Source of the DNA: a virus
Lineage: Duplodnaviria > Heunggongvirae > Uroviricota > Caudoviricetes
Virus record (IMG/VR): IMGVR_UViG_2541047842_000005
Strand: one strand, 5' to 3'
Length of the DNA: 54,238 nucleotides
Shown: piece after piece, positions 1-54,238 of the stretch
Layout: each line of letters begins with the position of its first letter
Position numbering within the stretch: position 1 is the stretch's first letter
The notes under the pieces: generated by a model
Databases searched by the model: none
What the model saw: the letters and a program-made list of their open reading frames with translations, nothing else
What the model was told of the DNA's origin: nothing
Made by a program: the position numbers and the translations under genes

Positions 1-231
1 TTATGTATTATCTTTGGCTGACGTTAAACCAATCTGATCAAAGAACTGCATTACGTCCTGATAGCGGTACATAACGCCACGCCCGGTACCAAGTACATCA
101 ACAGGGGCCGGGAACGGAGTTCCGTTCCGTTCCCACTTTTTACGCCATAAGTAAAACGTTCCCCTGCTAATTCCCCCCAGCATACGGCAGATGGCAGGGC
201 GACTAAGAAGAATTGTTGCCGTTTTATCCAT
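1..231 (-). CDS. AlpA-family winged-HTH protein (excisionase/regulator-like)
   Basis: 76 aa, ATG at 231-229 overlapping the stop of the upstream gene; LSRPAICRMLGGISRGTFYLWRKK..FPAPV..GRGVMYRYQDVMQFF fits the AlpA/Xis-type HTH pattern; its stop codon is the first 3 nt of the window. Confidence 0.55.
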   Translation of the reverse strand: MDKTATILLSRPAICRMLGGISRGTFYLWRKKWERNGTPFPAPVDVLGTGRGVMYRYQDVMQFFDQIGLTSAKDNT

Positions 232-886
232 TATTCACCCCCGTGTATTCAACGTGTCCTATACATCCGTCTATAATAGCTTGCGCCATATTGCGATAAT
301 CGCACGAAAATTCGTTGTCGCGGTTAAAATCAATTTCTTTTGCAGCATCTTCACCGATAACCTTAGTAGCAAGTGCAAACGCAATTTCAGCCAGTATTTT
401 TTCTTTCGGATCTACATACAACTTATGAGCGAAATGCTTCCATTCCCCGGCTTGTTCAAAATCAGGCGCATCCATTTCTACAAAAAGAGCAAGGCGATCA
501 CTTATATACTTGTATTTCAGAATAACATATTTCCGACCATCGACAGGATCTAGAAGCTCAAGCCATACTCCGCATGGAGGCTTTTCTCCTGCCATCCATT
601 CCGTAACTTCTGGCGTATCGCAATCATGCCGCTCATCTTCGATTAATTCGTCAATGATTTCACTTTCTTTGTTCATGCCATCATCATCTTTATTAGATAA
701 ATTGGCATATTTATCAAACTTCCAGCTTGCCGCCATAACAGAATAAGTGCCGCGATCAGCGCGAACACCAACTAAATAACATGATCCAAAATTATATTCT
801 TCCCTGCATGTCGATACTTCAAACGATGGGTAGCATTCAGGGTTAGTGCGATGGCTAATCACACCGATTGCTTTTGATTTACTCAT
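224..886 (-). CDS. hypothetical protein (220 aa)
   Basis: Long ORF in the minus-strand early operon; no motif recognised. Confidence 0.5.
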   Translation of the reverse strand: MSKSKAIGVISHRTNPECYPSFEVSTCREEYNFGSCYLVGVRADRGTYSVMAASWKFDKYANLSNKDDDGMNKESEIIDELIEDERHDCDTPEVTEWMAGEKPPCGVWLELLDPVDGRKYVILKYKYISDRLALFVEMDAPDFEQAGEWKHFAHKLYVDPKEKILAEIAFALATKVIGEDAAKEIDFNRDNEFSCDYRNMAQAIIDGCIGHVEYTGVNNG

Positions 887-900
887 TTGTTTATCCTCAA

Positions 901-1077
901 TTATGCCACTGGTACATCGTCAACTTTAATAAAATAATGTGGATGATTTCTAATATCTCTCAGGTAGTAGCACTGACACTCTCGCCACTCATTAGCCGCG
1001 CGATTAAGATAAAACACATTACCATTTTCTACCTTGTAATAAATCCCGGTCGGTTTAGCTTTAAAATACTCAACCAT
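901..1077 (-). CDS. small hypothetical protein (58 aa)
   Basis: ATG at 1077-1075 overlaps the ninB stop (TAATG); fills the gap between ninB and the 224-886 gene; below the ORF-track size cutoff. Confidence 0.3.
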   Translation of the reverse strand: MVEYFKAKPTGIYYKVENGNVFYLNRAANEWRECQCYYLRDIRNHPHYFIKVDDVPVA

Positions 1078-1508
1078 TATTGCCCCCAGCGTTTTATAAA
1101 TTCCTCGTTTAATTTCGTATCACCTGACCACTGAACGCCATGCTCAGCGCCGAACGAGTAGATCAGTTCGATTAATTCGCTAAATTCCGCTTTACTCATC
1201 CGGCTGGTTGATGTTCCCAGCACAACAAAGCCTGATTTGTCCAGGTTAGGGACAACGCCATATTTCTTAAGCCCGGCAGTGAATACCGCCTTCCAGTCTT
1301 CCGGCGACAGCCTCTTACCGTACCAATTAACCTGATCACTAATGTCGGTTAGCAACGCCCATAGAAGGCTATTTTGGCTTAGCGAGCGGGTTTTCTCCTG
1401 GATGGTGATTATCAGCGGGCTTTTGCTATCAGGCTGTATTTCCCTTATCTGCCTGATAGCATTTTCTTTCACGGCGTCGTTGACTATCTCAAATCTAATT
1501 TGCCTCAT
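1077..1508 (-). CDS. ninB: NinB (Orf-family recombination mediator)
   Basis: 143 aa; SQNSLLWALLTDISDQVNWYGKRL..VVPNLDKSGFVVLGTSTSRMSKAEFSELIELIYSFGAEHGVQW is near-colinear with lambda NinB as I recall it. Confidence 0.85.
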   Translation of the reverse strand: MRQIRFEIVNDAVKENAIRQIREIQPDSKSPLIITIQEKTRSLSQNSLLWALLTDISDQVNWYGKRLSPEDWKAVFTAGLKKYGVVPNLDKSGFVVLGTSTSRMSKAEFSELIELIYSFGAEHGVQWSGDTKLNEEFIKRWGQ

Positions 1509-1702
1509 AATACACCGTTGCTATTTTTCCATTGCGCCCGCGCATACATGATCGCCCATAAAGAAATGAGCCTTGAACTAGCCATATGGTCGTTTTTTAG
1601 TTTTTTCATATCAACGACGACAGGACGATCAGGATCATCGTCGCGCATGTATTCCGCAATCGTGCTCAGGTCTTCAACTGTTAAATCTAATTCCTTATCC
1701 AT
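1505..1702 (-). CDS. hypothetical protein (65 aa)
   Basis: ATG preceded by GAGGTGG; stop overlaps the ninB start (ATGA). Confidence 0.45.
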   Translation of the reverse strand: MDKELDLTVEDLSTIAEYMRDDDPDRPVVVDMKKLKNDHMASSRLISLWAIMYARAQWKNSNGVL

Positions 1703-1711
1703 AACGCCACC

Positions 1712-1918
1712 TCACACAATACGCATTGTGTTTCGTAATTCACCGCGCAGCGCCTGCAGTGCATCACGCATTGGTACAAAAACCCGGTTAAATTTTACGT
1801 GTTTATATTTCCGCATCAGTGGCGGTGTATACACCTTTGCGTCGTATACTTCCCACTGATAATAAACGCGCGTATCGTCAATAAACGTTTCAACTGAATA
1901 AAAGATTACCCGTCTCAT
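1712..1918 (-). CDS. hypothetical protein (68 aa)
   Basis: Compact ORF in the operon; start overlaps the stop of the upstream gene. Confidence 0.45.
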   Translation of the reverse strand: MRRVIFYSVETFIDDTRVYYQWEVYDAKVYTPPLMRKYKHVKFNRVFVPMRDALQALRGELRNTMRIV

Positions 1919-2442
1919 AATTCCAACCCCGTTTCACCGTTAAGTTTTTCGATCTCAAATACTGGTTTATCCGGCAGCAGGCCGTTATTTTTCCGGTATT
2001 CATTCAGGCGGTTGTTAAATTCAAATACGATAGGACTCGAACAACCATAGAAGCGAGCTGATCTAAAAAAGTATTTCCCATCAAATTTATTAACTGTTAA
2101 TAAATTTTCACTGCCTAACATCTTTAAAACCCGACAAATTTTCCTCTGTTTTATTTCGAGTTTTAATTCTTTTTTAACATCCTCAGCAGAAAAATAATCG
2201 CTACTATTCAGAAATAAAGGCATGATTTTTTTTATTGCCATTTCGCGCACTGACTTCAAGCAATATGATAATCGCGGCCCTCCCATTTCCACAGGAATAA
2301 TAGCGCCGTCAGAAACCATATCACGCAAACTATTAACGATCTCGATTTCAGGACCTGGAATAGATTTAATAATTGTTGCTTCACCAGCAACAGTGGCATC
2401 CTGTAAAAATTTCGCTATTTGTGTTTTATAAATGGTTTTCAT
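1915..2442 (-). CDS. hypothetical protein (about 175 aa)
   Basis: ORF track gives 1915-2478 from a GTG; first ATG is at 2442 with GAGG 13 nt upstream; start uncertain. Confidence 0.45.
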   Translation of the reverse strand: MKTIYKTQIAKFLQDATVAGEATIIKSIPGPEIEIVNSLRDMVSDGAIIPVEMGGPRLSYCLKSVREMAIKKIMPLFLNSSDYFSAEDVKKELKLEIKQRKICRVLKMLGSENLLTVNKFDGKYFFRSARFYGCSSPIVFEFNNRLNEYRKNNGLLPDKPVFEIEKLNGETGLEL

Positions 2443-2520
2443 TGTTTCTGGCCTCGATTTAAGCGCGAAAACAGCCACCAGAAAGCGGTAAACTTTCCGG
2501 TAAGCCGTTTCTCAAGTTAA

Positions 2521-3942
2521 TTAAAAAGATGCGTTATTCTGGTTGTTTCGTGGTGAGAATCGGCTTGCAGACGGACGTTGTTGCATTGACTGGATGCAAG
2601 CTGACGCCGCGCGGGCCTGGTCGCATGGTAAGATGTTGCCGTTGTCGTCAAACCGCTGGTAAACAGTCCCCGTTTTCCCGTGACGGTTTTTCGAAACAAT
2701 GATCTCCATATATTCGCGGGCAACAGACTGTTCATCATAGTACCCGTCGCGGTAGACCATGATGATCCGGTCTGCGTCCTGTTCAAGATTACCGGAATCA
2801 CGCAGATCAGAATTGTTCGGGCGCTTGTTCGGTCGTTCCTCAACGCGGCGGGATAATTGCGCCAGTGCCAACACTGGTACGCGCAATTCTTTCGCCATCA
2901 TCTTCAACGACCATGACAATTGCCCTACAGCGAGATCGTGACGTTCGGCCTTAGCCAGCTTCATCAACCCGATGTAGTCAATCATTACCATACCGAGGTT
3001 GGGATGATCCTGTTTCATCCGTTCCGTTGTGGCGCGTATTTCCTCAACCGTTAATTGAGACGCGTCAACAATCCAAACGTCAAGATTAGCAAGTGCGCTC
3101 ATACCCTGACCAACATGCGCCAACCCCTCATCATCAAGTTTTACAGGATTACGCAGGCAGTCGGTTGATAAATTACCAGCGCCAGCTATAGCGCGTTCAG
3201 TCATCTGATCGAGTGACATTTCAAGCGTGAAGAACAAAACGCCAACCCGCTGATCTTTACTGCCAGGGTAAGGGTGCTCAGCAGCAGCGCGGGCAATCGC
3301 CAGCGCCAACGCAGATTTACCAGACCCAGGGCGTCCGGCGAGAAGTACCAAATCAGTAGCGTTAATACCGCCTAACATTTCGTCGAGCGGTTCTATCCCT
3401 GTTTTGATGTTGTCAGAATTGACACCGCATTCCATGCGCTTGCTTAAAACCTCTGTGTATTCCTGTACCGCATCGCGCAACAGAACAGGAATGATCTTGT
3501 CTTTCGTTACCTTTAATTTTGAATACCGGGAATCAAAATCTTTCATCGTCTCTTTGACGACTTCAAGCGTCCCCGTTTCCAGCTTGTAGCGCATATCGTC
3601 GATGAGTTCTAACATCTGCCGCCGCTGGTGCTCTTCACGTAGTAGCTGCGCATAGCCTTTCAGGTTTGCGGCAGAAGGACACGAACGCGCCGTTTGCATT
3701 AGCGGTACAAAGTTTTCATTGCCAATCTCATCGCCAACCAATAACGCGTCGATAAGATTCCTGTTTCTGGCTTGCGCCCGGATAACTTCAAACGCACGTT
3801 TGTAAAGCGGGATCGTGAACACTTCAGGATCCAGAGTGGCGAGAACATCTTGCGCGTTAGGAGTGAGGCCGCCTAACAGCAGCCCGCCGATAACTGACGC
3901 TTCACGTTCCTGCCGTAGTGAGTTTATTTGCTCAGTTACCAT
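2521..3942 (-). CDS. replicative DNA helicase, DnaB family
   Basis: 473 aa; Walker A LAGRPGSGKSALA, then DnaB-type motifs (FTLEMS, MVMIDYIGLM, ALAQLSRRVEERPNKRPNNSDLRDSGNLEQDAD). Confidence 0.9.
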   Translation of the reverse strand: MVTEQINSLRQEREASVIGGLLLGGLTPNAQDVLATLDPEVFTIPLYKRAFEVIRAQARNRNLIDALLVGDEIGNENFVPLMQTARSCPSAANLKGYAQLLREEHQRRQMLELIDDMRYKLETGTLEVVKETMKDFDSRYSKLKVTKDKIIPVLLRDAVQEYTEVLSKRMECGVNSDNIKTGIEPLDEMLGGINATDLVLLAGRPGSGKSALALAIARAAAEHPYPGSKDQRVGVLFFTLEMSLDQMTERAIAGAGNLSTDCLRNPVKLDDEGLAHVGQGMSALANLDVWIVDASQLTVEEIRATTERMKQDHPNLGMVMIDYIGLMKLAKAERHDLAVGQLSWSLKMMAKELRVPVLALAQLSRRVEERPNKRPNNSDLRDSGNLEQDADRIIMVYRDGYYDEQSVAREYMEIIVSKNRHGKTGTVYQRFDDNGNILPCDQARAASACIQSMQQRPSASRFSPRNNQNNASF

Positions 3943-3960
3943 TATGTTATTGCCTCCGGT

Positions 3961-5079
3961 TTACAAAATGGAATATTCAGGGTAATAAACAAAACGCCCG
4001 ATTTCCCCATGATCCGGGCTGTAAATAATCACCGCTGCCATCCGCCGCGACCGCCATCCGCCATTTGTTGAGTAAGCGTCTTTACCCGCTAACGTGCCGT
4101 GATACTCAACAACGCCTAACGATGATTCAATCAGCCGTTGATGATGCCAGTGCCCGCAATGAGCGTAAACCGCCGCAGACTTGCCAAAGTCTTCTCGCCA
4201 GTCAGAGACGCAGGCAGACAACAAATTTTCAGGTTTTTTGATAGTATGACCGTGATGATATGCAAGGAATGTTTTGCCGTACTGTGTGTGGTGGACGATG
4301 GCAGGTGACACATCAACAGTAACGCGCGGTTCGTCTTCGTAAAAAGCCGCCAGCGCCGCACGTAGCCAGATCATTCCTGACTGGTCGTGATTACCTGATA
4401 ACACCTGAATTTCTACATCCTTATGATTCAACAACATCTTACCTACAGCACGCCGGACCGACCGGATCGCCACATAAACAAGTTTTGCGTAGCGTGAATC
4501 GCAATCTAAGACGTGATTACTTGATGGCGTCACTGGTAATAGCCCGTCCGTGTGAAGCACATCACCGCCGAGAAGCAATACAGCTTTTTCAGACGTTGGT
4601 GCAGCGCCTACAGCGTAGTCAAAGAAGTCATTTAACACGCGTTCAGCGATCCCGGTGTCGTAGCTCTCACCGCATTCAGCTTTATGAGCAAGCGCCCCGA
4701 TATGCAGATCGAATACCGGATAAAGGGCCAGGCTTTTTTGGAAATCAATCTCAGGCACTGGCACAGCCTCCGCGCGTGGTATCTCTTCCGTGAAAGCGTC
4801 ACAAGCCGATTGCATTAGCATTTCCATTTCATCGCGGTCACGGGCTGTTTTAATCCAGCGCATAATCACATTGCCATCCTTATCGACGAGCAATGACTCA
4901 CCATTGACGCCAAAACCCGGCGCGCGACGCGTGGATATTAAACCGCGTTTCGCCAGCCGTGCGCCCAGTCGTTCAACGTTGCGTTTTGCCATTCCATATT
5001 CTTCGGCTATTTGCTTGTAAGTTTTCCCATTGTTGTATTCAGCGATTAATTGCTCGTCGCTGATCTTTCTTTGCGACAT
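3961..5079 (-). CDS. HTH domain fused to calcineurin-like metallophosphoesterase
   Basis: 372 aa; N-terminal HTH (YKQIAEEYGMAKRNVERLGARLAKRGLI); phosphoesterase signature DLHIG...GGDVLHTDG...GNHD; sits immediately upstream of the helicase gene. Confidence 0.65.
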   Translation of the reverse strand: MSQRKISDEQLIAEYNNGKTYKQIAEEYGMAKRNVERLGARLAKRGLISTRRAPGFGVNGESLLVDKDGNVIMRWIKTARDRDEMEMLMQSACDAFTEEIPRAEAVPVPEIDFQKSLALYPVFDLHIGALAHKAECGESYDTGIAERVLNDFFDYAVGAAPTSEKAVLLLGGDVLHTDGLLPVTPSSNHVLDCDSRYAKLVYVAIRSVRRAVGKMLLNHKDVEIQVLSGNHDQSGMIWLRAALAAFYEDEPRVTVDVSPAIVHHTQYGKTFLAYHHGHTIKKPENLLSACVSDWREDFGKSAAVYAHCGHWHHQRLIESSLGVVEYHGTLAGKDAYSTNGGWRSRRMAAVIIYSPDHGEIGRFVYYPEYSIL

Positions 5080-5255
5080 AATGTTATTTCCTCCGGTTCA
5101 CTGAATGAGTATTTATTCATAAAAAACTAATTTTTATTAACATGGGTTTCACGGTGGCAAAAAATGCCAGCAGGGTTAATCAACAACTTATGCAAATTGA
5201 AATAACTACTTAATGAATAACTAATCGTACACATTGTGGTTTACATTTTGTATAT

Positions 5256-6179
5256 TCATTGGCAGCAAACAAGCCCTTTATATGCTTCTTCTACCATGTC
5301 GAATACTTCCGGCCTGTAATAGAAAAACTCATTACTGCCATCAAATTTTACAGGAAAGTTAATTTTATAATTGCTGAAATATTTATGCATCATGCTTTCT
5401 AATTCATGGATATTTTCGGTTGGACCTTCTAACGTTTTCACGACACATAAATCAGGGATTCTAACGCCTGATTTATGTGCGCTTTTTAATACCCGATTTC
5501 TTCGCTTGTTCTCATTAACGCTTACGCCGATTTTCATTTGTGTAGGCACTTCAGGATCATCAACCATGATGTAAAGTTTGCCGAAATTGTGTGACAAAAA
5601 ACCGTGTTTCGCACATTTCGGGCAGCCTTGCCCGCTTTTAATAGCATAAGGTCTAGGCGACCACTTATGATCACAAACCTTGCATCGACATAATACTTTT
5701 GTCCTATCGTTTATTATTTCTCCCAATACTTCAATATCATGATTTACCTTAGTGATAGCGGATAAATGTTCTTCGTGTGATAATGTTCGTCTTTGTGCGA
5801 TTTTTAAACCTTTACATTTCGGGCAGCCGCGCCCGTTTTTTAGGTTGTTAGGTTTAGCCGACCATTCGTGATTACAAACTTTGCAGCGGCATAATGCTTT
5901 TGTATCGCCGTTTATTATTTCGCCAATCACTTCGACATCAGAATTAACCTTCTCGATAGCGGCAACCTGTTCTTCGTGTGATAATTTCATCTTTCCGGCG
6001 CATTTCGGGCAGCCGTAACCGCTTTTAAGATTGTAAGGTCTAGCCGACCATTCGTGACTGCAAACCTTGCAGCGGCAGGATACTTTTGTCCTGTTATTGA
6101 CAATTTCCCCCAGCACTTCGACATCATGATTAACCTTAGCGATAGCCGCAACCTGTTCATCATGTGTTAACTTGCGCAT
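5256..6179 (-). CDS. triple zinc-ribbon repeat protein with C-terminal T5orf172/GIY-YIG-like domain
   Basis: 307 aa; three tandem ~56-aa repeats HxEQVAAIxKVNxDVEVxGEIxNxxTKxxCRCKVCxHEWSAxPxNLKxGxGCPKC; C-terminus GKLYIMVDD..KIGVSVNENKRRNR..H..EFFYY fits the T5orf172 pattern; strong SD AAGGAG. Confidence 0.55.
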   Translation of the reverse strand: MRKLTHDEQVAAIAKVNHDVEVLGEIVNNRTKVSCRCKVCSHEWSARPYNLKSGYGCPKCAGKMKLSHEEQVAAIEKVNSDVEVIGEIINGDTKALCRCKVCNHEWSAKPNNLKNGRGCPKCKGLKIAQRRTLSHEEHLSAITKVNHDIEVLGEIINDRTKVLCRCKVCDHKWSPRPYAIKSGQGCPKCAKHGFLSHNFGKLYIMVDDPEVPTQMKIGVSVNENKRRNRVLKSAHKSGVRIPDLCVVKTLEGPTENIHELESMMHKYFSNYKINFPVKFDGSNEFFYYRPEVFDMVEEAYKGLVCCQ

Positions 6180-6320
6180 CGTTCCAACTCCTTAAAACGC
6201 CTCAGACGCGCTACAACGCAAAAATCCCACCGCGACACCCGTTTGCACAGGTTGCAGTGTCTTATTGCGTCAGAGGCGCTATCAGGTGTCTAATTTTTGA
6301 TTTACAGACTGGTAGGTAGG

Positions 6321-6422
6321 TTATGGATTTACTAGAAGGAACAAACCGCCAAACAAAACGACGTTAACAGCTATTGCCGCAGCTATGGCGAAAGCCAGGG
6401 CGAAAACGTGTTTACTATCCAT
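6321..6422 (-). CDS. micro-ORF, hydrophobic peptide (33 aa)
   Basis: MDSKHVFALAFAIAAAIAVNVVLFGGLFLLVNP; SD AGAGAGG 7 nt upstream of ATG at 6422; one predicted TM helix; not in the ORF track. Confidence 0.3.
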   Translation of the reverse strand: MDSKHVFALAFAIAAAIAVNVVLFGGLFLLVNP

Positions 6423-6555
6423 TTTAAAATCCTCTCTGTAACGCTCTCTAACGAGCTAATCGCAAAAAGGTAAGCAAGTGTAGCACCACATGCGATTTAG
6501 CTCGCTGGTGAGGTTGTTTTGTGGGTAATTTTGGATTTTTGCGGATCGTGGTTGG

Positions 6556-7602
6556 TCAAAGAGCGCCAGCGCGCGTATCACGTAGCGTTTTTGGTTTAAG
6601 CAGGAAATCAAGTGTCGCAGTGAAGCCATTGCCGAAGTAAAAATCTGAAGCCGTGTTTTTGAACGTTTCGAAGTAGGCGACAAAGCCGTTAATGCTTTTG
6701 TCTTTCAGGTAGTCAGTGAACGCATAGATCTTGCGTTCAAGATCCCGATCCAGTTCGGCAGGTGGTAACAGGCCGTCAAACGTGCTGTTAAATGCTTCCA
6801 CCACGTCGGCAGCGCTTACAGTAGCTGATAGCTTGCGCCATTGCTCAGCGTCAGCCAGATACCCATCGAATTTAGTTACCCGGCAAATGTTGATAGGCTT
6901 AGGTGTTCCACCACGGCTGCGCCATTGCGTCAAAGCCCATTCGATTACTAATGTGATCTCATCCTCCGTGTATGCCTTACGTGTTTTTGTTTCTGTCAGT
7001 AGTTCGATAAATGGCTTAGCATCACGACACTTGCATCCAGCTTTGTCGTTGTAGAAGGCCAAGCAACGCAATGCCGCTTCGTTTACGCCATCCTGATTGA
7101 CCGTTTTTTGTCCATTTTCGCTAATACACGAAGTGTATATATCTTTTTCACTTTCTTCTTCTACTTCTAATTCATGACCCTTTCCTGACCCGGTCATGAC
7201 CCTATCATGACCTTTTGGTGTTGGATTGATTAACTTCTCTAATTTTAATTGCTCCTTCGCTGTGTTTATAGCAGCCCTATAAGCACTCTTAGAAGTCATT
7301 GATTGGTCCAGCCTTTTTAATAACTTTAGGCAAGTTATGTGGCCTTGAGAACATTCGAACAAACCAATTTCGATGAAGTATTTCATCATTTCTTCTATAC
7401 GTTTTTCAGTAGATCCGACGTTTCGCGCAATGATTCTCGCGTCATGTCGTAGGTCAAAATTCAGATTGTGCTGATCTACGTCATAAGTTATTAGTTCGAG
7501 GCAATACCAATAAAGCCCGTACCCTTCCAGGCCATAATCTAACAAAACGTTTTGAAGTTTTTCATCGCGGTTCGCATCGCTGTCATGCTTAAACCACTTC
7601 AT
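6556..7602 (-). CDS. phage replication initiation protein (replisome organiser-like)
   Basis: 348 aa; N-terminus MKWFKHDSDANRDEKLQNVLLDYGLEGYGLYWYCLELI resembles the DUF4373-type N-domain of phage replication initiators; upstream of the helicase. Confidence 0.6.
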   Translation of the reverse strand: MKWFKHDSDANRDEKLQNVLLDYGLEGYGLYWYCLELITYDVDQHNLNFDLRHDARIIARNVGSTEKRIEEMMKYFIEIGLFECSQGHITCLKLLKRLDQSMTSKSAYRAAINTAKEQLKLEKLINPTPKGHDRVMTGSGKGHELEVEEESEKDIYTSCISENGQKTVNQDGVNEAALRCLAFYNDKAGCKCRDAKPFIELLTETKTRKAYTEDEITLVIEWALTQWRSRGGTPKPINICRVTKFDGYLADAEQWRKLSATVSAADVVEAFNSTFDGLLPPAELDRDLERKIYAFTDYLKDKSINGFVAYFETFKNTASDFYFGNGFTATLDFLLKPKTLRDTRAGAL

Positions 7603-7605
7603 AGA

Positions 7606-7863
7606 TCATCCCTCCGGCAACATCACTACATAGACATCACTGAATGCATCAAGACGACAAACAAATCCTTTATCCATTAACGCGGCGAAGGCATCATGTA
7701 CCGTATGAACAGGAAGTTCACACATTGCGGCTACTTCTTTGCGTGATGCATCATGTACCCGTCCTTTGTTATCTGCCTTTTCAGCCAGAGCCATTAAGAC
7801 AAGTTTTTGAATCGGGCTATTAAGTTTTACGTTCCATGCTTTACTAATCATGTTCATACTCAT
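7606..7863 (-). CDS. HTH_36-like DNA-binding protein, first gene of the early operon (Cro-like position)
   Basis: ORF track gives 7606-7941 from a TTG; ATG at 7863 has GGAG 8 nt upstream; NSPIQKLVLMALAEKADNKGRVHDASRKEVAAMCELPVHTVHDAFAALMDKGFV fits an HTH_36-type winged helix. Confidence 0.5.
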   Translation of the reverse strand: MSMNMISKAWNVKLNSPIQKLVLMALAEKADNKGRVHDASRKEVAAMCELPVHTVHDAFAALMDKGFVCRLDAFSDVYVVMLPEG

Positions 7864-8168
7864 CGCATTTTCTCCTATGGTTAGAGTGAACGCGCGGGCG
7901 GGCATCCCATTAGCATTAGATAGCAGTGACTGACCGCTCAACAGATCCCGCCGTTGCGTGATATTTGTTTTTCGCTTCGCAGCGACACCGGATTTTTAAA
8001 GAGCATAAGGTAAGTGCCTTTTTGTGCCTTCAGTTATCTTTTTCCTTGCGTCTTTGCAAGTATGGCCTTACCTTGTCTGCAAGTTTACAAAATGGAATTT
8101 TAAGATCAAGGCTTAAAATACACGTTTTGTGACTTGCATCAAACTTTTTGAGGTTATAGGGTAGCGAC
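7864..8168. promoter_or_regulatory. divergent immunity control region (candidate operators and promoters)
   Basis: Non-coding gap between the divergent cI-like and early-operon genes; repeated half-site TGCAAGT at about 8055-8061 and 8078-8084, and inverted at 8133-8139; also TTTACAAAATGGAAT and TGTGA-N6-TCAAA. Confidence 0.45.
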
Positions 8169-8816
8169 ATGAAAACAAAATGGTATGACTTAGCAAAGCA
8201 GCTCATGCGGGCGCAGGGCATGAGTCAGGATTCACTCGCAGATCTCATGGGGATAACTAAAGGCGGCCTGTCACACTGGCTGAACGGTCGCCGCGAGCCA
8301 AATCTTGAAGATATTGCGCGGATTATGCGGGCGCTTGGTCGTCGGCAGTTCACTGTTACACATGATGGTATGGTCATTGATGATTCTGTTTCTAATACAC
8401 TTCAGGCCGCACCGCCGCGTGATTTAGGTAGTTACCCGGTTATTGACTGGAAGGACACAGTAAACAATATGGATGACACAAGGCGATCAGCATTACCACA
8501 CGTTACGACTAGCGTTATTTGTTCAGATGATAGTTACTGGCTGGTTGCCAAAGGTGAATCAATGAACGCGCCGCAGGGGTTGAGCATCCCGGCGGGGACG
8601 ATGATACTTGTTGACCCGCACGCGCCAGCTATTGACGGCAAACTGGTTATAGCCCAGCTTGAGGAAGGGCAGATACCGACGTTTAAACAGTTGATTATTG
8701 ATGGAGGTCAAAGGCTTTTACGTTCGCTCAATCCGCTGTATCCGCCAATCCCTATGAATCCAGAATCAAAAATTATAGGCGTGGTGGTTGATGCGAAGAT
8801 CGTAAACCTGCCATAA
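8169..8816 (+). CDS. cI: cI-type phage repressor (HTH plus S24 LexA-like peptidase domain)
   Basis: 215 aa; N-terminal HTH (QDSLADLMGITKGGLSHWLNGRREP); C-terminal S24 fold with GESM serine and a downstream FKQL lysine. Confidence 0.85.
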   Translation: MKTKWYDLAKQLMRAQGMSQDSLADLMGITKGGLSHWLNGRREPNLEDIARIMRALGRRQFTVTHDGMVIDDSVSNTLQAAPPRDLGSYPVIDWKDTVNNMDDTRRSALPHVTTSVICSDDSYWLVAKGESMNAPQGLSIPAGTMILVDPHAPAIDGKLVIAQLEEGQIPTFKQLIIDGGQRLLRSLNPLYPPIPMNPESKIIGVVVDAKIVNLP

Positions 8817-8821
8817 ACATT

Positions 8822-8846
8822 AGCCGCCGGATGGCGGCTTTTCTTT
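8822..8846 (+). terminator. rho-independent terminator after the repressor gene
   Basis: GCCGCC-GGAT-GGCGGC stem-loop followed by TTTTCTTT. Confidence 0.5.
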
Positions 8847-8939
8847 GCCTGGAAAACGCCAAAACGTAAACAGAAAACGTTATTTATTGTTTAAATATCA
8901 ATAGCATATAAAATATTTTAAAAAAGTATACAAAATGGA

Positions 8940-8968
8940 TTGACTCGATGTTTTACGGGGCGTATATT
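8940..8968 (+). promoter_or_regulatory. sigma70-like promoter (pL analogue)
   Basis: TTGACT, 17-nt spacer, TATATT; a TATACAAAATGG motif lies directly upstream. Confidence 0.4.
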
Positions 8969-9222
8969 GCGAGTCAAAGGAAGGTCGCAGGTAACAAAAG
9001 CAACTTCCTGGCACTTTAAAAATCAGGCTTAACACCTTGTCAACCGTGGAGTAACTCCCCGATGGGGGACCGAAAGCGGCACTGATAACAAGGCGCATGG
9101 GGTGTTTAAAGCGTTACATCCCCCACGAAACCGCACGCAAGGCGACGAGTCAGCTTGCTTGGAGTGAGCAAGGTCACGCCGGGAACGGCGATGATTGCGG
9201 GATTAGTTGAAAGATGTTAAGC

Positions 9223-9260
9223 CGCTCATTAACAATCTGGTCAGCCGCTGGAAGTGCGGC
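9223..9260 (+). promoter_or_regulatory. nut-like site (boxA-like CGCTCATTAACAA plus boxB-like hairpin)
   Basis: CGCTCATTAACAA resembles the boxA consensus; 8 nt later GCCGC-TGGAAGT-GCGGC hairpin; located in the leader upstream of the N-like gene. Confidence 0.35.
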
Positions 9261-9316
9261 AATTAACGAAGATGATTTTTTATTAAGTATCATCAAGGAT
9301 ATACGGAGATCAGATT

Positions 9317-9607
9317 ATGAGCGTTACAATCATGTATGGCAAATGTGACAGTAAACTGAATGCCAGGGAACGCAGAAAAATAAAAAGAGAAAACGAAAGA
9401 AAATCATCACCTGCAATCAATAAAACAGACAATGTGGATAAAGCTATTCGATTTGCAAACGAGGAAAGATGCAAACCAAATAGCATTAAAGAACGTCGCA
9501 AAGGATCAGTAAAATGGTGTACGGAAAATGAAAGCGGCAGCTACTACCACGCAACGCAACCACGCCATTTAGGGGAAAAACCCCTGGATAAAGTCCGCTA
9601 CCATTAA
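9317..9607 (+). CDS. N-like transcription antiterminator (P22 gp24-like, arginine-rich motif)
   Basis: 96 aa, very basic; N-terminus MSVTIMYGKCDSKLNARERRKIKRENERK parallels the P22 N start (YGK..NAKTRRHERRRK) as I recall it. Confidence 0.55.
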   Translation: MSVTIMYGKCDSKLNARERRKIKRENERKSSPAINKTDNVDKAIRFANEERCKPNSIKERRKGSVKWCTENESGSYYHATQPRHLGEKPLDKVRYH

Positions 9608-9637
9608 TACAAAATGTAAACATCCGGAGGTGACATT

Positions 9638-9760
9638 ATGGTTATTCAGGCGCTTCAATTCAAACTGGCAGTAGCGGAAATGCTTCACGATGCCGAAATG
9701 TGGAGCGCCGCGAATAAAGCCTTATACATAGTGTTAACAGCACGGGAGATTAAATGGTGA
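9638..9760 (+). CDS. small hypothetical protein (40 aa)
   Basis: ATG with strong SD GGAGGTG; stop overlaps the erf start; not in the ORF track. Confidence 0.3.
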   Translation: MVIQALQFKLAVAEMLHDAEMWSAANKALYIVLTAREIKW

Positions 9761-10398
9761 AAACAGAGTTACATAAAAAGCTATGGACGATTCAGCAAAC
9801 GCTGAACGCGCCGAAAAATCAGCGTAATAATTTTGGTGGATATAATTACAGGTCGGCGGAGGATATTTTAGAGGCGGTTAAACCACTGCTTCAAAGTATT
9901 ACGCTGACTGTAAGCGATGAAATTGTCCTGATCGGCAATCGCTATTATGTGAAAGCTACGGCGACGCTAAGCGACGGTGAAGACGAAATAGCGGTAACGG
10001 CTTACGCCAGGGAAGAAGAAAGCAAGAAGGGAATGGACGCAAGCCAGCTAACAGGTGCGACATCAAGTTACGCGCGAAAATATGCTTTGAACGGTTTATT
10101 CTGCATTGATGATGCGCGAGATCCTGATACTGACGCATACGCTAAGCAGACAGGCCAGCAGCCTCGCCAGCAGAAAAACCCACCAAAACAACAACCACAG
10201 CAGCAGAAAGCGCCGCCAAATCCTGATGAAGTATTAGCACGTTTCTGTGATGCAGCAGCGAAAGCGCAGGACGCTAACAAGCTGCGTGAAATATTTGGCA
10301 AATGCTGGAAATTACTACCGGAAGGATCGGAACATCGAATCAAGGCAAAAGATGTTTATGACATCCGGGTAGCAGAGCTTAACGGGGAGATGGGTTAA
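9754..10398 (+). CDS. erf: Erf-family single-strand annealing protein
   Basis: 214 aa; LNAPKNQRNNFGGYNYRSAEDILEAVKPLL...IVLIGNRYYVKATAT...GATSSYARKYALNGLF matches the P22 Erf pattern. Confidence 0.85.
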   Translation: MVKTELHKKLWTIQQTLNAPKNQRNNFGGYNYRSAEDILEAVKPLLQSITLTVSDEIVLIGNRYYVKATATLSDGEDEIAVTAYAREEESKKGMDASQLTGATSSYARKYALNGLFCIDDARDPDTDAYAKQTGQQPRQQKNPPKQQPQQQKAPPNPDEVLARFCDAAAKAQDANKLREIFGKCWKLLPEGSEHRIKAKDVYDIRVAELNGEMG

Positions 10399-10802
10399 TG
10401 AGTTTAAATTCAATCACGCTGGGCGGGAATATCGGTAATGATATGGAGGTTCGCTACACACAAAACGGGAAAGCGATTGGTAGTTTTCCGTTAGCTGTAA
10501 CGAATGGCTACGGCGATAATAAGCGGACAATGTGGGTCACTTGCCTGGTATTTGGTGAGCGTGCGGAAAAATTAGCGCCACATATCCGCAAGGGTGGAAA
10601 AATAGTGGTAAGCGGTCGCCTGGATGTTCGGCAATATGACCGGAACGACGGCACGAAGGGAACGGCGGTAGAAGTGGCGGTTAACGAATTTGAATTCATG
10701 AACGTTAACCAACAAGGCCAGCAGCAGAAAGCGCCTCCGCAGCAGCAGAATAATAACGGGAATAATCCGCCGATGGACTTTGATGACGATATCCCGTTTT
10801 GA
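10398..10802 (+). CDS. ssb: single-stranded DNA-binding protein (SSB)
   Basis: 134 aa; OB-fold region, Gln/Pro-rich linker and acidic C-terminal tail MDFDDDIPF. Confidence 0.9.
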   Translation: MSLNSITLGGNIGNDMEVRYTQNGKAIGSFPLAVTNGYGDNKRTMWVTCLVFGERAEKLAPHIRKGGKIVVSGRLDVRQYDRNDGTKGTAVEVAVNEFEFMNVNQQGQQQKAPPQQQNNNGNNPPMDFDDDIPF

Positions 10803-10817
10803 TCCAATAGGTTAGCG

Positions 10818-11096
10818 ATGGTTGATTATCTAAAACCGCCACCACCGCCACGAACAAAAGAGCAAGTATTAAAAGAAGCCCGTGATCAAATCGATCGCGG
10901 GCTTTTTTTATGCGGCACGGCAGCGGAACGGATGGCAAAAAGATTTAGTGACCTGTACGCAAAACAAATATGGTTCGACAACTGGCAGGCAAGTTTTTAT
11001 CCGCTGCAAAGAAAACCGGATATGCACTGGCCTGAATATGTCGATCCACGTATGCGCAAATATCGCGGGCGTATGGGCCAGGTCATTAACGATTAA
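10818..11096 (+). CDS. hypothetical protein (92 aa)
   Basis: ORF after ssb; polyproline stretch near the N-terminus; no motif recognised. Confidence 0.4.
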   Translation: MVDYLKPPPPPRTKEQVLKEARDQIDRGLFLCGTAAERMAKRFSDLYAKQIWFDNWQASFYPLQRKPDMHWPEYVDPRMRKYRGRMGQVIND

Positions 11097-11108
11097 TGAG
11101 GTGTTATC

Positions 11109-11333
11109 ATGATTGAAGAAAAAGAAGTAGACAAGGAAATTCCTGACGGTTGTGATGAGCTTATTTGTTTTGACGGCGGCCTGTATGAGTTCGAAACGTC
11201 TGCAGGGTGGCACGATAAATGGCCTAAGCCTACTCGCCAGGAATTAAGCGACCGTAAATCATTCGGCGAAGATGCCGAACGGCTGGCTAATAACAAATGG
11301 CTTGATAAGTTAATTGCGGAGGGTGGCAAATGA
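11109..11333 (+). CDS. hypothetical protein (74 aa)
   Basis: SD GAGGTG upstream; acidic; no motif recognised. Confidence 0.45.
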   Translation: MIEEKEVDKEIPDGCDELICFDGGLYEFETSAGWHDKWPKPTRQELSDRKSFGEDAERLANNKWLDKLIAEGGK

Positions 11334-11443
11334 GCTTTGCAAAAATTGCCGCATTGCTTGCGGCTTTATCTATCGCCGTGCTGTATCTCAGTGTATCTCT
11401 TTATATCACGGTAGCGATCATTAAACTCATTACTAACATGTGA
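11330..11443 (+). CDS. micro-ORF, hydrophobic peptide (37 aa)
   Basis: MSFAKIAALLAALSIAVLYLSVSLYITVAIIKLITNM; ATGA overlap with the upstream stop; single predicted TM helix. Confidence 0.3.
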   Translation: MSFAKIAALLAALSIAVLYLSVSLYITVAIIKLITNM

Positions 11444-11451
11444 GGCCAATC

Positions 11452-11571
11452 ATGAAAGTCGGTAAGGATATTGTGACTGTCGCGTTTTGCATTATTTGCT
11501 TCCTGTTTGTGGTTGTTTCTTGTGGCGCATTTGCTGCGTTGGTTAGCTTTATTTTTAGAGGGTTGCCGTGA
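11452..11571 (+). CDS. micro-ORF, hydrophobic peptide (39 aa)
   Basis: MKVGKDIVTVAFCIICFLFVVVSCGAFAALVSFIFRGLP; SD TGAGG 7 nt upstream. Confidence 0.3.
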   Translation: MKVGKDIVTVAFCIICFLFVVVSCGAFAALVSFIFRGLP

Positions 11572-11843
11572 TGAAAACATGGGATGCAAAGGCTGGTGAT
11601 CTTGTTGTGTTGCCTGAATATCGTGATGACCCTGGCCTGGTTGTACTGAATAAGATATATAACGATCTCGAGCGCCCGCTAGTGGTTAAATACCTGGACG
11701 GAACAATCATAGAACCGCGCTACTTTGATGAGATTGAACTAAAGGCCCACAATGTTCGCGTTAAGCCGTTCCGTGCTTATGTTGAAAACCACTGGCGGAA
11801 ATTGTTCGCCGGACTGAATGGGATGTTTGGCGTATGGCTATAA
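11571..11843 (+). CDS. hypothetical protein (90 aa)
   Basis: ORF track starts at a GTG at 11568; the ATG is at 11571. Confidence 0.45.
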   Translation: MKTWDAKAGDLVVLPEYRDDPGLVVLNKIYNDLERPLVVKYLDGTIIEPRYFDEIELKAHNVRVKPFRAYVENHWRKLFAGLNGMFGVWL

Positions 11844-12025
11844 AATTAGTGAAAGTTAAAGACCTGAAAGGCGGCGAAAAGATCCGCACGTGGTATGGCT
11901 ATAAATTTATTGTCGCTGCCTTTTCTTTCGGGTCAGGGGGTCAAGTAACATTATTTGATGAAGAAGACGACGAGGTGGGTAAATGGCATCTTGAACAATA
12001 TGTTGAGGTGTTAAATGAAAATTAA
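11834..12025 (+). CDS. hypothetical protein (63 aa)
   Basis: Compact ORF overlapping its neighbours by a few nt. Confidence 0.4.
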   Translation: MAIKLVKVKDLKGGEKIRTWYGYKFIVAAFSFGSGGQVTLFDEEDDEVGKWHLEQYVEVLNEN

Positions 12026-12347
12026 ATTACATAAGGCCTATGATAGCGAAACAAATAAGCTATCACTATTTATTGAGTTCGAACGCCGGATCGTGTGTGT
12101 ACCGTGGGCGCGTCGCTTTAATGATGCAGCAGGGCGGCGACAGTTCGCGTTAGACATGTTGTTGCGCGGTTGCGGCCTTATGCGCCCGCTATCTGATTTA
12201 AAACGGATGATGCCTGGATCGTTCGGTCAGATTGATGAAATAGAAATAGGCCAGGAAGAGCTAAAACGGGCGCGTGATTTATTCCTTTCAAGTGAAGGAA
12301 ACCCGTTCAACCCAGAAACTGAAATGAAATGGCATCACCCACTATAA
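12015..12347 (+). CDS. hypothetical protein (110 aa)
   Basis: ORF in the early-left arm; no motif recognised. Confidence 0.45.
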   Translation: MKIKLHKAYDSETNKLSLFIEFERRIVCVPWARRFNDAAGRRQFALDMLLRGCGLMRPLSDLKRMMPGSFGQIDEIEIGQEELKRARDLFLSSEGNPFNPETEMKWHHPL

Positions 12348-12360
12348 AAGGATGAACATC

Positions 12361-12981
12361 ATGAACGACATCAAAACAGCTTATTCACTTGGCGGCAATG
12401 GCATGTTAATCACTCGCTACACTGAAGACGCAAGTGTTCATGAAGTGGAAACGAAGGATTATCACGAAGTATTAAAAGATATGGAAGCTGGCGCGTATGA
12501 CGCTGATTTAAACCTGGCTATGCAGATCGTTGATATTGTGATGGACGCGTCGATCCGCGATTATGTTTCTTTAAACGCTGAAGAAAAAACGGTTGTAGCT
12601 CGTTATGTCTTCTGTCTTACTTTCGTAAAACGCATGGAAGAGGATTTTGGTCGAGTGCCAGTGCCGGAAGAGATTGACCCGATGGCGTTCGGAAGTGCTG
12701 TTATCTTCCCGCTGGATGAAAATCATATGGGTAGCATTGCACTGCATACTATGCGTGACATGATGAAAAAACTGTTTGAAGTTAAATTGCTAGAGAAGTT
12801 CGTTGATGACGGTTACGAAGAAGAAGAAGTTAAACACCTTATGCCATTGTTTTACGGCGAAATGGTTGGCACTGATATGCGTGCAAATGATTTCGGCGTG
12901 CAGGCGGCTATAGCTGTGCTTAATGATGCACGGAAAAACTCACAGCCAATGCCTGAACCGGAAAAACGTGTACTGCATTAA
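12361..12981 (+). CDS. hypothetical protein (about 206 aa)
   Basis: Track start 12352; ATG at 12361 has AAGGA 10 nt upstream; acidic protein; followed by a dyad-rich non-coding gap. Confidence 0.45.
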   Translation: MNDIKTAYSLGGNGMLITRYTEDASVHEVETKDYHEVLKDMEAGAYDADLNLAMQIVDIVMDASIRDYVSLNAEEKTVVARYVFCLTFVKRMEEDFGRVPVPEEIDPMAFGSAVIFPLDENHMGSIALHTMRDMMKKLFEVKLLEKFVDDGYEEEEVKHLMPLFYGEMVGTDMRANDFGVQAAIAVLNDARKNSQPMPEPEKRVLH

Positions 12982-13080
12982 CAGCGTGATTGCGATCACA
13001 TAAATATACATTTTGTGTTGTGATCGCGTATCCGTTTTGTAAACCGAAATCAAAAGGTTTACGGCACGGAGGAAAACAAG

Positions 13081-13299
13081 ATGGCCCGCGAATACATGCT
13101 TTATTGCGTTGAGGGTGGCGTAGGCCATGATGCCTACGTCGCCGGGAAAAGCTATCCAGCCGATGAAGTGCTTTCTAATATGCACTTCCGGGAAAATGAA
13201 AGCCAGGTGTCTGTGTGGAAACGGTGCATTGATGGTATTGAGGTTGTAAGCATCGAACGGTATTTAGGTGCGTTTGATTACGGTGTTATTGAGGCTTAA
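13081..13299 (+). CDS. hypothetical protein (72 aa)
   Basis: SD GGAGG upstream of the ATG. Confidence 0.45.
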   Translation: MAREYMLYCVEGGVGHDAYVAGKSYPADEVLSNMHFRENESQVSVWKRCIDGIEVVSIERYLGAFDYGVIEA

Positions 13300-13301
13300 T
13301 T

Positions 13302-13394
13302 ATGGACGACACATTGTTTTATATGTGCTGTTGCTGGGGTTTTATTGCCTTATGCCTGTTTATCAGATGGTTTATTGAATACCATATGAGGTGA
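13302..13394 (+). CDS. micro-ORF, Cys-rich hydrophobic peptide (30 aa)
   Basis: MDDTLFYMCCCWGFIALCLFIRWFIEYHMR; not in the ORF track. Confidence 0.25.
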   Translation: MDDTLFYMCCCWGFIALCLFIRWFIEYHMR

Positions 13395-13397
13395 TAT

Positions 13398-13589
13398 ATG
13401 AAATGCGTTGGAGAATATAAGTTACCGGACAACGCCAAATTAGCTGGTGTCGGTTATTGCGGATGTTATTACTACAACTCAATCGGTGACATTTACCTAA
13501 TCTGCATCATTAAAGGCGTTCAGCATTTTCGCTTGATGCCTTGCACATTAAAAGATCTAAAACAGGCGGTAAAAATGTATGAAGTATAA
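13398..13589 (+). CDS. hypothetical protein (63 aa)
   Basis: SD GAGGTG upstream. Confidence 0.4.
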   Translation: MKCVGEYKLPDNAKLAGVGYCGCYYYNSIGDIYLICIIKGVQHFRLMPCTLKDLKQAVKMYEV

Positions 13590-13782
13590 ACGCTATAAAG
13601 AGTGGAAAATCCCAGAAGCAGCAACAAAGGCAGCGCCCGGAAACTTTTCGGGCGTTTACTTTTATATGGAAGGCAAATGGTATTTCGGCAGCAGGCCTGA
13701 TCACTATTATCAGGAAATATGCAAACCTCATGTATGGGATATAAAAGAGCGGGTGAAAGACGGTGTAATAGACGAGGTTTAA
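13579..13782 (+). CDS. hypothetical protein (67 aa)
   Basis: Compact ORF with small overlap to its neighbour. Confidence 0.4.
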   Translation: MKYKRYKEWKIPEAATKAAPGNFSGVYFYMEGKWYFGSRPDHYYQEICKPHVWDIKERVKDGVIDEV

Positions 13783-13783
13783 A

Positions 13784-14005
13784 ATGGTTAAGAGCTTTTT
13801 AAACTGGTTAAAGGCGTGGCTTTTGGTTACGCTTTTTGTTTTTTTGGTGTTCAGTGGCGCTATCGTCATATTTACGCTGGGTATGATTTTTGTTACATGG
13901 TCAGTACCTGAATTTAACGACATTGAAAGCATTCTTTTTACTGTACGCGCTTTATTGGCTGGTAGCGCATTCATCGGTTTTTGCTTTACTGTTTCGCGTG
14001 ATTAG
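13784..14005 (+). CDS. small membrane protein (73 aa, two predicted TM helices)
   Basis: Two hydrophobic stretches (LLVTLFVFLVFSGAIVIFTLGMIFV and LLAGSAFIGFCF). Confidence 0.4.
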   Translation: MVKSFLNWLKAWLLVTLFVFLVFSGAIVIFTLGMIFVTWSVPEFNDIESILFTVRALLAGSAFIGFCFTVSRD

Positions 14006-14006
14006 G

Positions 14007-14255
14007 ATGAATGGTGATCCTATGGCTTTATTCAATATGTCAGAGCCGCAATTTAACGCCGTAAAGACTGCCGCCCGCGCCGCGCTTTCGGCCTGCAAAG
14101 CGGAGGTAGAGAAGAACGGCTACAGCGATAAAGCCACGCGGCTGATATTAGAGAAGCATTATCGCAAGGTTGCCCCACTAATCAGCATTGAGCGTTTTGT
14201 GTGGTTGGTTGGGTATCTAAATAATCGGTGGGGTACTGATCAGGATTATTTCTGA
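14007..14255 (+). CDS. hypothetical protein (about 80 aa)
   Basis: Track ORF 13890-14255 overlaps the preceding gene; in-frame ATGs at 14007 and 14022; start uncertain. Confidence 0.35.
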   Translation: MNGDPMALFNMSEPQFNAVKTAARAALSACKAEVEKNGYSDKATRLILEKHYRKVAPLISIERFVWLVGYLNNRWGTDQDYF

Positions 14256-14806
14256 TGGGGGTCATGATGAAAAATGATTTTGGAGGTAGTCACACTCCAA
14301 AGGAAATTAAAGATCTATGGCAGACGCCTAAACCAGTTTTCAGAGGAATGGACCGCGAATTTGAATTTGTCGCGGACGTGGCGGCAAACAAAGCAAACGC
14401 GCTAGTTCCGCGATATATAACCGAAGAAATGGACACGTTGCATTATCCGTGGGGAGCGGTGGCAATGCATGGTGAGTATGTTTGGCTTAATCCACCATAT
14501 TCTAATCCTGGGCCATTCGTTGATAAGGCGGCGCTTGAACATCAACGAAATCATATTGGCTGTGTAATGCTATTGCCCGCTGACATTTCTGTTAGCTGGT
14601 TTATGAACGGCGTGGAGACGGCAAACGAATGCCGATTAATCACGCGCGGGCGTCTGGCGTTTATCAATGCCGCTACTGGTAAGCCAGCAAGCGGAAACAA
14701 TAAGGGTAGCTTGTTCTTGATCTGGCATCCACGGTGCAGACATGAATGTATTTTCACGCAGATAACACGTAAAGAGCTATATGCAAGAGGTGCAGAAAAT
14801 GAATAA
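14255..14806 (+). CDS. phage Dam-family DNA N6-adenine methyltransferase
   Basis: 183 aa; WQTPKPVF N-terminal motif and NPPYS catalytic motif typical of phage Dam-like N6A methylases; alternative ATGs at 14264 and 14267. Confidence 0.75.
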   Translation: MGVMMKNDFGGSHTPKEIKDLWQTPKPVFRGMDREFEFVADVAANKANALVPRYITEEMDTLHYPWGAVAMHGEYVWLNPPYSNPGPFVDKAALEHQRNHIGCVMLLPADISVSWFMNGVETANECRLITRGRLAFINAATGKPASGNNKGSLFLIWHPRCRHECIFTQITRKELYARGAENE

Positions 14807-15119
14807 AGCGGCTGAATTGCTGAGACTTGCGGCTGAAACTATCGAGGCAAGAGGGGAGCAAAACGGATACGATCGAAAAGAAGAAAAATCAGCGCCAAAA
14901 ATAGCCACTATTTTCAACGCTAAGATGAATGCGAATTTAACCCCACTTGATGTATGGGATCTAATGATTTGCCTCAAGGAAGCGCGTTTAGGGGCTATTC
15001 TCGCTAATGGAACTGATCCGCTCGACACTCTTATAGACCTTATTGCTTATAACGCGCTTAAGGCCGAACAGATATTAGCGTATCGGGAGGAAGAGCTAAA
15101 TGAAGATGGTGGCAATTGA
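14799..15119 (+). CDS. hypothetical protein (106 aa)
   Basis: Track start 14781; ATG at 14799 has GAGGTG upstream. Confidence 0.4.
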   Translation: MNKAAELLRLAAETIEARGEQNGYDRKEEKSAPKIATIFNAKMNANLTPLDVWDLMICLKEARLGAILANGTDPLDTLIDLIAYNALKAEQILAYREEELNEDGGN

Positions 15120-15603
15120 CAGGTTATTAGCCTGCGTTTATGTCGCCGTTTTCGTTATCATCAATCTTATTGTTAACCACTGTGGCCCGTGGGTAATTCC
15201 GATCACCACGGTAGCCGCCGTGTGTGTCAATATGATGATTCGTGATTTTCTGTTATATGACGGCGGCCTTAAATGGTCGGCTACAACATGCGCCGCCGCT
15301 GGCGCAATCACGGTGCTGATAAATTACGACGCCGGAATGGTGGCGATCGCCTCATTCGTCGCGGTTGTTTCCGGTGCGCTTATTTCTGGCGGCGTTTACC
15401 GGGTTTTACCTGGTGATTTCGATTCGAAACGCTGGCCTGCAAATATAGCGTCAGCCATAGGCGATGCGTTGATTTTCCCTACACTATCGTTTATGGCGTT
15501 TATGCCGGAAATATCAGCGATGCAATTCATCTCAAAAATGGCAGCGGTAACGGTGATCACTATCATCATGCGCCGCTATTTCACGTTTGAGGGAAGAAAA
15601 TGA
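15100..15603 (+). CDS. YhhQ/VUT-family membrane protein (queuosine-precursor transporter-like)
   Basis: 167 aa, multi-pass hydrophobic; DSKRWPANIASAIGDALIFPTLSFMAF parallels the E. coli YhhQ segment RRWWLAPTASTLFGNVSDTLAFFFIAF as I recall it; shorter than YhhQ. Confidence 0.55.
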   Translation: MKMVAIDRLLACVYVAVFVIINLIVNHCGPWVIPITTVAAVCVNMMIRDFLLYDGGLKWSATTCAAAGAITVLINYDAGMVAIASFVAVVSGALISGGVYRVLPGDFDSKRWPANIASAIGDALIFPTLSFMAFMPEISAMQFISKMAAVTVITIIMRRYFTFEGRK

Positions 15604-16388
15604 GCAAGGGCAAACATTGGTTAAATAATTGGCTTAGAAGTTGGGTGGTGTGGTCGCTGTACGACGGCAGCGGGTACGCCGTTAAAGATTGGGCGGAAGC
15701 GGGATATAAGTGCTATTGCTTCAATTATGACGGTGCAAATCACGGCGATTATGAAGGCGTTAAAATCATTCATCCTAATATTGAATACGTTAACGTGTGG
15801 ATTGACAGCCATTTCCTGGTAATGTTCTCGCCTGAATTGTCTTCTTATCCAGCACCTGACATTATATTGGGCTTTCCGCCGTGCGACGATCTCGCCGTTT
15901 CAGGCGCTCGCTGGTTCGCTGGTAAACGGGAAAAAGATCCTGCCTTCCAGGTAAAGGCGGCGTATAACGCAAAACTGGTAGAAAAACTGGCGAATATGTA
16001 TAACGTGCCGTGGATGGTGGAAAATCCGGTGGGCGCACTGTCAACGTTATGGCGCAAACCTGATTTTATCTTCAACCCGTGCGCTTACGGTGGCTACCTG
16101 CCGGAAGACGATAAACACCCTGCTTTCCCTGAATACATAGCGGCCCGCGACGCATACACGAAGAAAACTTGTATCTGGTGCGGGAATGGATTTAAGCAGC
16201 CGCTATTCCGGCCTGTGCCAATGCCTGATGAATGGGAAGACAGTAAGCAGCACGCTAAGTTAGGAGGAAAGTCGAAACGCACTAAGATGATCCGCTCACT
16301 AACGCCGCGCGGCTTTGCCCGTGCTGTATTCCTGGCTAACGACCGGGCCATCAATCGCACTACGCTTAACCGCGTTTTACCGGACTGA
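15600..16388 (+). CDS. DNA cytosine-C5 methyltransferase-like protein (divergent motifs)
   Basis: 262 aa; motif I-like VWSLYDGSGYA, PC motif GFPPCDD (PCD rather than PCQ), ENV-like MVENPVG. Confidence 0.5.
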   Translation: MSKGKHWLNNWLRSWVVWSLYDGSGYAVKDWAEAGYKCYCFNYDGANHGDYEGVKIIHPNIEYVNVWIDSHFLVMFSPELSSYPAPDIILGFPPCDDLAVSGARWFAGKREKDPAFQVKAAYNAKLVEKLANMYNVPWMVENPVGALSTLWRKPDFIFNPCAYGGYLPEDDKHPAFPEYIAARDAYTKKTCIWCGNGFKQPLFRPVPMPDEWEDSKQHAKLGGKSKRTKMIRSLTPRGFARAVFLANDRAINRTTLNRVLPD

Positions 16389-16547
16389 AATTTACAAAAT
16401 GGCGCCATTGCGTGATGTGGATCACATAATGGCGCTATTCACCTTGTTCTGGTGTATCCATTTTGTATACTTCAAGCAAACGAAATGCTCTTTAAAAATC
16501 CGGCAGCGCTGAAATGCGTAGAAATCACCTGAAAAGGAGAGAGCATT

Positions 16548-16721
16548 ATGTCTTTTGATGATTACCAATGGCATGACGACTATGAACGAGAGAGCGTCAT
16601 GCGTGCAATGTGCAATGTATGCAGCACAAAGAAAGGAGGCTGTAACGAGTGCAACGAATGCCTAGATCATTGGCTAATGGCCGGACACGCCGAAAGGCTG
16701 AACGAAACAGAGAATCAAAAA
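16548..16721 (+). CDS. small Cys-rich protein (57 aa, zinc-ribbon-like)
   Basis: Strong SD AAAGGAGAGAG; CNVCSTKKGGCNECNEC; overlaps the untrusted upstream extension of the ninG track ORF. Confidence 0.3.
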
Positions 16722-16738
16722 TAATCGGGGTGGTTTTT

Positions 16739-17344
16739 ATGCAGAACCCTAAAAAACCCATAAGACGCCGTTGCAAATGCTGCGGCGTTTTTTTTGAGCC
16801 TAAATATCACAATCAAACGTGGTGCAGCGATGAATGTCTGGAAGAACTGAAGTTTGATCAGCTATGCCGCGATCGTGAAAAGGCTATGAAGGCTATGGAA
16901 CGAAAGAAACACCGTGATAGCCAGCGGGAAGAACGCAACCGGAAGCGGAAGCAGTTAAATCCGCGCAGCTACTGGATTAAACAGGCGCAAAACGTTTTTA
17001 ACGCTTATATACGCGAGCGTGACGCGCGATTGCCGTGCATATCATGCGGGACTTACTACGGTGAGCAATGCGGGTGGGATGCAGGCCATTACAGGACGGT
17101 AGCAGCCGCCGGACACCTTCGCTTCAACGAGGATAATTGTCACAAGCAATGCAGGCACTGCAACCAGACACTAGACGGCAACATCGGAGGGTATCGCCCG
17201 GCGCTGATTCGAAAAATTGGCCTCGCCAGGGTGGTAGCTCTGGAGAACAACAACGAAACTCACAAATGGACGATTGCAGAATGTAAGGAGCTAATAAACA
17301 TCTATCAGGCGAAATTGGACGCCTTAAGGAGAAAGGCAGCATGA
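16739..17344 (+). CDS. ninG: NinG/Rap recombination protein
   Basis: Track ORF 16649-17344; from MQNPKKPIRRRCKCCG (ATG 16739, SD GGGGTGG) it is colinear with lambda NinG (RSYWIKQAQ..FNAYIRERDARLPCISCGT...WDAGHYRT.AAA..LRFNE.N.HKQC..CNQ). Confidence 0.85.
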   Translation: MQNPKKPIRRRCKCCGVFFEPKYHNQTWCSDECLEELKFDQLCRDREKAMKAMERKKHRDSQREERNRKRKQLNPRSYWIKQAQNVFNAYIRERDARLPCISCGTYYGEQCGWDAGHYRTVAAAGHLRFNEDNCHKQCRHCNQTLDGNIGGYRPALIRKIGLARVVALENNNETHKWTIAECKELINIYQAKLDALRRKAA

Positions 17345-17742
17345 ATGAATATTCTTTTAGCCTGCCTTACCCGCCATCGAACAATCGCTATTACCGACAT
17401 TCGCGCGGTTTTCACTATATAAGCAAAGTGGGGAAGGAATATCGGGAACAAGTAAGAGACATCATCGAGCTATTAAATTTAAACATTAACCTACCTTGCC
17501 GACTGGCAATCGCCATCTATGCCGCGCCGCCGGATAACCGGATCAGAGATCTGGATAATATCCCTAAATGCCTTTTTGATAGCCTTACCTATGCCGGATT
17601 TTGGAAGGATGACGGGCAAATTGACTCAATAAAAATTGTCCGCTGCCGGAAGGTAAAAGGCGGACGCTTGTTTATTAAGATCCGCGAACGCGGCGACCTG
17701 CTACCGGATATTGACGAATACGCGACGAATATGTGGGGGTGA
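17341..17742 (+). CDS. rusA: RusA-family Holliday junction resolvase
   Basis: 133 aa; LPYPPSNNRYYRH motif and acidic catalytic region typical of RusA. Confidence 0.8.
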   Translation: MNEYSFSLPYPPSNNRYYRHSRGFHYISKVGKEYREQVRDIIELLNLNINLPCRLAIAIYAAPPDNRIRDLDNIPKCLFDSLTYAGFWKDDGQIDSIKIVRCRKVKGGRLFIKIRERGDLLPDIDEYATNMWG

Positions 17743-17744
17743 CA

Positions 17745-17981
17745 ATGGAGCTAATAAACATTGTTGTTAAATGTACTCAATCAAGCGTCGATTTTTTCAC
17801 TGAAGGTAAAAAATATTCAGGTTTTATAAAGCATGGGTGCTTTGCTTTCATTCTACAAGACGATCTTGTATCTGATTTCGACGACGCCGACGCATGGCGA
17901 TTAGTCCAGTATTTCCCGTCAAAAAATGAGTATTTTTTGCAGGGTCATTTTAAAACTCGGTTTAAGGTGGTAGAGAAATGA
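17745..17981 (+). CDS. small protein, member of the F-x-E-G-K-x-Y paralogue family
   Basis: 78 aa; FFTEGKKYSGF then ILQDDLVSDF; track start 17733 is a GTG. Confidence 0.4.
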   Translation: MELINIVVKCTQSSVDFFTEGKKYSGFIKHGCFAFILQDDLVSDFDDADAWRLVQYFPSKNEYFLQGHFKTRFKVVEK

Positions 17982-18160
17982 AAAACGAAATTAAAGATCT
18001 GCAAATAGATGTTCAACGTGACGAGCATGATTTAGCGACAGTCAGACGAATCCAGGCTTTTCACATGCAGGAATTACTTGCGCTGAAAGAGCTTGAAAGA
18101 AAACTGGTGCAAACCATTTCTGATCGCAAACGCCTTATTGCTCGCTATGGGGGCAAATAA
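17978..18160 (+). CDS. hypothetical protein (60 aa)
   Basis: Compact ORF; predicted coiled-coil-like sequence. Confidence 0.4.
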   Translation: MKNEIKDLQIDVQRDEHDLATVRRIQAFHMQELLALKELERKLVQTISDRKRLIARYGGK

Positions 18161-18888
18161 TGAATTTAGAATCCATTCTGAAATTCCACTTTCCCAAATC
18201 ACCGCGATTATCAGGCGAAAGCCGGGGAACATCCCCGGATGCACTTAATACGACGGATGCGCTTACCGCCGCTGGTATGGCGCAATCGCGCGTAGAGCTT
18301 GGCTATAGTGCTTTTTTAGGGAAAATGGAGCTATCGCAAGCTGAAAAACACAGGGCCGTAATTTTGCTTACAGAGCGTTTAAGGGTTATGGCGAAAGATT
18401 ACGAATACGTGATGGAATTAAATGAAGAACAACGCAATGATCTTATTATTCTTGTTGCCGTTTTCGCGTTTCGGGATTACTGCCAAAGTGCGGCTACCGA
18501 AAAGGTTTGCCCTAAGTGCGGAGGTAACGGGCTTTTACCGAATCCATATTGTGAATACACATCGACAGTTTGCTCGCGGTGCAACGGCAAAGGCTACGTT
18601 AAAAACCATTGCCAGAGGTGCAAGGGGCGTGGCGAAGTACCGGATAAAGCAGCCAGCGAAGCGGCGGAAATGCCAGTATTCAAAACGTGCCAGCATTGCG
18701 GCGGGCGCGGGTACTCGCGTTTCCCTGTAGATCTTGTCCGGCAGGCGGTTAATCAGCTTGTTTTCCAGGTAAGCCGATCAACATGGTGGAAGAAATACCG
18801 CGCTTTCTATGAAGACGCCATTGCTGAATTGTTCAAGGAAGAGGCGCGGGCTGATAACGAAATTAAACGAGTTACGCGGGGTGAATGA
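18160..18888 (+). CDS. putative late antiterminator Q-like protein with four CxxCxGxG zinc-finger repeats
   Basis: 242 aa; CPKCGGNG, CSRCNGKG, CQRCKGRG, CQHCGGRG; position directly after ninG-rusA as Q in lambdoid phages; family assignment is from memory. Confidence 0.45.
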   Translation: MNLESILKFHFPKSPRLSGESRGTSPDALNTTDALTAAGMAQSRVELGYSAFLGKMELSQAEKHRAVILLTERLRVMAKDYEYVMELNEEQRNDLIILVAVFAFRDYCQSAATEKVCPKCGGNGLLPNPYCEYTSTVCSRCNGKGYVKNHCQRCKGRGEVPDKAASEAAEMPVFKTCQHCGGRGYSRFPVDLVRQAVNQLVFQVSRSTWWKKYRAFYEDAIAELFKEEARADNEIKRVTRGE

Positions 18889-19091
18889 TGGATAAACTGG
18901 AAATAAACGATCAGTTTGCCGTTATCTTGTTCGAAGATAAAACAGGCGGCGCATGGTGTAAGAAAGTCACTGGTGCTGAAGCACGCTTAATATTGGGTAT
19001 GGCAAGCGCGTTAAATGATGGCGAATTGCCAGCCGTGCCAATTAAGCCAGTACATATTTACGGACGGAGTAACGACAATGAAAATACTTAA
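18885..19091 (+). CDS. hypothetical protein (68 aa)
   Basis: First gene of the small-ORF island. Confidence 0.4.
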   Translation: MMDKLEINDQFAVILFEDKTGGAWCKKVTGAEARLILGMASALNDGELPAVPIKPVHIYGRSNDNENT

Positions 19092-19425
19092 CATTGAGTG
19101 GCTGTATTGCGAAAACTGCGACGACGATGGCATGGTCGTAAAAACCGAAAAAGGTTGCGGCCTCATGCTGTATCAAGGTGATAAATTCGTTTGTCCTCGC
19201 TGCGGCGGCGGTGGTGAGATAGAAATTGTTGATGATATTGCTACAGCATATAAGCCATCTCGCATTGCCCTTGATGAAAAAATAAAAATTCATCCTTATT
19301 TATTACAGCAAATTATCGATCACGTATCGGCAGCCGCAATCTATAGCGGTAACAATTATCAGCGAGAAATGAACGTCAAACGTGCGATTGAGCAGTATTT
19401 CGAAGGTGACGACAATGAAGCCTAA
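19078..19425 (+). CDS. hypothetical zinc-ribbon protein (115 aa)
   Basis: ATG 19078 with SD GGAG; CENC..CPRCGGGG. Confidence 0.4.
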   Translation: MKILNIEWLYCENCDDDGMVVKTEKGCGLMLYQGDKFVCPRCGGGGEIEIVDDIATAYKPSRIALDEKIKIHPYLLQQIIDHVSAAAIYSGNNYQREMNVKRAIEQYFEGDDNEA

Positions 19426-19684
19426 ATTAAAAGAGCATGAATTTAGGGATCTCATAAACGGAATAACCGATAAAGCTAGGATGTACTCAAATGCGCAACA
19501 GTTAAGGGCGGTTATAGTTACGGAATTAATGAAATACATTGAGCCATGCGGACCAGGCGACGAAATGACTATGGATAAGGCCATCAAGCGCCGTTCGGCT
19601 GATTGGTCGGTTAGTAACACTGGATTAACCGGATACATTGAAGGCTATAACGACTGTTTACAGGATCATGGCAATGAAAAGTAA
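19415..19684 (+). CDS. hypothetical protein (89 aa)
   Basis: Track start 19382; ATG 19415 with SD GAAGGTG. Confidence 0.4.
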   Translation: MKPKLKEHEFRDLINGITDKARMYSNAQQLRAVIVTELMKYIEPCGPGDEMTMDKAIKRRSADWSVSNTGLTGYIEGYNDCLQDHGNEK

Positions 19685-19889
19685 CCGCAAGCGCCTTGTA
19701 AGGGCATACGATAAAGCATTAAAGGCTTTTGATGATCTGCGACACAATAAGCGCCAGCGCCGCAAATGGGCGCGTATGCTTGTTTATGAGTGGCATTATT
19801 CTGATGCTTTCATGGAAAGTGCGCCGCTATTAACACAGGAACAAGCCGACGAAGTAGCTAACGATAACGTTTATTATATGATGTGGTGA
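19668..19889 (+). CDS. hypothetical protein (about 73 aa)
   Basis: Track start 19638 is a TTG; in-frame ATGs at 19668 and 19674. Confidence 0.35.
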   Translation: MAMKSNRKRLVRAYDKALKAFDDLRHNKRQRRKWARMLVYEWHYSDAFMESAPLLTQEQADEVANDNVYYMMW

Positions 19890-19893
19890 TAAT

Positions 19894-20259
19894 ATGCAAA
19901 TAATCATTGATTATCTTTGCCATGCTGCAAATACGCTTTTTGGTTTTTATCAACAACCATTCCTCAAAGAATGGGACGAAATGCTTAATGACATCATTGA
20001 TAAAGGGTTAATAGTTGAGGTTGGCGAGCTAACGATAAAATTTAATTACGAAGGCAAAGAATATGATATATGGGTAGGTAACAGATGGTACGCATACGGG
20101 CATATTTATTCAATTGGCGGCAAATACATTAAACGTAGCCAGGAGTTCAGGCCGCGATTCCGCACAATGCGCCGCCTGCGTGACCTGCATATGAATATAT
20201 TTGAAAATCAGGAAGCGTGTGAACTATTCAAAATCTACGGAGATAAATCATGGAACTAA
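19894..20259 (+). CDS. hypothetical protein (121 aa)
   Basis: ORF in the island; no motif recognised. Confidence 0.45.
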   Translation: MQIIIDYLCHAANTLFGFYQQPFLKEWDEMLNDIIDKGLIVEVGELTIKFNYEGKEYDIWVGNRWYAYGHIYSIGGKYIKRSQEFRPRFRTMRRLRDLHMNIFENQEACELFKIYGDKSWN

Positions 20260-20480
20260 AAATCTGGCAGGGTATCGACGTAGTTGATAATGAATTGTCT
20301 ATGTTCGCCACTAACGGGAAACGCGTGGTGATCGCTACATGGACGCGCAACCATGATGATATAGCTTTTCGTCGCAAGGCTGCGGAGTGGCTTTTCTCTG
20401 ATGAAGGCTACACGATGAATATCTCCCAGCTTGCCAGAATGAAGGATGAAAAGCTGGTTGATAGTTACACAACTGCATAG
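20250..20480 (+). CDS. hypothetical protein (76 aa)
   Basis: Compact ORF. Confidence 0.4.
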   Translation: MELKIWQGIDVVDNELSMFATNGKRVVIATWTRNHDDIAFRRKAAEWLFSDEGYTMNISQLARMKDEKLVDSYTTA

Positions 20481-20490
20481 TGGGGCAAAT

Positions 20491-20724
20491 ATGTGTATCT
20501 ATGAACACAAGCGGGATAAAACCCGCTTTTTTGTTCGTGCTGGCGTGGCTTACCAGTATCACGACTGCGGATATATCGAGGCGCTTGCTTACGATCTGGA
20601 CTTCGAACAAGAAAAAGAATGGTTCGATTTCAAAATTTACCGGAAGCGTAAACCGACGCGCGACGAGCGACACGCTATCCGGGACTTTTTAATCAGCATA
20701 GACCGCTGGGAGACAGAGGAATGA
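20491..20724 (+). CDS. hypothetical protein (77 aa)
   Basis: Track start 20446 overlaps the previous gene; ATG 20491 with SD GTGGGG. Confidence 0.4.
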   Translation: MCIYEHKRDKTRFFVRAGVAYQYHDCGYIEALAYDLDFEQEKEWFDFKIYRKRKPTRDERHAIRDFLISIDRWETEE

Positions 20725-21008
20725 GAGCGAAGAAAACAGCAGATCAGAAAGCGTTAGTTATCACTACAACTGATGTGTCGTTATTCACGAAGGGTGAAGA
20801 AATAGATCTTAAATTACTTTTCGGCATGTTTGAGCCACACGAAAAGCCGTGGTTCGTGCATGAAGACAAACAGGGAAATATGCGCGTAGTAGTGCCGGAC
20901 AAAAACAGCGACATATTTTTTGCTATTCCAGACCCGTTACATGACGGTGAATTGCTGGCGGTATTGTTGATCGCTGATGCTGTTACTTATAAAGGGAAAG
21001 AAATATGA
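20721..21008 (+). CDS. hypothetical protein (95 aa)
   Basis: ATGA overlap with the upstream stop. Confidence 0.4.
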   Translation: MRAKKTADQKALVITTTDVSLFTKGEEIDLKLLFGMFEPHEKPWFVHEDKQGNMRVVVPDKNSDIFFAIPDPLHDGELLAVLLIADAVTYKGKEI

Positions 21009-21232
21009 AAGTTAAATTCTTGCACGATCACGGCTACCCATCATTAAAACGCGTGGTAGGGGAAACGGTAGACGTTGTTCATTCTGATGATGTGACCTGC
21101 GTCATTTTGGGTAAAGACCTTATCGCTCACGGTGCTGATGATTACTACATTAACCCGGCGTGGTCATATACGTTTAGCCTTGGCGACTTCGTAGGCGATA
21201 AGGGGCGCGGCTTGCAAGTAGTCGAGGGTTAA
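21005..21232 (+). CDS. hypothetical protein (75 aa)
   Basis: ATGA overlap with the upstream stop. Confidence 0.4.
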   Translation: MKVKFLHDHGYPSLKRVVGETVDVVHSDDVTCVILGKDLIAHGADDYYINPAWSYTFSLGDFVGDKGRGLQVVEG

Positions 21233-21236
21233 TATC

Positions 21237-21452
21237 ATGGACGTTTACGAAGATTTATACCTTCAAACAAATACCAGCACTTTTTATTTTTTGAAAAACG
21301 GCGTCGTATATCGCAGCGATGACGGGGTAATAATGAAAGAGTGGCTATTTAAACGCAAAGACCTACTTGATGACCTGGTTTTTGCCGGGATATTCCGTAA
21401 ACGTCCGGCTAACCTGGAAGAAGAAATGCTGATCGACGAGGTATTAAAATGA
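21237..21452 (+). CDS. hypothetical protein (71 aa)
   Basis: Contains FLKNGVVYRSDDG, resembling the paralogue family motif. Confidence 0.4.
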   Translation: MDVYEDLYLQTNTSTFYFLKNGVVYRSDDGVIMKEWLFKRKDLLDDLVFAGIFRKRPANLEEEMLIDEVLK

Positions 21453-21694
21453 AAGTGAATTATTTCAGGGCAAAAGACAAGGCAACAGGAAAGCGGGTGG
21501 CTATCCTGGTTAATGAAGCAAATTATATGTTTGTTCTCCAGCCGTGGTGCATAGCTGACTATAACGATGATTATCGCCGTCACGCTGCGCGGCGGGCGGT
21601 CGGGATGAAAGGCTGGCAGCCTCGCGACATGCTTAATTACTGCGACTGGAATCTGATAGCAAAATACACGGTCGATTATAAAGGGGTTTTCTGA
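21449..21694 (+). CDS. hypothetical protein (81 aa)
   Basis: ATGA overlap with the upstream stop. Confidence 0.4.
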   Translation: MKVNYFRAKDKATGKRVAILVNEANYMFVLQPWCIADYNDDYRRHAARRAVGMKGWQPRDMLNYCDWNLIAKYTVDYKGVF

Positions 21695-21906
21695 TGCAAG
21701 TTAAATGCTCATACTCAAGCAATGACAGTGTTTTCACGATTGGGAGTATTTATGACGTTCACATCGTTTATGGCAATGAAGCACACACAATGAGTAATTG
21801 CCTTGCCTTGATTGATAATCATGACGAAATATGGGTATTCAGGCCGAGCTATGAAGGCGGTGAAATATCCGGTGTAGGTTTTGCTGCCAGCTTTGAACGT
21901 TATTAA
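21694..21906 (+). CDS. paralogue family member A (70 aa)
   Basis: FTIGSIYDVH ... LIDNHDEIWVFR. Confidence 0.4.
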   Translation: MQVKCSYSSNDSVFTIGSIYDVHIVYGNEAHTMSNCLALIDNHDEIWVFRPSYEGGEISGVGFAASFERY

Positions 21907-21916
21907 AGGGGCAACA

Positions 21917-22174
21917 ATGAAACATTTATATTTTGAGGTATTGCAGACGCGCGACCGCAATATTTTTGAAGAAGGGAAGATCTATTGCGGCGTTCAACTC
22001 CACGGCGCACCGGGCGGTGATGGTGCAATGGCGATAACTGGCGATGATGATAAAGTTTATTTCGCTTATGTTAGCCATATCAATAACGCCGCTGGTTTGT
22101 ATATTTATCGCATAGTGCATGATTTCCGTGAGATCGCGGAGTTTTGCGCCCGCGAAGGCAGTAAACCGGAATAA
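21917..22174 (+). CDS. paralogue family member B (85 aa)
   Basis: FEEGKIYCGV ... AITGDDDKVYFA; track start 21881. Confidence 0.4.
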   Translation: MKHLYFEVLQTRDRNIFEEGKIYCGVQLHGAPGGDGAMAITGDDDKVYFAYVSHINNAAGLYIYRIVHDFREIAEFCAREGSKPE

Positions 22175-22184
22175 GTGAGGTGCT

Positions 22185-22424
22185 ATGAATCGGAAACATA
22201 GATACCAGTGCACATACTCACGATGCAGCGCGTTTTTTAAGAATGGCAAGATCTACGAGGTTGACGCGGCATTGGTTGACGCAAAGGATCAGGAATATAT
22301 TCATGCCATTACTGACGACCAGGGGCAGTTATGGCGATTTTATAAGATGGGTTGTGGCACGGCGCTTGTTTATGCGCGTGCTGGTGGTGGTGCTTTTGCT
22401 GCGTTTTCGTATGTAGGGGTATGA
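22185..22424 (+). CDS. paralogue family member C (79 aa)
   Basis: FFKNGKIYEV ... AITDDQGQLWRF. Confidence 0.4.
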   Translation: MNRKHRYQCTYSRCSAFFKNGKIYEVDAALVDAKDQEYIHAITDDQGQLWRFYKMGCGTALVYARAGGGAFAAFSYVGV

Positions 22425-22645
22425 AAATGATTTTAACGTGTAACGAATCGAAATTGGGCTGTTTTGAGGAAGGCGTACAGTACACGGCTGAAAAACCGAT
22501 GGGATTGTCTCCTAAATTTCCGTTTATCGTCGTGACTGACACTTACGGTCACTTATGGTATGCAGGGCCGCTAGGCGGTATTGGTCGTTATGTTGTCCGT
22601 AGTTCGGATGGGGCGATGAAGGTTACTTTTACGGAAGAAACGTAA
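22421..22645 (+). CDS. paralogue family member D (74 aa)
   Basis: FEEGVQYTAE ... VVTDTYGHLWYA; ATG 22421 overlaps the upstream stop; track start 22352 is an unlikely extension. Confidence 0.4.
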   Translation: MKMILTCNESKLGCFEEGVQYTAEKPMGLSPKFPFIVVTDTYGHLWYAGPLGGIGRYVVRSSDGAMKVTFTEET

Positions 22646-22701
22646 ATGTGATCTGTATCACAAGGTTTACGAAATGGCATTGTTTCGGCAGTGCCATTTT
22701 G

Positions 22702-23408
22702 TTGTGCACAGAAAACCCCCAGCTAGGCTGGGGGTTCCGGAAAGCTTTCAGCTTTGAGCCAGTTATTAAAACCCCTTTTGATTTGTTAAAACACCTTGCG
22801 GTCTGGCAACTGCAAGTGTCAAACAAGAAATCAAAAGGGGGTCCCAATGGGGAACGAAAAGAGCTTAGCGCACACCCGATGGAACTGTAAATATCACATA
22901 GTTTTTGCGCCAAAATACCGAAGACAGGTGTTCTACAGAGAGAAGCGTAGAGCAATAGGCAGTATTTTGAGAAAGCTGTGTGAGTGGAAAAGCGTACGGA
23001 TTCTGGAAGCTGAATGCTGTGCAGATCATATCCATATGCTTGTGGAGATCCCGCCTAAAATGAGCGTATCCGGGTTTATGGGATATCTGAAAGGGAAAAG
23101 CAGTCTGATGCTTTACGAGCAGTTTGGTGATTTGAAATTCAAATACAGGAACAGGGAGTTCTGGTGCAGAGGGTACTACGTCGATACAGTGGGTAAGAAC
23201 ACGGCGAAGATACAGGATTACATAAAGCACCAGCTTGAAGAGGATAAAATGGGAGAGCAGTTATCGATTCCCTATCCGGGCAGCCCGTTTACGGGCCGTA
23301 AGTAACGAAGTTGGATGCAAATGTCAGATCGTGTGCGCCTGTTAGGGCGCGGCTGGTAAGAGAGCCTTATAGGCGCATTTGAAAAACCTCCGGCTATGCC
23401 GGAGGATA
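22702..23408 (+). mobile_element. IS200 (IS200/IS605 family) insertion sequence
   Basis: Contains a tnpA colinear with IS200 TnpA; perfect left-end hairpin CCCCCAGC-TAG-GCTGGGGG at 22716-22734, RBS-sequestering inverted repeat at about 22772-22822, right-end hairpin CCTCCGGC-TAT-GCCGGAGG at about 23388-23406; boundaries estimated from the expected ~707 bp length, +/-10 bp. Confidence 0.7.
22847..23305 (+). CDS. tnpA: IS200 transposase TnpA (HUH Y1 transposase)
   Basis: 152 aa from MGNEKSLAHTRWNCKYHIVFAPKYRRQVFY; HxH motif ADHIHMLVEIPP and C-terminal catalytic region RNREFWCRGYYVDTVG match IS200 TnpA; the track ORF 22796-23305 includes an upstream extension. Confidence 0.9.
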   Translation: MGNEKSLAHTRWNCKYHIVFAPKYRRQVFYREKRRAIGSILRKLCEWKSVRILEAECCADHIHMLVEIPPKMSVSGFMGYLKGKSSLMLYEQFGDLKFKYRNREFWCRGYYVDTVGKNTAKIQDYIKHQLEEDKMGEQLSIPYPGSPFTGRK

Positions 23409-23454
23409 TTTATTATAAAGAAGCTGAAGAGAGAACGATGCGGAGGGTAGAAAA

Positions 23455-23733
23455 ATGAAACGCTGGATTAACAAAGAAGTCGAATCTCGCTTAAACGCAT
23501 TTTGGGAGATGGTGGAGAAAGAAGACCCAGCACACGCTGCAAGCCCTTACCTGAACAACATCGAATATCACTACATTGCAGCAAACAACGCGGAGTTCGA
23601 AGAAGAAGGTGGAGCCGACAAGTTCGCACAAAGCAACGCATTCAACAACGCAAACGAAATGATGATGGCAGTCATCGAACAGGCAGAGGAAGACTACGAA
23701 TGCAAATCACTTGAATTCGCACGTATGGCATAA
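23455..23733 (+). CDS. hypothetical protein (92 aa)
   Basis: SD GGAGGG upstream; acidic. Confidence 0.45.
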   Translation: MKRWINKEVESRLNAFWEMVEKEDPAHAASPYLNNIEYHYIAANNAEFEEEGGADKFAQSNAFNNANEMMMAVIEQAEEDYECKSLEFARMA

Positions 23734-23743
23734 GGGGGAAACC

Positions 23744-23884
23744 ATGAACGCTAACGCTAAATATCCGGCCTGGGTTTTCGAACTGTACGCAAGATACTTT
23801 GAATTACTGGCACAAGGTGAAGAAGCATTAAGCATTGACGAGTACGCGGAGTGCTTAGGGTTTAAAGGAGACGAAGAAGCATAA
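23744..23884 (+). CDS. small hypothetical protein (46 aa)
   Basis: SD AAGGGGG upstream; followed by hairpin GGGGCC-GGAT-GGCCCC; not in the ORF track. Confidence 0.3.
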   Translation: MNANAKYPAWVFELYARYFELLAQGEEALSIDEYAECLGFKGDEEA

Positions 23885-23927
23885 AACACGGGGCCGGATG
23901 GCCCCATCAAATCAGAAGGGTGTAATC

Positions 23928-24227
23928 ATGAAAAGCGCTAAATTTATTGCTTGCTGTTTTGTTGAAGTTCCTAACGATGATGTTTTCTGTAATTATGAAT
24001 TTAAAGACAGCTTAGGCAGATCTCATGTTGTTGTTGGTAAGCGCGGCGACTGGTTATATATCACTGATGGAGACAGGATCTTCACTAAAAACCAGTTGTT
24101 AATAATAAAGGCAGAAAATGATGAAATACCAGTAGGTAATATGGGGATTATGAATTATCACGCTGGTTTATTGTTAAAGCACGATACGGTAAACAAAGCG
24201 CGTAGCTTACCTGGTGCGGAGTTTTAA
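23928..24227 (+). CDS. hypothetical protein (99 aa)
   Basis: Track start 23898; ATG 23928 with SD GAAGGGTG. Confidence 0.4.
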   Translation: MKSAKFIACCFVEVPNDDVFCNYEFKDSLGRSHVVVGKRGDWLYITDGDRIFTKNQLLIIKAENDEIPVGNMGIMNYHAGLLLKHDTVNKARSLPGAEF

Positions 24228-24230
24228 TTT

Positions 24231-24485
24231 ATGGAAATAATCAAAATATGGCGCGGCAACAGTAAGGCTGACGGTGAGTTTTGCCGCGTCGTTCAATTCG
24301 TAAATTATGGTAGGTTTTACGAGCTACCTTATGACAAAAGGAAAGATGATTTCTATTTAAGCGAGTCAATCCCGGTGCACAGAAAAATAAAGGCGCTTAG
24401 GGGGTTATTGCGAAGTGGTTTTTATTCTTGCCCTAACCCATTAAACAATCCTGAACTGGTAGCTATTTTTTACGAAGGAGAATAG
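24231..24485 (+). CDS. hypothetical protein (84 aa)
   Basis: Compact ORF. Confidence 0.4.
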   Translation: MEIIKIWRGNSKADGEFCRVVQFVNYGRFYELPYDKRKDDFYLSESIPVHRKIKALRGLLRSGFYSCPNPLNNPELVAIFYEGE

Positions 24486-24488
24486 ACA

Positions 24489-24908
24489 ATGTCTAAATTT
24501 ATCAGCGTTAAAGTTTTCCGTGGCACTTTACCGAACGAAGAAAGATTAGGACAATTTGCCGGGCAACCTAGTGCATGTTTCCGTGTAGCCACTGAAGACG
24601 ATGCGCATGTTAAATGCTTCCACGTATCGGAACCGCCTTTTAATGCAGACCATCTTGAAGACCCGGATAGAATTAAAAGCCTAGTTTTTGCCTATCTGAT
24701 GTTCCAGGGTATCGCTAATATGGAAGTGGAATTGCTTGGCGCTGAACTGGCGGCAGAATACAAAGTGACTGAAGGCGAAAACGGAGGGGTGGAAATTGAG
24801 CGCATCAAAATAAACCTTACAAGATCCGGTGTAAAGGCGAATACCATGGGTTTACGATTGGTTGCGAATACCTGGGCCACATTGGGTACGGCCCTTTCGG
24901 TGAGTTAG
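24489..24908 (+). CDS. hypothetical protein (139 aa)
   Basis: ORF in the island; no motif recognised. Confidence 0.45.
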   Translation: MSKFISVKVFRGTLPNEERLGQFAGQPSACFRVATEDDAHVKCFHVSEPPFNADHLEDPDRIKSLVFAYLMFQGIANMEVELLGAELAAEYKVTEGENGGVEIERIKINLTRSGVKANTMGLRLVANTWATLGTALSVS

Positions 24909-24910
24909 GG

Positions 24911-25048
24911 ATGAATACGATGGACGACGACGGCGACAGCAGGACGCTTGATCTTGATTCTGATGATTTCGAATACATCCCTCCAGTTACTTACCGTGCC
25001 GTTGATGATTTCCTGGCTGAACATGAAGACGAGGGCGATGATGATTGA
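24911..25048 (+). CDS. small acidic protein (about 42-45 aa)
   Basis: MNTMDDDGDSRTLDLDSDDFEY...EHEDEGDDD; alternative ATG at 24920; not in the ORF track. Confidence 0.25.
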   Translation: MNTMDDDGDSRTLDLDSDDFEYIPPVTYRAVDDFLAEHEDEGDDD

Positions 25049-25235
25049 ATGCCTTATAGCTGTGATTGTTTTGCTTTATATCGCTGGCGCTATCCTGATG
25101 TCTTGTTTTATTAAGTTTAGCGGAGCTGAACCTGGCGGCCTTGAGATTCCTTTTTGGCCTGTGACTGTGTTTATCGCTTTCTTCGACGCTACGGCAGGGC
25201 AGATCAATCGAGCTATTAAGGAGCGCAAGAAATGA
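25038..25235 (+). CDS. small membrane protein (65 aa)
   Basis: MMIECLIAVIVLLYIAGAILMSCFIKF; SD GAGGG upstream; the track ORF 24948-25235 has an unlikely extension. Confidence 0.35.
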   Translation: MMIECLIAVIVLLYIAGAILMSCFIKFSGAEPGGLEIPFWPVTVFIAFFDATAGQINRAIKERKK

Positions 25236-25411
25236 TTGAAGATGGGGTGTACGCAACAGTAGTAGACGGGCTGTTTTACCGCGTAGAAGGTGATGATATT
25301 CGCATCCGCGTTGGCGGTGGTGAGTGGGTAGCGCCAATCATTAAGACGACGCGAGAAACAATTAAAATATTTCTTGATGCTGGTGAACTGGTGAGGGTTA
25401 GCGACCTATGA
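25232..25411 (+). CDS. small hypothetical protein (59 aa)
   Basis: MIEDGVYATVV...; ATGA overlaps on both sides; N-terminus resembles that of the next gene. Confidence 0.3.
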   Translation: MIEDGVYATVVDGLFYRVEGDDIRIRVGGGEWVAPIIKTTRETIKIFLDAGELVRVSDL

Positions 25412-32760: not shown

Positions 32761-34032
32761 GTGAGTAAAGAATTAATTCAGGTTAATACCAAATTAACCG
32801 CTAATACCATACGCCGGGAAACGTATAACGGGCGGGAACATATTGTTGTTCCGTCCTACACGTTACCCTTTAACATCGTAATGAACCGGGAATATTACCC
32901 GGAAGCTGAAATTATCGCTAATTACCAGTCACTGGAGGGTACGCTTGCCCCGCTGGGCCATCCTACCGTTGACGGTAAATTTGTTTCAGCATTTAGCCCG
33001 GAAGGATTAAACACGGGTTTTTGTGGTGCGTGGAACAGAAACGTTGAGTTACGCGGCAACCGTGTTTATGTGGAAAAATGGGTGGATGTGGAAACCGCCA
33101 GCCATTCAAGCCAGGGCCGCGAATTATTAGCCCGACTGGAAGCACTGGAGAAAGGAGAAAGCAAAGATCCTATCTGGTCGTCCGTCGCTGTATATCGCCA
33201 GCGTATGCCAGCCACCGAAAAAATGAAAGCCCAGGGTGCTGACCATGTAGTGAAAATCATGTCGATCGACCATGACGCTATCTTGCTGCATGAGCCGCCA
33301 GCCGCTTCGCCGGAACAGGGCGTAGGCTTAATGGTTAATACCGACCAGGCGAAGCCGTTAATGGCGGTGGCAATGAAAGAAAATAGCTATCGCACACTTG
33401 AAAAACAGTTAACCGCTGCCGCGCGGGAAATGTTCCCTGACGCTGATTACGTATACGTGGTGGACTTCACTGATAGAGAGGTGACGATCGCCACTAATGA
33501 AAACTGTGCGGAAAGATACAACTACGAAAAACAGGCTGATAAAATTATTCTCAATAATGGCGAGCTTGCAACCAACGAGGAAAGTAAATCCTGGTTTACG
33601 CAGTTCGCTGAACACCTTTCTAATCTTTTCTCCCTGAATGAAAAAATTAAGGCCAATAAATCGGAGGACGATCCCATGCCTTTGACCAAAGAAGAACGCG
33701 CCGAACTGGTAAAAGAAATTAACGAAGGCTTATCCGCCAATATCGCTAATGCAGTAGCAGAGACATTAAAACCAGTACAGGCAAGCGTTGAAGAATTACA
33801 GACCAATCAGAAAGCGATTAAAGAAGAGATCGCAGCAAACGCAAATAAAGAAGAAGCAGAAAAACGCGCCGCAGTAGCAAAAGTACACGGCGAAATTGTT
33901 GCTAACGCATTAAGTGGTGAAGCGTTAGACGCAATGTTTAAATCCCTGGGTAAAGCAGCACCAATGGCAGCAAACTCAGCCGCTGGTGGAAATAAACCTG
34001 CCACCCCTGACATTAACAACTATTTCGCATAA
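32761..34032 (+). CDS. putative scaffolding / prohead maturation protein
   Basis: About 423 aa; the track ORF starts at a TTG (32746), probable GTG start at 32761 with SD GGAG; Ala/Glu/Lys-rich coiled-coil C-terminal half; sits between the MuF-like and capsid genes. Confidence 0.45.
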   Translation: MSKELIQVNTKLTANTIRRETYNGREHIVVPSYTLPFNIVMNREYYPEAEIIANYQSLEGTLAPLGHPTVDGKFVSAFSPEGLNTGFCGAWNRNVELRGNRVYVEKWVDVETASHSSQGRELLARLEALEKGESKDPIWSSVAVYRQRMPATEKMKAQGADHVVKIMSIDHDAILLHEPPAASPEQGVGLMVNTDQAKPLMAVAMKENSYRTLEKQLTAAAREMFPDADYVYVVDFTDREVTIATNENCAERYNYEKQADKIILNNGELATNEESKSWFTQFAEHLSNLFSLNEKIKANKSEDDPMPLTKEERAELVKEINEGLSANIANAVAETLKPVQASVEELQTNQKAIKEEIAANANKEEAEKRAAVAKVHGEIVANALSGEALDAMFKSLGKAAPMAANSAAGGNKPATPDINNYFA

Positions 34033-34042
34033 GAGGTGAATT

Positions 34043-34444
34043 ATGGCCCGTTTTCGTCGTGTAAATATTGACGGCAAATCCGTTACTGAAACAGCAGTAT
34101 CTGCCGCAGCACTTAAGCCGGGTACTCCGGTAAAAATGGCGTCTGGTAAATTCGCTGCCGCAACTGATACCACAGGACGTATTTATGTTGTTAACCCGGC
34201 ATACCATGAAGGTTTAGGCATTGAAGATGCGATCCCGGTTGGTCATTCCGTGGTTGCTGACTACGCAGAAGAAGGACGTGAATTTGCGATTCTGCTTCCT
34301 GAAGGTGCTTACACCAAAGACGCTGCCATCACCATTGGTGAAGGTGGCTTTAAATTGGTTACATCTGATGAACCTGTTTTCGCTTTCTGCCAGGAAACTG
34401 TAACCCTTGAAGCGGCTGATTTTGTACGTGTCCGCGTTGCATAA
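34043..34444 (+). CDS. putative head decoration / capsid accessory protein
   Basis: 133 aa; immediately upstream of the major capsid gene; strong SD AAGAGGTG. Confidence 0.45.
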   Translation: MARFRRVNIDGKSVTETAVSAAALKPGTPVKMASGKFAAATDTTGRIYVVNPAYHEGLGIEDAIPVGHSVVADYAEEGREFAILLPEGAYTKDAAITIGEGGFKLVTSDEPVFAFCQETVTLEAADFVRVRVA

Positions 34445-34463
34445 TAATAAGAGGTGAAAAACT

Positions 34464-35516
34464 ATGTTGTTTAATAAACACAACCTTGCTACCAACAGCC
34501 GCATTCGTGCCCAGTGGGATCACCTTTGGGCGCAGCGCAACATGTTCAATGATCAGGACGGCGCTCTTATTGCCGCAAATATGGCAAACATGACCGCTGA
34601 CATCCTGGCATGTAATGCCGTTGGCGGCTTCGATCAGGAGTTCTGGAAAGCTGTCGATAACCAGATTATCGAAATGAGCACCGAAGAGACTGGTATTGAA
34701 ATCGTAAACGATTTGATGGCTGTGCAAACCGTATTGCCAATCGGTAAAACCGAGAAAATGTACAGCGTATCCGGTGATATTAACGATGAAGTTGTCGTTA
34801 GTATCGATGGTCAAGCCCCGCATGGCTTCGATCACACTGAATATGGCAGCGATGGCGACCCGATCCCGATGTTCGCAGCGGGTTACGGTGTCAGCTGGCG
34901 TCATTCCGAAGGTCTGAAAACTGTTGGTATTGACCTTGCACTGGATAGCCAGCGCCTGAAACTACAAAAATTCAACAAGGCCCGCGTTGATTATTACCTT
35001 AACGGTAACGCAAAAATCAACGTCAACGGTAAACCTGGCCAGGGTATTAAAAATCACCGCAATACCCAGCAACTAGTCATGACCTCCGAAGATCTCACCA
35101 CTGACGGATTCGATGCTCTCATCAAATTCTTCACCACTGGTGCATTCGGTGTTATGGCCCGCAACAACCGCGTTGACCAGTATGATCTCATGTGGGTGTC
35201 ACCTGAAATTATGGCTAACCTGGCAGCGCCGCACATTGCAAACGGGACTGTCGTAGGCAGTGTTCTGAATATCGTTAAACCGTTCATTCCGGTTAAAGAA
35301 ATCCGTCAGACCTATGCACTGAAAGGCAACGAGTTCATTGCCTATCAACGCCGCCGCAACGTCATTACCCCGCTGGTTGGTATGACTACTGGCGTAGTGC
35401 CTCTGCCGCGCACCATGCCTACCGATAACTACAACTTCAAAATCATGTCTGCCGAAGGCTTACAAATCACCTGCGACATGCTGGGCCGTTCCGGTGTTGT
35501 TTACGGTCACAAATAA
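34464..35516 (+). CDS. major capsid protein (putative)
   Basis: 350 aa; strong SD; followed by a strong terminator as expected for the most highly expressed head gene; canonical position. Confidence 0.65.
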   Translation: MLFNKHNLATNSRIRAQWDHLWAQRNMFNDQDGALIAANMANMTADILACNAVGGFDQEFWKAVDNQIIEMSTEETGIEIVNDLMAVQTVLPIGKTEKMYSVSGDINDEVVVSIDGQAPHGFDHTEYGSDGDPIPMFAAGYGVSWRHSEGLKTVGIDLALDSQRLKLQKFNKARVDYYLNGNAKINVNGKPGQGIKNHRNTQQLVMTSEDLTTDGFDALIKFFTTGAFGVMARNNRVDQYDLMWVSPEIMANLAAPHIANGTVVGSVLNIVKPFIPVKEIRQTYALKGNEFIAYQRRRNVITPLVGMTTGVVPLPRTMPTDNYNFKIMSAEGLQITCDMLGRSGVVYGHK

Positions 35517-35535
35517 TTTCGTATTTCCTGTAACT

Positions 35536-35564
35536 CCCCGGCGCGATGCCGGGGATTTTTTTTT
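35536..35564 (+). terminator. rho-independent terminator after the capsid gene
   Basis: CCCCGGC-GCGAT-GCCGGGG followed by a T9 tract. Confidence 0.7.
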
Positions 35565-35582
35565 GTATGTGGAGCAAACAAA

Positions 35583-35969
35583 ATGGTCACTACAGAACAG
35601 GCGCGGGAATATCTTGAAAGCCAGGGTATTGACCTGCCAGACATTATCTTATCTTTGCTGGTGGAGCAGGCAAATAGCGTTAATGAATGCCTTGATGCCA
35701 ACTATCCGGCCTCCACTGCAACATTGATTCAGCTTTATCTGATTGGCCTGTTAGGACTAAGCCAGGCTGATAAATACGTTTCCTCGCAGACTGGGCCGAA
35801 CGGTGCGAGTCAGTCATACCGCTATGTCGATTTCAACAAACGATGGAAGGCGGCCTATTCGTTGCTTTACTCCATTGATAAACATCACTGTACAGCCGAA
35901 CTGATTCCAGCAGATCCAGAAAACACCGCGCACGCAGGGCTTTGGATAGGTAAAAGTGGGAGGATGTAA
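35583..35969 (+). CDS. putative head-tail connector/adaptor protein
   Basis: 128 aa; first gene after the capsid terminator; assignment by position only. Confidence 0.35.
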   Translation: MVTTEQAREYLESQGIDLPDIILSLLVEQANSVNECLDANYPASTATLIQLYLIGLLGLSQADKYVSSQTGPNGASQSYRYVDFNKRWKAAYSLLYSIDKHHCTAELIPADPENTAHAGLWIGKSGRM

Positions 35970-35971
35970 CA

Positions 35972-36157
35972 ATGTGGAACGACCTGACATTACCGGATCC
36001 GTTATTGCCGAAACTGTTTACCCGCGTATGGGTGAAGACAGACACCGGGCGACAGGTAGCCGCCTACCTCAATGATGCTGGCGAATGGGTAATTCTTTGC
36101 CCGCGCGTGGCGAAAACCCATCCGAAAATTGTTAAATGGAGCTATGGCTATGAGTAA
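35972..36157 (+). CDS. hypothetical head-tail joining protein (61 aa)
   Basis: Position only. Confidence 0.35.
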   Translation: MWNDLTLPDPLLPKLFTRVWVKTDTGRQVAAYLNDAGEWVILCPRVAKTHPKIVKWSYGYE

Positions 36158-36518
36158 GATCGCGAGATTCAGTTACAAGGCATTAGCCACCATTTACCCC
36201 GTAACGCGTGACGACTGGACAAACTCCGACGTATACGGTGCGCCATACCTGGTAGATTGTGCATGGGAGCGTACTGACGGAACCGCAACAGACGCAAACG
36301 GGAATGAGGTTAGCAACACGATAACCGTATATACCGAACTGCTTCACAAGATGCAGCCAGTGCAGCTCCCTGAAAAAGGATGGATGCTTGCCACTGGTGA
36401 CACTACTGCTATTTCCGACCCGCTGGCGGCTGGGGCCAACTTTATAACCGGAATCGTTGAATGGGACATGAGCATGTTTAACGACACGCCGGATTATAAG
36501 ATCGTAACAGGGGGTTAA
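36150..36518 (+). CDS. hypothetical head-tail joining protein (122 aa)
   Basis: Track start 36129; ATG 36150 with SD GGAG. Confidence 0.35.
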   Translation: MSKIARFSYKALATIYPVTRDDWTNSDVYGAPYLVDCAWERTDGTATDANGNEVSNTITVYTELLHKMQPVQLPEKGWMLATGDTTAISDPLAAGANFITGIVEWDMSMFNDTPDYKIVTGG

Positions 36519-36520
36519 TT

Positions 36521-36961
36521 ATGCCTATTAAGGGCGTTAAACGCGTCAGGGAGCGATTGAAGCAGGAGCTAAAGGAAATTACAGACAGAAAAACGCACGA
36601 TGTATTATGGCGAGTGGGGCTTGTTGCTGGTGGATTTGCTGCAAATATGACGCCGATCGATACTGGTTTTTTAATTAACAGTCAATTCCAGTATATAGGT
36701 GACACTCCTGAGGGTATGCAATTACGTCTGGGTTATACCGCCCGCTACGCTGAATGGGTGCATGACATGCCGGGCACATTAAAAGGCCAGCCGCGCGAAC
36801 ATTTCGGTAAAACCAGAGAAGGCGTCGAATTTGGCGGCGGTACTGGTAAGGGTAATTACTGGGATCCGAACGCGGAGCCTGAATTTTTGCGCAAAGCATT
36901 CGAGGAACCAGATAACGCAGACGATATTTATAAAACGATTATAGAAGGTTACAAGACATGA
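36521..36961 (+). CDS. HK97 gp10-family neck/tail-completion protein
   Basis: 146 aa; TPIDTGFLINSQF...RYAEWVH pattern typical of the HK97 gp10 family. Confidence 0.55.
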   Translation: MPIKGVKRVRERLKQELKEITDRKTHDVLWRVGLVAGGFAANMTPIDTGFLINSQFQYIGDTPEGMQLRLGYTARYAEWVHDMPGTLKGQPREHFGKTREGVEFGGGTGKGNYWDPNAEPEFLRKAFEEPDNADDIYKTIIEGYKT

Positions 36962-37344
36962 AACGCAGCGAGGTTTACGACGAAATAAGGGATTGGATTA
37001 AATCCCACGGGTACGACGAAGGTTATATTTTGCAGGCCCGTTTCTGGAATGAGCGATCCAATTCGAATAACAGCAGATATATTGTCATACAGCAAAACGG
37101 CGGCGCGGCGGGAGAAGAGGCGATAACCCGTGACTATTTTCGCATCCTGGTTATTTCAGCGCGTAACGATGCAAATATTAGTGAAGTGGAAGACCTCGCC
37201 GACGCAATACGTCAAAGTATGATAACCGAGTATAAAACTGATAAAATTACACACATGAAGCCAGTTGGCGCTATTCCCGCAATGCAGACGAGAGAAGGGC
37301 GCTTTATTTTTACCGTAGCTTTTCAAACCATAATATCCAGATAA
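36958..37344 (+). CDS. putative tail terminator protein
   Basis: 128 aa; position immediately upstream of the major tail protein gene. Confidence 0.35.
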   Translation: MKRSEVYDEIRDWIKSHGYDEGYILQARFWNERSNSNNSRYIVIQQNGGAAGEEAITRDYFRILVISARNDANISEVEDLADAIRQSMITEYKTDKITHMKPVGAIPAMQTREGRFIFTVAFQTIISR

Positions 37345-37357
37345 GAGGTAACTAAAC

Positions 37358-37834
37358 ATGTCTCAGACTTGCGAAAAAGGCACGTTTACAGGCCGTGACG
37401 TTGCTGTATTCTTCGCTATCGCTTGTCCAAATGCGAAGCCGGAAGCTGAAGCGTACAAAGCGTTAGGCATGATGCGTGGTAAAACACTTTCCGTTGAATG
37501 GGAAACCGCTGACGCCACCGCCGATAAATCAGCCGATTACACGAAAGAATCAATGGTTACTTACAAATCCGTTTCTTTCTCCGGCGACGGTGTGTCCCGC
37601 ACTGAAGAAATCCATAATCAGAAAGCGCTGAAACGCCACGTAATTACGCCAGGTGAAACCACCGGATCACAACCTTATGTATGGCTGAAGATCGTTTCTC
37701 CTGTAGACGTAACTGAAGGCCCATTCCTTTGCACTTCCTTTAAAGAAGAAGATCCGCATGATGATGTTTCCACCTGGTCTATTGAGTGCGAAAGCGCTGG
37801 CAAGGTAACGGTAGGCGACGTTCCGCCAGCATAA
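37358..37834 (+). CDS. major tail protein (tail tube)
   Basis: 158 aa; position upstream of the chaperone and tape measure genes; followed by a terminator hairpin. Confidence 0.6.
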   Translation: MSQTCEKGTFTGRDVAVFFAIACPNAKPEAEAYKALGMMRGKTLSVEWETADATADKSADYTKESMVTYKSVSFSGDGVSRTEEIHNQKALKRHVITPGETTGSQPYVWLKIVSPVDVTEGPFLCTSFKEEDPHDDVSTWSIECESAGKVTVGDVPPA

Positions 37835-37852
37835 CAGCCAATATTAACAATC

Positions 37853-37877
37853 GGGGCCATTTGGCCCCTTTTCTTTT
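37853..37877 (+). terminator. rho-independent terminator/attenuator after the major tail gene
   Basis: GGGGCC-ATTT-GGCCCC followed by TTTTCTTTT. Confidence 0.55.
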
Positions 37878-37889
37878 AAGGTGAATACT

Positions 37890-38588
37890 ATGATCCATGT
37901 TCGTACAGGACAATTTGCTGCCGTGGTGAACGGTAAGCGCTATGAGTTTAATCCTTGCTTTGCTGCGATGGCTAAAATCGGCAACGATAGTGAGCTTGTC
38001 GAATATTTCGCACTTATCCACGGCGGCAAATATCCATCACGATTGCCAGCAGATCCAGACCTACGCAATCGCATTCTGGCGCGGTGTTATGGTGAAATAG
38101 TTCAGACATCAATGCACATCCTGAAATGTTGCTCAGACGACGAAATAGGCCCGTTATTGGGCGAATGCTGGTTTACTCCTTCGGGTAAGTTAAAGTTAAA
38201 GCCCGGATTAATGCCGATCGAGGATATCATCACGCTTGCGCAGCACTGCATGTACCACGGTCTTATTGGTGATGGCCCGGAAGAAGAGTCCGGGGAAATC
38301 CCGGAAGGGGAATATAAGCCGACTTTTAACGTCCTTGAATTCGTCTATTCTGCCGTTGCTCACCTGGGCTTGTCAGAATCGGAAGCATGGAATATGACAA
38401 TGACCGGATATAGGGCCGCTGTACGCGCTAAAACGCCGCCAGACGAAAGAAACGAGAAAAGCAAGCCAAACATTCACATAAATAAACGTGCTTATGACGA
38501 GCAAATGGAGGCCGCTAAAAAGGCACTAGAAAGAATGAAAAATCGTGAGCAAGAAAAGCCCGGTAGATCCGGGCGTTTTGCTAATTGA
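37890..38588 (+). CDS. putative tail assembly chaperone
   Basis: 232 aa from ATG 37890 (SD AAGGTG; track start 37881 is a GTG); position between the major tail and tape measure genes. Confidence 0.4.
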   Translation: MIHVRTGQFAAVVNGKRYEFNPCFAAMAKIGNDSELVEYFALIHGGKYPSRLPADPDLRNRILARCYGEIVQTSMHILKCCSDDEIGPLLGECWFTPSGKLKLKPGLMPIEDIITLAQHCMYHGLIGDGPEEESGEIPEGEYKPTFNVLEFVYSAVAHLGLSESEAWNMTMTGYRAAVRAKTPPDERNEKSKPNIHINKRAYDEQMEAAKKALERMKNREQEKPGRSGRFAN

Positions 38589-38955
38589 AATCTTTAATTG
38601 CTGTACCTGGTGAACTGTGTGTGATTGTATTGTATACAGACTTTGCCTTACTGCGATCTTTCCATTCTTTTAGGATGCAGTTATCAAACTTTGCGATAAC
38701 CCTTGAAGGGGATAATTCTTCAACATCCATGTAAGTAAATCCTATCGTGCTGGTTACTGAATACCATACGTGATAACTATAATTACCGTCATGCTCGATT
38801 CTTTGTGGTTCCCCCATTATTTTATTCACTTGCTCACAAGTCATTCCAACTTGCAAATTTTTATCAGCTAACTTAACGAAATCAGTTGATCTTGCGCACC
38901 CTGTAAGAGCTAAAGCCATAACACCAATGAGAACCGCTTTGATTATTTTTTTCAT
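38581..38955 (-). CDS. lipoprotein (moron, opposite strand within the tail operon)
   Basis: 124 aa; signal peptide with lipobox LTGC (MKKIIKAVLIGVMALALTGC). Confidence 0.65.
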   Translation of the reverse strand: MKKIIKAVLIGVMALALTGCARSTDFVKLADKNLQVGMTCEQVNKIMGEPQRIEHDGNYSYHVWYSVTSTIGFTYMDVEELSPSRVIAKFDNCILKEWKDRSKAKSVYNTITHSSPGTAIKDFN

Positions 38956-38965
38956 GATTTACCCC

Positions 38966-39625
38966 TTAATTCCAGTTGCAAGCGTTTTTCACTTTGTCGA
39001 TGTGGTTATAAAGACCATCAATGTTAAACACTGCTTTCTCAATGTCGCCAGCTTCCGGCACTACTTCAATGATGAATTGTTTTTCGTTAACCAGTTTTTT
39101 AATCATTGGGATGGCTTTTTTGCCGTCCCATAATCCAAGAGCTTTATAATTAGTTGACCGCCACCACTCAGTAGCTACAGCTTTGTGAACGCCGATCCGG
39201 TAGTTAATATAAGTAGTGTCCCCGGCGTCAGTTACATGGTGTGACCATGCTACGAACATTTTTGTTTTATTACCCTGGCAAGCGATTGTTAATACCGGTT
39301 TATTCTTATCCTGTGCCTTCAGTGTCGGGAAAGCATCAAGACTTCCGCTGAATTGTTCTGCTTTCACAAAAAGGAATACGTTTTTTGCGTCCTGCATATC
39401 ATCTTTTCTTTCAACTACAAGCCACTGTTTACCAGCATTTTCTTTTTCTAACTGTGCATCGTATGCGGCTTGTTTTGCTTGTTGTTCTGCAAGCCATTTA
39501 GCATTTTTCTCTGCTAATGCTTGTTGCTCTTGATTGGTCACTATAGGCGCTTTTTCATTATCCTCATTGCAACCAACCAGACCCAATACCGCCGCAATCA
39601 TTGCCACTTTTGCTAACCGTTTCAT
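38966..39625 (-). CDS. lipoprotein (moron, opposite strand within the tail operon)
   Basis: 219 aa; signal peptide with lipobox LVGC (MKRLAKVAMIAAVLGLVGC); SD GGTGGG upstream. Confidence 0.65.
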   Translation of the reverse strand: MKRLAKVAMIAAVLGLVGCNEDNEKAPIVTNQEQQALAEKNAKWLAEQQAKQAAYDAQLEKENAGKQWLVVERKDDMQDAKNVFLFVKAEQFSGSLDAFPTLKAQDKNKPVLTIACQGNKTKMFVAWSHHVTDAGDTTYINYRIGVHKAVATEWWRSTNYKALGLWDGKKAIPMIKKLVNEKQFIIEVVPEAGDIEKAVFNIDGLYNHIDKVKNACNWN

Positions 39626-39672
39626 AACCCACCACGCTAACTTGATTTACTGACCATTCCCTTTAGCTTCCT

Positions 39673-39712
39673 TATACAAAATGGAGTCGTTGAAGTAAAG
39701 CCATTTTGTATA
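39673..39712. repeat. inverted repeat TATACAAAATGG - N16 - CCATTTTGTATA in the divergent intergenic region
   Basis: 12-nt arms, perfect; lies between the start of the minus-strand lipoprotein gene and the tape measure gene. Confidence 0.6.
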
Positions 39713-39752
39713 AAATAGATACACAGATCACATTTTTGCATGAGGTTAAATC

Positions 39753-42095
39753 ATGGCTACCAGTGTAGGTACAATTTATTACGAAGTTGATGCGAAAACT
39801 GGTCAACTTCTCGTTGCACAACGACAGGCAGACCAGGCCTTTGATCGTATAGAGCGCGGCGCAAAACAGGCTGACCGCCAGGTAAACACCCTGAAAACAT
39901 CCATCAAGGCACTGACCAGGGTTATCCATCTGCTAATTGCTGCGGAGGCTGTGCGCCAATTTATGGATATGGCGGAGCAAGCAAAAATGCTTCGCGTAAA
40001 AATCAAAATGCTTACGGGCGATGCGGAGTCCGCCGGACGGGTTTTCGACGGCCTGAAAGCAATATCCAGGGAGACGGGGCAGAGCCTGAAAGATACTGGC
40101 GAATTATGGCAAGGCCTGGCTATCTCACTAAAAAACACCTCCGCTACGGAAGGGCAATTGCTTAACCTGGTTGGCACTATTCAGAAAATGGGTGCATTAG
40201 GCGGCGCGTCAGCGGAACAGATGTCTAACTCAATGCGTCAATTCCGTCAGTCTATCGACGGCGGTGTTCTTCGTGCCGAAGAATTTAACAGCCTGCTTGA
40301 AAATACGCCGACCATCGTACAAACAATGGCCCGCCATATGGGATTATCAATGGGCCAGTTCCGCGCCGAAATGCTGGACGGCAAGATCACGGCTGAAAGG
40401 ATGGTTAACGCAATACAGGCGGCTACGCAGGAAACAAACGATAAGTTTGCTCAGTTGCCGCGCACATCCGGCATGGCTATCAATGAGCTTAAAGTAGAAA
40501 TTATGGGCCTTGTTGAGCAGTTGGATGATCTTTTTGGCGTGTCAGATGGCGTTGTTTCAGCTATCGACTTGATCACGAAAGGCGTTAAAGGGCTTGGCGA
40601 TGGCGCTAAATTCGCTAAAACCTGCTTCGACACACTCAAAACGGCTGGTAGCGAATTTATCGACATGTTTGATGATGTGGCTGTTAAGGCTGGAGAGGTG
40701 GCCGAGAAGATCATCGCAATGGTGACGCCAATCAAGGCACTAATGGATGCCTACAAATGGATGAAGGAGGTCGTAGGAGAGCAAACCGACGAATATAACA
40801 GCAACTACGAGAAGAAATACGGTAAGACCGTTGGCAAGGTCATGCAACTACAGGATGATCTGACCGCAGCAATCCAGGCTACAGAAGAAGCAAGGAAAAA
40901 TGAACAGAATGCCGCCAATGACGGAGCGATTACCGGATTCGACAAGCCAGTAGACAAACCGAAAAAACAGAAAAAAGAGAAGAAATCTGAAGCTGATCGT
41001 CTTGGCGATAAAGGTATAAGCGTTTCTGACCAGTACAACAAAGACGCCGCCGCTATGCGCAAAGCGTTAGAGAGCGGCAAGGCCATTGATGCTGCATTCG
41101 CCCAGGGTAAAATCACTCTCCTTGAGTACCGCGCCGCGCAAAAAGGGATAGGTAAGGAACTAAAGGAAGAATTAGCACAAATTCCGGTAGAGGAATTGCG
41201 CGACAAATGGGAGCAAATAGTAAGCCCGATGGATCAGCTAAAGGGCGAAGTAGACCCTATTCAGCAGGTTCAAAATGAATGGGCCGTCCGTAAGCAAATG
41301 CTTATCGACCTGGGCGTGACGGAAGCGCAACAGAAACAGGAACTGTTAGCCTATGAGCAACAGATCCGCGATCTGAAGTGGGAGCAATGGCAGGCGCAAA
41401 GCGACACAAACAGCCTTATCGGTGATTGCGTTAATGGCCTTAAAGGTGGTATGAGCAATGCACTTGTTGGCCTGTTAAATGGTACTCAATCATTGAGTGA
41501 TGTTTTTGCTAACTTAGGCAGCAATATCCTCGGGAATATCGGTAACAGGCTTTCAGACATAGCTGCAAACTGGATAGCAGATCAGATCATGATGGAAACG
41601 CAAAGCAAAGCGACTCAGGCAAGTACCACGGCGGGCGCGGTAGCGGCGCAAGGCCAGATTGCTGCGGCGGCGGCCCCGGCGGCGGCGGCAACAGCGGCGT
41701 CAACTGGCGGCGCATGGGCGGCGGCTGGTTCTGCGGCACTCACTGCGATCATGTCGCTGGCTACGTCAATTTTTGGCGGCGGTCGCTTTAATGGTGGTAG
41801 CGTCATTGGTGGCAATATGTACCGTGTAGGGGAACACAACAGGCCGGAGCTATTCCAGACATCTAACGGAAATCAATATATGATCCCTGGCGAGAATGGC
41901 AGGGTTATTCCTGGTCGTGACATTGGCGGTGGCGGCGGCATTAGTATGCCTGTCAATATCAACATTCAGACCACAAACGGATTTAGCGACGAGGACAGCC
42001 GCAGACTTGAGCAGACAATGGAACGTGTAGCAATGAAAATGATAACAAGGGAATCACAACGACCAGGCGGAATATTGCAACCTCGCCGCAAATAA
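39753..42095 (+). CDS. tail tape measure protein
   Basis: 780 aa; long coiled-coil regions and a Gly/Ala-rich hydrophobic segment (AAAAAPAAAATAASTGGAWAAAGSAALTAIMSLATSIFGGG) typical of tape measure proteins. Confidence 0.85.
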   Translation: MATSVGTIYYEVDAKTGQLLVAQRQADQAFDRIERGAKQADRQVNTLKTSIKALTRVIHLLIAAEAVRQFMDMAEQAKMLRVKIKMLTGDAESAGRVFDGLKAISRETGQSLKDTGELWQGLAISLKNTSATEGQLLNLVGTIQKMGALGGASAEQMSNSMRQFRQSIDGGVLRAEEFNSLLENTPTIVQTMARHMGLSMGQFRAEMLDGKITAERMVNAIQAATQETNDKFAQLPRTSGMAINELKVEIMGLVEQLDDLFGVSDGVVSAIDLITKGVKGLGDGAKFAKTCFDTLKTAGSEFIDMFDDVAVKAGEVAEKIIAMVTPIKALMDAYKWMKEVVGEQTDEYNSNYEKKYGKTVGKVMQLQDDLTAAIQATEEARKNEQNAANDGAITGFDKPVDKPKKQKKEKKSEADRLGDKGISVSDQYNKDAAAMRKALESGKAIDAAFAQGKITLLEYRAAQKGIGKELKEELAQIPVEELRDKWEQIVSPMDQLKGEVDPIQQVQNEWAVRKQMLIDLGVTEAQQKQELLAYEQQIRDLKWEQWQAQSDTNSLIGDCVNGLKGGMSNALVGLLNGTQSLSDVFANLGSNILGNIGNRLSDIAANWIADQIMMETQSKATQASTTAGAVAAQGQIAAAAAPAAAATAASTGGAWAAAGSAALTAIMSLATSIFGGGRFNGGSVIGGNMYRVGEHNRPELFQTSNGNQYMIPGENGRVIPGRDIGGGGGISMPVNINIQTTNGFSDEDSRRLEQTMERVAMKMITRESQRPGGILQPRRK

Positions 42096-42101
42096 ACAAA
42101 A

Positions 42102-42131
42102 CCCCGGCACAATGCCGGGGCTATCTTTATT
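42102..42131. terminator. bidirectional rho-independent terminator
   Basis: CCCCGGC-ACAAT-GCCGGGG flanked by an A-rich tract upstream and a T-rich tract downstream. Confidence 0.55.
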
Positions 42132-42306
42132 CAATTTCATCATTTTTAAATTCGCCGTTTGCATAAAGCTGTAATGCGCTTATCAGTTCGTCAGCTTGCT
42201 TTTTGTCTATTACAATCATCTCGCAGTCGCTAACGTTCCATAATCTTCCATCATCTTCAACACTAAGATCAATCCTTCTGCATTCTTCAGTCTCATGAAT
42301 AATCAT
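42127..42306 (-). CDS. small hypothetical protein (59 aa), moron cluster 1
   Basis: MIIHETEECRRIDLSVEDDGRLWNV...; SD GAAGG upstream; not in the ORF track. Confidence 0.3.
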   Translation of the reverse strand: MIIHETEECRRIDLSVEDDGRLWNVSDCEMIVIDKKQADELISALQLYANGEFKNDEIE

Positions 42307-42345
42307 TATAAACCTTCATTATGTTATTAATTTTAGTGAATAAAT

Positions 42346-42516
42346 TTACTCAAATCTTGTATACCCTCTTTCAATTTTCCCTCCGTGTACACTTCTGGCA
42401 AATACCGCGTCAGTATACCTAAAAAATGGGCATGTATATGTATCACCTTTACTATCCATCCATTTTAGCACCCATGCCATACGTTTTACATTGCTTTTAT
42501 TTGCCGGGTTTTTCAT
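42346..42516 (-). CDS. small hypothetical protein (56 aa), moron cluster 1
   Basis: MKNPANKSNVKRMAWVLKWMDSKGDTYTCPFF...; strong SD GGAGGAAAATAAA-ATG; not in the ORF track. Confidence 0.35.
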   Translation of the reverse strand: MKNPANKSNVKRMAWVLKWMDSKGDTYTCPFFRYTDAVFARSVHGGKIERGYTRFE

Positions 42517-42634
42517 TTTATTTTCCTCCGCAAATTACAATCTTCCGTTTCTTGCTATATAGCTGCGAGAAAACATTACCAACCAAATATTCCAGATCTC
42601 CCTCCAGGTGAATTTATCGTCCTCCATACCCACC

Positions 42635-42889
42635 TCACTTATGGCAACCGCGAACGCCAGACAATTCATTGAATTTATGGTGTTCAACAATCACCCACTC
42701 CTTCAGATCCTGGCTATAGACTCGCCAGTCTAAATTGGCGCGGAAGGCGTAGCCGTAACCGTCTTTCAATTTTTTGGGTGACGCATTCTTGTTTAAAAAC
42801 GCGTTCAAAAGTTCCTTTGCTTTTTTGACTACATGCCCCGGCGCGTTTTTCTGTGCTTTCAGATTTTTGTCAATCGCTACCAGTTTCAT
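42635..42889 (-). CDS. HigB/RelE-superfamily toxin-like protein
   Basis: 84 aa; N-terminus MKLVAIDKNLKAQKNAPGH parallels E. coli HigB MHLITQKALKDAAEKYPQH and C-terminal ..LDWRVYSQDLKEWVIVEHHKF fits the RelE/HigB pattern (from memory). Confidence 0.4.
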   Translation of the reverse strand: MKLVAIDKNLKAQKNAPGHVVKKAKELLNAFLNKNASPKKLKDGYGYAFRANLDWRVYSQDLKEWVIVEHHKFNELSGVRGCHK

Positions 42890-42906
42890 AACTCACCCCA
42901 TCATCC

Positions 42907-43062
42907 TTAGTTAAGTGCCTTCAGGAAGAAGTCCCGGTATTCATCTTCTTTTGCATTCATCATGAATTGACCGTATTTGAATGCGTCGTCGAAACCCTTA
43001 ACGATTGCTATTTCCACTTGTTCGAATGCGTTGTTTAGCATTACCACTACATAGCGTTTCAT
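42907..43062 (-). CDS. small hypothetical protein (51 aa), upstream partner of the toxin-like gene
   Basis: Track ORF 42907-43137; ATG at 43062 has strong SD AAGGAGG 6 nt upstream. Confidence 0.35.
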   Translation of the reverse strand: MKRYVVVMLNNAFEQVEIAIVKGFDDAFKYGQFMMNAKEDEYRDFFLKALN

Positions 43063-43175
43063 TTTGGGCCTCCTTCGTTGGTACTGCTTTTCTTCTTGCT
43101 TTCTGTATACATCTTGTTGCGAACTATGTGAAGCCATATTGTAAACTAGCTATAATCATTGTACTGAAGATCTCA

Positions 43176-43197
43176 TTTTCGCGTAGAAGCGCGTAAA
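43176..43197 (+). repeat. 22-bp element TTTTCGCGTAGAAGCGCGTAAA (copy 2)
   Basis: Exact copy of 30455-30476; 32 nt upstream of the gpM-like gene start. Confidence 0.6.
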
Positions 43198-43229
43198 GAT
43201 ATATACAAAATGTAACTTATGGGGGTTTT

Positions 43230-43583
43230 ATGCCGGAAGTTTTCAGATGGACGCCGCAAAGAAGCTACAGCGTGACCAGGGAGCCAAACGTATCTGTCAT
43301 TAAACTTGGTGATGGGTATGAACAGCGCCAGGCGAAAGGGATCAACACATTGCTTGATAGCTACACCCTGGTTTTTAAAGGCAGTAGCGCAGGATGCGGT
43401 GATGGTGGGAACGTGGCGATCCAGGCAGAAGCATTCTTGAGGGCGCGCGGCGCTAGCGAGGCTTTTTACTGGTCGCCGTCTATGGATGGCGTGCAAAGGC
43501 TTTTTGTTTGCCGTAGCTGGAGTATGACAAAGGACGGGCCTGTATACACGCTAAACGCAACGTTTGAGCAAGTTATTAATTAG
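43230..43583 (+). CDS. minor tail protein M-like
   Basis: 117 aa; FRW...V.KV.FGDGY.QR...G.N......Y...F......FEQVIN colinear with lambda gpM as I recall it. Confidence 0.75.
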   Translation: MPEVFRWTPQRSYSVTREPNVSVIKLGDGYEQRQAKGINTLLDSYTLVFKGSSAGCGDGGNVAIQAEAFLRARGASEAFYWSPSMDGVQRLFVCRSWSMTKDGPVYTLNATFEQVIN

Positions 43584-43775
43584 GGAGGGGATATACCTTA
43601 TTTTTGTGTAGTGGAGCGCACTGGCGCTTTTACATTGTTCGCCGACTATGAAATTAATGATCTTACTGTCCGGGCTGATAACGGTGAGACGTGGTATCTT
43701 CATGATATGGGTGATGGATATATCGGCTGTACGACTTGGGATGGCAAAGAAGTAGCATTTCTATCCTACGATTAA

Positions 43776-43810
43776 AAAAAAAACACCCCGCCACGGCGGG
43801 GTTTATAGTG
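43776..43810. terminator. bidirectional terminator (A10 - hairpin - T-rich)
   Basis: AAAAAAAAAA followed by CCCCGCC-ACG-GCGGGG hairpin; gives a U-tract for minus-strand transcripts coming from the moron cluster. Confidence 0.55.
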
Positions 43811-43878
43811 TCGATAGCAGAATGCATGACAATCCAATAATGATAATGATCATTTCCAGAACGTAATGTTCGCACATC

Positions 43879-44127
43879 TCATAACGCCCCCTTCAAATAT
43901 GTCAATCCCTTATCAGTGACGAATGAGTGATTAACCTGGTTTTCATCCGTCATGATGATAAATAACTTTTCCTGTAGGTATTTCGCTTTAGGGTACAGCG
44001 TTAAGCAGACCTGGTACAGTATCCCGCGCTCAATCAGCAAATCAATAAATTCGTGTTCATGATAACCGATGAGGCGGGCGGCCTGTTTCAACGTGTACAC
44101 ATAATCACCGTGATTGCGCCGCCCCAT
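43879..44127 (-). CDS. hypothetical protein (82 aa), possibly HTH
   Basis: YTLKQAARLIGYHEHEFIDLLIERGIL has helix-turn-helix character; moron cluster 2. Confidence 0.4.
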   Translation of the reverse strand: MGRRNHGDYVYTLKQAARLIGYHEHEFIDLLIERGILYQVCLTLYPKAKYLQEKLFIIMTDENQVNHSFVTDKGLTYLKGAL

Positions 44128-44136
44128 GTTGCCGCC

Positions 44137-44490
44137 TTATTTATCGAATGCTGAAAGGTTATCGATACAGAAATCTTTCGCCGCTTTTTCGTATTCGCGT
44201 TTTGCTTCTGGATCGTCAGCCGGGAAACCTTTTGCGTGTATTTCACCAGGGCAAGACTGGTCCATAGAATCTGCATAATAAGCAGTGAAGCTACCATTAA
44301 TATCTTTCGGGTTCATATCTTCCACCTTATCCGGTATTTGTACTGGAGTAATTTTGAATTCTCTGGCGCGACCGAAGAATCGAACGAGTTTTTCTCCTTC
44401 CTCGACCGCCATTTCGTAACTGTCATGCAAACCGTAACCTTCCCAATCATCACTACCAGCCATCCAGACATCAAGACGATACTTTTGCAT
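44137..44490 (-). CDS. hypothetical protein (about 118 aa)
   Basis: Track ORF 44137-44592; ATG at 44490 has SD GAGGG and follows the stop of the upstream gene. Confidence 0.4.
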   Translation of the reverse strand: MQKYRLDVWMAGSDDWEGYGLHDSYEMAVEEGEKLVRFFGRAREFKITPVQIPDKVEDMNPKDINGSFTAYYADSMDQSCPGEIHAKGFPADDPEAKREYEKAAKDFCIDNLSAFDK

Positions 44491-44494
44491 TTTG

Positions 44495-44659
44495 CTAACC
44501 CTCATATTTGACAGGTTCGATCTGGTATCCCAAAAGGCGGTCATCCTCAGCAAGTAAAAGCGCGTCAACCAATGCTTCACCCTCGTCGTCATACAGGGCG
44601 ATAACCTTTTCCCTACCGTCTGTCATGAATACCGTCAACTTCCATAGCTTTTCAGTCAT
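44495..44659 (-). CDS. small hypothetical protein (about 54-60 aa)
   Basis: Track ORF 44495-44779 is over-extended; in-frame ATGs at 44677, 44668 and 44659; promoter-like TTGATC-17-TATATT on the minus strand at about 44709-44737. Confidence 0.3.
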   Translation of the reverse strand: MTEKLWKLTVFMTDGREKVIALYDDEGEALVDALLLAEDDRLLGYQIEPVKYEG

Positions 44660-44788
44660 AACGCACATCCGCGCCATTTTGTTAACCATGCTTCCGTTTG
44701 AGTAAAATATACATATTGTAAAAACCATGATCAATCCATTTTGGTGTGATTTAGCGTGACGCATATCACAAAATGACAAGGTGAGAAA

Positions 44789-45493
44789 ATGCGCAATATT
44801 CCGAGAGAGATGATTATTGATTCCGTCGATGCCGGAGTTGGCGCGGTCATTGACTTATTTGAACTGGACCTTACTCCCCTGGGAGGCGAGGTTATCCGCT
44901 TCCATTCCGGCGCGAACGGCTATTACGGCCAGGTTATCTGGAAGGGAGTAGCTTACAACAGCTACCCGATCGAGGCGACGGGCTTCGAAATGAAAAATGA
45001 GGGTGTTTATTCACGGCCTCAAATGGTTGTAGCCAATATCGGCGGACTCATTACGGGGATGAACAACGATTTTAACGACCTTAGAGGAATGAAGGTTACG
45101 CGCCGCCAGGTGGAGGTGAAATATCTTGACGCCGTTAACTTCCCTAACGGTAATCCAGACGCAGATCCATCTATTGAGGCTGTATCTTTTTACGTCATTG
45201 AAGCAATGAGCGAAGAAACAGCGGATCAGGTGCAGTATGAACTGTCAACGCCAATTGATGCAGATAAAGCTGTCATCCCTGGGCGCACCATCCTTGCTGA
45301 CGTTTGCCAGTGGCAATACAGAGGCGACGGGTGTATGTACGCTGGCGGACCAGTAGCAAACGATAAAGACGAGCCGACAAGCGATCCTAAAGCCGACAGA
45401 TGTAGCCACCGTCTGAGCGGTTGTCGTTTACGTTTCCCGCGTCCAAATCCGTTACCAATTTCCTGTTTCCCCGGTTCAAGTAAGGTGGGCTAA
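44789..45493 (+). CDS. minor tail protein L-like
   Basis: 234 aa; C-terminal Cys cluster (CQWQYRGDGC...CSHRLSGC) as in lambda gpL; order M-L-K-I-J. Confidence 0.75.
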   Translation: MRNIPREMIIDSVDAGVGAVIDLFELDLTPLGGEVIRFHSGANGYYGQVIWKGVAYNSYPIEATGFEMKNEGVYSRPQMVVANIGGLITGMNNDFNDLRGMKVTRRQVEVKYLDAVNFPNGNPDADPSIEAVSFYVIEAMSEETADQVQYELSTPIDADKAVIPGRTILADVCQWQYRGDGCMYAGGPVANDKDEPTSDPKADRCSHRLSGCRLRFPRPNPLPISCFPGSSKVG

Positions 45494-45495
45494 TT

Positions 45496-46227
45496 ATGGC
45501 ACTTGAAGACAAAATGGTTCGCTACGCCGCAGCTCACCCGCGTGAGGAAGTTTGCGGCCTGGTGATAAATAACGAATATTTTTACCCGTGCGCTAACGTA
45601 TCTGAAACGCCATACAACAGCTTCAAAATTTCGCCGGACGATTACATCAAAGCTGACGAATTAGGCGTTATAACCGCCGTTTTTCACTCTCACGTTGATG
45701 ATATTCCGGTATTGTCTGCGCTGGATCGACAACAACAGGTTATTTCCGGCCTCCCGTGGCTTTTATGCTCCGGTGGCAGGGTTAGAAAATTCCGCCCGGT
45801 AGCGCACCTGTTAGGCCGAAAATTTGAGCACGGGAAAACAGACTGCTACGCGCTTTTCCGCGACGCATATCACCTTTGTGGCGTGGATCTACCGGACTTC
45901 GAGCGCCTTGATGGCTGGTGGCTTCGTGGTGAAAACCTGTATTTAAAAAACTTGCCGCGAAACGGGTTTTATCAGGTTGATGCGCAAAGCATCCAGCCAG
46001 GTGACGTAATAATCAGGCAGCCGTTCAAAGGCGCTGACCCATGCCACGCGATGATTTACCTGGGCGATAACACTGTTTTGCATCATGACAATGCCGGACT
46101 GTTAAGCCGCCGCGAGCAAATGCGGCCCGCTTATGTTCGACAAACGCATTCAATATGGAGATCTGATAAATGCTCAAATTTAGATTTACGGGCAATCTTC
46201 GAAGATATTACAGCAAAGTGTGTTTAA
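45496..46227 (+). CDS. tail assembly protein K-like (JAB/MPN plus NlpC/P60 domains)
   Basis: 243 aa; JAB-type HSHVDD motif, NlpC/P60-type Cys in GKTDCYALFRDAY. Confidence 0.75.
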   Translation: MALEDKMVRYAAAHPREEVCGLVINNEYFYPCANVSETPYNSFKISPDDYIKADELGVITAVFHSHVDDIPVLSALDRQQQVISGLPWLLCSGGRVRKFRPVAHLLGRKFEHGKTDCYALFRDAYHLCGVDLPDFERLDGWWLRGENLYLKNLPRNGFYQVDAQSIQPGDVIIRQPFKGADPCHAMIYLGDNTVLHHDNAGLLSRREQMRPAYVRQTHSIWRSDKCSNLDLRAIFEDITAKCV

Positions 46228-46700
46228 ACGTTGAAACGCCAGCGCAAGGGCTTCGCTTATTGACCGCGCAGAATCAGGAATTCAAGAAGGCTTTTTTAAA
46301 TACACCTTTGCGGTTACGGATTGCCGGGAAAGATTATAACGAAAAGACGGCCCCGGCAGCGGTTAATAGTAAATACCCTGACGGAACTACCGTCATTATT
46401 GCGCCAGTAGTTGAAGGCGGTATTGCTGGGATTGGTGTTGTAGGCTGGATCCTGATTGGTGTTTCGGTGGTTAGCGTTGCGTTCTCAATCTTTATGTCCC
46501 GCAACATGAAGATAAAAACATCGGCAGAAAGCGCACAAGATAACACCATAACGAACAACACCTACACCAGCATTGAAAACAAGGTGGGCCAGGGTAGACC
46601 AGTGCCAATACTATTAGGTGAAATGAAAATAGGTTCAAACGTCGGATCGTTAGGCATAGACACAAGCAACAATAGAGACGCCTTAGACGTTGTAAGTTAA
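46170..46700 (+). CDS. tail assembly protein I-like
   Basis: 176 aa; internal hydrophobic segment GIAGIGVVGWILIGVSVVSVAFSIF; position between K and J; start overlaps K. Confidence 0.65.
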   Translation: MLKFRFTGNLRRYYSKVCLNVETPAQGLRLLTAQNQEFKKAFLNTPLRLRIAGKDYNEKTAPAAVNSKYPDGTTVIIAPVVEGGIAGIGVVGWILIGVSVVSVAFSIFMSRNMKIKTSAESAQDNTITNNTYTSIENKVGQGRPVPILLGEMKIGSNVGSLGIDTSNNRDALDVVS

Positions 46701-46713
46701 CAGGAGAAAAACC

Positions 46714-49700
46714 ATGAGTAGCGGCGGCGGCAAAGCCAAAACACCAACATTATTGAACGATAACCTGTATCACAAACAGTTTTATCGTGTTTTAGATATT
46801 CTCAGCGAAGGGCCGATATACGGTCCGGTAAACCAGAAAGCGCCATTGAATGACGTGATGCTTAATGACACTCCTGTTACTGACGCAAACGGGAATACAT
46901 CAATTCCGGGGATTAGTATAGCCTGGCGCAACGGCACGGCTGACCAATCGCCGATTAATGGTTTTAACGCCATTGAGTCAACCGTTATTGTCAACGCAAA
47001 GGTAACTCACGACACACCAATAATCAGGACTGTTTCAGATCCAAACGTTACCCGCGTCAGGTTGAATCTTGGTGTTGATGCTCTCGTTCAGTCAGATGAA
47101 AAGGGCAATCAATATAATACATCCGTCATGTTGATGGTTGATGTTAAACCGTCATCATCTTCTACGTGGTCGCTGATTAAAGACATACACATTGGCCCTG
47201 GTAAACAAAGCGGTGAATACCTGGAAGCTCACATCATTAAAGCGCCGGATGAAAAACCGTTTGATATTCGCGTTCGTCGCATAACACCAGACAGCAACGG
47301 CGATCTATTGCGGAATGATACGCGGTGGAGTAGTTACAGCGAAATAATAGATGATAATCTGTCTTATCCTCATACCGCTGTAGCTGGCGCCGTAATTGAC
47401 CATGATCAGTATACTGATACGCCTACCCGCACCTATCACCTTCGCGGCCTGATTGTTGATGTGCCTGACAACTACAACCCTGAAACGCGCACATATTCAG
47501 GTTTATGGCTTGGTGGATTTAAAAAGGCGTATACCAATAACCCTGCATGGCTTTTCCGGTATCTGGTTAAAAACGAGCGCTTTGGACTTGCTCGACATGC
47601 TGGTTACATTGATGTTGATGATGGCGCTTTGTACGTGCTTTCTCAATACTGCGATCAGTTGGTTGATGATGGCTATGGTGGCCTTGAACCTCGCATGACG
47701 CTTAACGCTTACATTACGGAGCAAATGAGCGCCCGCGACCTACTGGATAACATCGCAGGTATGTTCCGTGGTATCGCGTTATGGGACGGACAACGTCTTA
47801 CCGTGATGATTGATGCGCCACAAGATCCAATCGCCACCATCACAAATGCAAACGTCGTTGATGGCGCGTTTACTCGTTCAAGTATCGCACGCGCAGAATG
47901 CTACAACGCCGTGATCGTATCCTGGACTGACCCTGAAAACGGCTGGGAGCAATCAAAAGAATATGTCGCAGATGATAAACTAATCGCCCGTGATGGTTAT
48001 AACGAAACCACGTTGGAGGCGTTCGGTTGCACTTCACGCGGGCAAGCGCACCGCGCTGGTAAATGGCTGATCGAAACAGCGAAACGCGAGCCGTCAAAAT
48101 TCACATTTAAAATGGCCCGTGACGCCATTCACTTTACGCCGGGGGATATAATCGAGATCCTCGATAATAATCGCGCAGGCGCTCGTTTAGGCGGTCGCAT
48201 CGTGGCGAACAATGGCAGAGCGATCACGGTCGACAAGGTTGATTCTGAATATATCGCGGCTGGCGACACCATCAGCTTACTTGATAGCGATGGTAAATTT
48301 AAAAAACACCAGATCATCGGAGTTAACGGGAACATTATCACCCTTGCAGCCGCCCCGGCGTGGATTCGTAACGGCACTGTTTTTGCTGTATCAACCAACG
48401 CAGCAAAACCCGTTTTATGTCGAATCACCAGTGTAGCAGAAACAGAAAATAACAGCGTATACACCATCGAGGCCGCACAGCATGATCCACATAAGCAGGC
48501 CGTAGTCGATAATGGCACAATCTTCGAGATCAATAACGACACGCTTAATCACTTCCGCGTGCCGAACATTGAAAATCTGAAGGTGTTAAACGTTGGATCT
48601 GAAACGGTTCAATGTCGCGCAACATGGGAAACACAGACGACAACGCGTCGCCTGACCTTTGAGATTCGCGTGTATAACGCCGAAGGCGCTGTAGTTAAAA
48701 GCTACGAAACCACGAATTACAGTTATGATTTTTATGGCATTGATGCTGGCAACTACTCATTAGGCATTCGTGGCAGAAATGACACGGGCATGAAGGGTGC
48801 GGAAAGCATTGTCGATCTGGTTATTGGCGCACCAGCGGCCCCAGTTGGCGTTAATTGGGTTCCCGGTGTATTCCAGGCTACAGTTTACCCGATCAGCAGA
48901 ACAACGCTCACCACTGATACCAGTTACGAGTTTTATTACTCAGGTGAAACGCAGATCACTGATCCGGCATCAATAACCACTAAAGCACAATATACCGGGC
49001 GTGGTCATCAGTGGACGTTTGGCGGCATGAATACAGGTCACACATATTACGTTTATGTGCGCGCGCGTAACGCTTTTGGTGTGTCTGACTTTGTGGAAGC
49101 GTCAGGTAAGCCAACAGAAAACTTTGATGAAATTACCGATTACGTCACCAAAGACGTAATGAATTCCAAACAATTTAAAGAAATGGTTGGTGACATTAAA
49201 GATCTAGGCGACCGCACTGATCTTATCGAAAGCGCTACGAATGACCTTAAAACTGCTACTGACAACCTCAAAACTGCAACTGATAATCTGACCAACATAA
49301 CTGACGATTTAAGGACTGAAACTGACAACCTAACCATAGAAACAGGATCAATAAAAGCTGATACTGATACGCTCAAAAAAGAAACGGAAGATCTTTATAA
49401 AAAAGTTAAGGAAAACGCCGATGATATTGGACAGCATGAGTCGAGAATCGACTCGCTGGAGGTGTCTAGCGAAAAAGTTGGCAGCGAACTGGCGCAAGCA
49501 AAAGCAAGTCTGCAAAACGCCTCACTTGCTCTTATTAATAACTCGCTTGCACAGACTAACACTCGCGTAACTCTTACCGCTCAGTACAAGAAAGGCAGGA
49601 CAGAGACGAAAGCGGAAATTGACCGCATTGACAACGTTATCGCTGAAGAGAAAAAAGCGACAGCGGAATCACTGGAAACCATCACGGCAGAAATGAATGT

Positions 49701-51684
49701 GATGGACACAAACCTTAAAGGTCAGATCTCTAATGTGCAACGCGCAGTAGCTGACGAGGCCAGCGCCCGCGCTGAAGCTATTAACGGTGTAAATGCCTCA
49801 ATAAGCAATCTTGACAAGAAAACTGACGCCAGCGTAAACCGTCTTGATCAGGCAATTGCAGACGAAACAAGTGCGCGTACTCAGGCTATCAGCGACGTGA
49901 ACGCAAGTATCTCAACACTTGACAAGAAAACTGACGCCAGCGTTAAGCGCCTCGATAATGCAATATCAGATGAAACGCAGGCAAGAAGCGACGCAATAAC
50001 AGTGGTTAAAGCTGATTTAACAACGCTTGAAAATAACACAAATGCCAGTGTTAGCCGTCTTGATCAAGCTATCGCTGATGAATCAAGCGCACGTGCTCAG
50101 GCGATATCAGGTATCAGCGCGACGCTTGGCGGCGTTAAAAGTGAGGTTGATAAAAACAGCGACGAGATAGATCAGGCGAAAGCAAGTCTGCAAAACGCAT
50201 CTCTGGCGCTTATTAATAACTCAATGGCGCAAAGCAAGATGAGCACTGTTATTGAGGCGAAATACAGGAAAGGACAAACAAAAACAAAAGCGGAAATAGC
50301 AAGGGTAGACACAGCAATCGCAGATGAGGCGAGCGCACGCGCAGAAGCTATTAGCAACGTTAACGCCAGCGTCAGTAGTCTTGAAAGCAAAACCGACGCG
50401 AGCGTTTCCCGTCTTGATAAAGCAATCGCAGATGAGGCGAGCGCACGCGCAGAAGCTATTAGCGGGGTTAATGCGTCAATTTCCACGCTCGATAGCAAGG
50501 TGACAAGCAACGTAACCAGGATGGATAAAGCGATCGCAGATGAGAAGAATGCACGCACTGACGCAATCAGCAGCCTTAACTCATCGCTTACCAGTACGAT
50601 TAATTCGAAAGTATCCGAAGTGTCAACTGCACTTTCTACGCATGAAACATCAAGCGCGGAAAAATTTGGCCAGATCTCGGCATCTTTCGACGATGTAAAC
50701 TCAAGCATCACGGAATGGTCACAGGCTATGGCAACGGCAGACGAGGCATTGTCAACCAGAATCGACCAGTTGAAAGTAACTATTAACGGAAACACAACGG
50801 CGATAGAAACGACATCAAAAGCACTGACTGACTTCAAAGGTAACGTTGATGCGTCATATTCAATTAAGATTGCCACTGATAAAAACGGTATGAAATACGC
50901 TACAGGAATGTCGCTCGGCCTTACTGGTAGCGGGACTAACGTTCAATCGCAGTGTATTTTCCTCGTTGACCGTTTCGTGCTTATGACTGCGGCAGGTGGC
51001 TCCTATCAGACCCCGTTCTATGTTACTAACGGTGCTTGCTACATCCGTGATGCGTGGATCAGAGACGCATCAATCACTACCGCGAAGATTGCGCAGCAAA
51101 TTCAGTCAACCAACTATAAAGCTGGTTCGGCTGGCTGGATGCTAAATAAAAACGGCAATGCGGAGTTCAACAACGTCACTGTACGCGGTACGGTGTACGC
51201 AACATCTGGTAAATTCACTGGTGAGATTCAGGCCACAAGCGGGAAGTTTAAAGGTACAGTAGAGGCAAAGTCATTTGTCGGTGACGTTGCTAACATGGGG
51301 GTTGGTCCAGATCGAGTGCTTGGGCATAACGGAAGTTATAGCGCAACCATCACATATAAAGACAGCACGGATAATGCATTGACGAAATCAGTTATGCTTA
51401 TGGCGACTATTTCATTAATGTCTGGTGAATATAGATCCACTTATAACGTAACGTTTAGTTGCGGAGATAAAAACAAAACAATTTCATATTACGTGCCTTA
51501 TGGTGGATGCACATTAACAGTGCAATGCGCTTTTTCTGGTTTAAAAGCATCAGATATTATCGGGAAAATATATTGTCCTCAAACATCATCATCTGAAGGA
51601 TACGCATATTGTACCGCGTTGTATTCTCCAACAATGATAGTAGCAAGAGGCACCGGATCATTTAGAACATCAACGACAGCATAA
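46714..51684 (+). CDS. host specificity protein J-like central tail fibre with extended repeat-rich C-terminal region
   Basis: 1656 aa; N-terminal two-thirds J-like; residues about 900-1300 are tandem coiled-coil repeats (AIADEASARAEAISGVNASISTLDSKTDASVSRLD); distinct C-terminal domain. Confidence 0.8.
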   Translation: MSSGGGKAKTPTLLNDNLYHKQFYRVLDILSEGPIYGPVNQKAPLNDVMLNDTPVTDANGNTSIPGISIAWRNGTADQSPINGFNAIESTVIVNAKVTHDTPIIRTVSDPNVTRVRLNLGVDALVQSDEKGNQYNTSVMLMVDVKPSSSSTWSLIKDIHIGPGKQSGEYLEAHIIKAPDEKPFDIRVRRITPDSNGDLLRNDTRWSSYSEIIDDNLSYPHTAVAGAVIDHDQYTDTPTRTYHLRGLIVDVPDNYNPETRTYSGLWLGGFKKAYTNNPAWLFRYLVKNERFGLARHAGYIDVDDGALYVLSQYCDQLVDDGYGGLEPRMTLNAYITEQMSARDLLDNIAGMFRGIALWDGQRLTVMIDAPQDPIATITNANVVDGAFTRSSIARAECYNAVIVSWTDPENGWEQSKEYVADDKLIARDGYNETTLEAFGCTSRGQAHRAGKWLIETAKREPSKFTFKMARDAIHFTPGDIIEILDNNRAGARLGGRIVANNGRAITVDKVDSEYIAAGDTISLLDSDGKFKKHQIIGVNGNIITLAAAPAWIRNGTVFAVSTNAAKPVLCRITSVAETENNSVYTIEAAQHDPHKQAVVDNGTIFEINNDTLNHFRVPNIENLKVLNVGSETVQCRATWETQTTTRRLTFEIRVYNAEGAVVKSYETTNYSYDFYGIDAGNYSLGIRGRNDTGMKGAESIVDLVIGAPAAPVGVNWVPGVFQATVYPISRTTLTTDTSYEFYYSGETQITDPASITTKAQYTGRGHQWTFGGMNTGHTYYVYVRARNAFGVSDFVEASGKPTENFDEITDYVTKDVMNSKQFKEMVGDIKDLGDRTDLIESATNDLKTATDNLKTATDNLTNITDDLRTETDNLTIETGSIKADTDTLKKETEDLYKKVKENADDIGQHESRIDSLEVSSEKVGSELAQAKASLQNASLALINNSLAQTNTRVTLTAQYKKGRTETKAEIDRIDNVIAEEKKATAESLETITAEMNVMDTNLKGQISNVQRAVADEASARAEAINGVNASISNLDKKTDASVNRLDQAIADETSARTQAISDVNASISTLDKKTDASVKRLDNAISDETQARSDAITVVKADLTTLENNTNASVSRLDQAIADESSARAQAISGISATLGGVKSEVDKNSDEIDQAKASLQNASLALINNSMAQSKMSTVIEAKYRKGQTKTKAEIARVDTAIADEASARAEAISNVNASVSSLESKTDASVSRLDKAIADEASARAEAISGVNASISTLDSKVTSNVTRMDKAIADEKNARTDAISSLNSSLTSTINSKVSEVSTALSTHETSSAEKFGQISASFDDVNSSITEWSQAMATADEALSTRIDQLKVTINGNTTAIETTSKALTDFKGNVDASYSIKIATDKNGMKYATGMSLGLTGSGTNVQSQCIFLVDRFVLMTAAGGSYQTPFYVTNGACYIRDAWIRDASITTAKIAQQIQSTNYKAGSAGWMLNKNGNAEFNNVTVRGTVYATSGKFTGEIQATSGKFKGTVEAKSFVGDVANMGVGPDRVLGHNGSYSATITYKDSTDNALTKSVMLMATISLMSGEYRSTYNVTFSCGDKNKTISYYVPYGGCTLTVQCAFSGLKASDIIGKIYCPQTSSSEGYAYCTALYSPTMIVARGTGSFRTSTTA

Positions 51685-51710
51685 AAAACGGGGCATAAGC
51701 CCCGTTTTTT
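51685..51710. terminator. bidirectional rho-independent terminator
   Basis: AAAAA-CGGGGC-ATAA-GCCCCG-TTTTTT, perfectly symmetric. Confidence 0.75.
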
Positions 51711-51721
51711 ATGCATTGTTT

Positions 51722-54238: not shown

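Follow-up and report, generated by a model that had tools for sequence, protein, structure and literature searches.

A triple zinc-finger T5orf172 nuclease gene as a probable homing-type cassette in the replication operon of a mEp021-like coliphage

We describe a gene in a 54,238-nt stretch of viral DNA (IMGVR_UViG_2541047842_000005; this whole stretch is called the window below) that is best explained as a selfish homing-type nuclease cassette, i.e. as a homing-endonuclease-type gene that is free-standing and belongs to the T5orf172 branch within the GIY-YIG superfamily. We put the probability of this reading at roughly 0.6. The gene (5256..6179, minus strand) encodes an array of three predicted zinc fingers followed by a T5orf172 nuclease domain, and related phages either have it, lack it or have another gene in its place, always at this one junction.

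According to the proposed mechanism, the gene travels as a small cassette. It is inserted into the early replication operon of temperate coliphages of the mEp021-like (mEpimmI) type, immediately after a conserved hairpin and immediately before a phosphoesterase-like gene, and it would be co-transcribed with the operon. The three CapR/DUF4379-type zinc fingers would read the DNA sequence as 'beads on a string', and a linker of ca 8 residues would set a single GIY-YIG-type active site beside the bound site, resulting in a nick or a cut. When a carrier phage meets a related genome that lacks the cassette, cleavage would take place near the junction, and recombinational repair would then copy the cassette together with the adjoining flank into the other genome. 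The cleavage of DNA, the target site and the homing itself are inferred for the window protein.

The initial annotation had suggested a site-specific DNA-binding nuclease or regulator, either homing-endonuclease-like or a factor in defence or anti-defence. The homing-endonuclease-like nuclease is the part of that proposal supported by the predicted fold, by the families of the fingers and by the presence, absence or replacement of the gene at one junction, while the regulator and defence/anti-defence options have less in their favour.

Architecture and predicted fold of the protein

The ORF is intact and encodes 307 amino acids, with the stop codon at 5256-5258, and its 99% identical match is an annotated locus, WP_021523507.1. 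It is flanked by the replication initiator (6556-7602) and the phosphoesterase-like gene (3961-5079), the latter followed by the DnaB helicase gene (2521-3942). These positions confirm that the gene lies inside the replication operon, between the initiator and the phosphoesterase/helicase genes. A tblastn search of the whole window gave no second member of the family, and the gene is thus a single copy. One match at 18045-18131 (E = 0.028) was considered as a second copy and dismissed as a chance hit; its sequence includes a stop codon and lies antisense to an ORF of 60 aa.

Three direct DNA repeats were located with Tandem Repeats Finder and a second repeat tool, at 6001-6173, 5815-5987 and 5614-5786. 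They correspond to finger 1 (5997..6173, aa 3-61), finger 2 (5811..5987, aa 65-123) and finger 3 (5610..5786, aa 132-190), respectively, all on the minus strand. The tandem triplication that had been noticed in the DNA is thus found at both the DNA and the protein level, while the earlier description of the units has to be corrected. Instead of units of ~168 bp or ~56 aa, the repeats have a core of 173 nt (57-59 aa) and start-to-start distances of 201 and 186 nt. The periods of 186 and 201 nt correspond to 62 and 67 aa, with inter-unit linkers of 3 and 8 residues. Nor are the copies near-identical, since the identity between them is 76-80% for the DNA and, for fingers 1 and 2, ca 73% for the protein (counted by hand). 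Each repeat has the cysteine pattern C-x-C-x2-C...C-x2-C. The cysteine pairs that had been read as a four-cysteine ribbon (CRCKVC...CPKC) are indeed present in every unit, but the conserved cysteines are five in number. For finger 1, an alignment of 34 sequences shows C35, C37, C40 and C57 to be invariant and C60 to be almost so.

In Pfam, three stretches of the protein match DUF4379, described as a "probable treble clef zinc finger" (PF14311; 70.5 bits against a cut-off of 24.5, E = 1.4e-19), and three match the CapR homology domain (PF21817; 64.0 bits against a cut-off of 24.2, E = 1.5e-17). All three fingers are matched by both families, with the top-scoring stretch in each case at aa 83-124 in finger 2, such that the repeats fall into families of treble-clef zinc fingers and of CapR-type DNA-binding domains. 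The C-terminal part matches T5orf172 (PF10544; 27.2 bits against a gathering threshold of 20, aa 202-293) and MUG113 (PF13455; 27.3 bits against a gathering threshold of 22.3), the two together lying within aa 202-295. In PHROGs, the whole protein is matched to phrog_681, 'endonuclease' (E = 3.4e-57). PADLOC returned a single weak match, between the nuclease domain and the candidate system PDC-S57 (E = 1.3e-4). Zinc-site look-alikes were not accepted as domains: in NCBIfam, HypA and others gave sub-threshold matches only, and the Pfam matches to HypA, Anti-TRAP and similar families are below threshold and involve the CxxC pairs alone.

The full-length AlphaFold2 model has a mean pLDDT of 86.5 and a pTM of 0.44. 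The sole segment with a pLDDT below 50 consists of residues 192-195, which belong to the short and flexible linker (5586..5609, minus strand, aa 191-198) that joins the finger array to the nuclease domain (5259..5585, minus strand, aa 199-307). This combination of high local confidence, low pTM and one floppy segment looks like independently folded beads on a flexible string. Each finger is modelled as a helix, two short strands, a short helix and the start of a final helix, with one C-x2-C pair between the strands and the other where the helix starts. In finger 1, where this strand-strand-short-helix order is also seen, C37 and C40 are situated between strands 33-37 and 43-46, and C57 and C60 start the helix 58-61. 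In the model, which is metal-free, the arrangement of the fingers looks like that of a treble clef. We infer that the repeats bind zinc and that the finger array binds DNA.

The C-terminal domain was also modelled alone, with 24 diverse homologues, which gave a pLDDT of 95.5, a pTM of 0.86 and a beta-beta-alpha-beta-alpha core. The domain is thus predicted to have a GIY-YIG-like fold. In the structure comparison, the model scored 6.9 and 6.7 with Slx1, 6.7 with At-HIGLE, 4.8 with the I-TevI catalytic domain, 4.5 with both EF2693 and AtGRXS16, 4.2 with PD-T4-3, 3.9 with Eco29kI, 3.7 with T4 EndoII and 3.4 with UvrC. The T5orf172/GIY-YIG-like domain put forward in the initial annotation has therefore been recovered, both by Pfam scores above the thresholds and by structure prediction. 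Single-sequence and profile searches against the sequences of solved structures reached no GIY-YIG enzyme and gave only weak DUF4379 matches, and hhalign of the domain profile with an approximate sequence of the I-TevI catalytic domain gave no usable alignment and is given no weight here. As the profile does not reach the solved GIY-YIG sequences, the catalytic equivalence rests on the fold and on the alignment with the ICP1 protein Odn.

The conserved residues of the domain include Y203, K216-I217-G218, R226, E261, H265 and E284. In 25 homologues, with identities down to 26%, K216, G218, R226, E261, H265, F279, G281, E284 and F286 are invariant, and Y203, D207, P212 and I217 are almost invariant. 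A MAFFT alignment with Odn (ICP1 ORF88), which has ca 19% identity and is anchored on seven invariant columns, pairs Y203 with Y127, K216 with K138, G218 with G140, R226 with R148, E261 with E180, H265 with H184 and E284 with E202. Odn is reported to keep the catalytic arginine and glutamate, and its E180A variant neither to cleave DNA in vitro nor to act against the satellite in vivo (PMC8263062). By this alignment, the predicted catalytic residues are retained in the window protein. Among seven alleles, the pairwise dN/dS of the nuclease domain is 0.06-0.30, which indicates purifying selection, that is, a domain that is maintained and not decaying. Such selection fits a host-beneficial function and ongoing homing equally well.

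The cassette, its surroundings and its relatives

The cassette comprises 1,088 bp (5118..6205, minus strand) and consists of the nuclease gene, preceded by a leader with a ribosome-binding site and followed by an AT-rich 3' tail of 138 nt. Its GC content is 33-40%, compared to about 50% in the flanking genes. The window derives from a mEp021-like (mEpimmI group) temperate coliphage or prophage, and it is matched best by E. coli chromosomes (99%) and by the phages mEp021, MagusPhagus, mEp515, mEp013, mEp554, mEp044 and mEp010. In MagusPhagus, the STEC308 prophage and mEp010, 9 bp replace window positions 5118-6205, and the flanks are otherwise collinear. The right border corresponds to window position 6206 in seven of nine relatives and to about 6211 in the other two, and the left border lies at 5093-5117.

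Apart from these empty sites, the slot is occupied by a 1-finger T5orf172 gene in mEp013 (574 bp), a Bro-N + KilAC gene in mEp515 and strain 127 (776-780 bp), the 3-finger T5orf172 gene in the window (1,088 bp), an unrelated DUF559 gene in strain M15 (1,233 bp) and a 6-finger T5orf172 gene in mEp021 (1,530 bp). The DUF559 protein of M15 was considered as a domain swap of the window protein, an option that was discarded, as the two have neither fingers nor any other similarity in common. Instead of being universally present and syntenic, the gene comes and goes at a single junction, and its product is predicted to have both the GIY-YIG-like fold and the ribbons. It should be pointed out that an unrelated, non-nuclease gene (Bro/KilAC) is found in the same slot, which means that the presence and absence could arise by ordinary recombination in the flanks, with no nuclease needed. 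A neighbouring slot, in the gap between the phosphoesterase-like gene and the helicase gene, holds an HNH_3+AP2 endonuclease in mEp021, mEp515 and mEp010, which is absent from the window. In the L014 prophage, a different initiator gene adjoins the same cassette, which places the cassette at a boundary of genetic exchange.

On its upstream side, the slot is bordered by a terminator-like hairpin (6206..6285, minus strand), which is part of the backbone and lies outside the cassette. The window and the seven relatives compared with it, eight sequences in all, have this hairpin whatever the slot contains. A 161-nt segment around it (6170-6330) has a folding energy of -50.3 kcal/mol, with z = -2.2. 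At the empty sites, a U-run follows the hairpin, which in this respect resembles an intrinsic terminator. The cassette starts right after the stem, and the T5orf172 and DUF559 cassettes have a common leader, GUCUGAGGCGUU, while the empty sites and the Bro/KilAC cassettes instead have GUUUUACGG in common. In the window, the leader lengthens the stem, and this is the origin of the ~90-bp repeat that had been noticed earlier. The inverted repeat spans about 6197-6285, and only the last ~9 nt of its outer stem (6197-6205) belong to the cassette. We have also considered the inverted repeat as a cassette end or as a structured RNA. Both options were rejected, because the hairpin is backbone in all the sequences compared, a compensatory change is seen in one pair only among the eight sequences, and a search of Rfam gave no match.

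The hydrophobic micro-ORF (6321..6422, minus strand, 33 aa) is likewise located in the backbone, outside the cassette. It is conserved among the relatives with and without the cassette, and the differences in its DNA are mostly silent, which suggests that it is probably a real small membrane peptide. Since the hairpin and the micro-ORF are both kept in relatives without the gene, neither of them belongs to the element. The initial annotation, which had described a micro-ORF and an imperfect ~90-bp inverted repeat following the gene, was thus correct as to their existence, but both are located upstream in the direction of transcription, and the association with the gene does not hold. A consensus scan from the upstream hairpin to the start codon revealed no promoter of the gene's own, and transcription most likely takes place by read-through from the early operon.

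Relatives of the protein are numerous, with 1,918 found at E <= 1e-5 in a large protein database, where they are listed as "GIY-YIG nuclease family protein" or "zinc-ribbon domain-containing protein". All but three of the best 120 of these 1,918 have 2 to 6 fingers as counted by the cysteine pattern, and within these 120 the lengths increase in steps of ~244, 310, 376, 444 and 502 aa. Two types of allele, P0041 and P0050 (71-74% identical), are found in this slot in a large number of E. coli prophages, which does not apply to more distant relatives. In a contig of an unrelated phage, a 58% identical relative (P0107) is located between nrdD and nrdG, beside a split nrdD. P0103 is found in a third genomic context. 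A match is present in 430 of 50,697 phage records and is nearly full-length in 148. The hosts of these phages include Escherichia, Staphylococcus, Salmonella, Klebsiella and Vibrio, among other genera. Several copies often occur in one genome, and the labels, where there are any, include homing, GIY-YIG or HNH endonuclease. Relatives are thus found in unrelated phages at classic homing-endonuclease locations, which is evidence of movement.

The near flanks of the cassette (4950-5117 and 6206-6400) are 77-91% identical between loci, compared to 87-98% at a distance of 200-600 bp, and the left near-flank of the window has 97% identity with P0050-type alleles and 77-85% with P0041-type ones (20 loci, with kinship ignored in both comparisons). 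This pattern is suggestive, and fits either a co-transfer of the cassette and its flank or selection at a target site.

Variability of the fingers and competing explanations

Over 361 finger units, the scaffold is strongly conserved and ca 10 positions of the unit are hypervariable (27, 28, 39, 43-45, 47, 48, 51 and 53), most of which fall between the two cysteine pairs. In the 22 units with DNA available, the dN/dS is 0.7-1.2 for the hypervariable codons and 0.10-0.25 for the framework, a contrast that is suggestive only, as the codons were picked for their variability, which makes the raised value partly circular, and a value of ~1 also fits relaxed constraint. The alleles with 1, 3 and 6 fingers that occupy the same slot differ at most of the hypervariable positions, and their nuclease domains are close (pN 0.05-0.14). 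Such differences in finger number and residues are not what one conserved homing site predicts. It is conceivable, although we consider it unlikely, that the finger array constitutes a naturally re-programmable DNA-recognition code, shaped by an arms race with competing phages or satellites and not by simple homing to one site. Each 59-aa finger may then consist of a rigid scaffold with about ten hypervariable residues that read a few base pairs, and the nuclease may be re-targeted fast through substitutions at these residues and through the gain or loss of fingers. Should there be a simple residue-to-base code, the arrays would amount to a compact bacterial equivalent of zinc-finger or TALE nucleases.

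The same divergence of the fingers is the main reason for keeping the option that the nuclease is aimed at competitors, since homing to a single site leaves it unexplained. The gene would in that case be a domesticated weapon against superinfecting related phages and satellites in the same cell, re-targeted through finger changes as an arms race proceeds, and we regard this as a possible but rather unlikely alternative to homing. It agrees with the variation in finger number (1, 3 and 6) and hypervariable residues at one slot, where the nuclease domains are close, with the purifying selection on the nuclease domain and with the dN/dS contrast (0.7-1.2 against 0.10-0.25), although the latter suffers from the circularity and the possible relaxed constraint mentioned above. 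Odn, together with the E. coli phages Inny and Muut, provides a precedent (PMC8263062, PMC10448857), but the Odn-type enzymes took their DNA-binding domain from the initiator of the target itself, which the window protein did not, and no candidate target of the window protein was found. Moreover, the distinction between such a weapon and the homing-type cassette is blurred by the marker exclusion that homing endonucleases bring about.

Two further explanations have to be considered. In a role in host defence, with expression from the prophage in the lysogen, the nuclease would cut the DNA of unrelated infecting phages, and PD-T4-3, a stand-alone GIY-YIG defence nuclease, works by such defence. 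The slot, being a variable accessory-gene position in a temperate phage, is compatible with this, as is the weak PADLOC match of the nuclease domain to PDC-S57 (E = 1.3e-4), but the latter reflects the shared nuclease domain only. The gene moreover shares its strand with the replication genes, within the early lytic operon, and relatives are common in strictly lytic phages. As there is no consensus promoter between the hairpin and the start codon, expression in a repressed prophage is not expected, and we judge a role in host defence to be very unlikely. The least probable of the explanations is, in our view, a CapR-like DNA-binding regulator of a phage or competitor promoter or operator, with a nuclease domain that is inactive or of secondary importance. 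The match of the repeats to the CapR homology domain and the location of the gene in the early region for regulation and replication agree with this, and I-TevI also acts as an autorepressor. The nuclease domain of the window protein is, on the other hand, intact, with all the conserved catalytic-type residues and under purifying selection, and the gene is dispensable, being absent from related phages. CapR is a proven sequence-specific repressor with cysteine-dependent binding, but its resemblance to the ICP1 proteins is reported to cover only their N-terminal finger domains (PMC8096241).

Relation to known systems

With the homing-type cassette as the preferred explanation, the window gene leaves the concept of such elements unchanged, and its significance lies in annotation and in the locus. 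It can confidently be annotated as a homing-endonuclease-like nuclease of the T5orf172/GIY-YIG type with an array of three zinc fingers, and the initiator/phosphoesterase junction can be considered an accessory-gene slot of mEpimmI-type coliphages. The T5orf172 family, studied mainly in ICP1 and other phage genomes, is thereby extended to temperate E. coli phages, which are common in the human gut. The empty, 1-, 3- and 6-finger alleles in cultivable phages (MagusPhagus, mEp010, mEp013 and mEp021) constitute a natural series at one locus, well suited to homing tests and to the question of how the target depends on finger number and hypervariable residues. Neither the gene nor homing endonucleases are discussed in the mEpimmI genome paper (PMC11893012).

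The combination of zinc fingers with T5orf172, the dynamics of the repeats and the placement near essential genes have already been published (Netter 2021; Barth 2023). In the survey of Barth et al. 2023, 87% of the T5orf172 genes are stated to have at least one CapR, DUF723 or "DUF4397" zinc-finger domain; the fingers are often repeated as beads on a string, the repeats expand, contract and swap through recombination, and the genes adjoin essential genes and lie at boundaries of genetic exchange (PMC10448857). The CapR domain is common to ICP1 proteins that end in T5orf172 and have been proposed to be homing endonucleases (PMC8096241), and in the passages drawn upon, the T5orf172 genes are termed 'putative' homing endonucleases.

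The closest likeness is to ICP1 gp121, gp165, gp174 and others, with tandem zinc fingers at the N-terminus and T5orf172 at the C-terminus (Barth, Dunham and Seed 2023, PMC10448857; PMC8096241). By Pfam, ICP1 ORF121 has three CapR domains and T5orf172, just as the window protein. The window gene also resembles these genes in its repeat number, which varies by recombination among the repeats, and in its position beside essential replication or nucleotide-metabolism genes and at boundaries of exchange. The window protein and gp121 have the conserved Y/K-I-G/R/E/E residues in common, although their nuclease domains are only ~21% identical. Some differences should be mentioned. The cysteines of the window repeats follow C-x-C-x2-C...C-x2-C, whereas CxxC...CxC has been reported for CapR, and the best Pfam match of the repeats is DUF4379 (PF14311), whereas the families named in the paper are, besides CapR, DUF723 and 'DUF4397 (PF14344)' (PMC10448857). 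The host of the window gene is a temperate, Nus-dependent coliphage of the mEpimmI type, while the words 'temperate' and 'prophage' are absent from the main text of PMC10448857.

Odn of ICP1 (gp88; Barth et al. 2021, PMC8263062) has, according to Pfam, a nuclease domain of the same T5orf172 family and provides the experimental proof that such a domain cuts DNA. In the literature passages drawn upon, biochemistry of a T5orf172 domain is given for Odn alone, whose DNA-binding domain is unlike that of the window protein (PMC8263062). In place of the zinc fingers, Odn has a RepA_N-like domain (Pfam DUF6945), and it is described as a domesticated anti-satellite weapon against PLE and not as a homing gene (PMC8263062).

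I-TevI has a similar modular, beads-on-a-string build, with a separate DNA-binding part that contains a small zinc finger (PMC8096241 and references in PMC8263062), and the genes of I-TevI and of the T4 Seg proteins are, like the window gene, free-standing between phage genes. The domain order is reversed: in I-TevI the nuclease domain is N-terminal and followed by a long linker, whereas in the window protein it is C-terminal, after a linker of ~8 residues. There is no detectable sequence similarity between the window protein and I-TevI or the T4 Seg proteins, and in the second motif the window protein has Lys (K-I-G) where the classical GIY-YIG enzymes have Tyr (Y-I-G).

CapR of the PLE satellite, finally, has been shown by gel shift to bind DNA sequence-specifically, with the binding depending on its cysteines (Netter et al. 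2021, PMC8096241). It belongs to the same zinc-finger family as the window repeats, PF21817 being named after it. CapR is a repressor that, as described, resembles the N-terminal finger domains of the ICP1 nucleases only (PMC8096241), whereas the window protein has three fingers together with an intact nuclease domain.

Borders of the accessory-gene slot

On its upstream side, the accessory-gene slot is bordered by a terminator-like hairpin on the minus strand (window 6206-6285), which lies between the initiator and micro-ORF on one side and the downstream replication genes on the other, and which is kept in every mEp021-like relative compared. Because Nus-dependence has been reported for mEp021-like phages, this hairpin may be a regulated terminator.

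The sequence that follows the hairpin was compared at window 6193-6208 and at the equivalent positions in the relatives L001, L006 and L008. The T5orf172 cassettes have a leader of about 12 nt, GUCUGAGGCGUU, in common with the DUF559 cassette, which is unrelated to them, and a different sequence, GUUUUACGG, is common to the empty sites and the Bro/KilAC cassettes. This split suggests two insertion histories at the slot.

The micro-ORF itself (window 6321-6422, minus strand) encodes 33 strongly hydrophobic residues, MDSKHVFALAFAIAAAIAVNVVLFGGLFLLVNP, and is kept in the relatives, among which its DNA changes are mostly silent. The replication operon probably does encode a small membrane peptide here.

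Neighbouring genes and module exchange

Downstream of the cassette, a 372-aa protein is encoded on the minus strand (window 3961-5079). A Pfam search at E <= 1e-3 gave no match for it, and it is labelled metallophosphoesterase in one RefSeq record and DNA repair exonuclease in one phage record. The gene is conserved and adjoins the helicase in all relatives. Between these two genes there is a second nuclease slot (window 3942-3961), which in mEp021, mEp515 and mEp010 holds an HNH_3+AP2 homing-type endonuclease (L001 1576-2079, L003 1576-2130 and L007 1041-1631) and in the window consists of an 18-bp gap only.

The prophage L014 carries the cassette and the downstream genes as in the window, but has a different initiator, a 330-aa protein of the HTH_36 family (L014 3634-4626), while the counterpart in the window (6556-7602) is Lin1244-type. 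The swap of the replication-initiator module takes place right at the cassette.

In the unrelated phage contig that carries P0107, a relative of the window nuclease, nrdD is split, and a 169-aa ORF separates its two ORFs (L021 965-3865). This intervening ORF may be another selfish element beside the T5orf172 gene.

Inverted repeat and zinc-finger family

Inside the coding sequence of the nuclease domain, at about aa 234-246, two 13-bp arms separated by a 10-nt spacer form a perfect inverted repeat (window 5444-5479; CACATAAATCAGG / CCTGATTTATGTG). It may be due to chance, or it may be a regulatory or target-like element.

As for the fingers, the Pfam family that matches the window protein and the ICP1-like proteins is DUF4379 (PF14311), whereas a 2023 survey names the related zinc-finger family 'DUF4397 (PF14344)' (PMC10448857), which may be a slip. 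Among solved structures, a resemblance to the phage finger repeat is shown only by DUF4379 proteins (PDB 6yxx_E2 and 6sga_Fd), which are assembly factors of trypanosome mitochondrial ribosomes. Finding such factors among the likenesses of a predicted phage DNA-binding module is an unexpected distribution.

Follow-up and report, generated by a model that had tools for sequence, protein, structure and literature searches.

The window, namely the whole 54,238-nt stretch of DNA analysed in this study, contains a 305-bp gap (7864–8168) between a CI-type repressor gene and a leftward early operon. The repressor gene (8169–8816, + strand) was confirmed to be divergent from this operon (7606–7863 and 6556–7602, − strand), as had been noted in the initial annotation. 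The repressor, Rep, matched its two Pfam domains with E-values of 5e-13 (HTH_3) and 4e-19 (Peptidase_S24), and the solved structure closest to it was that of lambda CI (3bdn, E = 1e-19, residues 15–208). The features of the region and related sites elsewhere in the window are listed in Table 1.

By sequence, the window is a temperate E. coli prophage of the mEpimmI (mEp021-like) group, which includes mEp021, mEp010, mEp013, mEp044, mEp515, and mEp554 (Negrete-Mendez et al. 2025, PMC11893012). The DNA identity between the window and these six phages was 90–93%, its gene order was syntenic with that of mEp021 and mEp515, and the element was found in 35 E. coli genomes. The marks of the group, namely a repressor ~96% similar within it, Gp17, and the conserved gene order, were all found in the window, and the candidate nut sites agreed as well. 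Rep was 96% identical to the mEp021 repressor Rep021, with residues 1–78 being identical, and the gap together with the repressor gene was ~92% identical in DNA between the window and mEp021. The product of the gp17 gene (9317–9607) matched the PHROG "anti-termination protein N-like" and was 93% identical to mEp021 Gp17. No relatives of the repressor were retrieved when it was used as a query against the genome contig collection.

In E. coli from the human gut, mEpimmI phages are reportedly as common as lambdoid phages. Earlier work dealt with the repressor and antiterminator of the group: Rep021-mediated immunity was demonstrated, as infection by six mEpimmI phages was blocked by Rep021, and the sites nutL, nutR1, and nutR2 were described (PMC11893012). 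In the accessible parts of the text and supplements of that paper, no operators, promoters, absence of cro, or dispersed sites are described. A literature search for the 15-bp motif considered below returned unrelated primer matches only. No definition of the operators, promoters, or switch logic of the group had been given; testable coordinates are proposed here for the predicted operators and promoters.

Table 1. Coordinates of the genes, predicted signals, and putative operator sites in the window. Fractions give the number of matching positions out of 12.
Feature	Coordinates	Strand	Sequence elements	Remarks
Exact second copy of the motif	3960–3974	+	TTTACAAAATGGAAT	At the stop of a 372-aa gene (3961–5079, −) and the RBS of a DnaB-like helicase gene (2521–3942, −)
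gp14-like gene	7606–7863	−		First early-left gene, 85 aa; winged-helix, homologue of a replication-initiator N-terminal domain
Conserved structured leader	7864–7971	−		Separates candidate nutL from the gp14 ribosome-binding site AGGAG (7876..7872)
Candidate nutL	7972–8004	−	boxA GCTCTTTAAAAATCC (8004..7990); boxB hairpin TCGCT-GCGA-AGCGA (7985..7972)	
Palindrome	8045–8060		CTTGCGTCTTTGCAAG (CTTGCR-N4-TGCAAS)	Includes the first TGCAAGT copy
Predicted leftward early promoter	8082–8109	−	−35 TTGATC (8109..8104), 16-nt spacer, −10 TAAACT (8087..8082)	
Putative operator O1	8084–8098	+	TTTACA AAA TGGAAT, 12/12	Overlaps the leftward −10
Putative operator O2	8119–8133	−	GTCACA AAA CGTGTA, 9/12	Abuts the PRM-like −35; centre at ~−43
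Predicted PRM-like promoter	8134–8139, 8157–8162	+	−35 TTGCAT, 17-nt spacer, −10 TAGGGT	
CI-type repressor gene (Rep)	8169–8816	+		215 aa; HTH_3 and Peptidase_S24
Candidate operator O3	8172–8186	+	AAAACA AAA TGGTAT, 10/12	Within repressor codons 2–6
Intrinsic terminator	8822–8839	+		After the repressor gene; terminator annotated in mEp021 and mEp515
Possible third rightward-side site	8856–8870	−	TTTACG TTT TGGCGT, 10/12	Weak
Predicted rightward early promoter	8927–8968	+	TTGACT-17-TATATT; −35 (8940–8945), −10 (8963–8968)	Scores 10/12
Putative distal rightward site	8927–8941		TATACA AAA TGGATT, 12/12	Shares 2 nt with the 5′ end of the −35
Putative proximal rightward site	8952–8966		TTTACG GGG CGTATA, 11/12	Overlaps the −10
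nutR1-like element	9223–9260	+	boxA CGCTCATTAACAATC (9223–9237); hairpin GCCGC-TGGAAGT-GCGGC (9244–9260)	Upstream of the gp17 gene
Palindromic site	9606–9620		AATACA AAA TGTAAA, 12/12	Follows the gp17 stop, ahead of the next gene
Site pair	13005–13019, 13029–13043		Both 11/12	24 bp apart; intergenic, rightward early operon
Inverted site pair	39673–39687, 39698–39712	+, −	Both 11/12	25 bp apart
Two-site cassette	44708–44747	−		Promoter of the operon ending in a KilAC antirepressor-like gene (43879–44127)

Early promoters and the 15-bp motif

The transcript of the predicted leftward promoter is inferred to start near 8075. This promoter scores just 8/12 in the window, too low to be picked up by the consensus scan. 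In the family comparison of the gap, which comprised 29 distinct sequences, its hexamers were invariant or improved (TTGACC), and the spacer stretch 8096–8105 was the most variable of the gap. A promoter of matching geometry (TTGAAC-16-TAAACT) is present in the sister phage L052. An alternative leftward promoter, TTGATG-16-TATTTT (8142..8115), was rejected, since its spacer is 14 nt in most relatives.

The hexamers of the PRM-like promoter were invariant across the family. The last T of its −10 sits 6 nt ahead of the repressor ATG (8169), and the same distance was found in L052 (TAGGAT-caagtc-ATG) and in the more distant L047 (TATAAT-ttttga-ATG). Given this distance, the repressor mRNA made from the PRM-like promoter is probably leaderless.

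On the other side of the repressor gene, the centres of the two putative sites at the rightward promoter are 25 bp apart. The blocks AAAAAGTATACAAAATG and GCGTATATT of this region were invariant in 33 family sequences and the spacer was variable. The layout in L052 is alike (TATACAAAATGGTA-TTGCAT-...-TATAGT, with sites 25 bp apart). The block CCAAAACGTAAAC within the possible third site on this side was also invariant in the family. The N-operon promoter, beyond the repressor gene, thus carries a second set of putative operators.

The motif TTTACAAAATGGAAT was found as exact copies at both places where it had been reported, namely 8084–8098 and 3960–3974. A related copy at 8927–8941 showed that the two gaps flanking the repressor gene share the motif, as the initial annotation had expected if the repressor controls both arms. 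The motif fits the 15-bp consensus WWTACR-N3-TGKAWW. When up to three mismatches to TTTACAAAATGGAAT were allowed, 17 matches were counted in the window against 4.0 expected, a number that was reached in none of 100 shuffles. Sites matching the consensus at 12/12 numbered 14 in the window and 0–3 in the shuffles, and pairs of sites spaced 24–26 bp apart numbered 12 and 1–4, respectively. Among the sites of at least 11/12, 16 of the 36 were intergenic, although intergenic DNA makes up only 10.7% of the genome (P = 3e-7). A common promoter design was seen at five loci, with a distal site overlapping the −35 and the TATA of the −10 provided by a proximal one. In the family comparison, the operator half-sites and promoter hexamers were invariant and the promoter spacers were variable.

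In the gap itself, the left half of O1 (TTTACA) was invariant in the 29 family sequences, and L052 keeps TTTACGAATTGG. The sequence of O2 in most relatives is GTCACAAAATGTATT (10/12), and the corresponding L052 sequence is GTCACAAAATGGCGC. The L052 counterpart of O3 is AAAACAAAGTGGAAT (11/12); the conservation of O3 is inseparable from the coding constraint (MKTKW). O1 and O2 are 35 bp apart, an unusual distance for cooperative binding of the CI type. A lambda-type tripartite operator, with three dyads 23–24 bp apart between the divergent promoters, was not found in the gap, which contains O1 and O2 only. The sequence TTTTGTGCC at 8020–8028 was also considered as a fourth operator and rejected, as only ~5–7 of its 12 positions match.

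Weighing the candidate operators

We read the 15-bp motif as the operator of the repressor, which would be bound by a dimer as half-conserved dyads, because three distant homologous repressors (L052, 55%; L055, 50%; L047, 38% identical to Rep) have several copies of it in their upstream gaps. The HTH helices of the L052 repressor are identical to those of Rep, and the L052 sites stand at positions homologous to O1, O2, O3, and both rightward sites. In L055, a lambdoid Citrobacter prophage in which the sites have a classical multi-site layout, six of the nine strong sites in 20.7 kb lie in the two gaps flanking the repressor gene. In L047, three TATACA sites are present in the 112-bp gap between the repressor and cro genes.

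Several findings speak against this reading. In most sites, only TG(G/T) is kept of the right half, which makes the motif effectively an asymmetric 12-mer, and O2 is weak in this window (9/12). Moreover, L055 and L047 share the half-site despite different recognition helices (K to Q, S to G), so that protein–site covariation is absent and another conserved factor is formally possible. The dispersed WWTACAAAATGG motif would then be a promoter-associated element or the site of another factor (a UP-like A-tract, a −10 mimic, a host CRP or IHF site, or the site of a second phage regulator), with the true operators lying elsewhere. Such an explanation would fit the A-rich character of the motif and its location at ~−42 of the rightward promoter, where the proximal UP subsite is positioned, as well as the TATAnn −10 hexamers produced by its reverse complement. 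It would also agree with its presence at promoters of accessory genes, which are often expressed in lysogens, and with the CRP-like palindromes found alongside several clusters; one of them overlaps O2 and the PRM-like −35 and offers an alternative reading of that invariant block. However, the sites of L055 in question are restricted to both sides of the repressor gene and occur on no other promoter. Several sites crowd each of the short repressor–cro gaps of L047, L055, and L052, as is typical of CI/Cro operators. Unlike a fixed promoter element, the motif differs between the two gaps in its orientation relative to the promoter, and palindromic forms (TATACA-AAA-TGTAAA) exist, as would be wanted by a dimer. 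We consider it unlikely, therefore, that the motif belongs to another factor.

It is extremely unlikely that the repressor recognises instead the heptamer TGCAAGT, which the initial annotation had proposed as the operator half-site. Its three copies, two direct (8055–8061 and 8078–8084, +) and one inverted (8132–8138, −), are indeed present inside 84 bp; a 27-nt imperfect inverted repeat (8078–8104 / 8112–8138) has two of them at its outer ends, and the copy at 8078 is kept in L052. However, the 10 copies in the window are close to the 8.6 expected, and some 7-mer occurred at least three times (both strands counted) in 12% of the shuffles of the 305-bp gap. All three copies vary inside the immunity group (TGCAACT, AGCAAGT, ACTTGTA), and their spacings of 23 and 54 bp suit no dimer. 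The second gap holds no good copy, the nearest being TGCGAGT at 8968, and the operator regions that serve the homologous L055 and L047 repressors lack the heptamer. A better explanation for two of the copies is that they adjoin O1 and O2: one spans the −10-to-start stretch of the predicted leftward promoter, and another spans the PRM-like −35 TTGCAT. The remaining copy is part of an apparently unrelated palindrome (8045–8060), and the heptamers are not operators. The 27-nt imperfect repeat was also rejected as a single large operator, since it is better accounted for by O1 and O2 facing opposite ways, with a TTGCA-type sequence after each.

The place of cro and the early leader

The initial annotation had described the first early gene as HTH_36-like and the region as devoid of a canonical Cro. 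The HTH_36 assignment was not supported, as Pfam gave no match for the gp14-like protein at E ≤ 0.01; its PHROGs matches were to replication initiators, namely phrog_4617 "replication initiation protein" (E = 3.9e-23, profile positions 1–89 of 223) and several O-like families. It is thus no Cro homologue, as the initial annotation had stated. No similarity was found between it and the 291-aa replication protein of L052. The absence of Cro held for both the gap and the whole window: tblastn searches with five Cro proteins (L052, L055, lambda, 434, and P22) matched just the HTH of the repressor itself. The ORF at 8030–8170 (−) is the sole one in the gap, as had been reported. It was rejected as a gene, since it is not conserved, with lengths of 10 to 85 aa and no start codon in five family variants, and since it begins upstream of the inferred leftward promoter.

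Meanwhile, L052, L055, and L047 each have an HTH_3 cro-like gene of 72–75 aa divergent from the repressor gene. In L052, a 75-aa HTH_3 cro lies exactly where the window has 64 bp, and the homology between the window and L052 in the control region comprises only the operator core and the candidate nutL. As judged from the sequences compared, this shows that the mEpimmI group lost cro relative to the sister lineage. The palindrome at 8045–8060 lies inside the 64-bp segment occupying the place of cro, at ~+16 to +31 of the predicted leftward transcript. Its arms are conserved in the family, and it folds into a hairpin of 4–5 bp in the leader.

The gp14-like product might itself be a functional analogue of Cro that binds the same operators. 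It is encoded by the first leftward gene, is small (85 aa) and predicted to bind DNA, and has a MarR-family annotation in RefSeq; lambda Cro itself is no classical all-alpha HTH_3 protein. Nevertheless, we regard this as very unlikely, given that the protein is homologous to replication-initiator N-terminal domains (E = 4e-23). The allele of mEp021 is only 34% identical to that of the window, a divergence found among phages whose operators are invariant and whose repressors are 96% identical. Homology breakpoints at the gp14-like start codon separate this gene from the immunity module, so that it stays linked to the replication gene.

The nutL site was described upstream of the repressor gene and transcribed leftward, and nutR1 upstream of gp17 (PMC11893012). 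In the window, the boxA-like sequence and GNRA-loop hairpin at 7972–8004 (−) are homologous to a canonical boxA/boxB of L052. This candidate nutL stretch is 77.5% identical to L052 9599–9637, which has GCTCTTTAACAA followed by a GAAA-loop hairpin, and its boxB hairpin was retained in the consensus fold of the family. The nutR1-like sequence at 9223–9260 was conserved in the family as well. The leader downstream of the candidate nutL (7864–7971) was nearly invariant in the 29 distinct family sequences. Its consensus fold contains a long hairpin with one compensatory change (G:C to U:A), which is present in one sequence; the single-sequence fold was unexceptional (z = −1.1), and a search of Rfam with 7500–9700 gave no significant match. 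A long 5′ leader stem (8007–8018 with 8064–8074) was rejected, as it showed no compensatory changes. An N-terminal extension of gp14 from TTG 7941 was also rejected: the homology runs across different gp14 alleles and ribosome-binding sites, indicating that the stretch from 7941 is leader and not coding.

Dispersed sites and the predicted switch

Outside the immunity region, operator-like sites are scattered over about ten further locations, mostly intergenic; the candidate locations are 3960, 5240, 9606, 13005–13043, 16391–16469, 22666–22706, 39673–39712, 43106–43216, 44708–44747, and 52080. The equivalent of the 3960 site in L052 lies upstream of dnaB (6707–6721), and that of the pair at 13005–13043 lies at 16023/16048. 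The site at 9606–9620 was conserved in mEp021, mEp515, L043, L026, and L052 (11280–11294). The inverted pair at 39673–39712 occupies a divergent region between − strand accessory genes (38966–39625) and the tape-measure gene. The cassette at 44708–44747 consists of TATACA TAT TGTAAA (44708–44722, 12/12) and a second site (44733–44747, 9/12), and its layout on the − strand is ...AAAATGGA-TTGATC-17 nt-TATATT. The operator and promoter blocks of this cassette were invariant in the window, mEp044, MagusPhagus, and mEp021. Both RefSeq and the mEp021 annotation list the KilAC gene at the end of the operon as an antirepressor. Since cassettes and single sites recur in this way, including at the promoter of an antirepressor-like operon, the repressor probably controls a dispersed regulon through these putative sites. 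Many promoters outside the immunity region, that of the antirepressor-like operon among them, are thus predicted to respond to it.

The gap is likely to act as the main control region in this temperate coliphage of the mEpimmI group, as the counterpart of lambda cI–OR–cro minus cro, with the operators and promoters as predicted above. The leftward promoter would drive a leader of ~210 nt carrying nutL and then the replication genes, and the weak PRM-like promoter would start the repressor transcript at the A of the ATG. A repressor dimer on O1 would cover the leftward −10 and shut the promoter off, O2 would occupy the activating position of lambda CI at OR2, and O3, just within the repressor gene, could give negative autoregulation. 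The two sites 25 bp apart would bracket the rightward promoter of the N operon (8927–8966).

The initial annotation had called this architecture non-lambda, which holds only in part: its logic is lambda-like. In lambda, CI at OR2 activates PRM from ~−43, and the repressor mRNA is leaderless. The window resembles lambda in its CI-type repressor with HTH and S24 domains, in the divergent back-to-back promoters overlapped by putative repressor sites, in the one site at ~−43 of the repressor's own weak promoter, and in the probably leaderless repressor mRNA. The lambda positive-control residues E34 and D38 correspond to D and D in Rep in the alignment with 3bdn. The sites ~25 bp apart at the promoter of the N-like operon and the candidate N-type boxA/boxB sites are further common features. 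In contrast to lambda, the window lacks cro, and its candidate nutL directly follows the promoter, whereas that of lambda follows cro. Two clear sites 35 bp apart and one in the coding region stand in place of the three 17-bp operators spaced 23–24 bp; the putative operator is 15 bp long, differs in sequence, and has extra sites across the genome. Finally, no RecA-type hinge cleavage site (Ala-Gly or Cys-Gly) is apparent in Rep, which in the alignment has KDTVNN where P0009 and P0013 carry VSAGEW; the lack of the Ala-Gly site and the absence of UV induction of the lysogens are also given in PMC11893012.

A wider proposal, which we put forward tentatively and hold to be doubtful, is that mEpimmI phages follow a lambda-style N/Q/CI programme with a Cro-less switch. 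It would be composed of a non-cleavable CI-like repressor, a regulon of about ten promoters repressed through dispersed 15-bp operators, with that of the conserved antirepressor-like operon among them, and an antirepressor that acts on the repressor in a protein-level double-negative loop. After a lapse of repression, this antirepressor would inactivate the repressor, and the loop would replace that of Cro and CI. Should the predicted control of the region and regulon without Cro hold true, it would be a natural case of a CI-type bistable switch working without Cro, with a bearing on the evolution of such switches and on why mEpimmI lysogens are not induced by UV.

One prophage repressor acting at many largely asymmetric sites across the genome is known from P1 C1 and from the "stoperators" of mycobacteriophage L5 gp71; the C1 sites include the control of antirepressor functions, and the L5 stoperators have a fixed orientation to transcription. 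The putative sites of the window are likewise numerous at secondary promoters and between genes, but these repressor families are unrelated to Rep. Unlike those of L5, the window sites have no fixed orientation, and many form 25-bp pairs embedding a promoter. In the Gifsy-type switches, which Lemire et al. are said to have described in 2011, non-cleavable repressors are reportedly combined with antirepressors whose genes are under LexA. The window is similar in its CI-like repressor predicted to stay uncleaved after DNA damage and in the presence of an antirepressor-like gene in the prophage. No LexA box was seen by eye in the promoter region of the antirepressor operon of the window; in contrast to Gifsy, this promoter bears putative operators of the phage repressor itself.

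The phage group and the conserved blocks of the two gaps

The region comes from a phage group already described in the literature. Window positions 7500-9400 are 90-93% identical to MagusPhagus and to the six sequenced mEpimmI phages (mEp021, mEp010, mEp013, mEp044, mEp515 and mEp554). Of 5426 complete E. coli genomes, 35 carry the region, in every case chromosomally; the IMG/VR contig L005 matches it without a difference across 7800-8300, the stretch compared. The repressor Rep (215 aa, 8169-8816) shares 96% identity with Rep021 of mEp021, residues 1-78 being identical, and the 96-aa protein encoded at 9317-9607 is 93% identical to Gp17. PMC11893012 reports that plasmid-expressed Rep021 stops infection by all six mEpimmI phages, that Rep021 has no Ala-Gly cleavage site and that the lysogens are not UV-inducible. 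It describes Gp17 as an N-like antiterminator with three sites of action: nutL, which lies upstream of the repressor gene, nutR1, which precedes gp17, and nutR2. The parts of its text and supplements available to us neither define operators or promoters nor comment on cro, and they contain no account of an operator and promoter map, of cro loss or of dispersed sites.

In the RefSeq annotation of a 99%-identical prophage, the region has an integrase gene at its left end, and a truncated abgT gene of the host follows just past the right prophage end, indicating that the window spans the whole prophage. The same annotation names a head-region gene (window ~30040-31410) 'anti-CBASS protein Acb1 family'.

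We aligned the first gap (7864-8168) from 46 loci (29 distinct sequences) and the second gap (8817-9316) from 43 loci (33 distinct sequences). The invariant blocks of the first gap, together with its most variable stretch (8096-8105), fit a leftward sigma-70 promoter with a free spacer, whose -35 is TTGACC in many relatives, and are equally compatible with the rightward PRM-like promoter. The -10 of the PRM-like promoter ends 6 nt ahead of the repressor ATG, and the repressor mRNA would therefore be leaderless, as is lambda cI mRNA from PRM. Throughout the second-gap alignment AAAAAGTATACAAAATG and GCGTATATT are invariant; the strong promoter there, TTGACT-17-TATATT (8940-8968), varies in its spacer.

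Invariant blocks, predicted promoters, putative operators (O1-O3 and others) and recurrent palindromes
Feature	Coordinates	Strand or direction	Score	Remark
Invariant block, first gap				ribosome-binding site of first early gene
Invariant block, first gap				leader of ~110 nt
Invariant block, first gap				boxA/boxB-like element
Invariant block, first gap	8045-8060			CTTGCRTCNTTGCAAS
Invariant block, first gap	8067-8095			TTACCTTGTCWGCAAGTTTACAnAATGG
Invariant block, first gap	8106-8111			TCAAGG
Invariant block, first gap	8125-8143			TTTTGTGACTTGCATCAAA
Invariant block, first gap				TTATAGGGTAGCGAYATG
boxA-like	8004..7990	-		GCTCTTTAAAAATCC; then hairpin TCGCT-GCGA-AGCGA, 7985..7972
Predicted sigma-70 promoter	8109..8082	leftward		-35 TTGATC 8109..8104; 16-nt spacer; -10 TAAACT 8087..8082
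Predicted PRM-like promoter	8134-8162	rightward		-35 TTGCAT 8134-8139; 17 nt; -10 TAGGGT 8157-8162
O1	8084-8098		12/12	overlaps leftward -10 and spacer
O2	8119-8133		9/12	10/12 in most relatives
O3 candidate	8172-8186		10/12	repressor codons 2-6; conservation inseparable from coding constraint
Rightward distal site	8927-8941		12/12	overlaps first two bases of -35
Rightward proximal site	8952-8966		11/12	provides TATA of -10
Five-locus design		rightward		rightward early promoter
Five-locus design	13029	-
Five-locus design	39673/39698	both
Five-locus design	43131	-
Five-locus design	44708/44733	-		promoter of operon ending in KilAC antirepressor-like gene
Single palindromic sites	5240, 9606			between early-operon genes
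Second copy of TTTACAAAATGGAAT	3960-3974			between early-operon genes, just upstream of dnaB ribosome-binding site
YGTGAT-N4-ATCACA	8128-8143, 12985-13000, 16411-16426, 22647-22662, 44755-44770, 52104-52119			22647: perfect TGTGATCTGTATCACA

The putative operator motif and its assignment to Rep

The initial annotation took TGCAAGT, found at 8055 (+), 8078 (+) and 8132 (-) as it reported, for a candidate operator half-site. This reading is disfavoured: the window holds 10 copies against 8.6 expected, which is within chance, 12% of shuffles of the 305-bp gap contain some 7-mer three times on either strand, and none of the three copies is constant across the family (variants TGCAACT, AGCAAGT, ACTTGTA). 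The operator and promoter layout accounts for two of the three, as 8078-8084 would combine the -10-to-start part of the leftward promoter with the first T of O1, and 8132-8138 the last two bases of O2 with the TTGCA of the PRM-like -35. The remaining copy is part of the palindrome 8045-8060. Meanwhile, the 15-mer TTTACAAAATGGAAT that the initial annotation placed at 8084-8098 and 3960-3974 does occur at both positions, and with up to three mismatches it has 17 matches in place of the 4 expected, a number reached in 0 of 100 shuffles. One match, TATACAAAATGGATT (8927-8941), lies in the second gap; the motif is thus common to both gaps, as was anticipated for a repressor controlling both arms. 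The initial finding was real, although its details were mis-assigned.

The scattered matches define the motif gTWTACAAAATGGm, and fully palindromic versions of the TATACA-AAA-TGTAAA type (5240, 9606 and 43202) suggest a dyad of 15 bp, WWTACR-N3-TGKAWW, against whose 12 defined positions sites were scored. We assigned it to Rep as a putative operator because its copies repeatedly fill the short repressor-cro gaps of three independent relatives, the hallmark of CI/Cro operators. In a lambdoid Citrobacter prophage (L055), whose repressor P0013 is 50% identical to Rep, the 98-bp repressor-cro gap contains AATACA TAA CGTACT, AATACA AAA TGGAAC and AATACG GAT TGTAAT, and the gap flanking the other end of the repressor gene contains AATACA AAA CGGATT and AATACG TTA TGTATT, 25 bp apart. 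The 20.7 kb of L055 contain nine sites of 11/12 or better, six of them in these two gaps. The 112-bp repressor-cro gap of L047 (repressor 38% identical) holds three TATACA sites, the last of which, TATACA TAA CGTATA, overlaps a TATAAT ending 6 nt before the ATG. L052, a phage with the mEp021 gene order, encodes the repressor P0008, 55% identical to Rep and with identical HTH helices 2 and 3. It carries GTTTACGAATTGG, GTCACAAAATGG and AAAACAAAGTGG at the O1, O2 and O3 positions, respectively; its rightward promoter reads TATACAAAATGGTA-TTGCAT...TATAGT and has a second site at a distance of 25 bp. As a caveat, L055 and L047 keep the half-site unchanged despite differences in their recognition helices, so protein and site do not covary.

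O2 sits 9 bp upstream of the leftward -35 and immediately abuts the PRM-like -35, with its centre near -43. Lambda CI at OR2 activates PRM from a comparable position (about -43), and at the positions aligned to its positive-control residues E34 and D38 Rep also has acidic residues (QDSLAD vs QESVAD). By analogy, Rep may activate the PRM-like promoter. The centres of the two rightward sites are 25 bp apart, close to the 24-bp operator spacing of lambda. Operator-like sequences were also seen inside the repressor gene (GTAAACAATATGGAT, 8460-8474; PWM 16.4 bits) and in the replication gene (TACACG AAG TGTATA, 7125-7139), the latter retained in four relatives despite allele divergence.

The absence of cro and the leftward leader

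Two candidates for cro were considered. The only ORF in the gap (8030-8170) ranges from 10 to 85 aa across the family, loses its ATG start to ATA in five variants and starts upstream of the predicted leftward promoter; it was rejected as a gene. The first early protein (85 aa) gave no Pfam match and aligns with replication-initiator families of PHROG over their initial ~89 positions (E=3.9e-23), in agreement with the initial annotation that it is not a Cro homologue. Its mEp021 allele is only 34% identical while the operators are invariant, and homology breakpoints lie at or inside the gene, which is therefore part of the replication module. A tblastn search of the whole window with the Cro-like proteins of L052 and L055 and the Cro of lambda, 434 and P22 matched only the HTH of Rep, so the reported lack of a Cro is upheld.

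In contrast, L052, L055 and L047 each have a 72-75-aa HTH_3 protein divergent from the repressor. L052 is homologous to the window in two pieces only, the operator core (window 8069-8227) and nutL (7965-8004), between which L052 has a ribosome-binding site and cro and the window 64 bp. Compared with the L052 sister lineage, the mEpimmI phages lack cro and have nutL almost directly after the promoter.

The L052 counterpart of the boxA-like element is GCTCTTTAACAA with a GAAA-loop hairpin. The ~100 nt from nutL to the ribosome-binding site are nearly invariant in the family and fold as a long hairpin (7897-7954, - strand RNA; GGCGGGAUC ... GGAUGCCCGCC) with a single compensatory change, G:C to U:A, in the relative L044; Rfam gave no match for this leader. 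On the + strand, 8007-8026 (AAGG(C)-loop-(G)CCTT, then TTTTTGTGC) looks like a small terminator-like hairpin directed towards the repressor gene; its stem ends are invariant, and the loop and inner stem vary freely (e.g., AAGGC-GTCG-GCCTT and AAGGC-TTTG-GCCTT).

About ten family members lack a ~200-bp segment of the second gap (9027-9224), which carries a 37-aa 'gp16' ORF (9097-9210). A boxA-like sequence flanks this segment on either side, GCACTTTAAAAATC at 9011 and CGCTCATTAACAATC at 9223, and the junction in relatives without it is the canonical TGCTCTTTAACAATC.

Dispersed sites and lytic commitment

The window contains 14 sites scoring 12/12 (0-3 in shuffles) and 12 site pairs spaced 24-26 bp (1-4 in shuffles); of 36 sites with a score of 11/12 or more, 16 are in intergenic DNA, which makes up 10.7% of the genome (P=3e-7). 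One design is common to five loci: the distal site overlaps the -35 and, 17 nt on, the proximal site gives the -10 TATA. The 44708/44733 promoter region is kept block for block in mEp021, mEp044 and MagusPhagus, and several dispersed sites are conserved in mEp021, mEp515, other family members and L052. In PMC11893012 the KilAC-like gene figures among the candidate core genes. In L052, two direct copies of GTATACAAAATGG (8554-8568 and 8593-8607) lie just upstream of a pRha/ANT-domain antirepressor gene in the early-left operon, paralleling the operator cassette of the window at its antirepressor-like operon. Since no such dispersal was found in the 20.7 kb of L055 scanned, it is a property of the mEp021-type backbone.

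In a lysogen, Rep dimers at O1 and the two rightward sites would shut both early promoters, Rep at O2 would probably stimulate its own weak leaderless promoter, and the secondary sites would silence internal and accessory promoters, the antirepressor-like operon included. Lambda has a Cro loop and RecA cleavage available for lytic commitment; as this phage has no Cro and no Ala-Gly site, it would have to do without either. A Rep-repressed antirepressor would form a double-negative loop, a speculative and rather unlikely alternative to the lambda route.

The early-left operon also encodes a 307-aa protein (5256-6179, -) with three DUF4379/CapR treble-clef zinc-ribbon repeats and a C-terminal T5orf172/MUG113 (GIY-YIG-like) domain, variable among mEp phages. 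A second recurrent palindrome, the CRP-consensus-like YGTGAT-N4-ATCACA, is found no more than a few tens of bp from operator clusters. Seven matches compare with 2.7 expected, and six of the seven lie next to operator sites; they could be binding sites of host CRP or, alternatively, ATCACA-type operator halves placed back to back.

Follow-up and report, generated by a model that had tools for sequence, protein, structure and literature searches.

The stretch of DNA analyzed here (the window, 54,238 nt) carries on its plus strand a prophage repressor gene, an intrinsic terminator, an early promoter, a long leader and a gene for a 96-aa basic protein, followed by further early genes (Table 1). 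It is ~92% identical over the 2.3 kb compared to the phages mEp010, mEp515 and mEp021 and shares their gene order, a relatedness at the genome level to the phages that carry the Gp17/nut system. Judged by its sequence, the window is a coliphage of the mEpimmI group, which comprises mEp021-like temperate phages of E. coli. Early antitermination by Gp17 in mEp021 is reportedly the subject of Valencia-Toxqui et al. 2023, Arch Virol 168:92; another paper that cites this work employs Gp17 solely as a His-tag control. The mEpimmI group was originally picked for its Nus dependence (PMC11893012). No tRNA or tmRNA was found by ARAGORN, and the sole real Rfam match of the whole window, STnc490, lies outside the leader.

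Table 1. Features of the early region and of the associated nut sites (window coordinates).
Feature	Position	Strand	Basis
nutL, replication-gene arm: boxA TGCTCTTTAAAAA (8005-7993), boxB UCGCU-GCGA-AGCGA (7985-7972)	7972..8005	-	
Prophage repressor gene, HTH + S24 peptidase, Rep021/CI-like (= mEp021 gp15)	8169..8816	+	Pfam
Intrinsic terminator 3' of repressor gene (= mEp021 TERM_1)	8822..8847	+	stem and T-run, annotation
TACAAAATGG motif, candidate operator half-site adjoining the -35 hexamer	8929..8938	+	enrichment, conservation
Early promoter of the gp17 operon, TTGACT-17-TATATT	8940..8968	+	hexamers, conservation
5' stem-loop of type-A leader, GGAAG...CUUCC	8979..9008	+	predicted; stem conserved, loop variable
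Degenerate boxA-like copy GCACTTTAAAAATCAGG, upstream bracket of the domain	9011..9027	+	sequence match
Optional closed 198-nt structured RNA domain	9026..9223	+	folding, covariation
nutR1 boxA, CGCTCATTAACAA	9223..9235	+	motif search, relatives
nutR1 boxB hairpin, GCCGC-U-GGAA-GU-GCGGC	9244..9260	+	folding, covariation
A/U-rich hairpin GAUGAU...AUCAUC, between nutR1 and ribosome-binding site	9271..9294	+	predicted
Shine-Dalgarno GGAG of the N-like gene	9305..9308	+	sequence; RBS annotated in mEp021
Gene for the Gp17-like N-type antiterminator (96 aa; ARM near residues 15-28)	9317..9607	+	homology, PHROG, hhalign
Kil-like ORF, 40 aa, next in operon	9638..9760	+	Pfam Lambda_Kil 2e-4
ERF gene	9754-10398	+	Pfam ERF 7e-42
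SSB gene, after ERF	10398-10802	+	ORF list
Terminator-like hairpin in the gp17 operon (= mEp021 TERM_2)	11348..11372	+	pattern match, position
nutR2, 5' of NinG-like gene: boxA TGCTCTTTAAAAA (16486-16498), boxB GCGC-U-GAAA-U-GCGU (16506-16519)	16486..16519	+	

The repressor gene matches Pfam HTH_3 (5e-13) and Peptidase_S24 (4e-19), and its counterpart is labeled 'cI repressor' in mEp010, mEp515 and mEp021. The terminator that follows, AGCCGCC-GGAT-GGCGGCT at 8822-8839, has a 7-bp stem with six G-C pairs and then TTTTCTTT; it is invariant among relatives, and the mEp021 record annotates a terminator there. The promoter that the initial annotation had placed downstream of this terminator is present as described, with TTGACT at 8940-8945, a 17-nt spacer and TATATT at 8963-8968 (10/12 consensus matches). 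Both hexamers are invariant across nine diverse relatives and the spacer is variable, while distant relatives have TTGCAT or TTGACA-17-TATAGT at the promoter position. Transcription would start at ~8975. The motif adjoining the -35 hexamer occurs 23 times in the window against 5.8 matches expected, its copy at 8929-8938 is invariant in relatives, and the distant relatives L088 and L090 have it in the same place; further copies lie at 8086-8095 and at 16393/16458. The motif may act as an operator half-site, and the promoter is probably under repressor control. Gene order by analogy with lambda justifies calling this promoter 'pL-like', but the authors of the mEp021 work name the site behind it nutR1, not nutL.

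A 96-aa basic protein with an arginine-rich motif near its N-terminus had been predicted downstream of this promoter, and the reading frame bears out that description (pI 9.9, 24 lysines plus arginines, with an arginine-rich stretch from N15 to R28). The protein is 93% identical to mEp021 Gp17 and falls in PHROG 271, 'anti-termination protein N-like' (E = 1e-11). Its arginine-rich motif (ARM), NARERRKIKRENER, carries all four of the arginines that stand out among 17 family members (R17, R20 and R24 invariant, R19 nearly so), as would a Gp17 orthologue. Position 21 of the motif is lysine in the window and arginine in 45 of 48 genomes (PMC11893012); beyond this K21, the window protein differs from that of mEp021 by minor substitutions only. 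An AlphaFold model has a mean pLDDT of 56 and is mostly disordered, with helices at residues 16-30 and 37-51. Since a largely disordered chain with an ARM helix is what is expected of N proteins, the model is consistent with an N-type function, and the protein fits the N class as a small, basic protein with predicted disorder and an N-terminal ARM. The protein gave no match in a PDB sequence search at E <= 10 or in NCBIfam, no Gp17 relatives were found among GTDB species representatives, and when a profile was run against 1.84 billion representative proteins, only four matches came back, with no P22 gp24 relatives at E <= 0.001.

Immediately upstream of this gene, the leader contains boxA CGCTCATTAACAA followed by GCCGC-TGGAAGT-GCGGC, just as the initial annotation had read it, and the 64-nt stretch spanning the two elements of nutR1 is identical in mEp021. 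In boxA of the window an A replaces the consensus T (GCTCATT), and type-B relatives have TGCTCTTTAACAA at this position. Folded alone, boxB reaches -10.1 kcal/mol (z = -2.4). The minimum-energy fold does leave seven nucleotides unpaired, an atypical loop that had been taken as the mark of a variant nut site; we prefer to read the '7-nt loop' as a GGAA tetraloop of the GNRA type, flanked by U and GU with a non-canonical closure. Across relatives and the three nut sites described below, the stem covaries (GCCGC/GCGGC, GCUAC/GUAGC, GCAC/GUGC, CGC/GCG) around a constant CUG-N-R-A motif, and the loop is GNRA in every case. The three inner pairs, with a compensatory change in two of them, are paired in 36/36 cells of this comparison.

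The initial annotation had made its interpretation depend on a matching nut site on the other arm. This partner exists, as nutL on the minus strand, and the system extends further than the two arms envisaged, with three sites instead of two, nutR2 being the extra one. An extended, 17-nt boxA core, GCTCWTTAAMAATCYGG, occurs three times in the window against 0.00 expected, each time on the strand of an early operon and each time followed by a GNRA-loop hairpin (GGAA, GCGA and GAAA) that starts 2-3 nt past a TCYGG motif. Each early operon is thus furnished with a boxA and a boxB hairpin with a GNRA-like loop. Both nutL and nutR2 are conserved in relatives, nutL with the loop variants GCAA and GUGA and nutR2 ahead of a gene with a NinG match. 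Distant relatives that are 35% and 65% identical and share the synteny have a promoter, a boxA GGCTCTTTAACAA and a boxB whose loop reads GAAA. PMC11893012 places the Gp17 sites of mEp021 5' of gp17 (nutR1), 5' of gp15 (nutL) and 3' of gp32 (nutR2); the window sites at 9223-9260 (plus), 8005-7972 (minus) and 16486-16519 (plus) match these by description. As in the published mEp021 work, nutL and nutR2 resemble each other most closely, and nutR1 varies the most.

We considered whether boxA and boxB might be chance matches and the product of the reading frame some other small basic protein that binds DNA or RNA. Single searches would allow this: the promoter scan by itself is not above chance (7 sites against 4.9 expected), a 13-nt boxA search with three mismatches allowed gave 31 matches against 21 expected, and Pfam and PDB gave no significant match for the protein. 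The recurrence of the 17-nt core on the right strand with an adjacent GNRA hairpin, the conservation and covariation of the sites in relatives and the experimental data on mEp021 reported in PMC11893012 all speak against coincidence, which we regard as barely credible.

Terminators on which such a system could act are less sharply defined. Terminator-like hairpins in the window number 23 against a shuffle mean of 15.9, which is not far above, and they are pattern matches only. One of them, at 11348-11364, is placed after a 74-aa ORF in the same way as mEp021 TERM_2 after gp22, and the 11348-11372 hairpin would be a likely target of antitermination; another pattern match lies at 16769-16787.

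The resemblance of the protein to P22 N, proposed from its N-terminus, holds for the ARM-bearing half. This half aligns with P22 gp24 in hhalign (84% probability, E = 7.5e-6, residues 3-49 against gp24 2-69) and in BLASTP (E = 0.016, with 10/20 identities in the N-terminal 20 residues). The motifs MTVITYGK...NAKTRR and DRVTKAI of the window protein correspond to MSVTIMYGK...NARERR and DNVDKAI of gp24, that is, to the shared patterns M-T/S-V-I-x-Y-G-K, N-A-K/R-x-R-R and D-x-V-x-K-A-I. The resemblance does not extend further: at 16.1 bits (E = 0.017) the protein stays below the gathering threshold of 27.9 bits of PF25694 (N_peptide), the C-terminal halves do not align, and the window protein has ~20 residues fewer between the ARM and the second helix. 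Within the Gp17 family, 15 of 17 members match PF25694 at E <= 1 (best 4.8e-4), compared with 152 bits for P22 gp24 itself. Taken on sequence, the N-terminal half of Gp17 is remotely homologous to P22 gp24-type N.

The P22 likeness extends to the layout of the region. The P22 order c2-pL-nutL-24...kil-arf-erf parallels the order repressor, terminator, promoter, nut, N, kil, erf, ssb in the window. P22 nutL (CGCTCTTTAAC...GCGCUGACAAAGCGC-GAACAAATA) is similar in layout and sequence to nutL of the window (TGCTCTTTAAAAA...UCGCUGCGAAGCGA-AAAACAAATA), and in P22 nutR, too, the loop is closed in a non-Watson-Crick manner (C...C), which leaves seven nucleotides formally unpaired, comparable to nutR1 of the window. 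The two systems differ in that the window has three nut sites against two in P22, and GNRA tetraloops (GGAA, GAAA, GCGA) against a GACAA pentaloop.

Lambda offers the same class of mechanism. There, too, the N gene lies directly 3' of a nut site and near the repressor gene, a boxA CGCTCTTA precedes a short hairpin whose loop is purine-rich and GNRA-like (the boxA region of lambda nutL is CGCTCTTAA), and the mEpimmI group is like lambda in its Nus-factor dependence. The arrangement differs in that nutR follows cro in lambda, whereas nutL of the window stands 5' of the first gene of its arm. An alignment with lambdoid N proteins had been suggested as a check, and between lambda N itself and the window protein no sequence similarity was detectable (BLASTP E = 17, and no match of the window protein to PF11438 (N36) at E <= 1). 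The type-B boxA TGCTCTTTAACAA is the rrn boxA consensus, from which the window copy differs at two positions. Antitermination in the E. coli rrn leader is NusB/NusE-dependent, whereas the system of the window would be phage N-dependent, with a boxB 3' of boxA. The closest likeness is to mEp021, which belongs to the same group and has the same gene order and nut layout.

Taken together, we consider it about 90% probable that the 8940-9607 region is an early N-type processive antitermination module, seen here in sequence, with the experiments belonging to its relative mEp021. This reading follows from the presence of the sequence elements in the window, from their conservation and covariation and from the identity with mEp021; the proposal that the plus-strand early operon is under N-type antitermination is borne out by the 93% identity to Gp17 and the partner nut sites. 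According to PMC11893012, which cites Valencia-Toxqui 2023, mEp021 Gp17 is an experimentally shown N-like early antiterminator, and Gp17-dependent and Nus-dependent terminator read-through is reported for this phage. The N-type antitermination system of this region is therefore already known, as published for the mEp021 group.

By this scheme, transcription from the early promoter would produce the leader with nutR1 and then the Gp17-like mRNA, and go on through kil, erf and ssb into other early genes. Gp17 would use its N-terminal arginine-rich helix (about residues 15-28) to bind the GNRA-type boxB loop on the nascent RNA while host NusB/NusE occupy boxA, and together with NusA and NusG this complex would travel with RNA polymerase. 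The modified polymerase would resist downstream terminators such as the one at 11348-11364, and Gp17 would also serve nutL and nutR2. The exact RNA-protein contacts and the choice of overridden terminators are presumed by analogy.

The leader itself is the unusual part of the region. It had been described as ~340 nt long and rich in hairpins, and folding agrees: from ~8975 to the ATG at 9317 it measures ~342 nt and has a minimum free energy of -119.8 kcal/mol (z = -4.5), a stability that none of 100 shuffled versions reaches. A segment of ~243 nt (8982-9224) within it is optional and not tied to nut function; relatives without this module keep nutR1 and gp17. Inside the replaced segment, the 198-nt domain folds to -77.4 kcal/mol (z = -3.9) and is closed by a helix of 9 bp. 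It is missing from type-B relatives and from L044, L088 and L090, all of which keep the promoter, nutR1 and gp17. The A/U-rich hairpin at 9271-9294 is kept in both type-A and type-B leaders and is absent in L044, L045, L088 and L090. The single-sequence fold also has a long-range pairing of boxA and spacer with the gp17 start region; it is lost in the consensus fold and only partly conserved.

Alternatively, the conserved feature of the leader might be a 37-aa ORF at 9097-9210 (mEp021 gp16, annotated as hypothetical) encoding a small early protein. The frame is open in 14/14 variants, is given as a CDS in mEp021 and other GenBank records and has a weak AAGG 3 nt 5' of its ATG. However, chance alone would keep 114 nt open at <=7% divergence, predicted structure covers the start codon, PGAP called no gene in 31 E. 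coli genomes, and the substitutions comprise nine non-synonymous and five synonymous changes, among which the radical ones (Q to W, G to C, S to I) are those that restore an RNA helix. We consider this coding explanation improbable.

A large structured RNA just 3' of an early promoter also recalls phage HK022, whose putL sits just downstream of its early promoter, and the leader could in principle bring about antitermination by RNA alone, leaving the 96-aa protein otherwise employed. The domain shows no sequence similarity to phages outside the mEp group (50,697 records, 'distant' mode) and is dispensable, which argues against put-type membership; many relatives without it keep gp17 and all nut sites, and nutL and nutR2 have no such domain. 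Gp17, moreover, is the antiterminator in mEp021 according to PMC11893012. RNA-only antitermination is accordingly very improbable here.

N-type antitermination by Gp17 remains the preferred reading, and it may be supplemented by a second one, in which 8982-9224, with the domain at 9026-9223, is a separate cis-acting RNA module that tunes gp17 or nutR1. It might shield the long untranslated leader from Rho or provide a site for processing by RNase III or RNase E; with its boxA-like copy and a GGAA/GAAA hairpin at 9177-9190 it might also serve as a decoy or as another loading site. In support of such a module, both the domain and the whole leader fold better than expected (the z-scores given above), and the hairpin at 9154-9172 has three doubly compensated pairs in L045-47, with other substitutions preserving pairing and the consensus G.U pairs of the domain fitting only the plus strand, which is the transcribed one. 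The domain is also less variable than the promoter-proximal flank within type-A leaders. A boxA-like repeat stands on either side of it, at 9011-9027 and at 9224-9240; the first, found in type-A leaders only, agrees at 15/17 positions with boxA plus TCCGG as present in nutL and nutR2. The occurrence of the domain with two different types of gp17 and boxB suggests that it behaves as an exchangeable module.

Several observations weigh on the other side. The domain is dispensable, as its absence from the relatives named above indicates, and the compensatory changes come from one lineage and may represent a single event, in copies whose divergence of <=7% gives little covariation power. Thermodynamics does not separate the strands (z = -3.9 for plus and -4.3 for minus), and the L045 version reaches a z of only -1.5. 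Homologues beyond the phage group were not found in phage, E. coli, IMG/VR, GTDB or metagenome collections. The phage collection (50,697 records, 'distant' mode) gave just four mEp-like records, three pattern scans of IMG/VR turned up the contigs seen before together with L091 and L095, which belong to the group, and a chance 18-mer (L093), and a GTDB pattern scan gave six chance matches without wider similarity. Rfam had nothing at gathering score on the leader in the whole-window scan, and at E <= 10 across 8800-9700 its best matches (E 0.04-0.05) fell on the terminator and promoter or on the gp17 ORF, with none on the domain. Weighing these points, we think a tuning role for the segment plausible, though not the likelier outcome.

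Within its own phage context the domain is regular. It occurs in 31 of 5426 E. coli genomes, in single copy and apparently always in this prophage context, which was confirmed for the four copies inspected, and a metagenome scan added 11 near-identical copies in the same context. A MITE-like repeated mobile element was considered as well and rejected, since no genome has a second copy and no copy lies in a different setting.

Because the antitermination system has already been shown in a 92%-identical relative, the region is ordinary apart from the 198-nt folded RNA module. PMC11893012 makes no mention of a folded leader domain or of the extra boxA-like copy. We tentatively suggest, as a doubtful but specific proposal, that the domain is a previously unrecognized, exchangeable cis-regulatory module of a subset of mEpimmI phages that modulates Nus/N loading at nutR1 or acts on the N-like mRNA, through its stability, its processing or its translation.

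For the known part of the system, the analysis gives explicit coordinates of all three nut sites in this genome, and the covariation adds comparative support for boxB as a short stem with a GNRA tetraloop and a U-A or non-canonical closing pair. The remote homology with P22 gp24 connects the 'non-lambdoid' mEp021 group with the lineage of P22-type N. An optional, nearly invariant folded RNA module can now be recognized in most of the long leader. A regulatory effect of this module on N expression or on the use of nut sites would be a new, if modest, variation on a textbook system, and the cis-regulatory proposal, if true, would give N-type antitermination a level of control not present in lambda or P22.

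The region is 92% identical by megablast to Escherichia phages mEp010, mEp515 and mEp021, which belong to the mEpimmI group of Nus-dependent, "non-lambdoid" temperate coliphages (PMC11893012), and the 96-aa protein of the window, from the gene that we call gp17, shares 93% identity with mEp021 Gp17. PMC11893012, citing Valencia-Toxqui et al. 2023, attributes early antitermination in mEp021 to Gp17, an N-lambda-like protein with full conservation of arginines 17, 19, 20 and 24. Of the three nut sites that it lists as targets, nutR1 precedes gp17, nutL precedes the repressor gene gp15 and nutR2 follows gp32; nutL and nutR2 are reported as most alike and nutR1 as most variable.

The three nut positions in the window agree with that description, and its pattern is reproduced, with near-identical boxA sequences at nutL and nutR2 and a deviating nutR1. 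The window holds exactly three copies of the extended boxA core GCTCWTTAAMAATCYGG (0.00 expected), each followed after 2–3 nt by a short hairpin, and the nutL and nutR2 boxA copies are identical to each other. Across nutR1 boxA and boxB, mEp021 and 45 other copies share an unchanged 64-nt string with the window. The promoter, post-repressor terminator, leader, boxA, boxB and 96-aa ORF named in the initial annotation are all present in the sequence, as is a partner nut site on the minus strand. The N-type antitermination that it proposed is supported by the three nut sites, the N-like protein and the mEp021 system, the latter as reported in PMC11893012.

Features of the gp17 region and related elements in the window
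Feature	Position	Strand	Detail
Repressor gene	8169-8816	+	HTH + S24 peptidase; domain match
Strong intrinsic terminator after repressor gene	8822-8839	+	
Promoter TTGACT-17-TATATT	8940-8968	+	10/12 matches
5' hairpin, type-A leader	8979-9008	+	
Degenerate boxA-like copy GCACTTTAAAAATCAGG	9011-9027	+	15/17 identical to nutL/nutR2 core
Closed 198-nt domain	9026-9223	+	sealed by 9-bp helix GGCUUAACA/UGUUAAGCC
nutR1 boxA CGCTCATTAACAA	9223-9235	+	sequence search
nutR1 boxB GCCGC-TGGAAGT-GCGGC	9244-9260	+	hairpin GCCGC-U-GGAA-GU-GCGGC
96-aa ORF (gp17)	9317-9607	+	ATG at 9317; ORF list
nutL boxA TGCTCTTTAAAAA	8005-7993	-	found by search with initial boxA; hairpin UCGCU-GCGA-AGCGA
nutR2 boxA TGCTCTTTAAAAA	16486-16498	+	found by search with initial boxA; hairpin GCGC-U-GAAA-U-GCGU
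Terminator-like hairpin	11348-11364		corresponds to mEp021 TERM_2
Terminator-like hairpin	16769-16787		downstream
TACAAAATGG sites	8929-8938, 8086-8095, 16393-16402/16458-16467, 22668-22677/22694-22703, 39675-39684/39701-39710, 3962-3971, 31684-31693		

In 43 IMG/VR relatives, four E. coli prophages and two distant relatives from metagenomes, the boxB stem changes in sequence with pairing kept, with variants such as GCUAC/GUAGC (L045-47), GCAC/GUGC (L044, L090) and CGC/GCG (L088), and the loop is GNRA in every case (GGAA, GAAA, GCGA, GCAA or GUGA). When 12 sequences are aligned, the three inner pairs form in 36/36 cells, two of them with compensatory change; at the closing position, four sequences have U-A and eight a non-canonical U.U or U.C. 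A GGAA tetraloop with U on one side and GU on the other is thus the best reading of what was initially described as a variant 7-nt loop. Such a form has precedent, since P22 nutR (CCGC-C-GACAA-C-GCGG) also closes without a Watson-Crick pair, which leaves seven bases formally unpaired; the window's nutL resembles P22 nutL in sequence. In the single-sequence fold, 9234-9242 (boxA 3' end and spacer, AAUCUGGUC) pairs with 9308-9316 (GAUCAGAUU), a stretch that separates the Shine-Dalgarno sequence from the AUG of gp17. This pairing, only partly conserved in relatives and absent from the consensus fold, might point to a coupling of translation with nut occupancy.

The 96-aa protein is basic (pI 9.9, 24 K+R), carries the arginine-rich stretch NARERRKIKRENER at residues 15–28 and matches PHROG 271, "anti-termination protein N-like" (1e-11). 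Residue 21 of this motif is lysine, a position held by arginine in 45/48 group members (PMC11893012). The family is small: members are 62% to 96% identical to the window's protein, and among 1.84 billion representative proteins its profile matched only four. One of these is P0034, a 115-aa protein with the synteny repressor, N-like gene, 39-aa ORF, ERF, SSB. This distant relative (L088 4001-4348, 35% identity) has an insertion of about 19 residues at precisely the site of the extra length in P22 gp24, and in profile comparison it links the Gp17 family with P22 gp24. Three stretches of a 3778-aa protein, P0033, match positions 35-82 of the family profile (E = 1.4e-10), a match that may be compositional.

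The description "P22 gp24-like" is fair for the N-terminal half, because the first 20 residues align with gp24 by BLASTP (MSVTIMYGKCDSKLNARERR versus MTV-ITYGKSTFAGNAKTRR, E = 0.016) and the profile–profile match rises to 84% probability (E = 7.5e-6) when P0034 is added, spanning residues 3–49 with the arginine-rich motif and a D-x-V-x-K-A-I helix. It does not extend to formal membership of the gp24 family PF25694, where the protein falls below threshold (16.1 bits versus 27.9; gp24 itself scores 152 bits); the model matches 15/17 Gp17 family members at E <= 1 (best 4.8e-4). No similarity was found to lambda N (BLASTP), N36 (Pfam) or any PDB sequence. The C-terminal half (WY.ENESGNY.HA.QPR.LGE.PLD.VRYH) is family-specific. 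An AlphaFold model is of low confidence, with helices only at 16–30 and 37–51, and fits an intrinsically disordered N-type protein.

By itself, the promoter scan does not exceed chance (7 found versus 4.9 expected); both hexamers are unchanged in nine diverse relatives in which the spacer varies, and distant relatives have a comparable promoter in the same location. The plus-strand order of repressor, terminator, promoter, nutR1, gp17, Kil-like ORF, ERF and SSB mirrors the P22 order c2-pL-nutL-24...kil-arf-erf, an analogy that justifies the label "pL-like", even though this direction is called rightward by the mEp021 authors. The 40-aa ORF directly after gp17 (9638-9760, +) matches PHROG 34942 exactly and lambda Kil (PF06301) below threshold, at E = 2e-4. 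In the minus-strand unit, nutL is followed by genes for an HTH protein and for replication, and a NinG-like gene lies downstream of nutR2.

The motif TACAAAATGG is enriched in the window (23 matches with at most one mismatch versus 5.8 expected). It adjoins the -35 of the gp17 promoter, as in distant relatives L088 and L090, lies inside the divergent repressor region's 27-nt inverted repeat, and forms inverted pairs in the late region and ahead of both nutR2 and STnc490. Probably the repressor, or some other regulator, uses it as an operator. The STnc490 element (22714-22837, +) is a full-length Rfam match to this Hfq-binding sRNA (146 bits, E = 5e-30). Upstream of nutR2 (16440-16480), TTGTTC-N16-TATACT with CCATTTTG in its spacer shares its layout with TTGATC-N16-TAAACT upstream of nutL, which suggests that nutR2 has a weak, operator-bearing promoter of its own only about 7 nt before boxA; both are under the scan threshold.

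The gp17 leader, about 342 nt, folds at -119.8 kcal/mol (z = -4.5) and exists in two forms among aligned relatives. Type A (the window, mEp021 and most others) carries the segment 8982-9224. In type B (L003, L026, L033-37, L042, L043), and also in L044, L088 and L090, a mere 30–60 nt or so stand in its place, with boxA roughly 35–65 nt past the inferred start; the 198-nt module is dispensable. The domain is found alongside two distinct types of gp17 and boxB and thus behaves as an exchangeable module. GCACTTTAAAAATCAGG and the real nutR1 boxA bracket it as imperfect direct repeats. In L101 (metagenome contig OQVL01004386.1), just past the domain, the nutR1 boxB is broken after GCCGCTGGAAG and unrelated sequence follows, from a rearrangement of the prophage or a junction made in assembly.

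The domain folds at -77.4 kcal/mol (z = -3.9), and by z-score its opposite strand folds as well. It is nearly invariant in type-A relatives and less variable than the promoter-proximal flank. The hairpin at 9154-9172 changes from CUUGCU/AGCAAG to AUCACU/AGUGGU, with three doubly compensated pairs, in the lineage of L045-47, L091 and L095; the low divergence, the origin of this compensatory event in one lineage, the equally good fold of the opposite strand and the dispensability of the module all limit the evidence for RNA structure. Further substitutions keep pairing, and several consensus G.U pairs suit the transcribed strand only. A 37-aa ORF within the domain (mEp021 gp16), at which PGAP calls no gene, stays open with 5 synonymous and 9 non-synonymous changes, the radical ones accounted for by the RNA helix. 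Across phage records, E. coli genomes (present in 31/5426), IMG/VR, GTDB representatives and metagenomes, the domain is single-copy per genome and confined to this phage context, with no homologue outside the mEp021-like group; it has no Rfam match. Our best guess, at roughly one chance in four to one in three, is that the domain acts in cis on the stability, processing or Rho protection of the gp17 mRNA, or on Nus-factor loading.

The antitermination system of the window has been described before, in mEp021 and its group; only the folded module of the leader, along with the additional boxA-like repeat, may be undescribed.

Follow-up and report, generated by a model that had tools for sequence, protein, structure and literature searches.

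Scattered through the early regions of a temperate coliphage of the mEp021-like type (mEpimmI group) are four open reading frames of 30 to 39 codons, designated here orfA to orfD, whose predicted products are short and hydrophobic. The question that they raise is whether such small frames are genes at all and, if so, what their products would do. The analysis was based on a stretch of 54,238 nucleotides, hereafter referred to as the window. A comparison of 751 of its bases with a prophage of E. coli MS 21-1 revealed a 100% match. The first-pass annotation had looked to other lambdoid prophages for relatives, a setting that must be amended given that published work regards the mEpimmI group as non-lambdoid (PMC11893012). 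According to the annotations of these relatives, the early operon harboring orfA, orfB, and orfC starts at the N-like antiterminator gp17 and includes Erf, Ssb, and Abc2 (PMC11893012).

Listed in Table 1 are the four frames and the sequence elements associated with them. The frames are present with the positions and lengths originally described for them, and each begins with an ATG codon preceded, at a distance of 5-9 nt, by a purine-rich Shine-Dalgarno sequence, as had been claimed. The proposal that several are coupled to flanking genes by ATGA overlaps is true of only part of the set. The start of orfA overlaps the stop codon of a 74-aa gene (11109-11333) in an ATGA arrangement, and the stop of orfB overlaps the start of a 91-aa gene (11568-11843) as GTGATG, whereas orfC is separated from its neighbors by gaps of 2-3 nt on both sides and orfD stands alone. 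The Shine-Dalgarno sequence (GAGGTGA) of the gene following orfC (13398-13589) falls within the last orfC codons. The PHROG matches of the flanking genes are all of 'unknown function.'

Table 1. Positions of the four small reading frames and of the elements surrounding them in the window.
Feature	Position	Strand	Description
orfA	11330..11443	+	37 aa, MSFAKIAALLAALSIAVLYLSVSLYITVAIIKLITNM; one hydrophobic helix, residues about 6-31
orfA Shine-Dalgarno GGAGGG	11318..11323	+	kept in all aligned relatives
GC-rich hairpin GCCGCATTGCTTGCGGC followed by TTTATCT	11348..11364	+	inside orfA codons 7-12
orfB	11452..11571	+	39 aa, MKVGKDIVTVAFCIICFLFVVVSCGAFAALVSFIFRGLP; one hydrophobic helix
orfB Shine-Dalgarno GTGAGG	11440..11445	+	overlaps orfA stop codon
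orfC	13302..13394	+	30 aa, MDDTLFYMCCCWGFIALCLFIRWFIEYHMR
orfC Shine-Dalgarno TGAGG	13290..13294	+	within the end of the 72-aa gene 13081-13299
orfD	6321..6422	-	33 aa, MDSKHVFALAFAIAAAIAVNVVLFGGLFLLVNP; Ala-rich hydrophobic helix, invariant Asn 20 and Gly 25-Gly 26
orfD Shine-Dalgarno GAGAGGA	6430..6436	-	kept in relatives
Motif TGCTACACT (TGnTAnACT)	6477..6485	-	conserved; lies about 55 nt 5' of the orfD ATG
Structured non-coding block downstream of orfD	6185..6325	-	conserved; -48.5 kcal/mol, z = -3.47 versus shuffles
Structured non-coding block upstream of orfD	6415..6560	-	conserved; -36.3 kcal/mol, z = -3.63

All ATG-started open reading frames of 20-60 aa in the six frames of the window (n = 341) were scored for a 19-residue segment with a summed Hessa dG below 0.6 kcal/mol, using the scale of Hessa et al. 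2005. Such a segment is present in 17 of the 341, and 11 of these 17 correspond to orfA-D together with seven members of an array of small frames at 27666-28404. The four frames exceed chance expectation.

The evidence regarded as decisive for the coding status of the four frames is the signature of purifying selection in relatives. Homologous micro-ORFs, which the first-pass annotation had suggested looking for at syntenic positions, were found in the relatives surveyed: each of seven sequenced phages, and about 40 IMG/VR contigs, carry all four as unbroken, syntenic frames. Loss of the frames in relatives had been named as the outcome that would speak against them, and the opposite was observed. 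The pooled pN/pS ratios are 0.21, 0.38, 0.14, and 0.20 for orfA, orfB, orfC, and orfD, respectively, as compared to 0.20 for the flanking 74-aa gene and 0.23 for the 91-aa gene. Off-frame controls, run for orfA and orfB, gave values of 0.87-1.89 (for orfA, 1.46 and 1.89; for orfB, 0.87 and 1.41). Variable sites concentrate at third codon positions (12/10/29, 13/12/26, and, for orfD, 5/4/20), and the indels within the frames are multiples of three, whereas the spacer between orfA and orfB tolerates a 1-nt indel. Frame length is conserved to within 2-3 codons over 22-28 protein variants. On the basis of these coding-type substitution patterns, and of synteny across the mEpimmI group, the view that the four are real protein-coding genes is borne out and almost certainly correct; their translation is predicted.

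The statement that all four lie below the usual annotation cutoffs applies to some databases only. RefSeq omits orfA, orfB, and orfC, and the original mEp021 record and the RefSeq prophage annotations lack most of the four, but the GenBank records produced with PHANOTATE/pharokka list all of them as hypothetical proteins, such that independent gene callers already report these frames. The mEp010 entries mEp010_29, _30, _37, and _14 (WWQ70192, WWQ70193, WWQ70200, and WWQ70177) occupy the corresponding genomic positions and are direct orthologues, and further orthologues are found in mEp013, mEp044, mEp515, mEp554, and MagusPhagus, and in E. coli (WP_000868625). These mEpimmI hypothetical proteins do not differ from orfA-D; they are the same genes and carry neither a name nor a Pfam or PHROG family. 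The paper describing the mEpimmI group does not discuss these four genes, and the proteomics that it reports is confined to virion proteins (PMC11893012).

A non-coding function, with orfA serving as a terminator and the other frames as spacers or RNA elements, would account for the absence of orfA, orfB, and orfC from the RefSeq/PGAP annotations and for the GC-rich hairpin and T-rich tail within orfA, which coincide with the predicted terminator 'TERM_2' of the mEp021 GenBank record MH706966. The U-tail, however, is limited to the window and a mEp021-like subset. The majority of sequence variants lack it, but the frame and the peptide are kept throughout the relatives. Given that the U-tract is not conserved, the interpretation of orfA as an intrinsic terminator was rejected, and the hairpin is probably a by-product of a run of Ala codons. 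The codon-position pattern and the frame-specific pN/pS ratios both point to coding, and no Rfam match was obtained. The conservation pattern already contradicts a non-coding function, which is scarcely credible. The mEp021 terminators t1-t5 are reportedly described by Valencia-Toxqui et al. in 2023, with 't2' said to have been shown experimentally.

The orfA frame is intact in 7/7 phages and in 40 of 41 IMG/VR loci. The single exception, locus L039, carries a 1-nt deletion in an A-run at codons 4-5 that shifts the N-terminal frame, and this may be an assembly error. A total of 22 distinct protein variants was observed, and the 6-nt indel in the MagusPhagus type is in-frame. The invariant residues are Lys 5, Ile 6, Ala 7, Leu 9, Tyr 19, Ser 23, Ile 30, Leu 33, and Ile 34.

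The second frame, orfB, is intact in 7/7 phages and in 41/41 IMG/VR loci, with the 91-aa gene abutting it in every case, and is represented by 28 distinct protein variants. In the MagusPhagus type, the 1-nt spacer indel puts an alternative GTG start (position 11440) out of frame, and in 24 of 26 public clusters the gene callers give proteins of 39-40 aa. An identity of orfB as an exclusion lipoprotein of the Cor/Llp type was considered by searching for a lipobox ([LVI][ASTVI][GAS]C) after a signal sequence, as in the Cor/Llp type and the mEpimmI Lpp proteins. The window reads VVSC at this position and the relatives VVFC or VIAG; since the lipobox is not conserved, this possibility was rejected. 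Neither orfA nor orfD contains a cysteine. The mEpimmI exclusion lipoproteins are, in fact, different genes (PMC11893012). The PGAP label of the adjacent 91-aa gene, 'toxin-antitoxin system toxin subunit,' was likewise set aside: it finds no sequence support in NCBIfam, Pfam, PADLOC, or the PDB, and consequently no toxin-antitoxin role is inferred for orfA or orfB. A scan of genome contigs with the 91-aa protein returned no match.

It could also be argued that the peptides themselves are irrelevant and that the frames simply keep ribosomes on the mRNA, either for coupling or for protection against Rho polarity, with their hydrophobicity arising from T-rich sequence. Tight stop/start overlaps with neighboring genes speak for such a role, and AT-rich intergenic DNA readily yields hydrophobic frames (PMC11188072). 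The amino-acid constraint, on the other hand, equals that of the flanking genes, many positions are invariant, and length is nearly constant over the 22-28 variants. In the STEC307 prophage, moreover, a KilA-N gene of 714 nt sits exactly in the spacer between orfA and orfB, and both frames are unbroken. This insertion marks orfA and orfB as independent genes. Furthermore, orfD is coupled to no neighbor. The ribosome-loading explanation is therefore highly improbable.

The shortest of the four, orfC, begins with an acidic stretch (MDD), continues as a hydrophobic segment about 17 residues long, and ends in the tail RWFIEYHMR, which is invariant. The frame is intact at 30 aa in 7/7 phages and in 43 of 44 IMG/VR loci, the remaining locus being truncated to 22 aa. 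The peptide is identical in the window, mEp010, mEp554, and MagusPhagus. The 'CCC stretch' to which attention had been drawn is present as Cys 9-11, but the motif is not conserved, with CIC or CCF found in many relatives.

The fourth frame, orfD, lies between a replication gene (6556-7602) and a Zn-finger/T5orf172 gene (5256-6179), as originally described, and the identities of both neighbors were checked. It is separated from the former by 133 nt and from the latter by 141 nt. Of 42 mEpimmI-type loci, 40 contain orfD, 37 with an ATG start and three with TTG; the latter three carry two substitutions, Ala to Thr and Leu to Gln. In the other two loci, the slot is filled by a gene for an HTH-type protein of about 90 aa, one copy of which is cut by the contig end. 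From the substituted TTG-start loci and the replaced loci, it follows that orfD is dispensable in some lineages.

The surroundings of orfD suggest another possible function for it, namely that of a regulatory leader ORF, whose translation or nascent-chain insertion would control the downstream RNA and the next gene, or that of a moron-type unit, independently transcribed and expressed from the prophage. The conserved RNA structures on both sides fold better than shuffled sequences (z of -3.5 and -3.6), and the downstream block terminates in a GC-rich stem and UUUU positioned directly 5' of the Shine-Dalgarno sequence of the next gene. The conserved upstream TGnTAnACT motif reads GTGCTA(C/T/G)ACTTGC in most relatives, even where orfD has been replaced by the HTH-type gene. 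By inference only, this motif is a candidate extended -10 promoter of orfD; it was not picked up by a -35/-10 scan. Both the promoter and the terminator of such a unit are deduced from sequence only. The whole peptide, however, is under strong purifying selection, with 20 of its 33 positions invariant in A2, and the gene downstream of the orfD module varies among relatives while orfD is unchanged, which argues against a dedicated leader-gene pair. With no fixed downstream partner, and with a peptide that in the public protein clusters is always 33 aa long and 88-97% identical, orfD was rejected as a leader peptide or attenuator. Overall, a leader or moron function for orfD is judged very unlikely.

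With regard to the peptides themselves, each is predicted to form a single hydrophobic helix, in agreement with the hydrophobic character first ascribed to them. The dG19 values are -1.37, -3.0, and -1.7 kcal/mol for orfA, orfB, and orfD, respectively, and membrane insertion is thus predicted to be favorable. The value of +0.23 kcal/mol for orfC is borderline; since its segment is short and its dG19 slightly positive, it may be interfacial rather than membrane-spanning. The AlphaFold (AF2) models of orfB and orfD display continuous helices, extending over residues 3-37 (pLDDT 88) and residues 3-31 (pLDDT 95), respectively. All considered, the four products are probably membrane-inserted single helices, as far as can be predicted. 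The charges flanking the helices of orfA and orfD are too few for a topology prediction.

The four frames and the members of the 27666-28404 array had been described as the same kind of gene, and this is correct with respect to class only, for there is no significant similarity among the four or between them and the array peptides. Indeed, the suggestion of one micro-peptide family failed when pairwise Smith-Waterman alignments were evaluated against composition-matched shuffles, the best z being 3.5 over 78 pairs. The four are independent inventions. Whereas the array peptides are highly variable and present in 7-39 of 45 loci, orfA, orfB, and orfC are nearly universal and, by this distribution, core-like. 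None of the four matched a family in Pfam (E<=1), NCBIfam (E<=0.01), PHROG, PADLOC, or Rfam, and no relatives of orfA, orfB, or orfD were found beyond this phage group. An exhaustive phmmer search with orfA against 1.8 billion cluster representatives retrieved two clusters, both of 37 aa. Word-indexed searches gave 26 clusters for orfB, all at least 74% identical to the query (a 43-aa GTG-extended form), and 11 for orfD, all at least 88% identical to a query that had been padded upstream.

How might such proteins function? In the model put forward here, each micro-protein would be little more than one hydrophobic α-helix spanning the inner membrane, beyond which no more than 5-9 residues would extend. 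Because orfA, orfB, and orfC form a chain in the early operon, their stops and starts overlapping or lying close together, their products would be expected early in the lytic cycle and not in the lysogen. The orfD gene occupies a cassette slot that follows the replication gene and is both conserved and structured, and it may have its own promoter. Once inserted in the host inner membrane, the helices would pack laterally, helix against helix, with a host or phage membrane protein. As small transmembrane partners, they would thereby modulate or inhibit that protein in the interest of host takeover, the exclusion of other phages, or counter-defense. The conserved residues are of a type that could support such packing. 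In orfA there are small-residue ladders of Ala and Ser together with the Tyr and Ser positions, in orfB a G-A-x-A-A motif, in orfC the invariant charged and aromatic tail, and in orfD the invariant Asn and Gly-Gly. These features fit a partner-packing model. A conserved packing face as such was not detected, the helical moment of column entropy being not significant (p = 0.06, 0.28, 0.10, and 0.84). Intergenic smORFs under purifying selection in Enterobacteriaceae are mostly hydrophobic and potentially transmembrane, and protein-protein interactions are presumed for them (PMC11188072); small membrane proteins that regulate membrane complexes have been reviewed (PMC12648545).

The main rival is a membrane-depolarizing, toxin-like role, in which the peptides would self-assemble in the inner membrane and reduce its integrity or the proton-motive force in the manner of the type I toxins TisB, Hok, and Ibs, of the host peptide YohP, or of a pinholin-like peptide, thereby stopping host metabolism or timing early infection. 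Like Hok, TisB, IbsC, LdrD, ShoB, ZorO, and YohP, some of which are prophage-borne, orfA-D are short, very hydrophobic inner-membrane peptides by prediction, and in being small, extremely hydrophobic, and devoid of soluble domains they resemble small membrane toxins (PMC12648545). The 27-aa YohP reduces both membrane potential and fluidity (PMC12719787). The same mEp021 operon encodes Ipe, the overexpression of which leads to cell death and hemolysis according to work cited in PMC11893012, and the conserved Gly, Ala, and Asn residues may equally drive homo-oligomerization. Against this stand several observations. Among the toxin families of Pfam and NCBIfam (Hok/Gef, Ldr, Ibs, TisB, ShoB, Zor, DinQ) there was no match, the Rfam search gave no antisense-antitoxin RNA in or around the frames on either strand, and the promoter scan revealed no antisense promoter-like site at the frames. 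Type I toxins are expressed from a dedicated promoter, with a long regulated 5' UTR and with an antisense RNA, whereas orfA, orfB, and orfC are translationally chained in a long operon without a promoter or long 5' UTR of their own. The peptides also lack the amphipathic or charged character of the TisB-type pore formers. Finally, to judge from ORF order, the lysis cassette lies elsewhere, with lysis-type genes at about 25.9-26.8 kb, upstream of the array. For orfA-D, at 6.3, 11.4, and 13.3 kb in early operons and not beside endolysin or spanin genes, a holin, antiholin, or pinholin function was rejected.

On balance, a membrane-perturbing role is considered unlikely. That the peptides would be partner-binding modulators rather than membrane-damaging agents is, on the sequence evidence, given a chance slightly short of even, and the explanation as a whole, that of separate coding genes each specifying one inner membrane-spanning helix that modulates a binding partner, an even one.

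Several known systems bear comparison with orfA-D. Phage inner-membrane proteins that act on host membrane machinery, in superinfection exclusion or lysis control, include T4 Imm and Sp, P22 SieA, and HK97 gp15, and the levivirus single-gene lysis peptide LysM shows that one helix of 37 aa can inhibit a specific host membrane protein, MurJ. Unlike orfA-D, Imm, SieA, and gp15 are larger and either multi-pass or expressed from the prophage, and we know of no homology between orfA-D and Imm, Sp, SieA, gp15, or LysM. Closer in form are the bacterial proteins AcrZ, MgtS, MgrB, PmrR, CydX, and KdpF, which likewise have fewer than 50 residues, cross the membrane as one helix, leave hardly any soluble part, are often unannotated, and act, where this is known, via helix-helix contacts (PMC12648545). 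These are chromosomal stress-regulated genes, however, whereas orfA-D are phage early genes, and there is no sequence similarity between the two groups. Fremin et al. (2022, Cell Rep 39:110984), as cited in PMC11188072, predicted families of small genes in phages, and these families, as presented there, together with the Enterobacteriaceae smORF catalogue (PMC11188072), resemble the class to which orfA-D belong in being conserved, often predicted to be transmembrane, and unannotated. The four genes are of a known kind, that of the overlooked phage gene, and the finding by itself reveals no new mechanism.

A bolder proposal, which at present seems quite unlikely, is that the mEpimmI phages carry a 'micro-membrane proteome' consisting of three to four unrelated single-helix core early genes (<=40 aa) and a rapidly turning-over array of up to nine more before the terminase genes. 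Every peptide would specifically inhibit its own inner-membrane complex, one of the host or of anti-phage defense, and orfD would be a cassette that is independently transcribed, expressed from the prophage, and interchangeable with other morons. If this were true, minimal transmembrane helices would constitute a general and evolvable class of phage weapon, comparable to the soluble anti-defense proteins. More immediately, the analysis allows for better annotation of the mEpimmI phages and provides a shortlist for toxicity, exclusion, and counter-defense screens, with orfA-D as four compact candidates of 30-39 aa for studying the use that phages make of minimal transmembrane helices at an early stage of infection.

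Listed in the table are four hydrophobic micro-ORFs, orfA to orfD, whose coordinates, lengths, ATG starts, and Shine-Dalgarno (SD) sequences were all as reported in the first-pass annotation. The coupling by ATGA overlaps that it proposed holds for orfA, whose start codon shares bases with the stop of the preceding 74-aa gene; at orfB, the stop codon likewise runs into the start codon of the 91-aa gene, in the sequence GTGATG. It does not extend to orfC, which is separated by 2 nt from the 72-aa gene and by 3 nt from the next gene downstream (the SD of the latter is contained in the last orfC codons), or to orfD, which stands free, with a gene for replication (Lin1244_N domain) on one side and one encoding a treble-clef Zn-finger/T5orf172 protein on the other. 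The orfA to orfB spacing is 8 nt. Small hydrophobic ORFs are rare in the window: the six frames contain 341 ORFs of 20-60 aa that begin with ATG, of which 17 include a 19-residue stretch of strong hydrophobicity, and 11 of the 17 are orfA to orfD and seven ORFs of the main array.

Coordinates of the micro-ORFs and associated features (window positions unless another record is named)
Feature	Position (strand)	Length	Characteristics
orfA	11330-11443(+)	37 aa	short N-terminus M-x-x-x-K, then ~26 hydrophobic residues; invariant K5, I6, A7, L9, Y19, S23, I30, L33, I34
orfB	11452-11571(+)	39 aa	N-terminus MKVGKD, then ~29 hydrophobic residues; invariant F12, F17, F19, G25, A28, A29, I34
orfC	13302-13394(+)	30 aa	acidic N-terminus, ~17 hydrophobic residues, invariant tail RWFIEYHMR
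orfD	6321-6422(-)	33 aa	Ala-rich helix; invariant N20, G25-G26
Main array	27666-28404(+)		cluster of hydrophobic micro-ORFs
Flanking gene	11109-11333(+)	74 aa	upstream of orfA
Flanking gene	11568-11843(+)	91 aa	downstream of orfB
Flanking gene	13081-13299(+)	72 aa	upstream of orfC
Zn-finger/T5orf172 gene	5256-6179(-)		three treble-clef/CapR-like repeats
Non-coding blocks flanking orfD	6185-6325(-), 6415-6560(-)		more stable folds than shuffled sequences (z -3.5 and -3.6)
TGnTAnACT motif	6477-6485(-)		~55 nt upstream of orfD
orfA hairpin	11348-11364		mEp021 'TERM_2'
KilA-N domain gene	654-1367 of locus L017	714 nt	STEC307 prophage (E. coli)
orfA deletion	~960-975 of IMGVR_UViG_3300045988_060283 (locus L039)	1 nt	A-run at codons 4-5
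Additional micro-ORF	43803-43877(-)	24 aa	hydrophobic, MCEHYVLEMIIIIIGLSCILLSTL; SD GAAGGGGG
Gene preceding it	43879-44127(-)	82 aa	
Additional micro-ORF	9638-9760(+)	40 aa	non-hydrophobic
STnc490	22714-22837(+)		Hfq-binding small RNA

Two further micro-ORFs were observed. The 24-aa ORF, absent from the first-pass annotation, starts 1 nt past the stop of the 82-aa gene, and MagusPhagus is the only relative aligning over its full region. The 40-aa ORF is flanked by the N-like gp17 homologue and by erf, whose start it overlaps, and relatives carry an annotated 123-nt CDS at its position (e.g. mEp010_24). In the middle region of the phage, STnc490 is matched at full length in Rfam (146 bits vs a gathering score of 56).

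The region around the micro-ORFs is 86-89% identical to that of the mEp021-like coliphages mEp021, mEp010, mEp013, mEp044, mEp515, mEp554, and MagusPhagus, and the E. coli MS 21-1 prophage is 100% identical to the window across the 751 bases compared. Among 5,426 complete E. coli genomes, 35 carry related copies. Phages of this mEpimmI group encode an N-like antiterminator, gp17, and a CI-like repressor, contain three nut sites, and are described as Nus-dependent yet non-lambdoid (PMC11893012). Thus the label "lambdoid," applied earlier to this phage, is not quite fitting, although its regulatory layout is lambda-like.

In all seven sequenced relatives the four frames are open and unchanged in position. 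The MagusPhagus DNA is ~71% identical across orfA and orfB with both frames kept; indels of 6 and 3 nt fall within the ORFs, and a 1-nt indel is confined to the spacer. Among IMG/VR loci retrieved by way of neighboring genes, an intact frame was present in 41 of 41 for orfB (28 distinct proteins), in 40 of 41 for orfA (22 distinct proteins), and in 43 of 44 for orfC. The deletion in the exceptional orfA removes the normal start and represents either an assembly error or a true N-terminal disruption. In 42 mEpimmI-type loci, orfD begins with ATG in 37 and TTG in three, the slot holding another gene in two. Variable sites are concentrated at third codon positions, and pooled pN/pS values span 0.14-0.38 (orfA 0.21, orfB 0.38, orfC 0.14, orfD 0.20; flanking 74-aa and 91-aa genes, 0.20 and 0.23), as compared with 0.87-1.89 when orfA and orfB are read in their two other frames. 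In the STEC307 prophage, the KilA-N domain gene sits exactly within the 8-nt orfA-orfB spacer, and both homologues and their SDs are undamaged, as is expected for independent genes. Frame conservation in relatives had been named as the check on the coding interpretation, and on this comparative evidence orfA to orfD are genes.

Several other readings were set aside. A terminator within orfA is disfavored by the missing U-tail in most variants, and the hairpin is probably mostly the outcome of a run of Ala codons. The lipobox-like VVSC of orfB is not kept among relatives, which argues against a lipoprotein. For orfA, orfB, and orfC as type I toxins, no family match in Pfam or NCBIfam and, in Rfam, no antisense RNA were found, and the ORFs are embedded in an operon. 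Homologues of the 91-aa gene carry the PGAP label "toxin-antitoxin system toxin subunit," for which NCBIfam, Pfam, PADLOC, and PDB sequence searches gave no support.

The blocks flanking orfD are conserved in relatives, as is the TGnTAnACT motif, which may be an extended -10 promoter and is retained even where the slot has another gene; a stem followed by UUUU directly precedes the downstream gene. In locus L146, and in L127 at a contig end, a ~90-aa HTH gene replaces orfD between the same flanks, which suggests an exchangeable cassette slot. Given the structured flanks and the retained motif, orfD may be an independently transcribed, moron-like unit. It is improbable that orfD acts as a leader peptide, since its sequence is under strong constraint and relatives differ in the gene that follows it. 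The Zn-finger/T5orf172 protein weakly matches the candidate defence family PDC-S57 in PADLOC (E = 1.3e-4), and similar sequences are found in large Escherichia myoviruses (~136-144 kb) and also in records labelled Campylobacter phages.

The peptides had been described as the same kind of gene as the array members. No similarity beyond composition was detected among them or to array peptides, and thus they share a gene class, hydrophobic micro-proteins, rather than one family. Searches of Pfam, PHROGs, NCBIfam, and PADLOC gave no match, nor does any Rfam family overlap the ORFs; in protein-cluster searches, relatives of orfA, orfB, and orfD were limited to the mEp021-like group. The array differs in evolutionary behavior: the gap that separates the 180-aa gene from the small terminase varies from 11 to 986 nt with 0-9 hydrophobic small ORFs (loci L183-L229), and single array peptides are found in 7-39 of 45 loci. 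Two array members, arr5 and arr7, show weak similarity (z 4.3), hinting at duplication within the array.

All four peptides are predicted to form single hydrophobic helices, in keeping with the original interpretation; the AlphaFold models are single continuous helices for orfB (pLDDT 88) and orfD (pLDDT 95). By the positive-inside rule, the acidic N-terminus and the tail of orfC suggest an N-out, C-in orientation. The peptides would insert into the inner membrane, with orfA, orfB, and orfC presumably expressed early in lytic growth via gp17 antitermination, and their helices would pack against a membrane-protein partner. Such a modulator role is tentatively placed first, at somewhat below even chances, because known small membrane proteins mostly act by binding partners (PMC12648545, PMC11188072) and conservation falls on packing-type residues. 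A membrane-depolarizing, toxin-like role, for which YohP provides a comparison (PMC12719787), is ranked second and considered rather unlikely. Conservation showed no significant concentration on one helix face, and thus the data do not separate the two.

The earlier statement that these ORFs fall below annotation cutoffs applies to orfA, orfB, and orfC in the original mEp021 record and RefSeq/PGAP, which are blank barring occasional orfB calls (WP_000868625), but not to PHANOTATE/pharokka records (mEp010 and others, MagusPhagus), which list all four. GenBank and metagenome gene callers report orfB products of 39-40 aa and orfD products of 33 aa; the paper describing the mEpimmI group does not mention the four ORFs (PMC11893012). 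Already present in some records as nameless hypothetical proteins, orfA to orfD are conserved coding genes located in early operons, and belong, as lineage-specific members, to the well-known class of small hydrophobic phage proteins.

Follow-up and report, generated by a model that had tools for sequence, protein, structure and literature searches.

Does a membrane transporter encoded among DNA methylases in a coliphage feed its neighbors, or has it been kept for a purpose of its own? The question is raised by a gene cassette in a 54,238-nucleotide stretch of viral DNA (IMG/VR record IMGVR_UViG_2541047842_000005), hereafter the window, which we found to come from an E. coli phage of the gut belonging to the mEp021 (mEpimmI) group: phages mEp010, mEp013, mEp021, mEp044, mEp515, mEp554 and MagusPhagus show 88–89% nucleotide identity across the region, with identical gene order. 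Phages of the mEp021 (mEpimmI) type are reported to be prevalent in the human gut (PMC11893012). The cassette occupies a position in the delayed-early operon, not that of a lysogeny-expressed moron. A first-pass annotation had described a trio of adjacent genes, and the three open reading frames that it named (14255–14806, 15100–15603 and 15600–16388) are indeed present on the plus strand; however, the apparent gap at 14806–15100 holds a conserved fourth gene, and the cassette consists of four overlapping genes closed by a predicted hairpin:

14255–14806, plus strand: Dam-family N6-adenine methyltransferase, 183 aa; homologue of mEp021 gp30
14781–15119, plus strand: DUF6378 protein, 112 aa; homologue of mEp021 gp31
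15100–15603, plus strand: VUT/YhhQ membrane protein (phrog_4899), 167 aa, six helices, ECF S-component-like fold; homologue of mEp021 gp32
15600–16388, plus strand: compact C5-cytosine methyltransferase-like protein (phrog_757), 262 aa; homologue of mEp021 gp33
16398–16439, plus strand: RNA hairpin closing the cassette (predicted fold), 10 nt past the methylase stop codon

All four gene products belong to known phage families. The NCBIfam search gave no match for three of the four, and single-sequence searches of the two unknown cassette proteins against PDB sequences returned, at best, a Kirbac channel (E 1.2). Each gene product is an ordinary member of its family, in a context that is mildly unusual; the one thing that stands out is the strong conservation of the transporter in the absence of its usual partner, DpdA. 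On balance, we think that this is a translationally coupled four-gene early-operon cassette of an mEp021-type temperate coliphage, whose products work independently and not in one pathway, and whose solitary VUT protein was kept after DpdA was lost.

The first gene presented the simplest case. Its product matched PF05869 (E 1.7e-51; 174.7 bits against a cut-off of 28.1) and the TIGR01712 equivalog (140.8 bits against a cut-off of 97.05), belongs to phrog_111, and was classed by PADLOC as an orphan methyltransferase, the only item that PADLOC reported in the cassette. The (D/N)PPY catalytic motif is present as WLNPPYSNP (residues 77–85), and the NPPYS on which the earlier Dam assignment had been based lies at residues 79–83. 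That assignment therefore stands, and judged by its sequence the protein is a clear phage Dam. Among the members of the phage Dam family (PF05869/TIGR01712) are the GATC methylases encoded by T1, HP1 and VT2-Sakai; the full-length profile match and the NPPY motif are alike, and we saw no notable difference from this family. The gene has a dN/dS of 0.069, and its product would methylate adenine, most likely in GATC.

The second gene shares 26 nt with the Dam gene and 20 nt with the VUT gene, and encodes a protein that matched PF19905 (DUF6378; E 3.5e-9) as well as phrog_474 and phrog_9871. Its counterpart in mEp021, gp31, is about 54 aa longer. The gene was kept in all relatives (among them L001, L002, L004 and 17 IMG/VR loci), with a dN/dS of 0.12; no match was found in PDB, and a literature search gave no functional account of DUF6378. 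This small protein appears often to travel with Dam and phrog_757 methylases. Further downstream, the VUT stop codon overlaps the methylase start codon (ATGA). Overlap and constant co-occurrence of the four genes in the phage group are also what would be expected of a functional unit, an observation that goes against independence.

The fourth protein had been described as C5-methylase-like, and both its fold and its catalytic motifs (I, IV, VI, VIII, IX and X) bear this out. It is a member of phrog_757 (E 1.6e-88), a family of more than 7,700 homologues, although neither Pfam (including PF00145) nor NCBIfam gave a match for it; two other phrog_757 members (P0025 and P0131) carry precomputed PF00145 matches, and a profile search against PDB sequences reached only E 0.25, to DNMT3B. 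An AlphaFold2 (AF2) model (pLDDT 85.7) compared with PDB by Foldseek gave DNMT3A, DNMT3B, DNMT3C and 3g7u as the top 47 matches (E 1.6e-6 to 1e-4; TM 0.37–0.51), pointing to a Rossmann C5-methyltransferase fold in common with the catalytic domains of DNMT3A/3B (E ~1e-6) and the prophage CP-933R methylase 3g7u, albeit at TM-scores of only 0.45–0.5 to these enzymes. The motifs shared with C5-methyltransferases are I (DGSG), IV (PPC), VI (ENxV), the arginine at the motif VIII position, IX (RSLTPRG) and X (xAN). phrog_757 proteins are very short (~230–260 aa), with an insert of ~80 aa at the position expected for the target-recognition domain, and our literature search found no account characterizing this compact family.

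The first-pass annotation had also pointed to PCD and ENP in this protein in place of the catalytic PCQ and ENV. The motifs are there: the protein carries 'GFPPCDDLAVSG' and 'VENPVGAL', and the canonical PCQ and ENV residues are absent. They are not, however, peculiar to this protein, since PPC[T/D] is the norm in phrog_757 and ENPV is invariant. Across 25 diverse members, invariant or nearly invariant residues were G23/S24/G25, P94-C95, E141-N142-P143-V144, W151-R152, R232-S-L-T-P-R-G and N247. In our alignment DNMT3B has PCN, a likeness to the window protein in that the residue after the catalytic cysteine is not glutamine, which indicates that this glutamine is not universal among active enzymes. 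With PC(T/D) and ENP being usual for the family, the methylase-like protein is probably active, to judge from its residues. We rejected the idea of an aberrant or degenerate enzyme, given that the catalytic motifs are all invariant in the family and that DNMT3 likewise lacks the PCQ glutamine; we also rejected a disguised DpdA (hhalign probability 0.2%). The gene has a dN/dS of 0.12. Its product would be a compact DNMT3-like orphan methyltransferase acting on cytosine in a short motif and, together with Dam, may protect the phage DNA against restriction. The two methylases would then be ordinary anti-restriction equipment, phrog_757 being nonetheless a very large family.

The third gene carries the puzzle. 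Its product had been aligned to the core of E. coli YhhQ, the importer of preQ0/preQ1, and we found this similarity to be real but visible only through profiles. BLASTP of the single sequence against YhhQ gave E 0.19, and the Pfam search of the protein alone gave no match at E≤0.1, the Vut_1 gathering score not being reached; a 54%-identical homologue (P0009) scored 20.8 bits against PF02592, below the cut-off of 27.2. In contrast, 57 of the 60 relatives collected with HMMER matched PF02592 (best E 1.3e-13), and a profile of the 60 sequences aligned with YhhQ at an hhalign probability of 93% (E 2.8e-7; 141 aligned columns). A profile of only six close homologues was too shallow for this comparison (probability 0.6%), and an exhaustive representative search was required. 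YhhQ (COG1738; PF02592, Vut_1) and the window protein have in common the family, the six-helix S-component-like membrane fold, and the core motifs D..R after helix 1, N...A.AS and D(S/A)..FP..F, whereas they differ in length (221 vs. 167 aa) and are only ~22% identical. Based on these profile and fold comparisons, we assign the protein to the VUT/YhhQ family, within a distinct phage clade, phrog_4899. ECF S components (RibU 3p5n, FolT, ThiT, BioY) are 9–16% identical to it; ECF systems use an EcfT/A/A' energizing module, none of which is encoded near the VUT gene, and by analogy with YhhQ the protein presumably works without one. In mEp021-type phages gp32 had been annotated only as a 'putative membrane protein'; the assignment offers a concrete, testable hypothesis about its substrate.

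Elsewhere, relatives of this transporter are found next to DpdA. A phrog_887 (DpdA) gene adjoined on the same strand in 76 of 80 IMG/VR loci, a proportion that is inflated because the loci were drawn by a peptide pattern, DS..FP..AF, that is characteristic of the clade linked to DpdA; two of the four remaining loci were cut at a contig edge. When sampled without pattern bias, five of the seven nearest VUT representatives (a sample of seven proteins only) adjoined DpdA or a short DpdA-like gene. Identification of these neighbors as DpdA rests on phrog_887, on RefSeq names, and on a published list that includes PEAT2 ATV25085 as DpdA (Hutinet et al., 2019), a protein that the phrog_887 HMM also matches; the DpdA profile had no match among PDB sequences. 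In the phage DpdA–YhhQ modules (the CAjan cluster; Pectobacterium phage PEAT2 ATV25103 with DpdA ATV25085), the VUT proteins are 32–37% identical to the window protein and the module sits in a comparable early or nin-type region with NinB and RusA nearby. Unlike these modules, the window has neither DpdA nor FolE/QueC/D/E, and two DNA methylases adjoin the transporter instead. Deletion of yhhQ in CAjan left preQ0 modification unchanged (PMC7544227), suggesting that the transporter is accessory even in complete systems.

The absence of DpdA/TGT and QueC/D/E genes from the window, which had been noted before, was confirmed within the reach of HMM, motif and annotation searches. A six-frame search of the 54 kb window with the phrog_887 HMM gave nothing better than E 0.7, the profile of short DpdA-like proteins (phrog_15826) had no match in the six frames, and a DN[GDA][AC]F (DNGAF-type) motif was absent from every frame. 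The large early open reading frames of the window all have other identities. FolE/QueC/D/E were found neither among the scanned window open reading frames nor in the mEp021 and MagusPhagus annotations, and the latter lists no TGT/Que genes and no DpdA. Since VUT relatives are almost always tied to DpdA, the mEp021 lineage constitutes a natural experiment, in which a transporter of the 7-deazaguanine-precursor type is maintained without a DNA transglycosylase.

One could suppose that 7-deazaguanine DNA modification is still what the VUT protein is for, and that DpdA comes in trans, from a prophage in the same cell or from a dpd island of the host, or else is encoded by the phage in a form too divergent to recognize. 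The near-constant linkage elsewhere agrees with this, as do the divergent short DpdA-like proteins of phrog_15826, which escape the main HMM, and two window proteins of ~210–220 aa without an assignment (224–886, minus strand; 12352–12981). Yet neither DpdA profile nor the motif search found a candidate in the window, and the strength of selection on the VUT gene described below is not what one would expect of a gene that relies on a variable factor in trans. E. coli K-12 is not known to have a dpd island, which we count against a DpdA in trans. E. coli K-12 (W3110) serves as a propagation host for the mEp phages (PMC11893012). We regard this explanation as improbable.

The first-pass annotation had proposed that the transporter may feed the neighboring methylase-like protein, and co-occurrence does not support this proposal. 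Of the 61 phrog_757 methylase loci examined in IMG/VR outside the mEp021 group, none had a VUT gene, and conversely a phrog_757 gene was present in just 2 of the 80 VUT loci. Dam, DUF6378 and phrog_757 genes also co-occurred without VUT in four loci (L130, L133, L135 and L136). In two others (L148 and L150), methylase residues 54–162, including the PC and ENP motifs, were deleted while the VUT gene remained intact. The closest DpdA-less VUT relative outside the mEp021 group, P0133, is found in Succinivibrio phages, where a methylase lies two genes from the VUT gene in some contigs and is absent from others (L086 and L173). As the methylase occurs without VUT and VUT survives deletion of the methylase, feeding of one by the other is unsupported.

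These counts bear equally on a broader proposal, in which the VUT protein imports a precursor for a non-canonical DNA-modifying enzyme of the cassette, either the C5-methylase-like protein or DUF6378, that replaces DpdA and places a novel base in phage DNA. Strict co-inheritance of the four overlapping genes in mEp021-like phages, down to a 54%-identical relative, would suit it, and so would the strong constraint on a DpdA-less VUT, the non-canonical PC(T/D) and ENP of a methylase that Pfam and NCBIfam do not match, and the methylase two genes away in some P0133-type contigs. Against it stand, besides the co-occurrence data, the retention by the methylase of every SAM and C5-methyltransferase catalytic motif with nil similarity to DpdA, and the finding that NdeI cuts mEp phage DNA to give RFLP patterns, which speaks against wholesale hypermodification (PMC11893012). 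We consider a novel base of this kind highly improbable.

The VUT gene itself is under strong purifying selection: its dN/dS of 0.041 was the lowest among five neighboring genes, and it was intact in 22 of 23 mEp021-like loci, values that led us to reject a decaying relic. The polar residues conserved in the family (Y14, N22, R48, D49, S85, N115, D122 and K146) are all retained, and from these three observations together we count the protein as functional. The mEp021 clade carries three substitutions (S123A, A130S and G149A) at VUT-family positions that are otherwise nearly invariant, suggesting that its specificity may have shifted. In a neighbor-joining tree, the DpdA-less proteins of the window, L004 and P0133 grouped together. 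A scan of a genome collection for the DpdA-less clade returned one short Succinivibrio contig only, and a metagenome scan returned only near-identical mEp021-like copies of the locus.

The clade-specific substitutions and the joint branch of DpdA-less proteins would be expected if the transporter had been recruited elsewhere, either for another vitamin-like cargo through a changed specificity or as a membrane effector, for instance one that excludes superinfecting phages or sets the membrane potential or the timing of lysis. The S-component fold serves many substrates (riboflavin, folate, thiamine, biotin, cobalamin), and the host already carries a redundant YhhQ. However, the family-conserved polar residues are all kept, the delayed-early position is not that of a lysogeny-expressed moron, and neither another substrate nor an exclusion phenotype has independent evidence. 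Such recruitment is therefore unlikely in our estimation, if far from negligible. We give quite a low probability to a related and bolder claim, that the VUT sub-clade of the mEp021 group, L004 and the P0133-type Succinivibrio phages split from DpdA and is strongly selected for a DpdA-independent purpose; in its strongest form, the transporter would supply a precursor for an unrecognized nucleic-acid modification made by a non-TGT cassette enzyme (C5-methylase-like or DUF6378), and in its milder form import would manipulate host queuosine-tRNA levels during infection.

We return to the reading of independent products that we favor on balance. The solitary, ECF-S-component-like VUT protein would carry a small heterocyclic compound into the cell; from what its family is associated with, a 7-deazaguanine precursor is the likeliest cargo (preQ0, preQ1 or a base resembling queuine). 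With the ancestral DpdA partner apparently lost from the mEp021 lineage and the transporter retained by strong selection, the imported base would have no known route into DNA, and the most economical role would be to provision the queuosine-tRNA pathway of the infected host or to take up a related compound. E. coli has its own YhhQ and a complete preQ0 pathway, making a phage importer look redundant, an odd fit with the strong conservation of the VUT gene. Transglycosylases occur in every virus known to carry 7-deazaguanine DNA (PMC10516641). Phages with Q-pathway proteins but without DpdA are a recognized group, proposed to boost Q precursor (PMC6884629). Should the transported compound end up in the queuosine of host tRNA, this would represent a case of translation control by a phage; any other use of it would point to a new pathway.

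Lastly, GATC-bearing dyad motifs in the window had been suggested as a possible link to Dam methylation. GATC occurs 257 times against 254 expected (O/E 1.01), and as this is at expectation, composition yields no such signal and we dropped the composition-based link. The hairpin downstream of the methylase gene folds with an MFE of −30.5 kcal/mol (z −5.3), and 0 of 200 shuffles folded as well; its inner stem is GUGAU...AUCAC, the 3' arm of which overlaps a GATC. Its position matches TERM_4, a terminator annotated after gp33 in the mEp021 record MH706966, and nutR2 has been placed downstream of the methyltransferase gene in mEp021 (PMC11893012). As modeled, the hairpin marks the end of the cassette and is a candidate for the terminator or nutR2 position.

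Positions 14000-16600 of the window aligned over their full length, at 88-89% nucleotide identity, with seven cultured members of the mEp021 (mEpimmI) group of E. coli phages (mEp010, mEp013, mEp021, mEp044, mEp515, mEp554 and MagusPhagus). The window also shares with mEp021 the gene order ipe-like, gp30 (Dam), gp31, gp32, gp33, annotated terminator, ninF, ninG, rusA and Q, and its NinG, RusA and Q proteins gave Pfam matches. Based on this gene order and identity, the cassette lies in the delayed-early right operon, in the nin-type region, of a temperate siphovirus. The ORF at 13890-14255 is homologous in its C-terminal part to mEp021 ipe ("inducer of pleiotropic effects," gp29; phrog_303), and its listed TTG start probably over-extends the gene.

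The first-pass annotation had described three adjacent genes, encoding a Dam-like methylase, a YhhQ-type transporter homologue and a divergent C5-methylase-like protein. All three ORFs lie exactly where they had been placed, and the quoted motifs NPPYS, PPCDD and ENP were found in their sequences; their adjacency, however, was refuted by an ORF that occupies the apparent gap between the Dam and membrane-protein genes. The unit is as follows.

14255-14806, plus strand: Dam methylase, 183 aa
14781-15119, plus strand: DUF6378 gene, 112 aa (PF19905, E 3.5e-9)
15100-15603, plus strand: VUT/YhhQ-like membrane protein, 167 aa
15600-16388, plus strand: C5-methylase-like protein, 262 aa
16398-16439: strong hairpin directly past the methylase stop (-30.5 kcal/mol, z -5.3)

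The DUF6378 gene shares 26 nt with the Dam gene and 20 nt with the membrane-protein gene, whose stop overlaps the methylase start as ATGA. No sigma-70-like candidate for an internal promoter stood out inside the unit. The four-gene arrangement was kept in every mEp021-like locus examined and in the far more distant locus L004 (48-66% protein identity). The hairpin occupies the position of an annotated terminator (predicted t4) in the mEp021 record, where the mEp021 paper places nutR2 (PMC11893012); its inner stem is GUGAU...AUCAC, its 3' arm overlaps a GATC, and it has no clear U-tract. The DUF6378 protein is ~54 aa shorter than its counterparts in mEp021 and MagusPhagus (112 vs. 166-170 aa), and the PHROG label of its family, "phosphofructokinase," looks like a propagated misannotation.

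As a single sequence, the membrane protein matched nothing in Pfam, NCBIfam or the PDB, and BLASTP against E. coli YhhQ gave only E 0.19. A profile built from six close homologues, run with HMMER exhaustively against 1.84 billion representatives, retrieved 261 relatives. Pfam Vut_1 was matched by 57 of 60 full-length relatives (best E 1.3e-13), and the 60-sequence profile aligned with E. coli YhhQ over 141 columns (93% probability; E 2.8e-7). The AlphaFold model was confident (pLDDT 93.6), and a "putative vitamin uptake transporter" was one of three confident matches in BFVD. The protein belongs to phrog_4899, whose members in the cultured phages Opt-719, Phleasolo, Sadiya and PEAT2 are already named "VUT family protein." The proposed YhhQ relationship is thus borne out by profile evidence, and the protein is a genuine VUT/YhhQ relative. 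Among the VUT relatives retrieved, P0158, P0160, P0162 and about 20 others are ~300 aa long, with a ~140-aa C-terminal extension that has no Pfam match and an extra hydrophobic segment before it.

We then clustered the neighbors of VUT genes in 80 IMG/VR contigs encoding relatives of 31-37% identity, a sample drawn with a peptide pattern typical of the DpdA-linked clade. In 76 of these contigs, VUT adjoins a same-strand gene for a ~245-aa protein; of the four that lack it, two are truncated at the contig end. Within this neighbor cluster, 71 of 90 ORFs lay immediately upstream of VUT (gap ≤50 nt). The neighbor is phrog_887, "queuine tRNA-ribosyltransferase" (E 8.9e-66), and its HMM matched ATV25085 of phage PEAT2 (E 2.7e-55), which itself adjoins a VUT gene and is listed as DpdA, a DNA-guanine transglycosylase (Hutinet et al., 2019, Supplementary Data 1; PMC6884629). 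Of the nearest representatives from an unbiased search, three (P0136, P0137 and P0141) likewise lie next to this DpdA, and two (P0140 and P0142) adjoin a ~200-aa phrog_15826 protein with the DpdA core motifs IDNGAFS and PDV (hhalign E 0.007), judged from its sequence to be probably a short DpdA-like enzyme. No DpdA-like neighbor was seen in the available flanks of P0133 and P0138. From the adjacency in 76 of 80 contigs together with these representatives, we conclude that short phage VUT proteins normally accompany a DNA-guanine transglycosylase. At L197:33-605 and L199:283-897, phrog_15826 ("unknown function") proteins with these motifs are encoded immediately upstream of VUT genes, and this family may be a short, unannotated DpdA subfamily. 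In the P0133-type phages (L085:6516-7363; also L086, L087 and L173), the DpdA-less VUT gene is always preceded by a gene for a 75-aa protein and followed by two for paralogous 140-144-aa phrog_2510 proteins, its sole constant neighbors.

The absence of DpdA/TGT and Que genes noted in the first-pass annotation was upheld. Scanned in six frames with the DpdA HMM, the full 54 kb gave nothing better than E 0.7, a phrog_15826 profile found nothing, the motif DN[GDA][AC]F was absent from every frame, and PHROG-based annotation of the close relative MagusPhagus contains no TGT or Que gene and has a structural late region. All but two early-region ORFs of ≥140 aa were identified otherwise (DnaB-like helicase, exonuclease, HNH endonuclease, O-like initiator, repressor, Erf, NinB and a weak MarR-like match). 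The two proteins without functional assignment (209-220 aa), at 224-886 on the minus strand (no PHROG or Pfam match) and 12352-12981 (phrog_1515, unknown, only), are the only early ones large enough to conceal an unrecognized enzyme. That a DpdA is hidden in the genome or provided in trans is improbable in our estimate. Since a transglycosylase has turned up in all known viruses with 7-deazaguanine DNA (Cui/Hutinet et al., 2023; PMC10516641), this modification is not expected here.

Among 20 mEp021-like sequences, the VUT gene had the lowest dN/dS of five neighboring genes (0.041, vs. 0.066 for NinG, 0.069 for Dam, 0.119 for the methylase and 0.123 for DUF6378), and it was intact in 22 of 23 mEp021-like loci. 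The polar residues conserved across the family (Y14, N22, R48, D49, S85, N115, D122 and K146) are all kept, and three nearly invariant positions are altered in the mEp021 clade (S123A, A130S and G149A). By these measures the orphan transporter is predicted to be functional. With E. coli YhhQ as the root, a neighbor-joining tree placed the window protein, L004 and P0133 in one DpdA-less clade with the DpdA-linked P0136 as its sister, the whole nested inside the phage VUT family; this tree has no support values and is only suggestive. The simplest history it suggests is that the link to DpdA was lost once and the transporter was then retained.

Could the transporter instead feed the neighboring methylase, as had been proposed? 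Across the 80 closest IMG/VR loci for the methylase, VUT was present only in 19 mEp021-like loci (≥83% identity) and in 0 of the 61 others, and conversely the methylase family, phrog_757, occurred in only 2 of 80 VUT loci. In loci L148 and L150, methylase residues 54-162 are deleted, removing PC and ENP, and VUT is intact and 96% identical. These results speak against the transporter feeding the methylase. Loci L130, L133, L135 and L136, which come from unrelated phages, carry methylase, Dam and DUF6378 together without VUT; therefore, these three genes form the recurrent methylase neighborhood and VUT is an add-on of the mEp021 lineage. The broader idea that it feeds some non-canonical enzyme is the least supported of the rivals and very improbable. 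No similarity between the methylase and DpdA could be detected. Fusions also occur, of Dam to the VUT C-terminus (P0010, in L090) and of the VUT N-terminus to the methylase (P0012); these natural deletion variants of the cassette, like those of L148 and L150, came from gut metagenomes and E. coli prophages. The P0133-type phages, which were assigned to a Succinivibrio MAG, vary in this respect: some contigs have an N6/N4 methylase gene two positions downstream of VUT, and others have none.

The methylase itself is a phrog_757 member (E 1.6e-88; >7,700 homologues) with relatives in very different phages (including Salmonella SSE121 and STP-SP1, Escherichia A7_1 and Citrobacter BlueShadow). Its C5-methylase-like motifs are real, but the PCD and ENP variants held to make it divergent are not peculiar to it: DGSG (motif I), WID (motif III position), PPC, ENPV, WRKP, IRSLTPRG and the terminal N are invariant or nearly so in 25 diverse members, and PPCT is the form in most members, with PPCD in the window protein and its closest relatives. 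The AlphaFold model (pLDDT 85.7) best matched the catalytic domains of DNMT3A/3B/3C (E about 1e-6; TM 0.45-0.5); 3g7u, the methylase of prophage CP-933R, was a further match. In a profile alignment with DNMT3B, motif I was aligned and "PCtDLa" stood opposite "PCNDLS," so a non-Gln residue after the catalytic Cys has precedent among active enzymes. From its motifs and model, the protein is probably an active, compact orphan C5-cytosine methyltransferase. We rejected an inactivated or re-purposed enzyme, given the conserved catalytic motifs and this precedent. The Dam protein matched PF05869 end to end (E 1.7e-51), passed NCBIfam equivalog TIGR01712 and was classed by PADLOC as an orphan methyltransferase. 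GATC occurs in the window about as often as expected (257 sites against 254), so composition offers nothing in favor of the proposed connection of Dam with the dyads that contain GATC.

We propose that two independent orphan methylases (6mA and 5mC) would shield the phage DNA from restriction. Phages with Q-pathway proteins but no DpdA have been suggested to boost Q precursor (Hutinet et al., 2019; PMC6884629), and the window phage stands conceptually alongside them. Its solitary S-component-like importer would take up a small heterocycle, most probably a queuosine/7-deazaguanine precursor, for which the sole known route without DpdA would be the host tRNA pathway. The weak point of this mechanism is redundancy, since E. 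coli encodes its own YhhQ and makes preQ0 de novo. Because of that redundancy, an altered substrate or a non-transport membrane role remains a serious rival, to which we give a minor but appreciable share of likelihood, more than to a DpdA in trans or hidden.

Each of the four genes falls in a known phage family, and mEp021 records annotate three of them approximately correctly (gp33 as "putative DNA cytosine methyltransferase"; gp32 only as "putative membrane protein"). The new points are that gp32 is assigned to a family, that VUT and DpdA are very tightly adjacent in its relatives, and that a DpdA-less sub-clade is held by strong purifying selection. They usefully improve the annotation and pose a modest puzzle, but do not amount to a new kind of system.

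Elsewhere in the window, a 169-aa ORF (22796-23305) between the Q-like antiterminator gene (18160-18888) and the lysozyme gene (25892-26383) matched transposase families phrog_2577 and phrog_2393 (E about 1e-48) and is possibly an IS200/IS605-type TnpA insertion. A 219-aa ORF (38966-39625, minus strand), opposite in orientation within the tail-gene region, matched the type VI secretion protein VasI (PF11319, E 1.2e-15) and looks like a moron.
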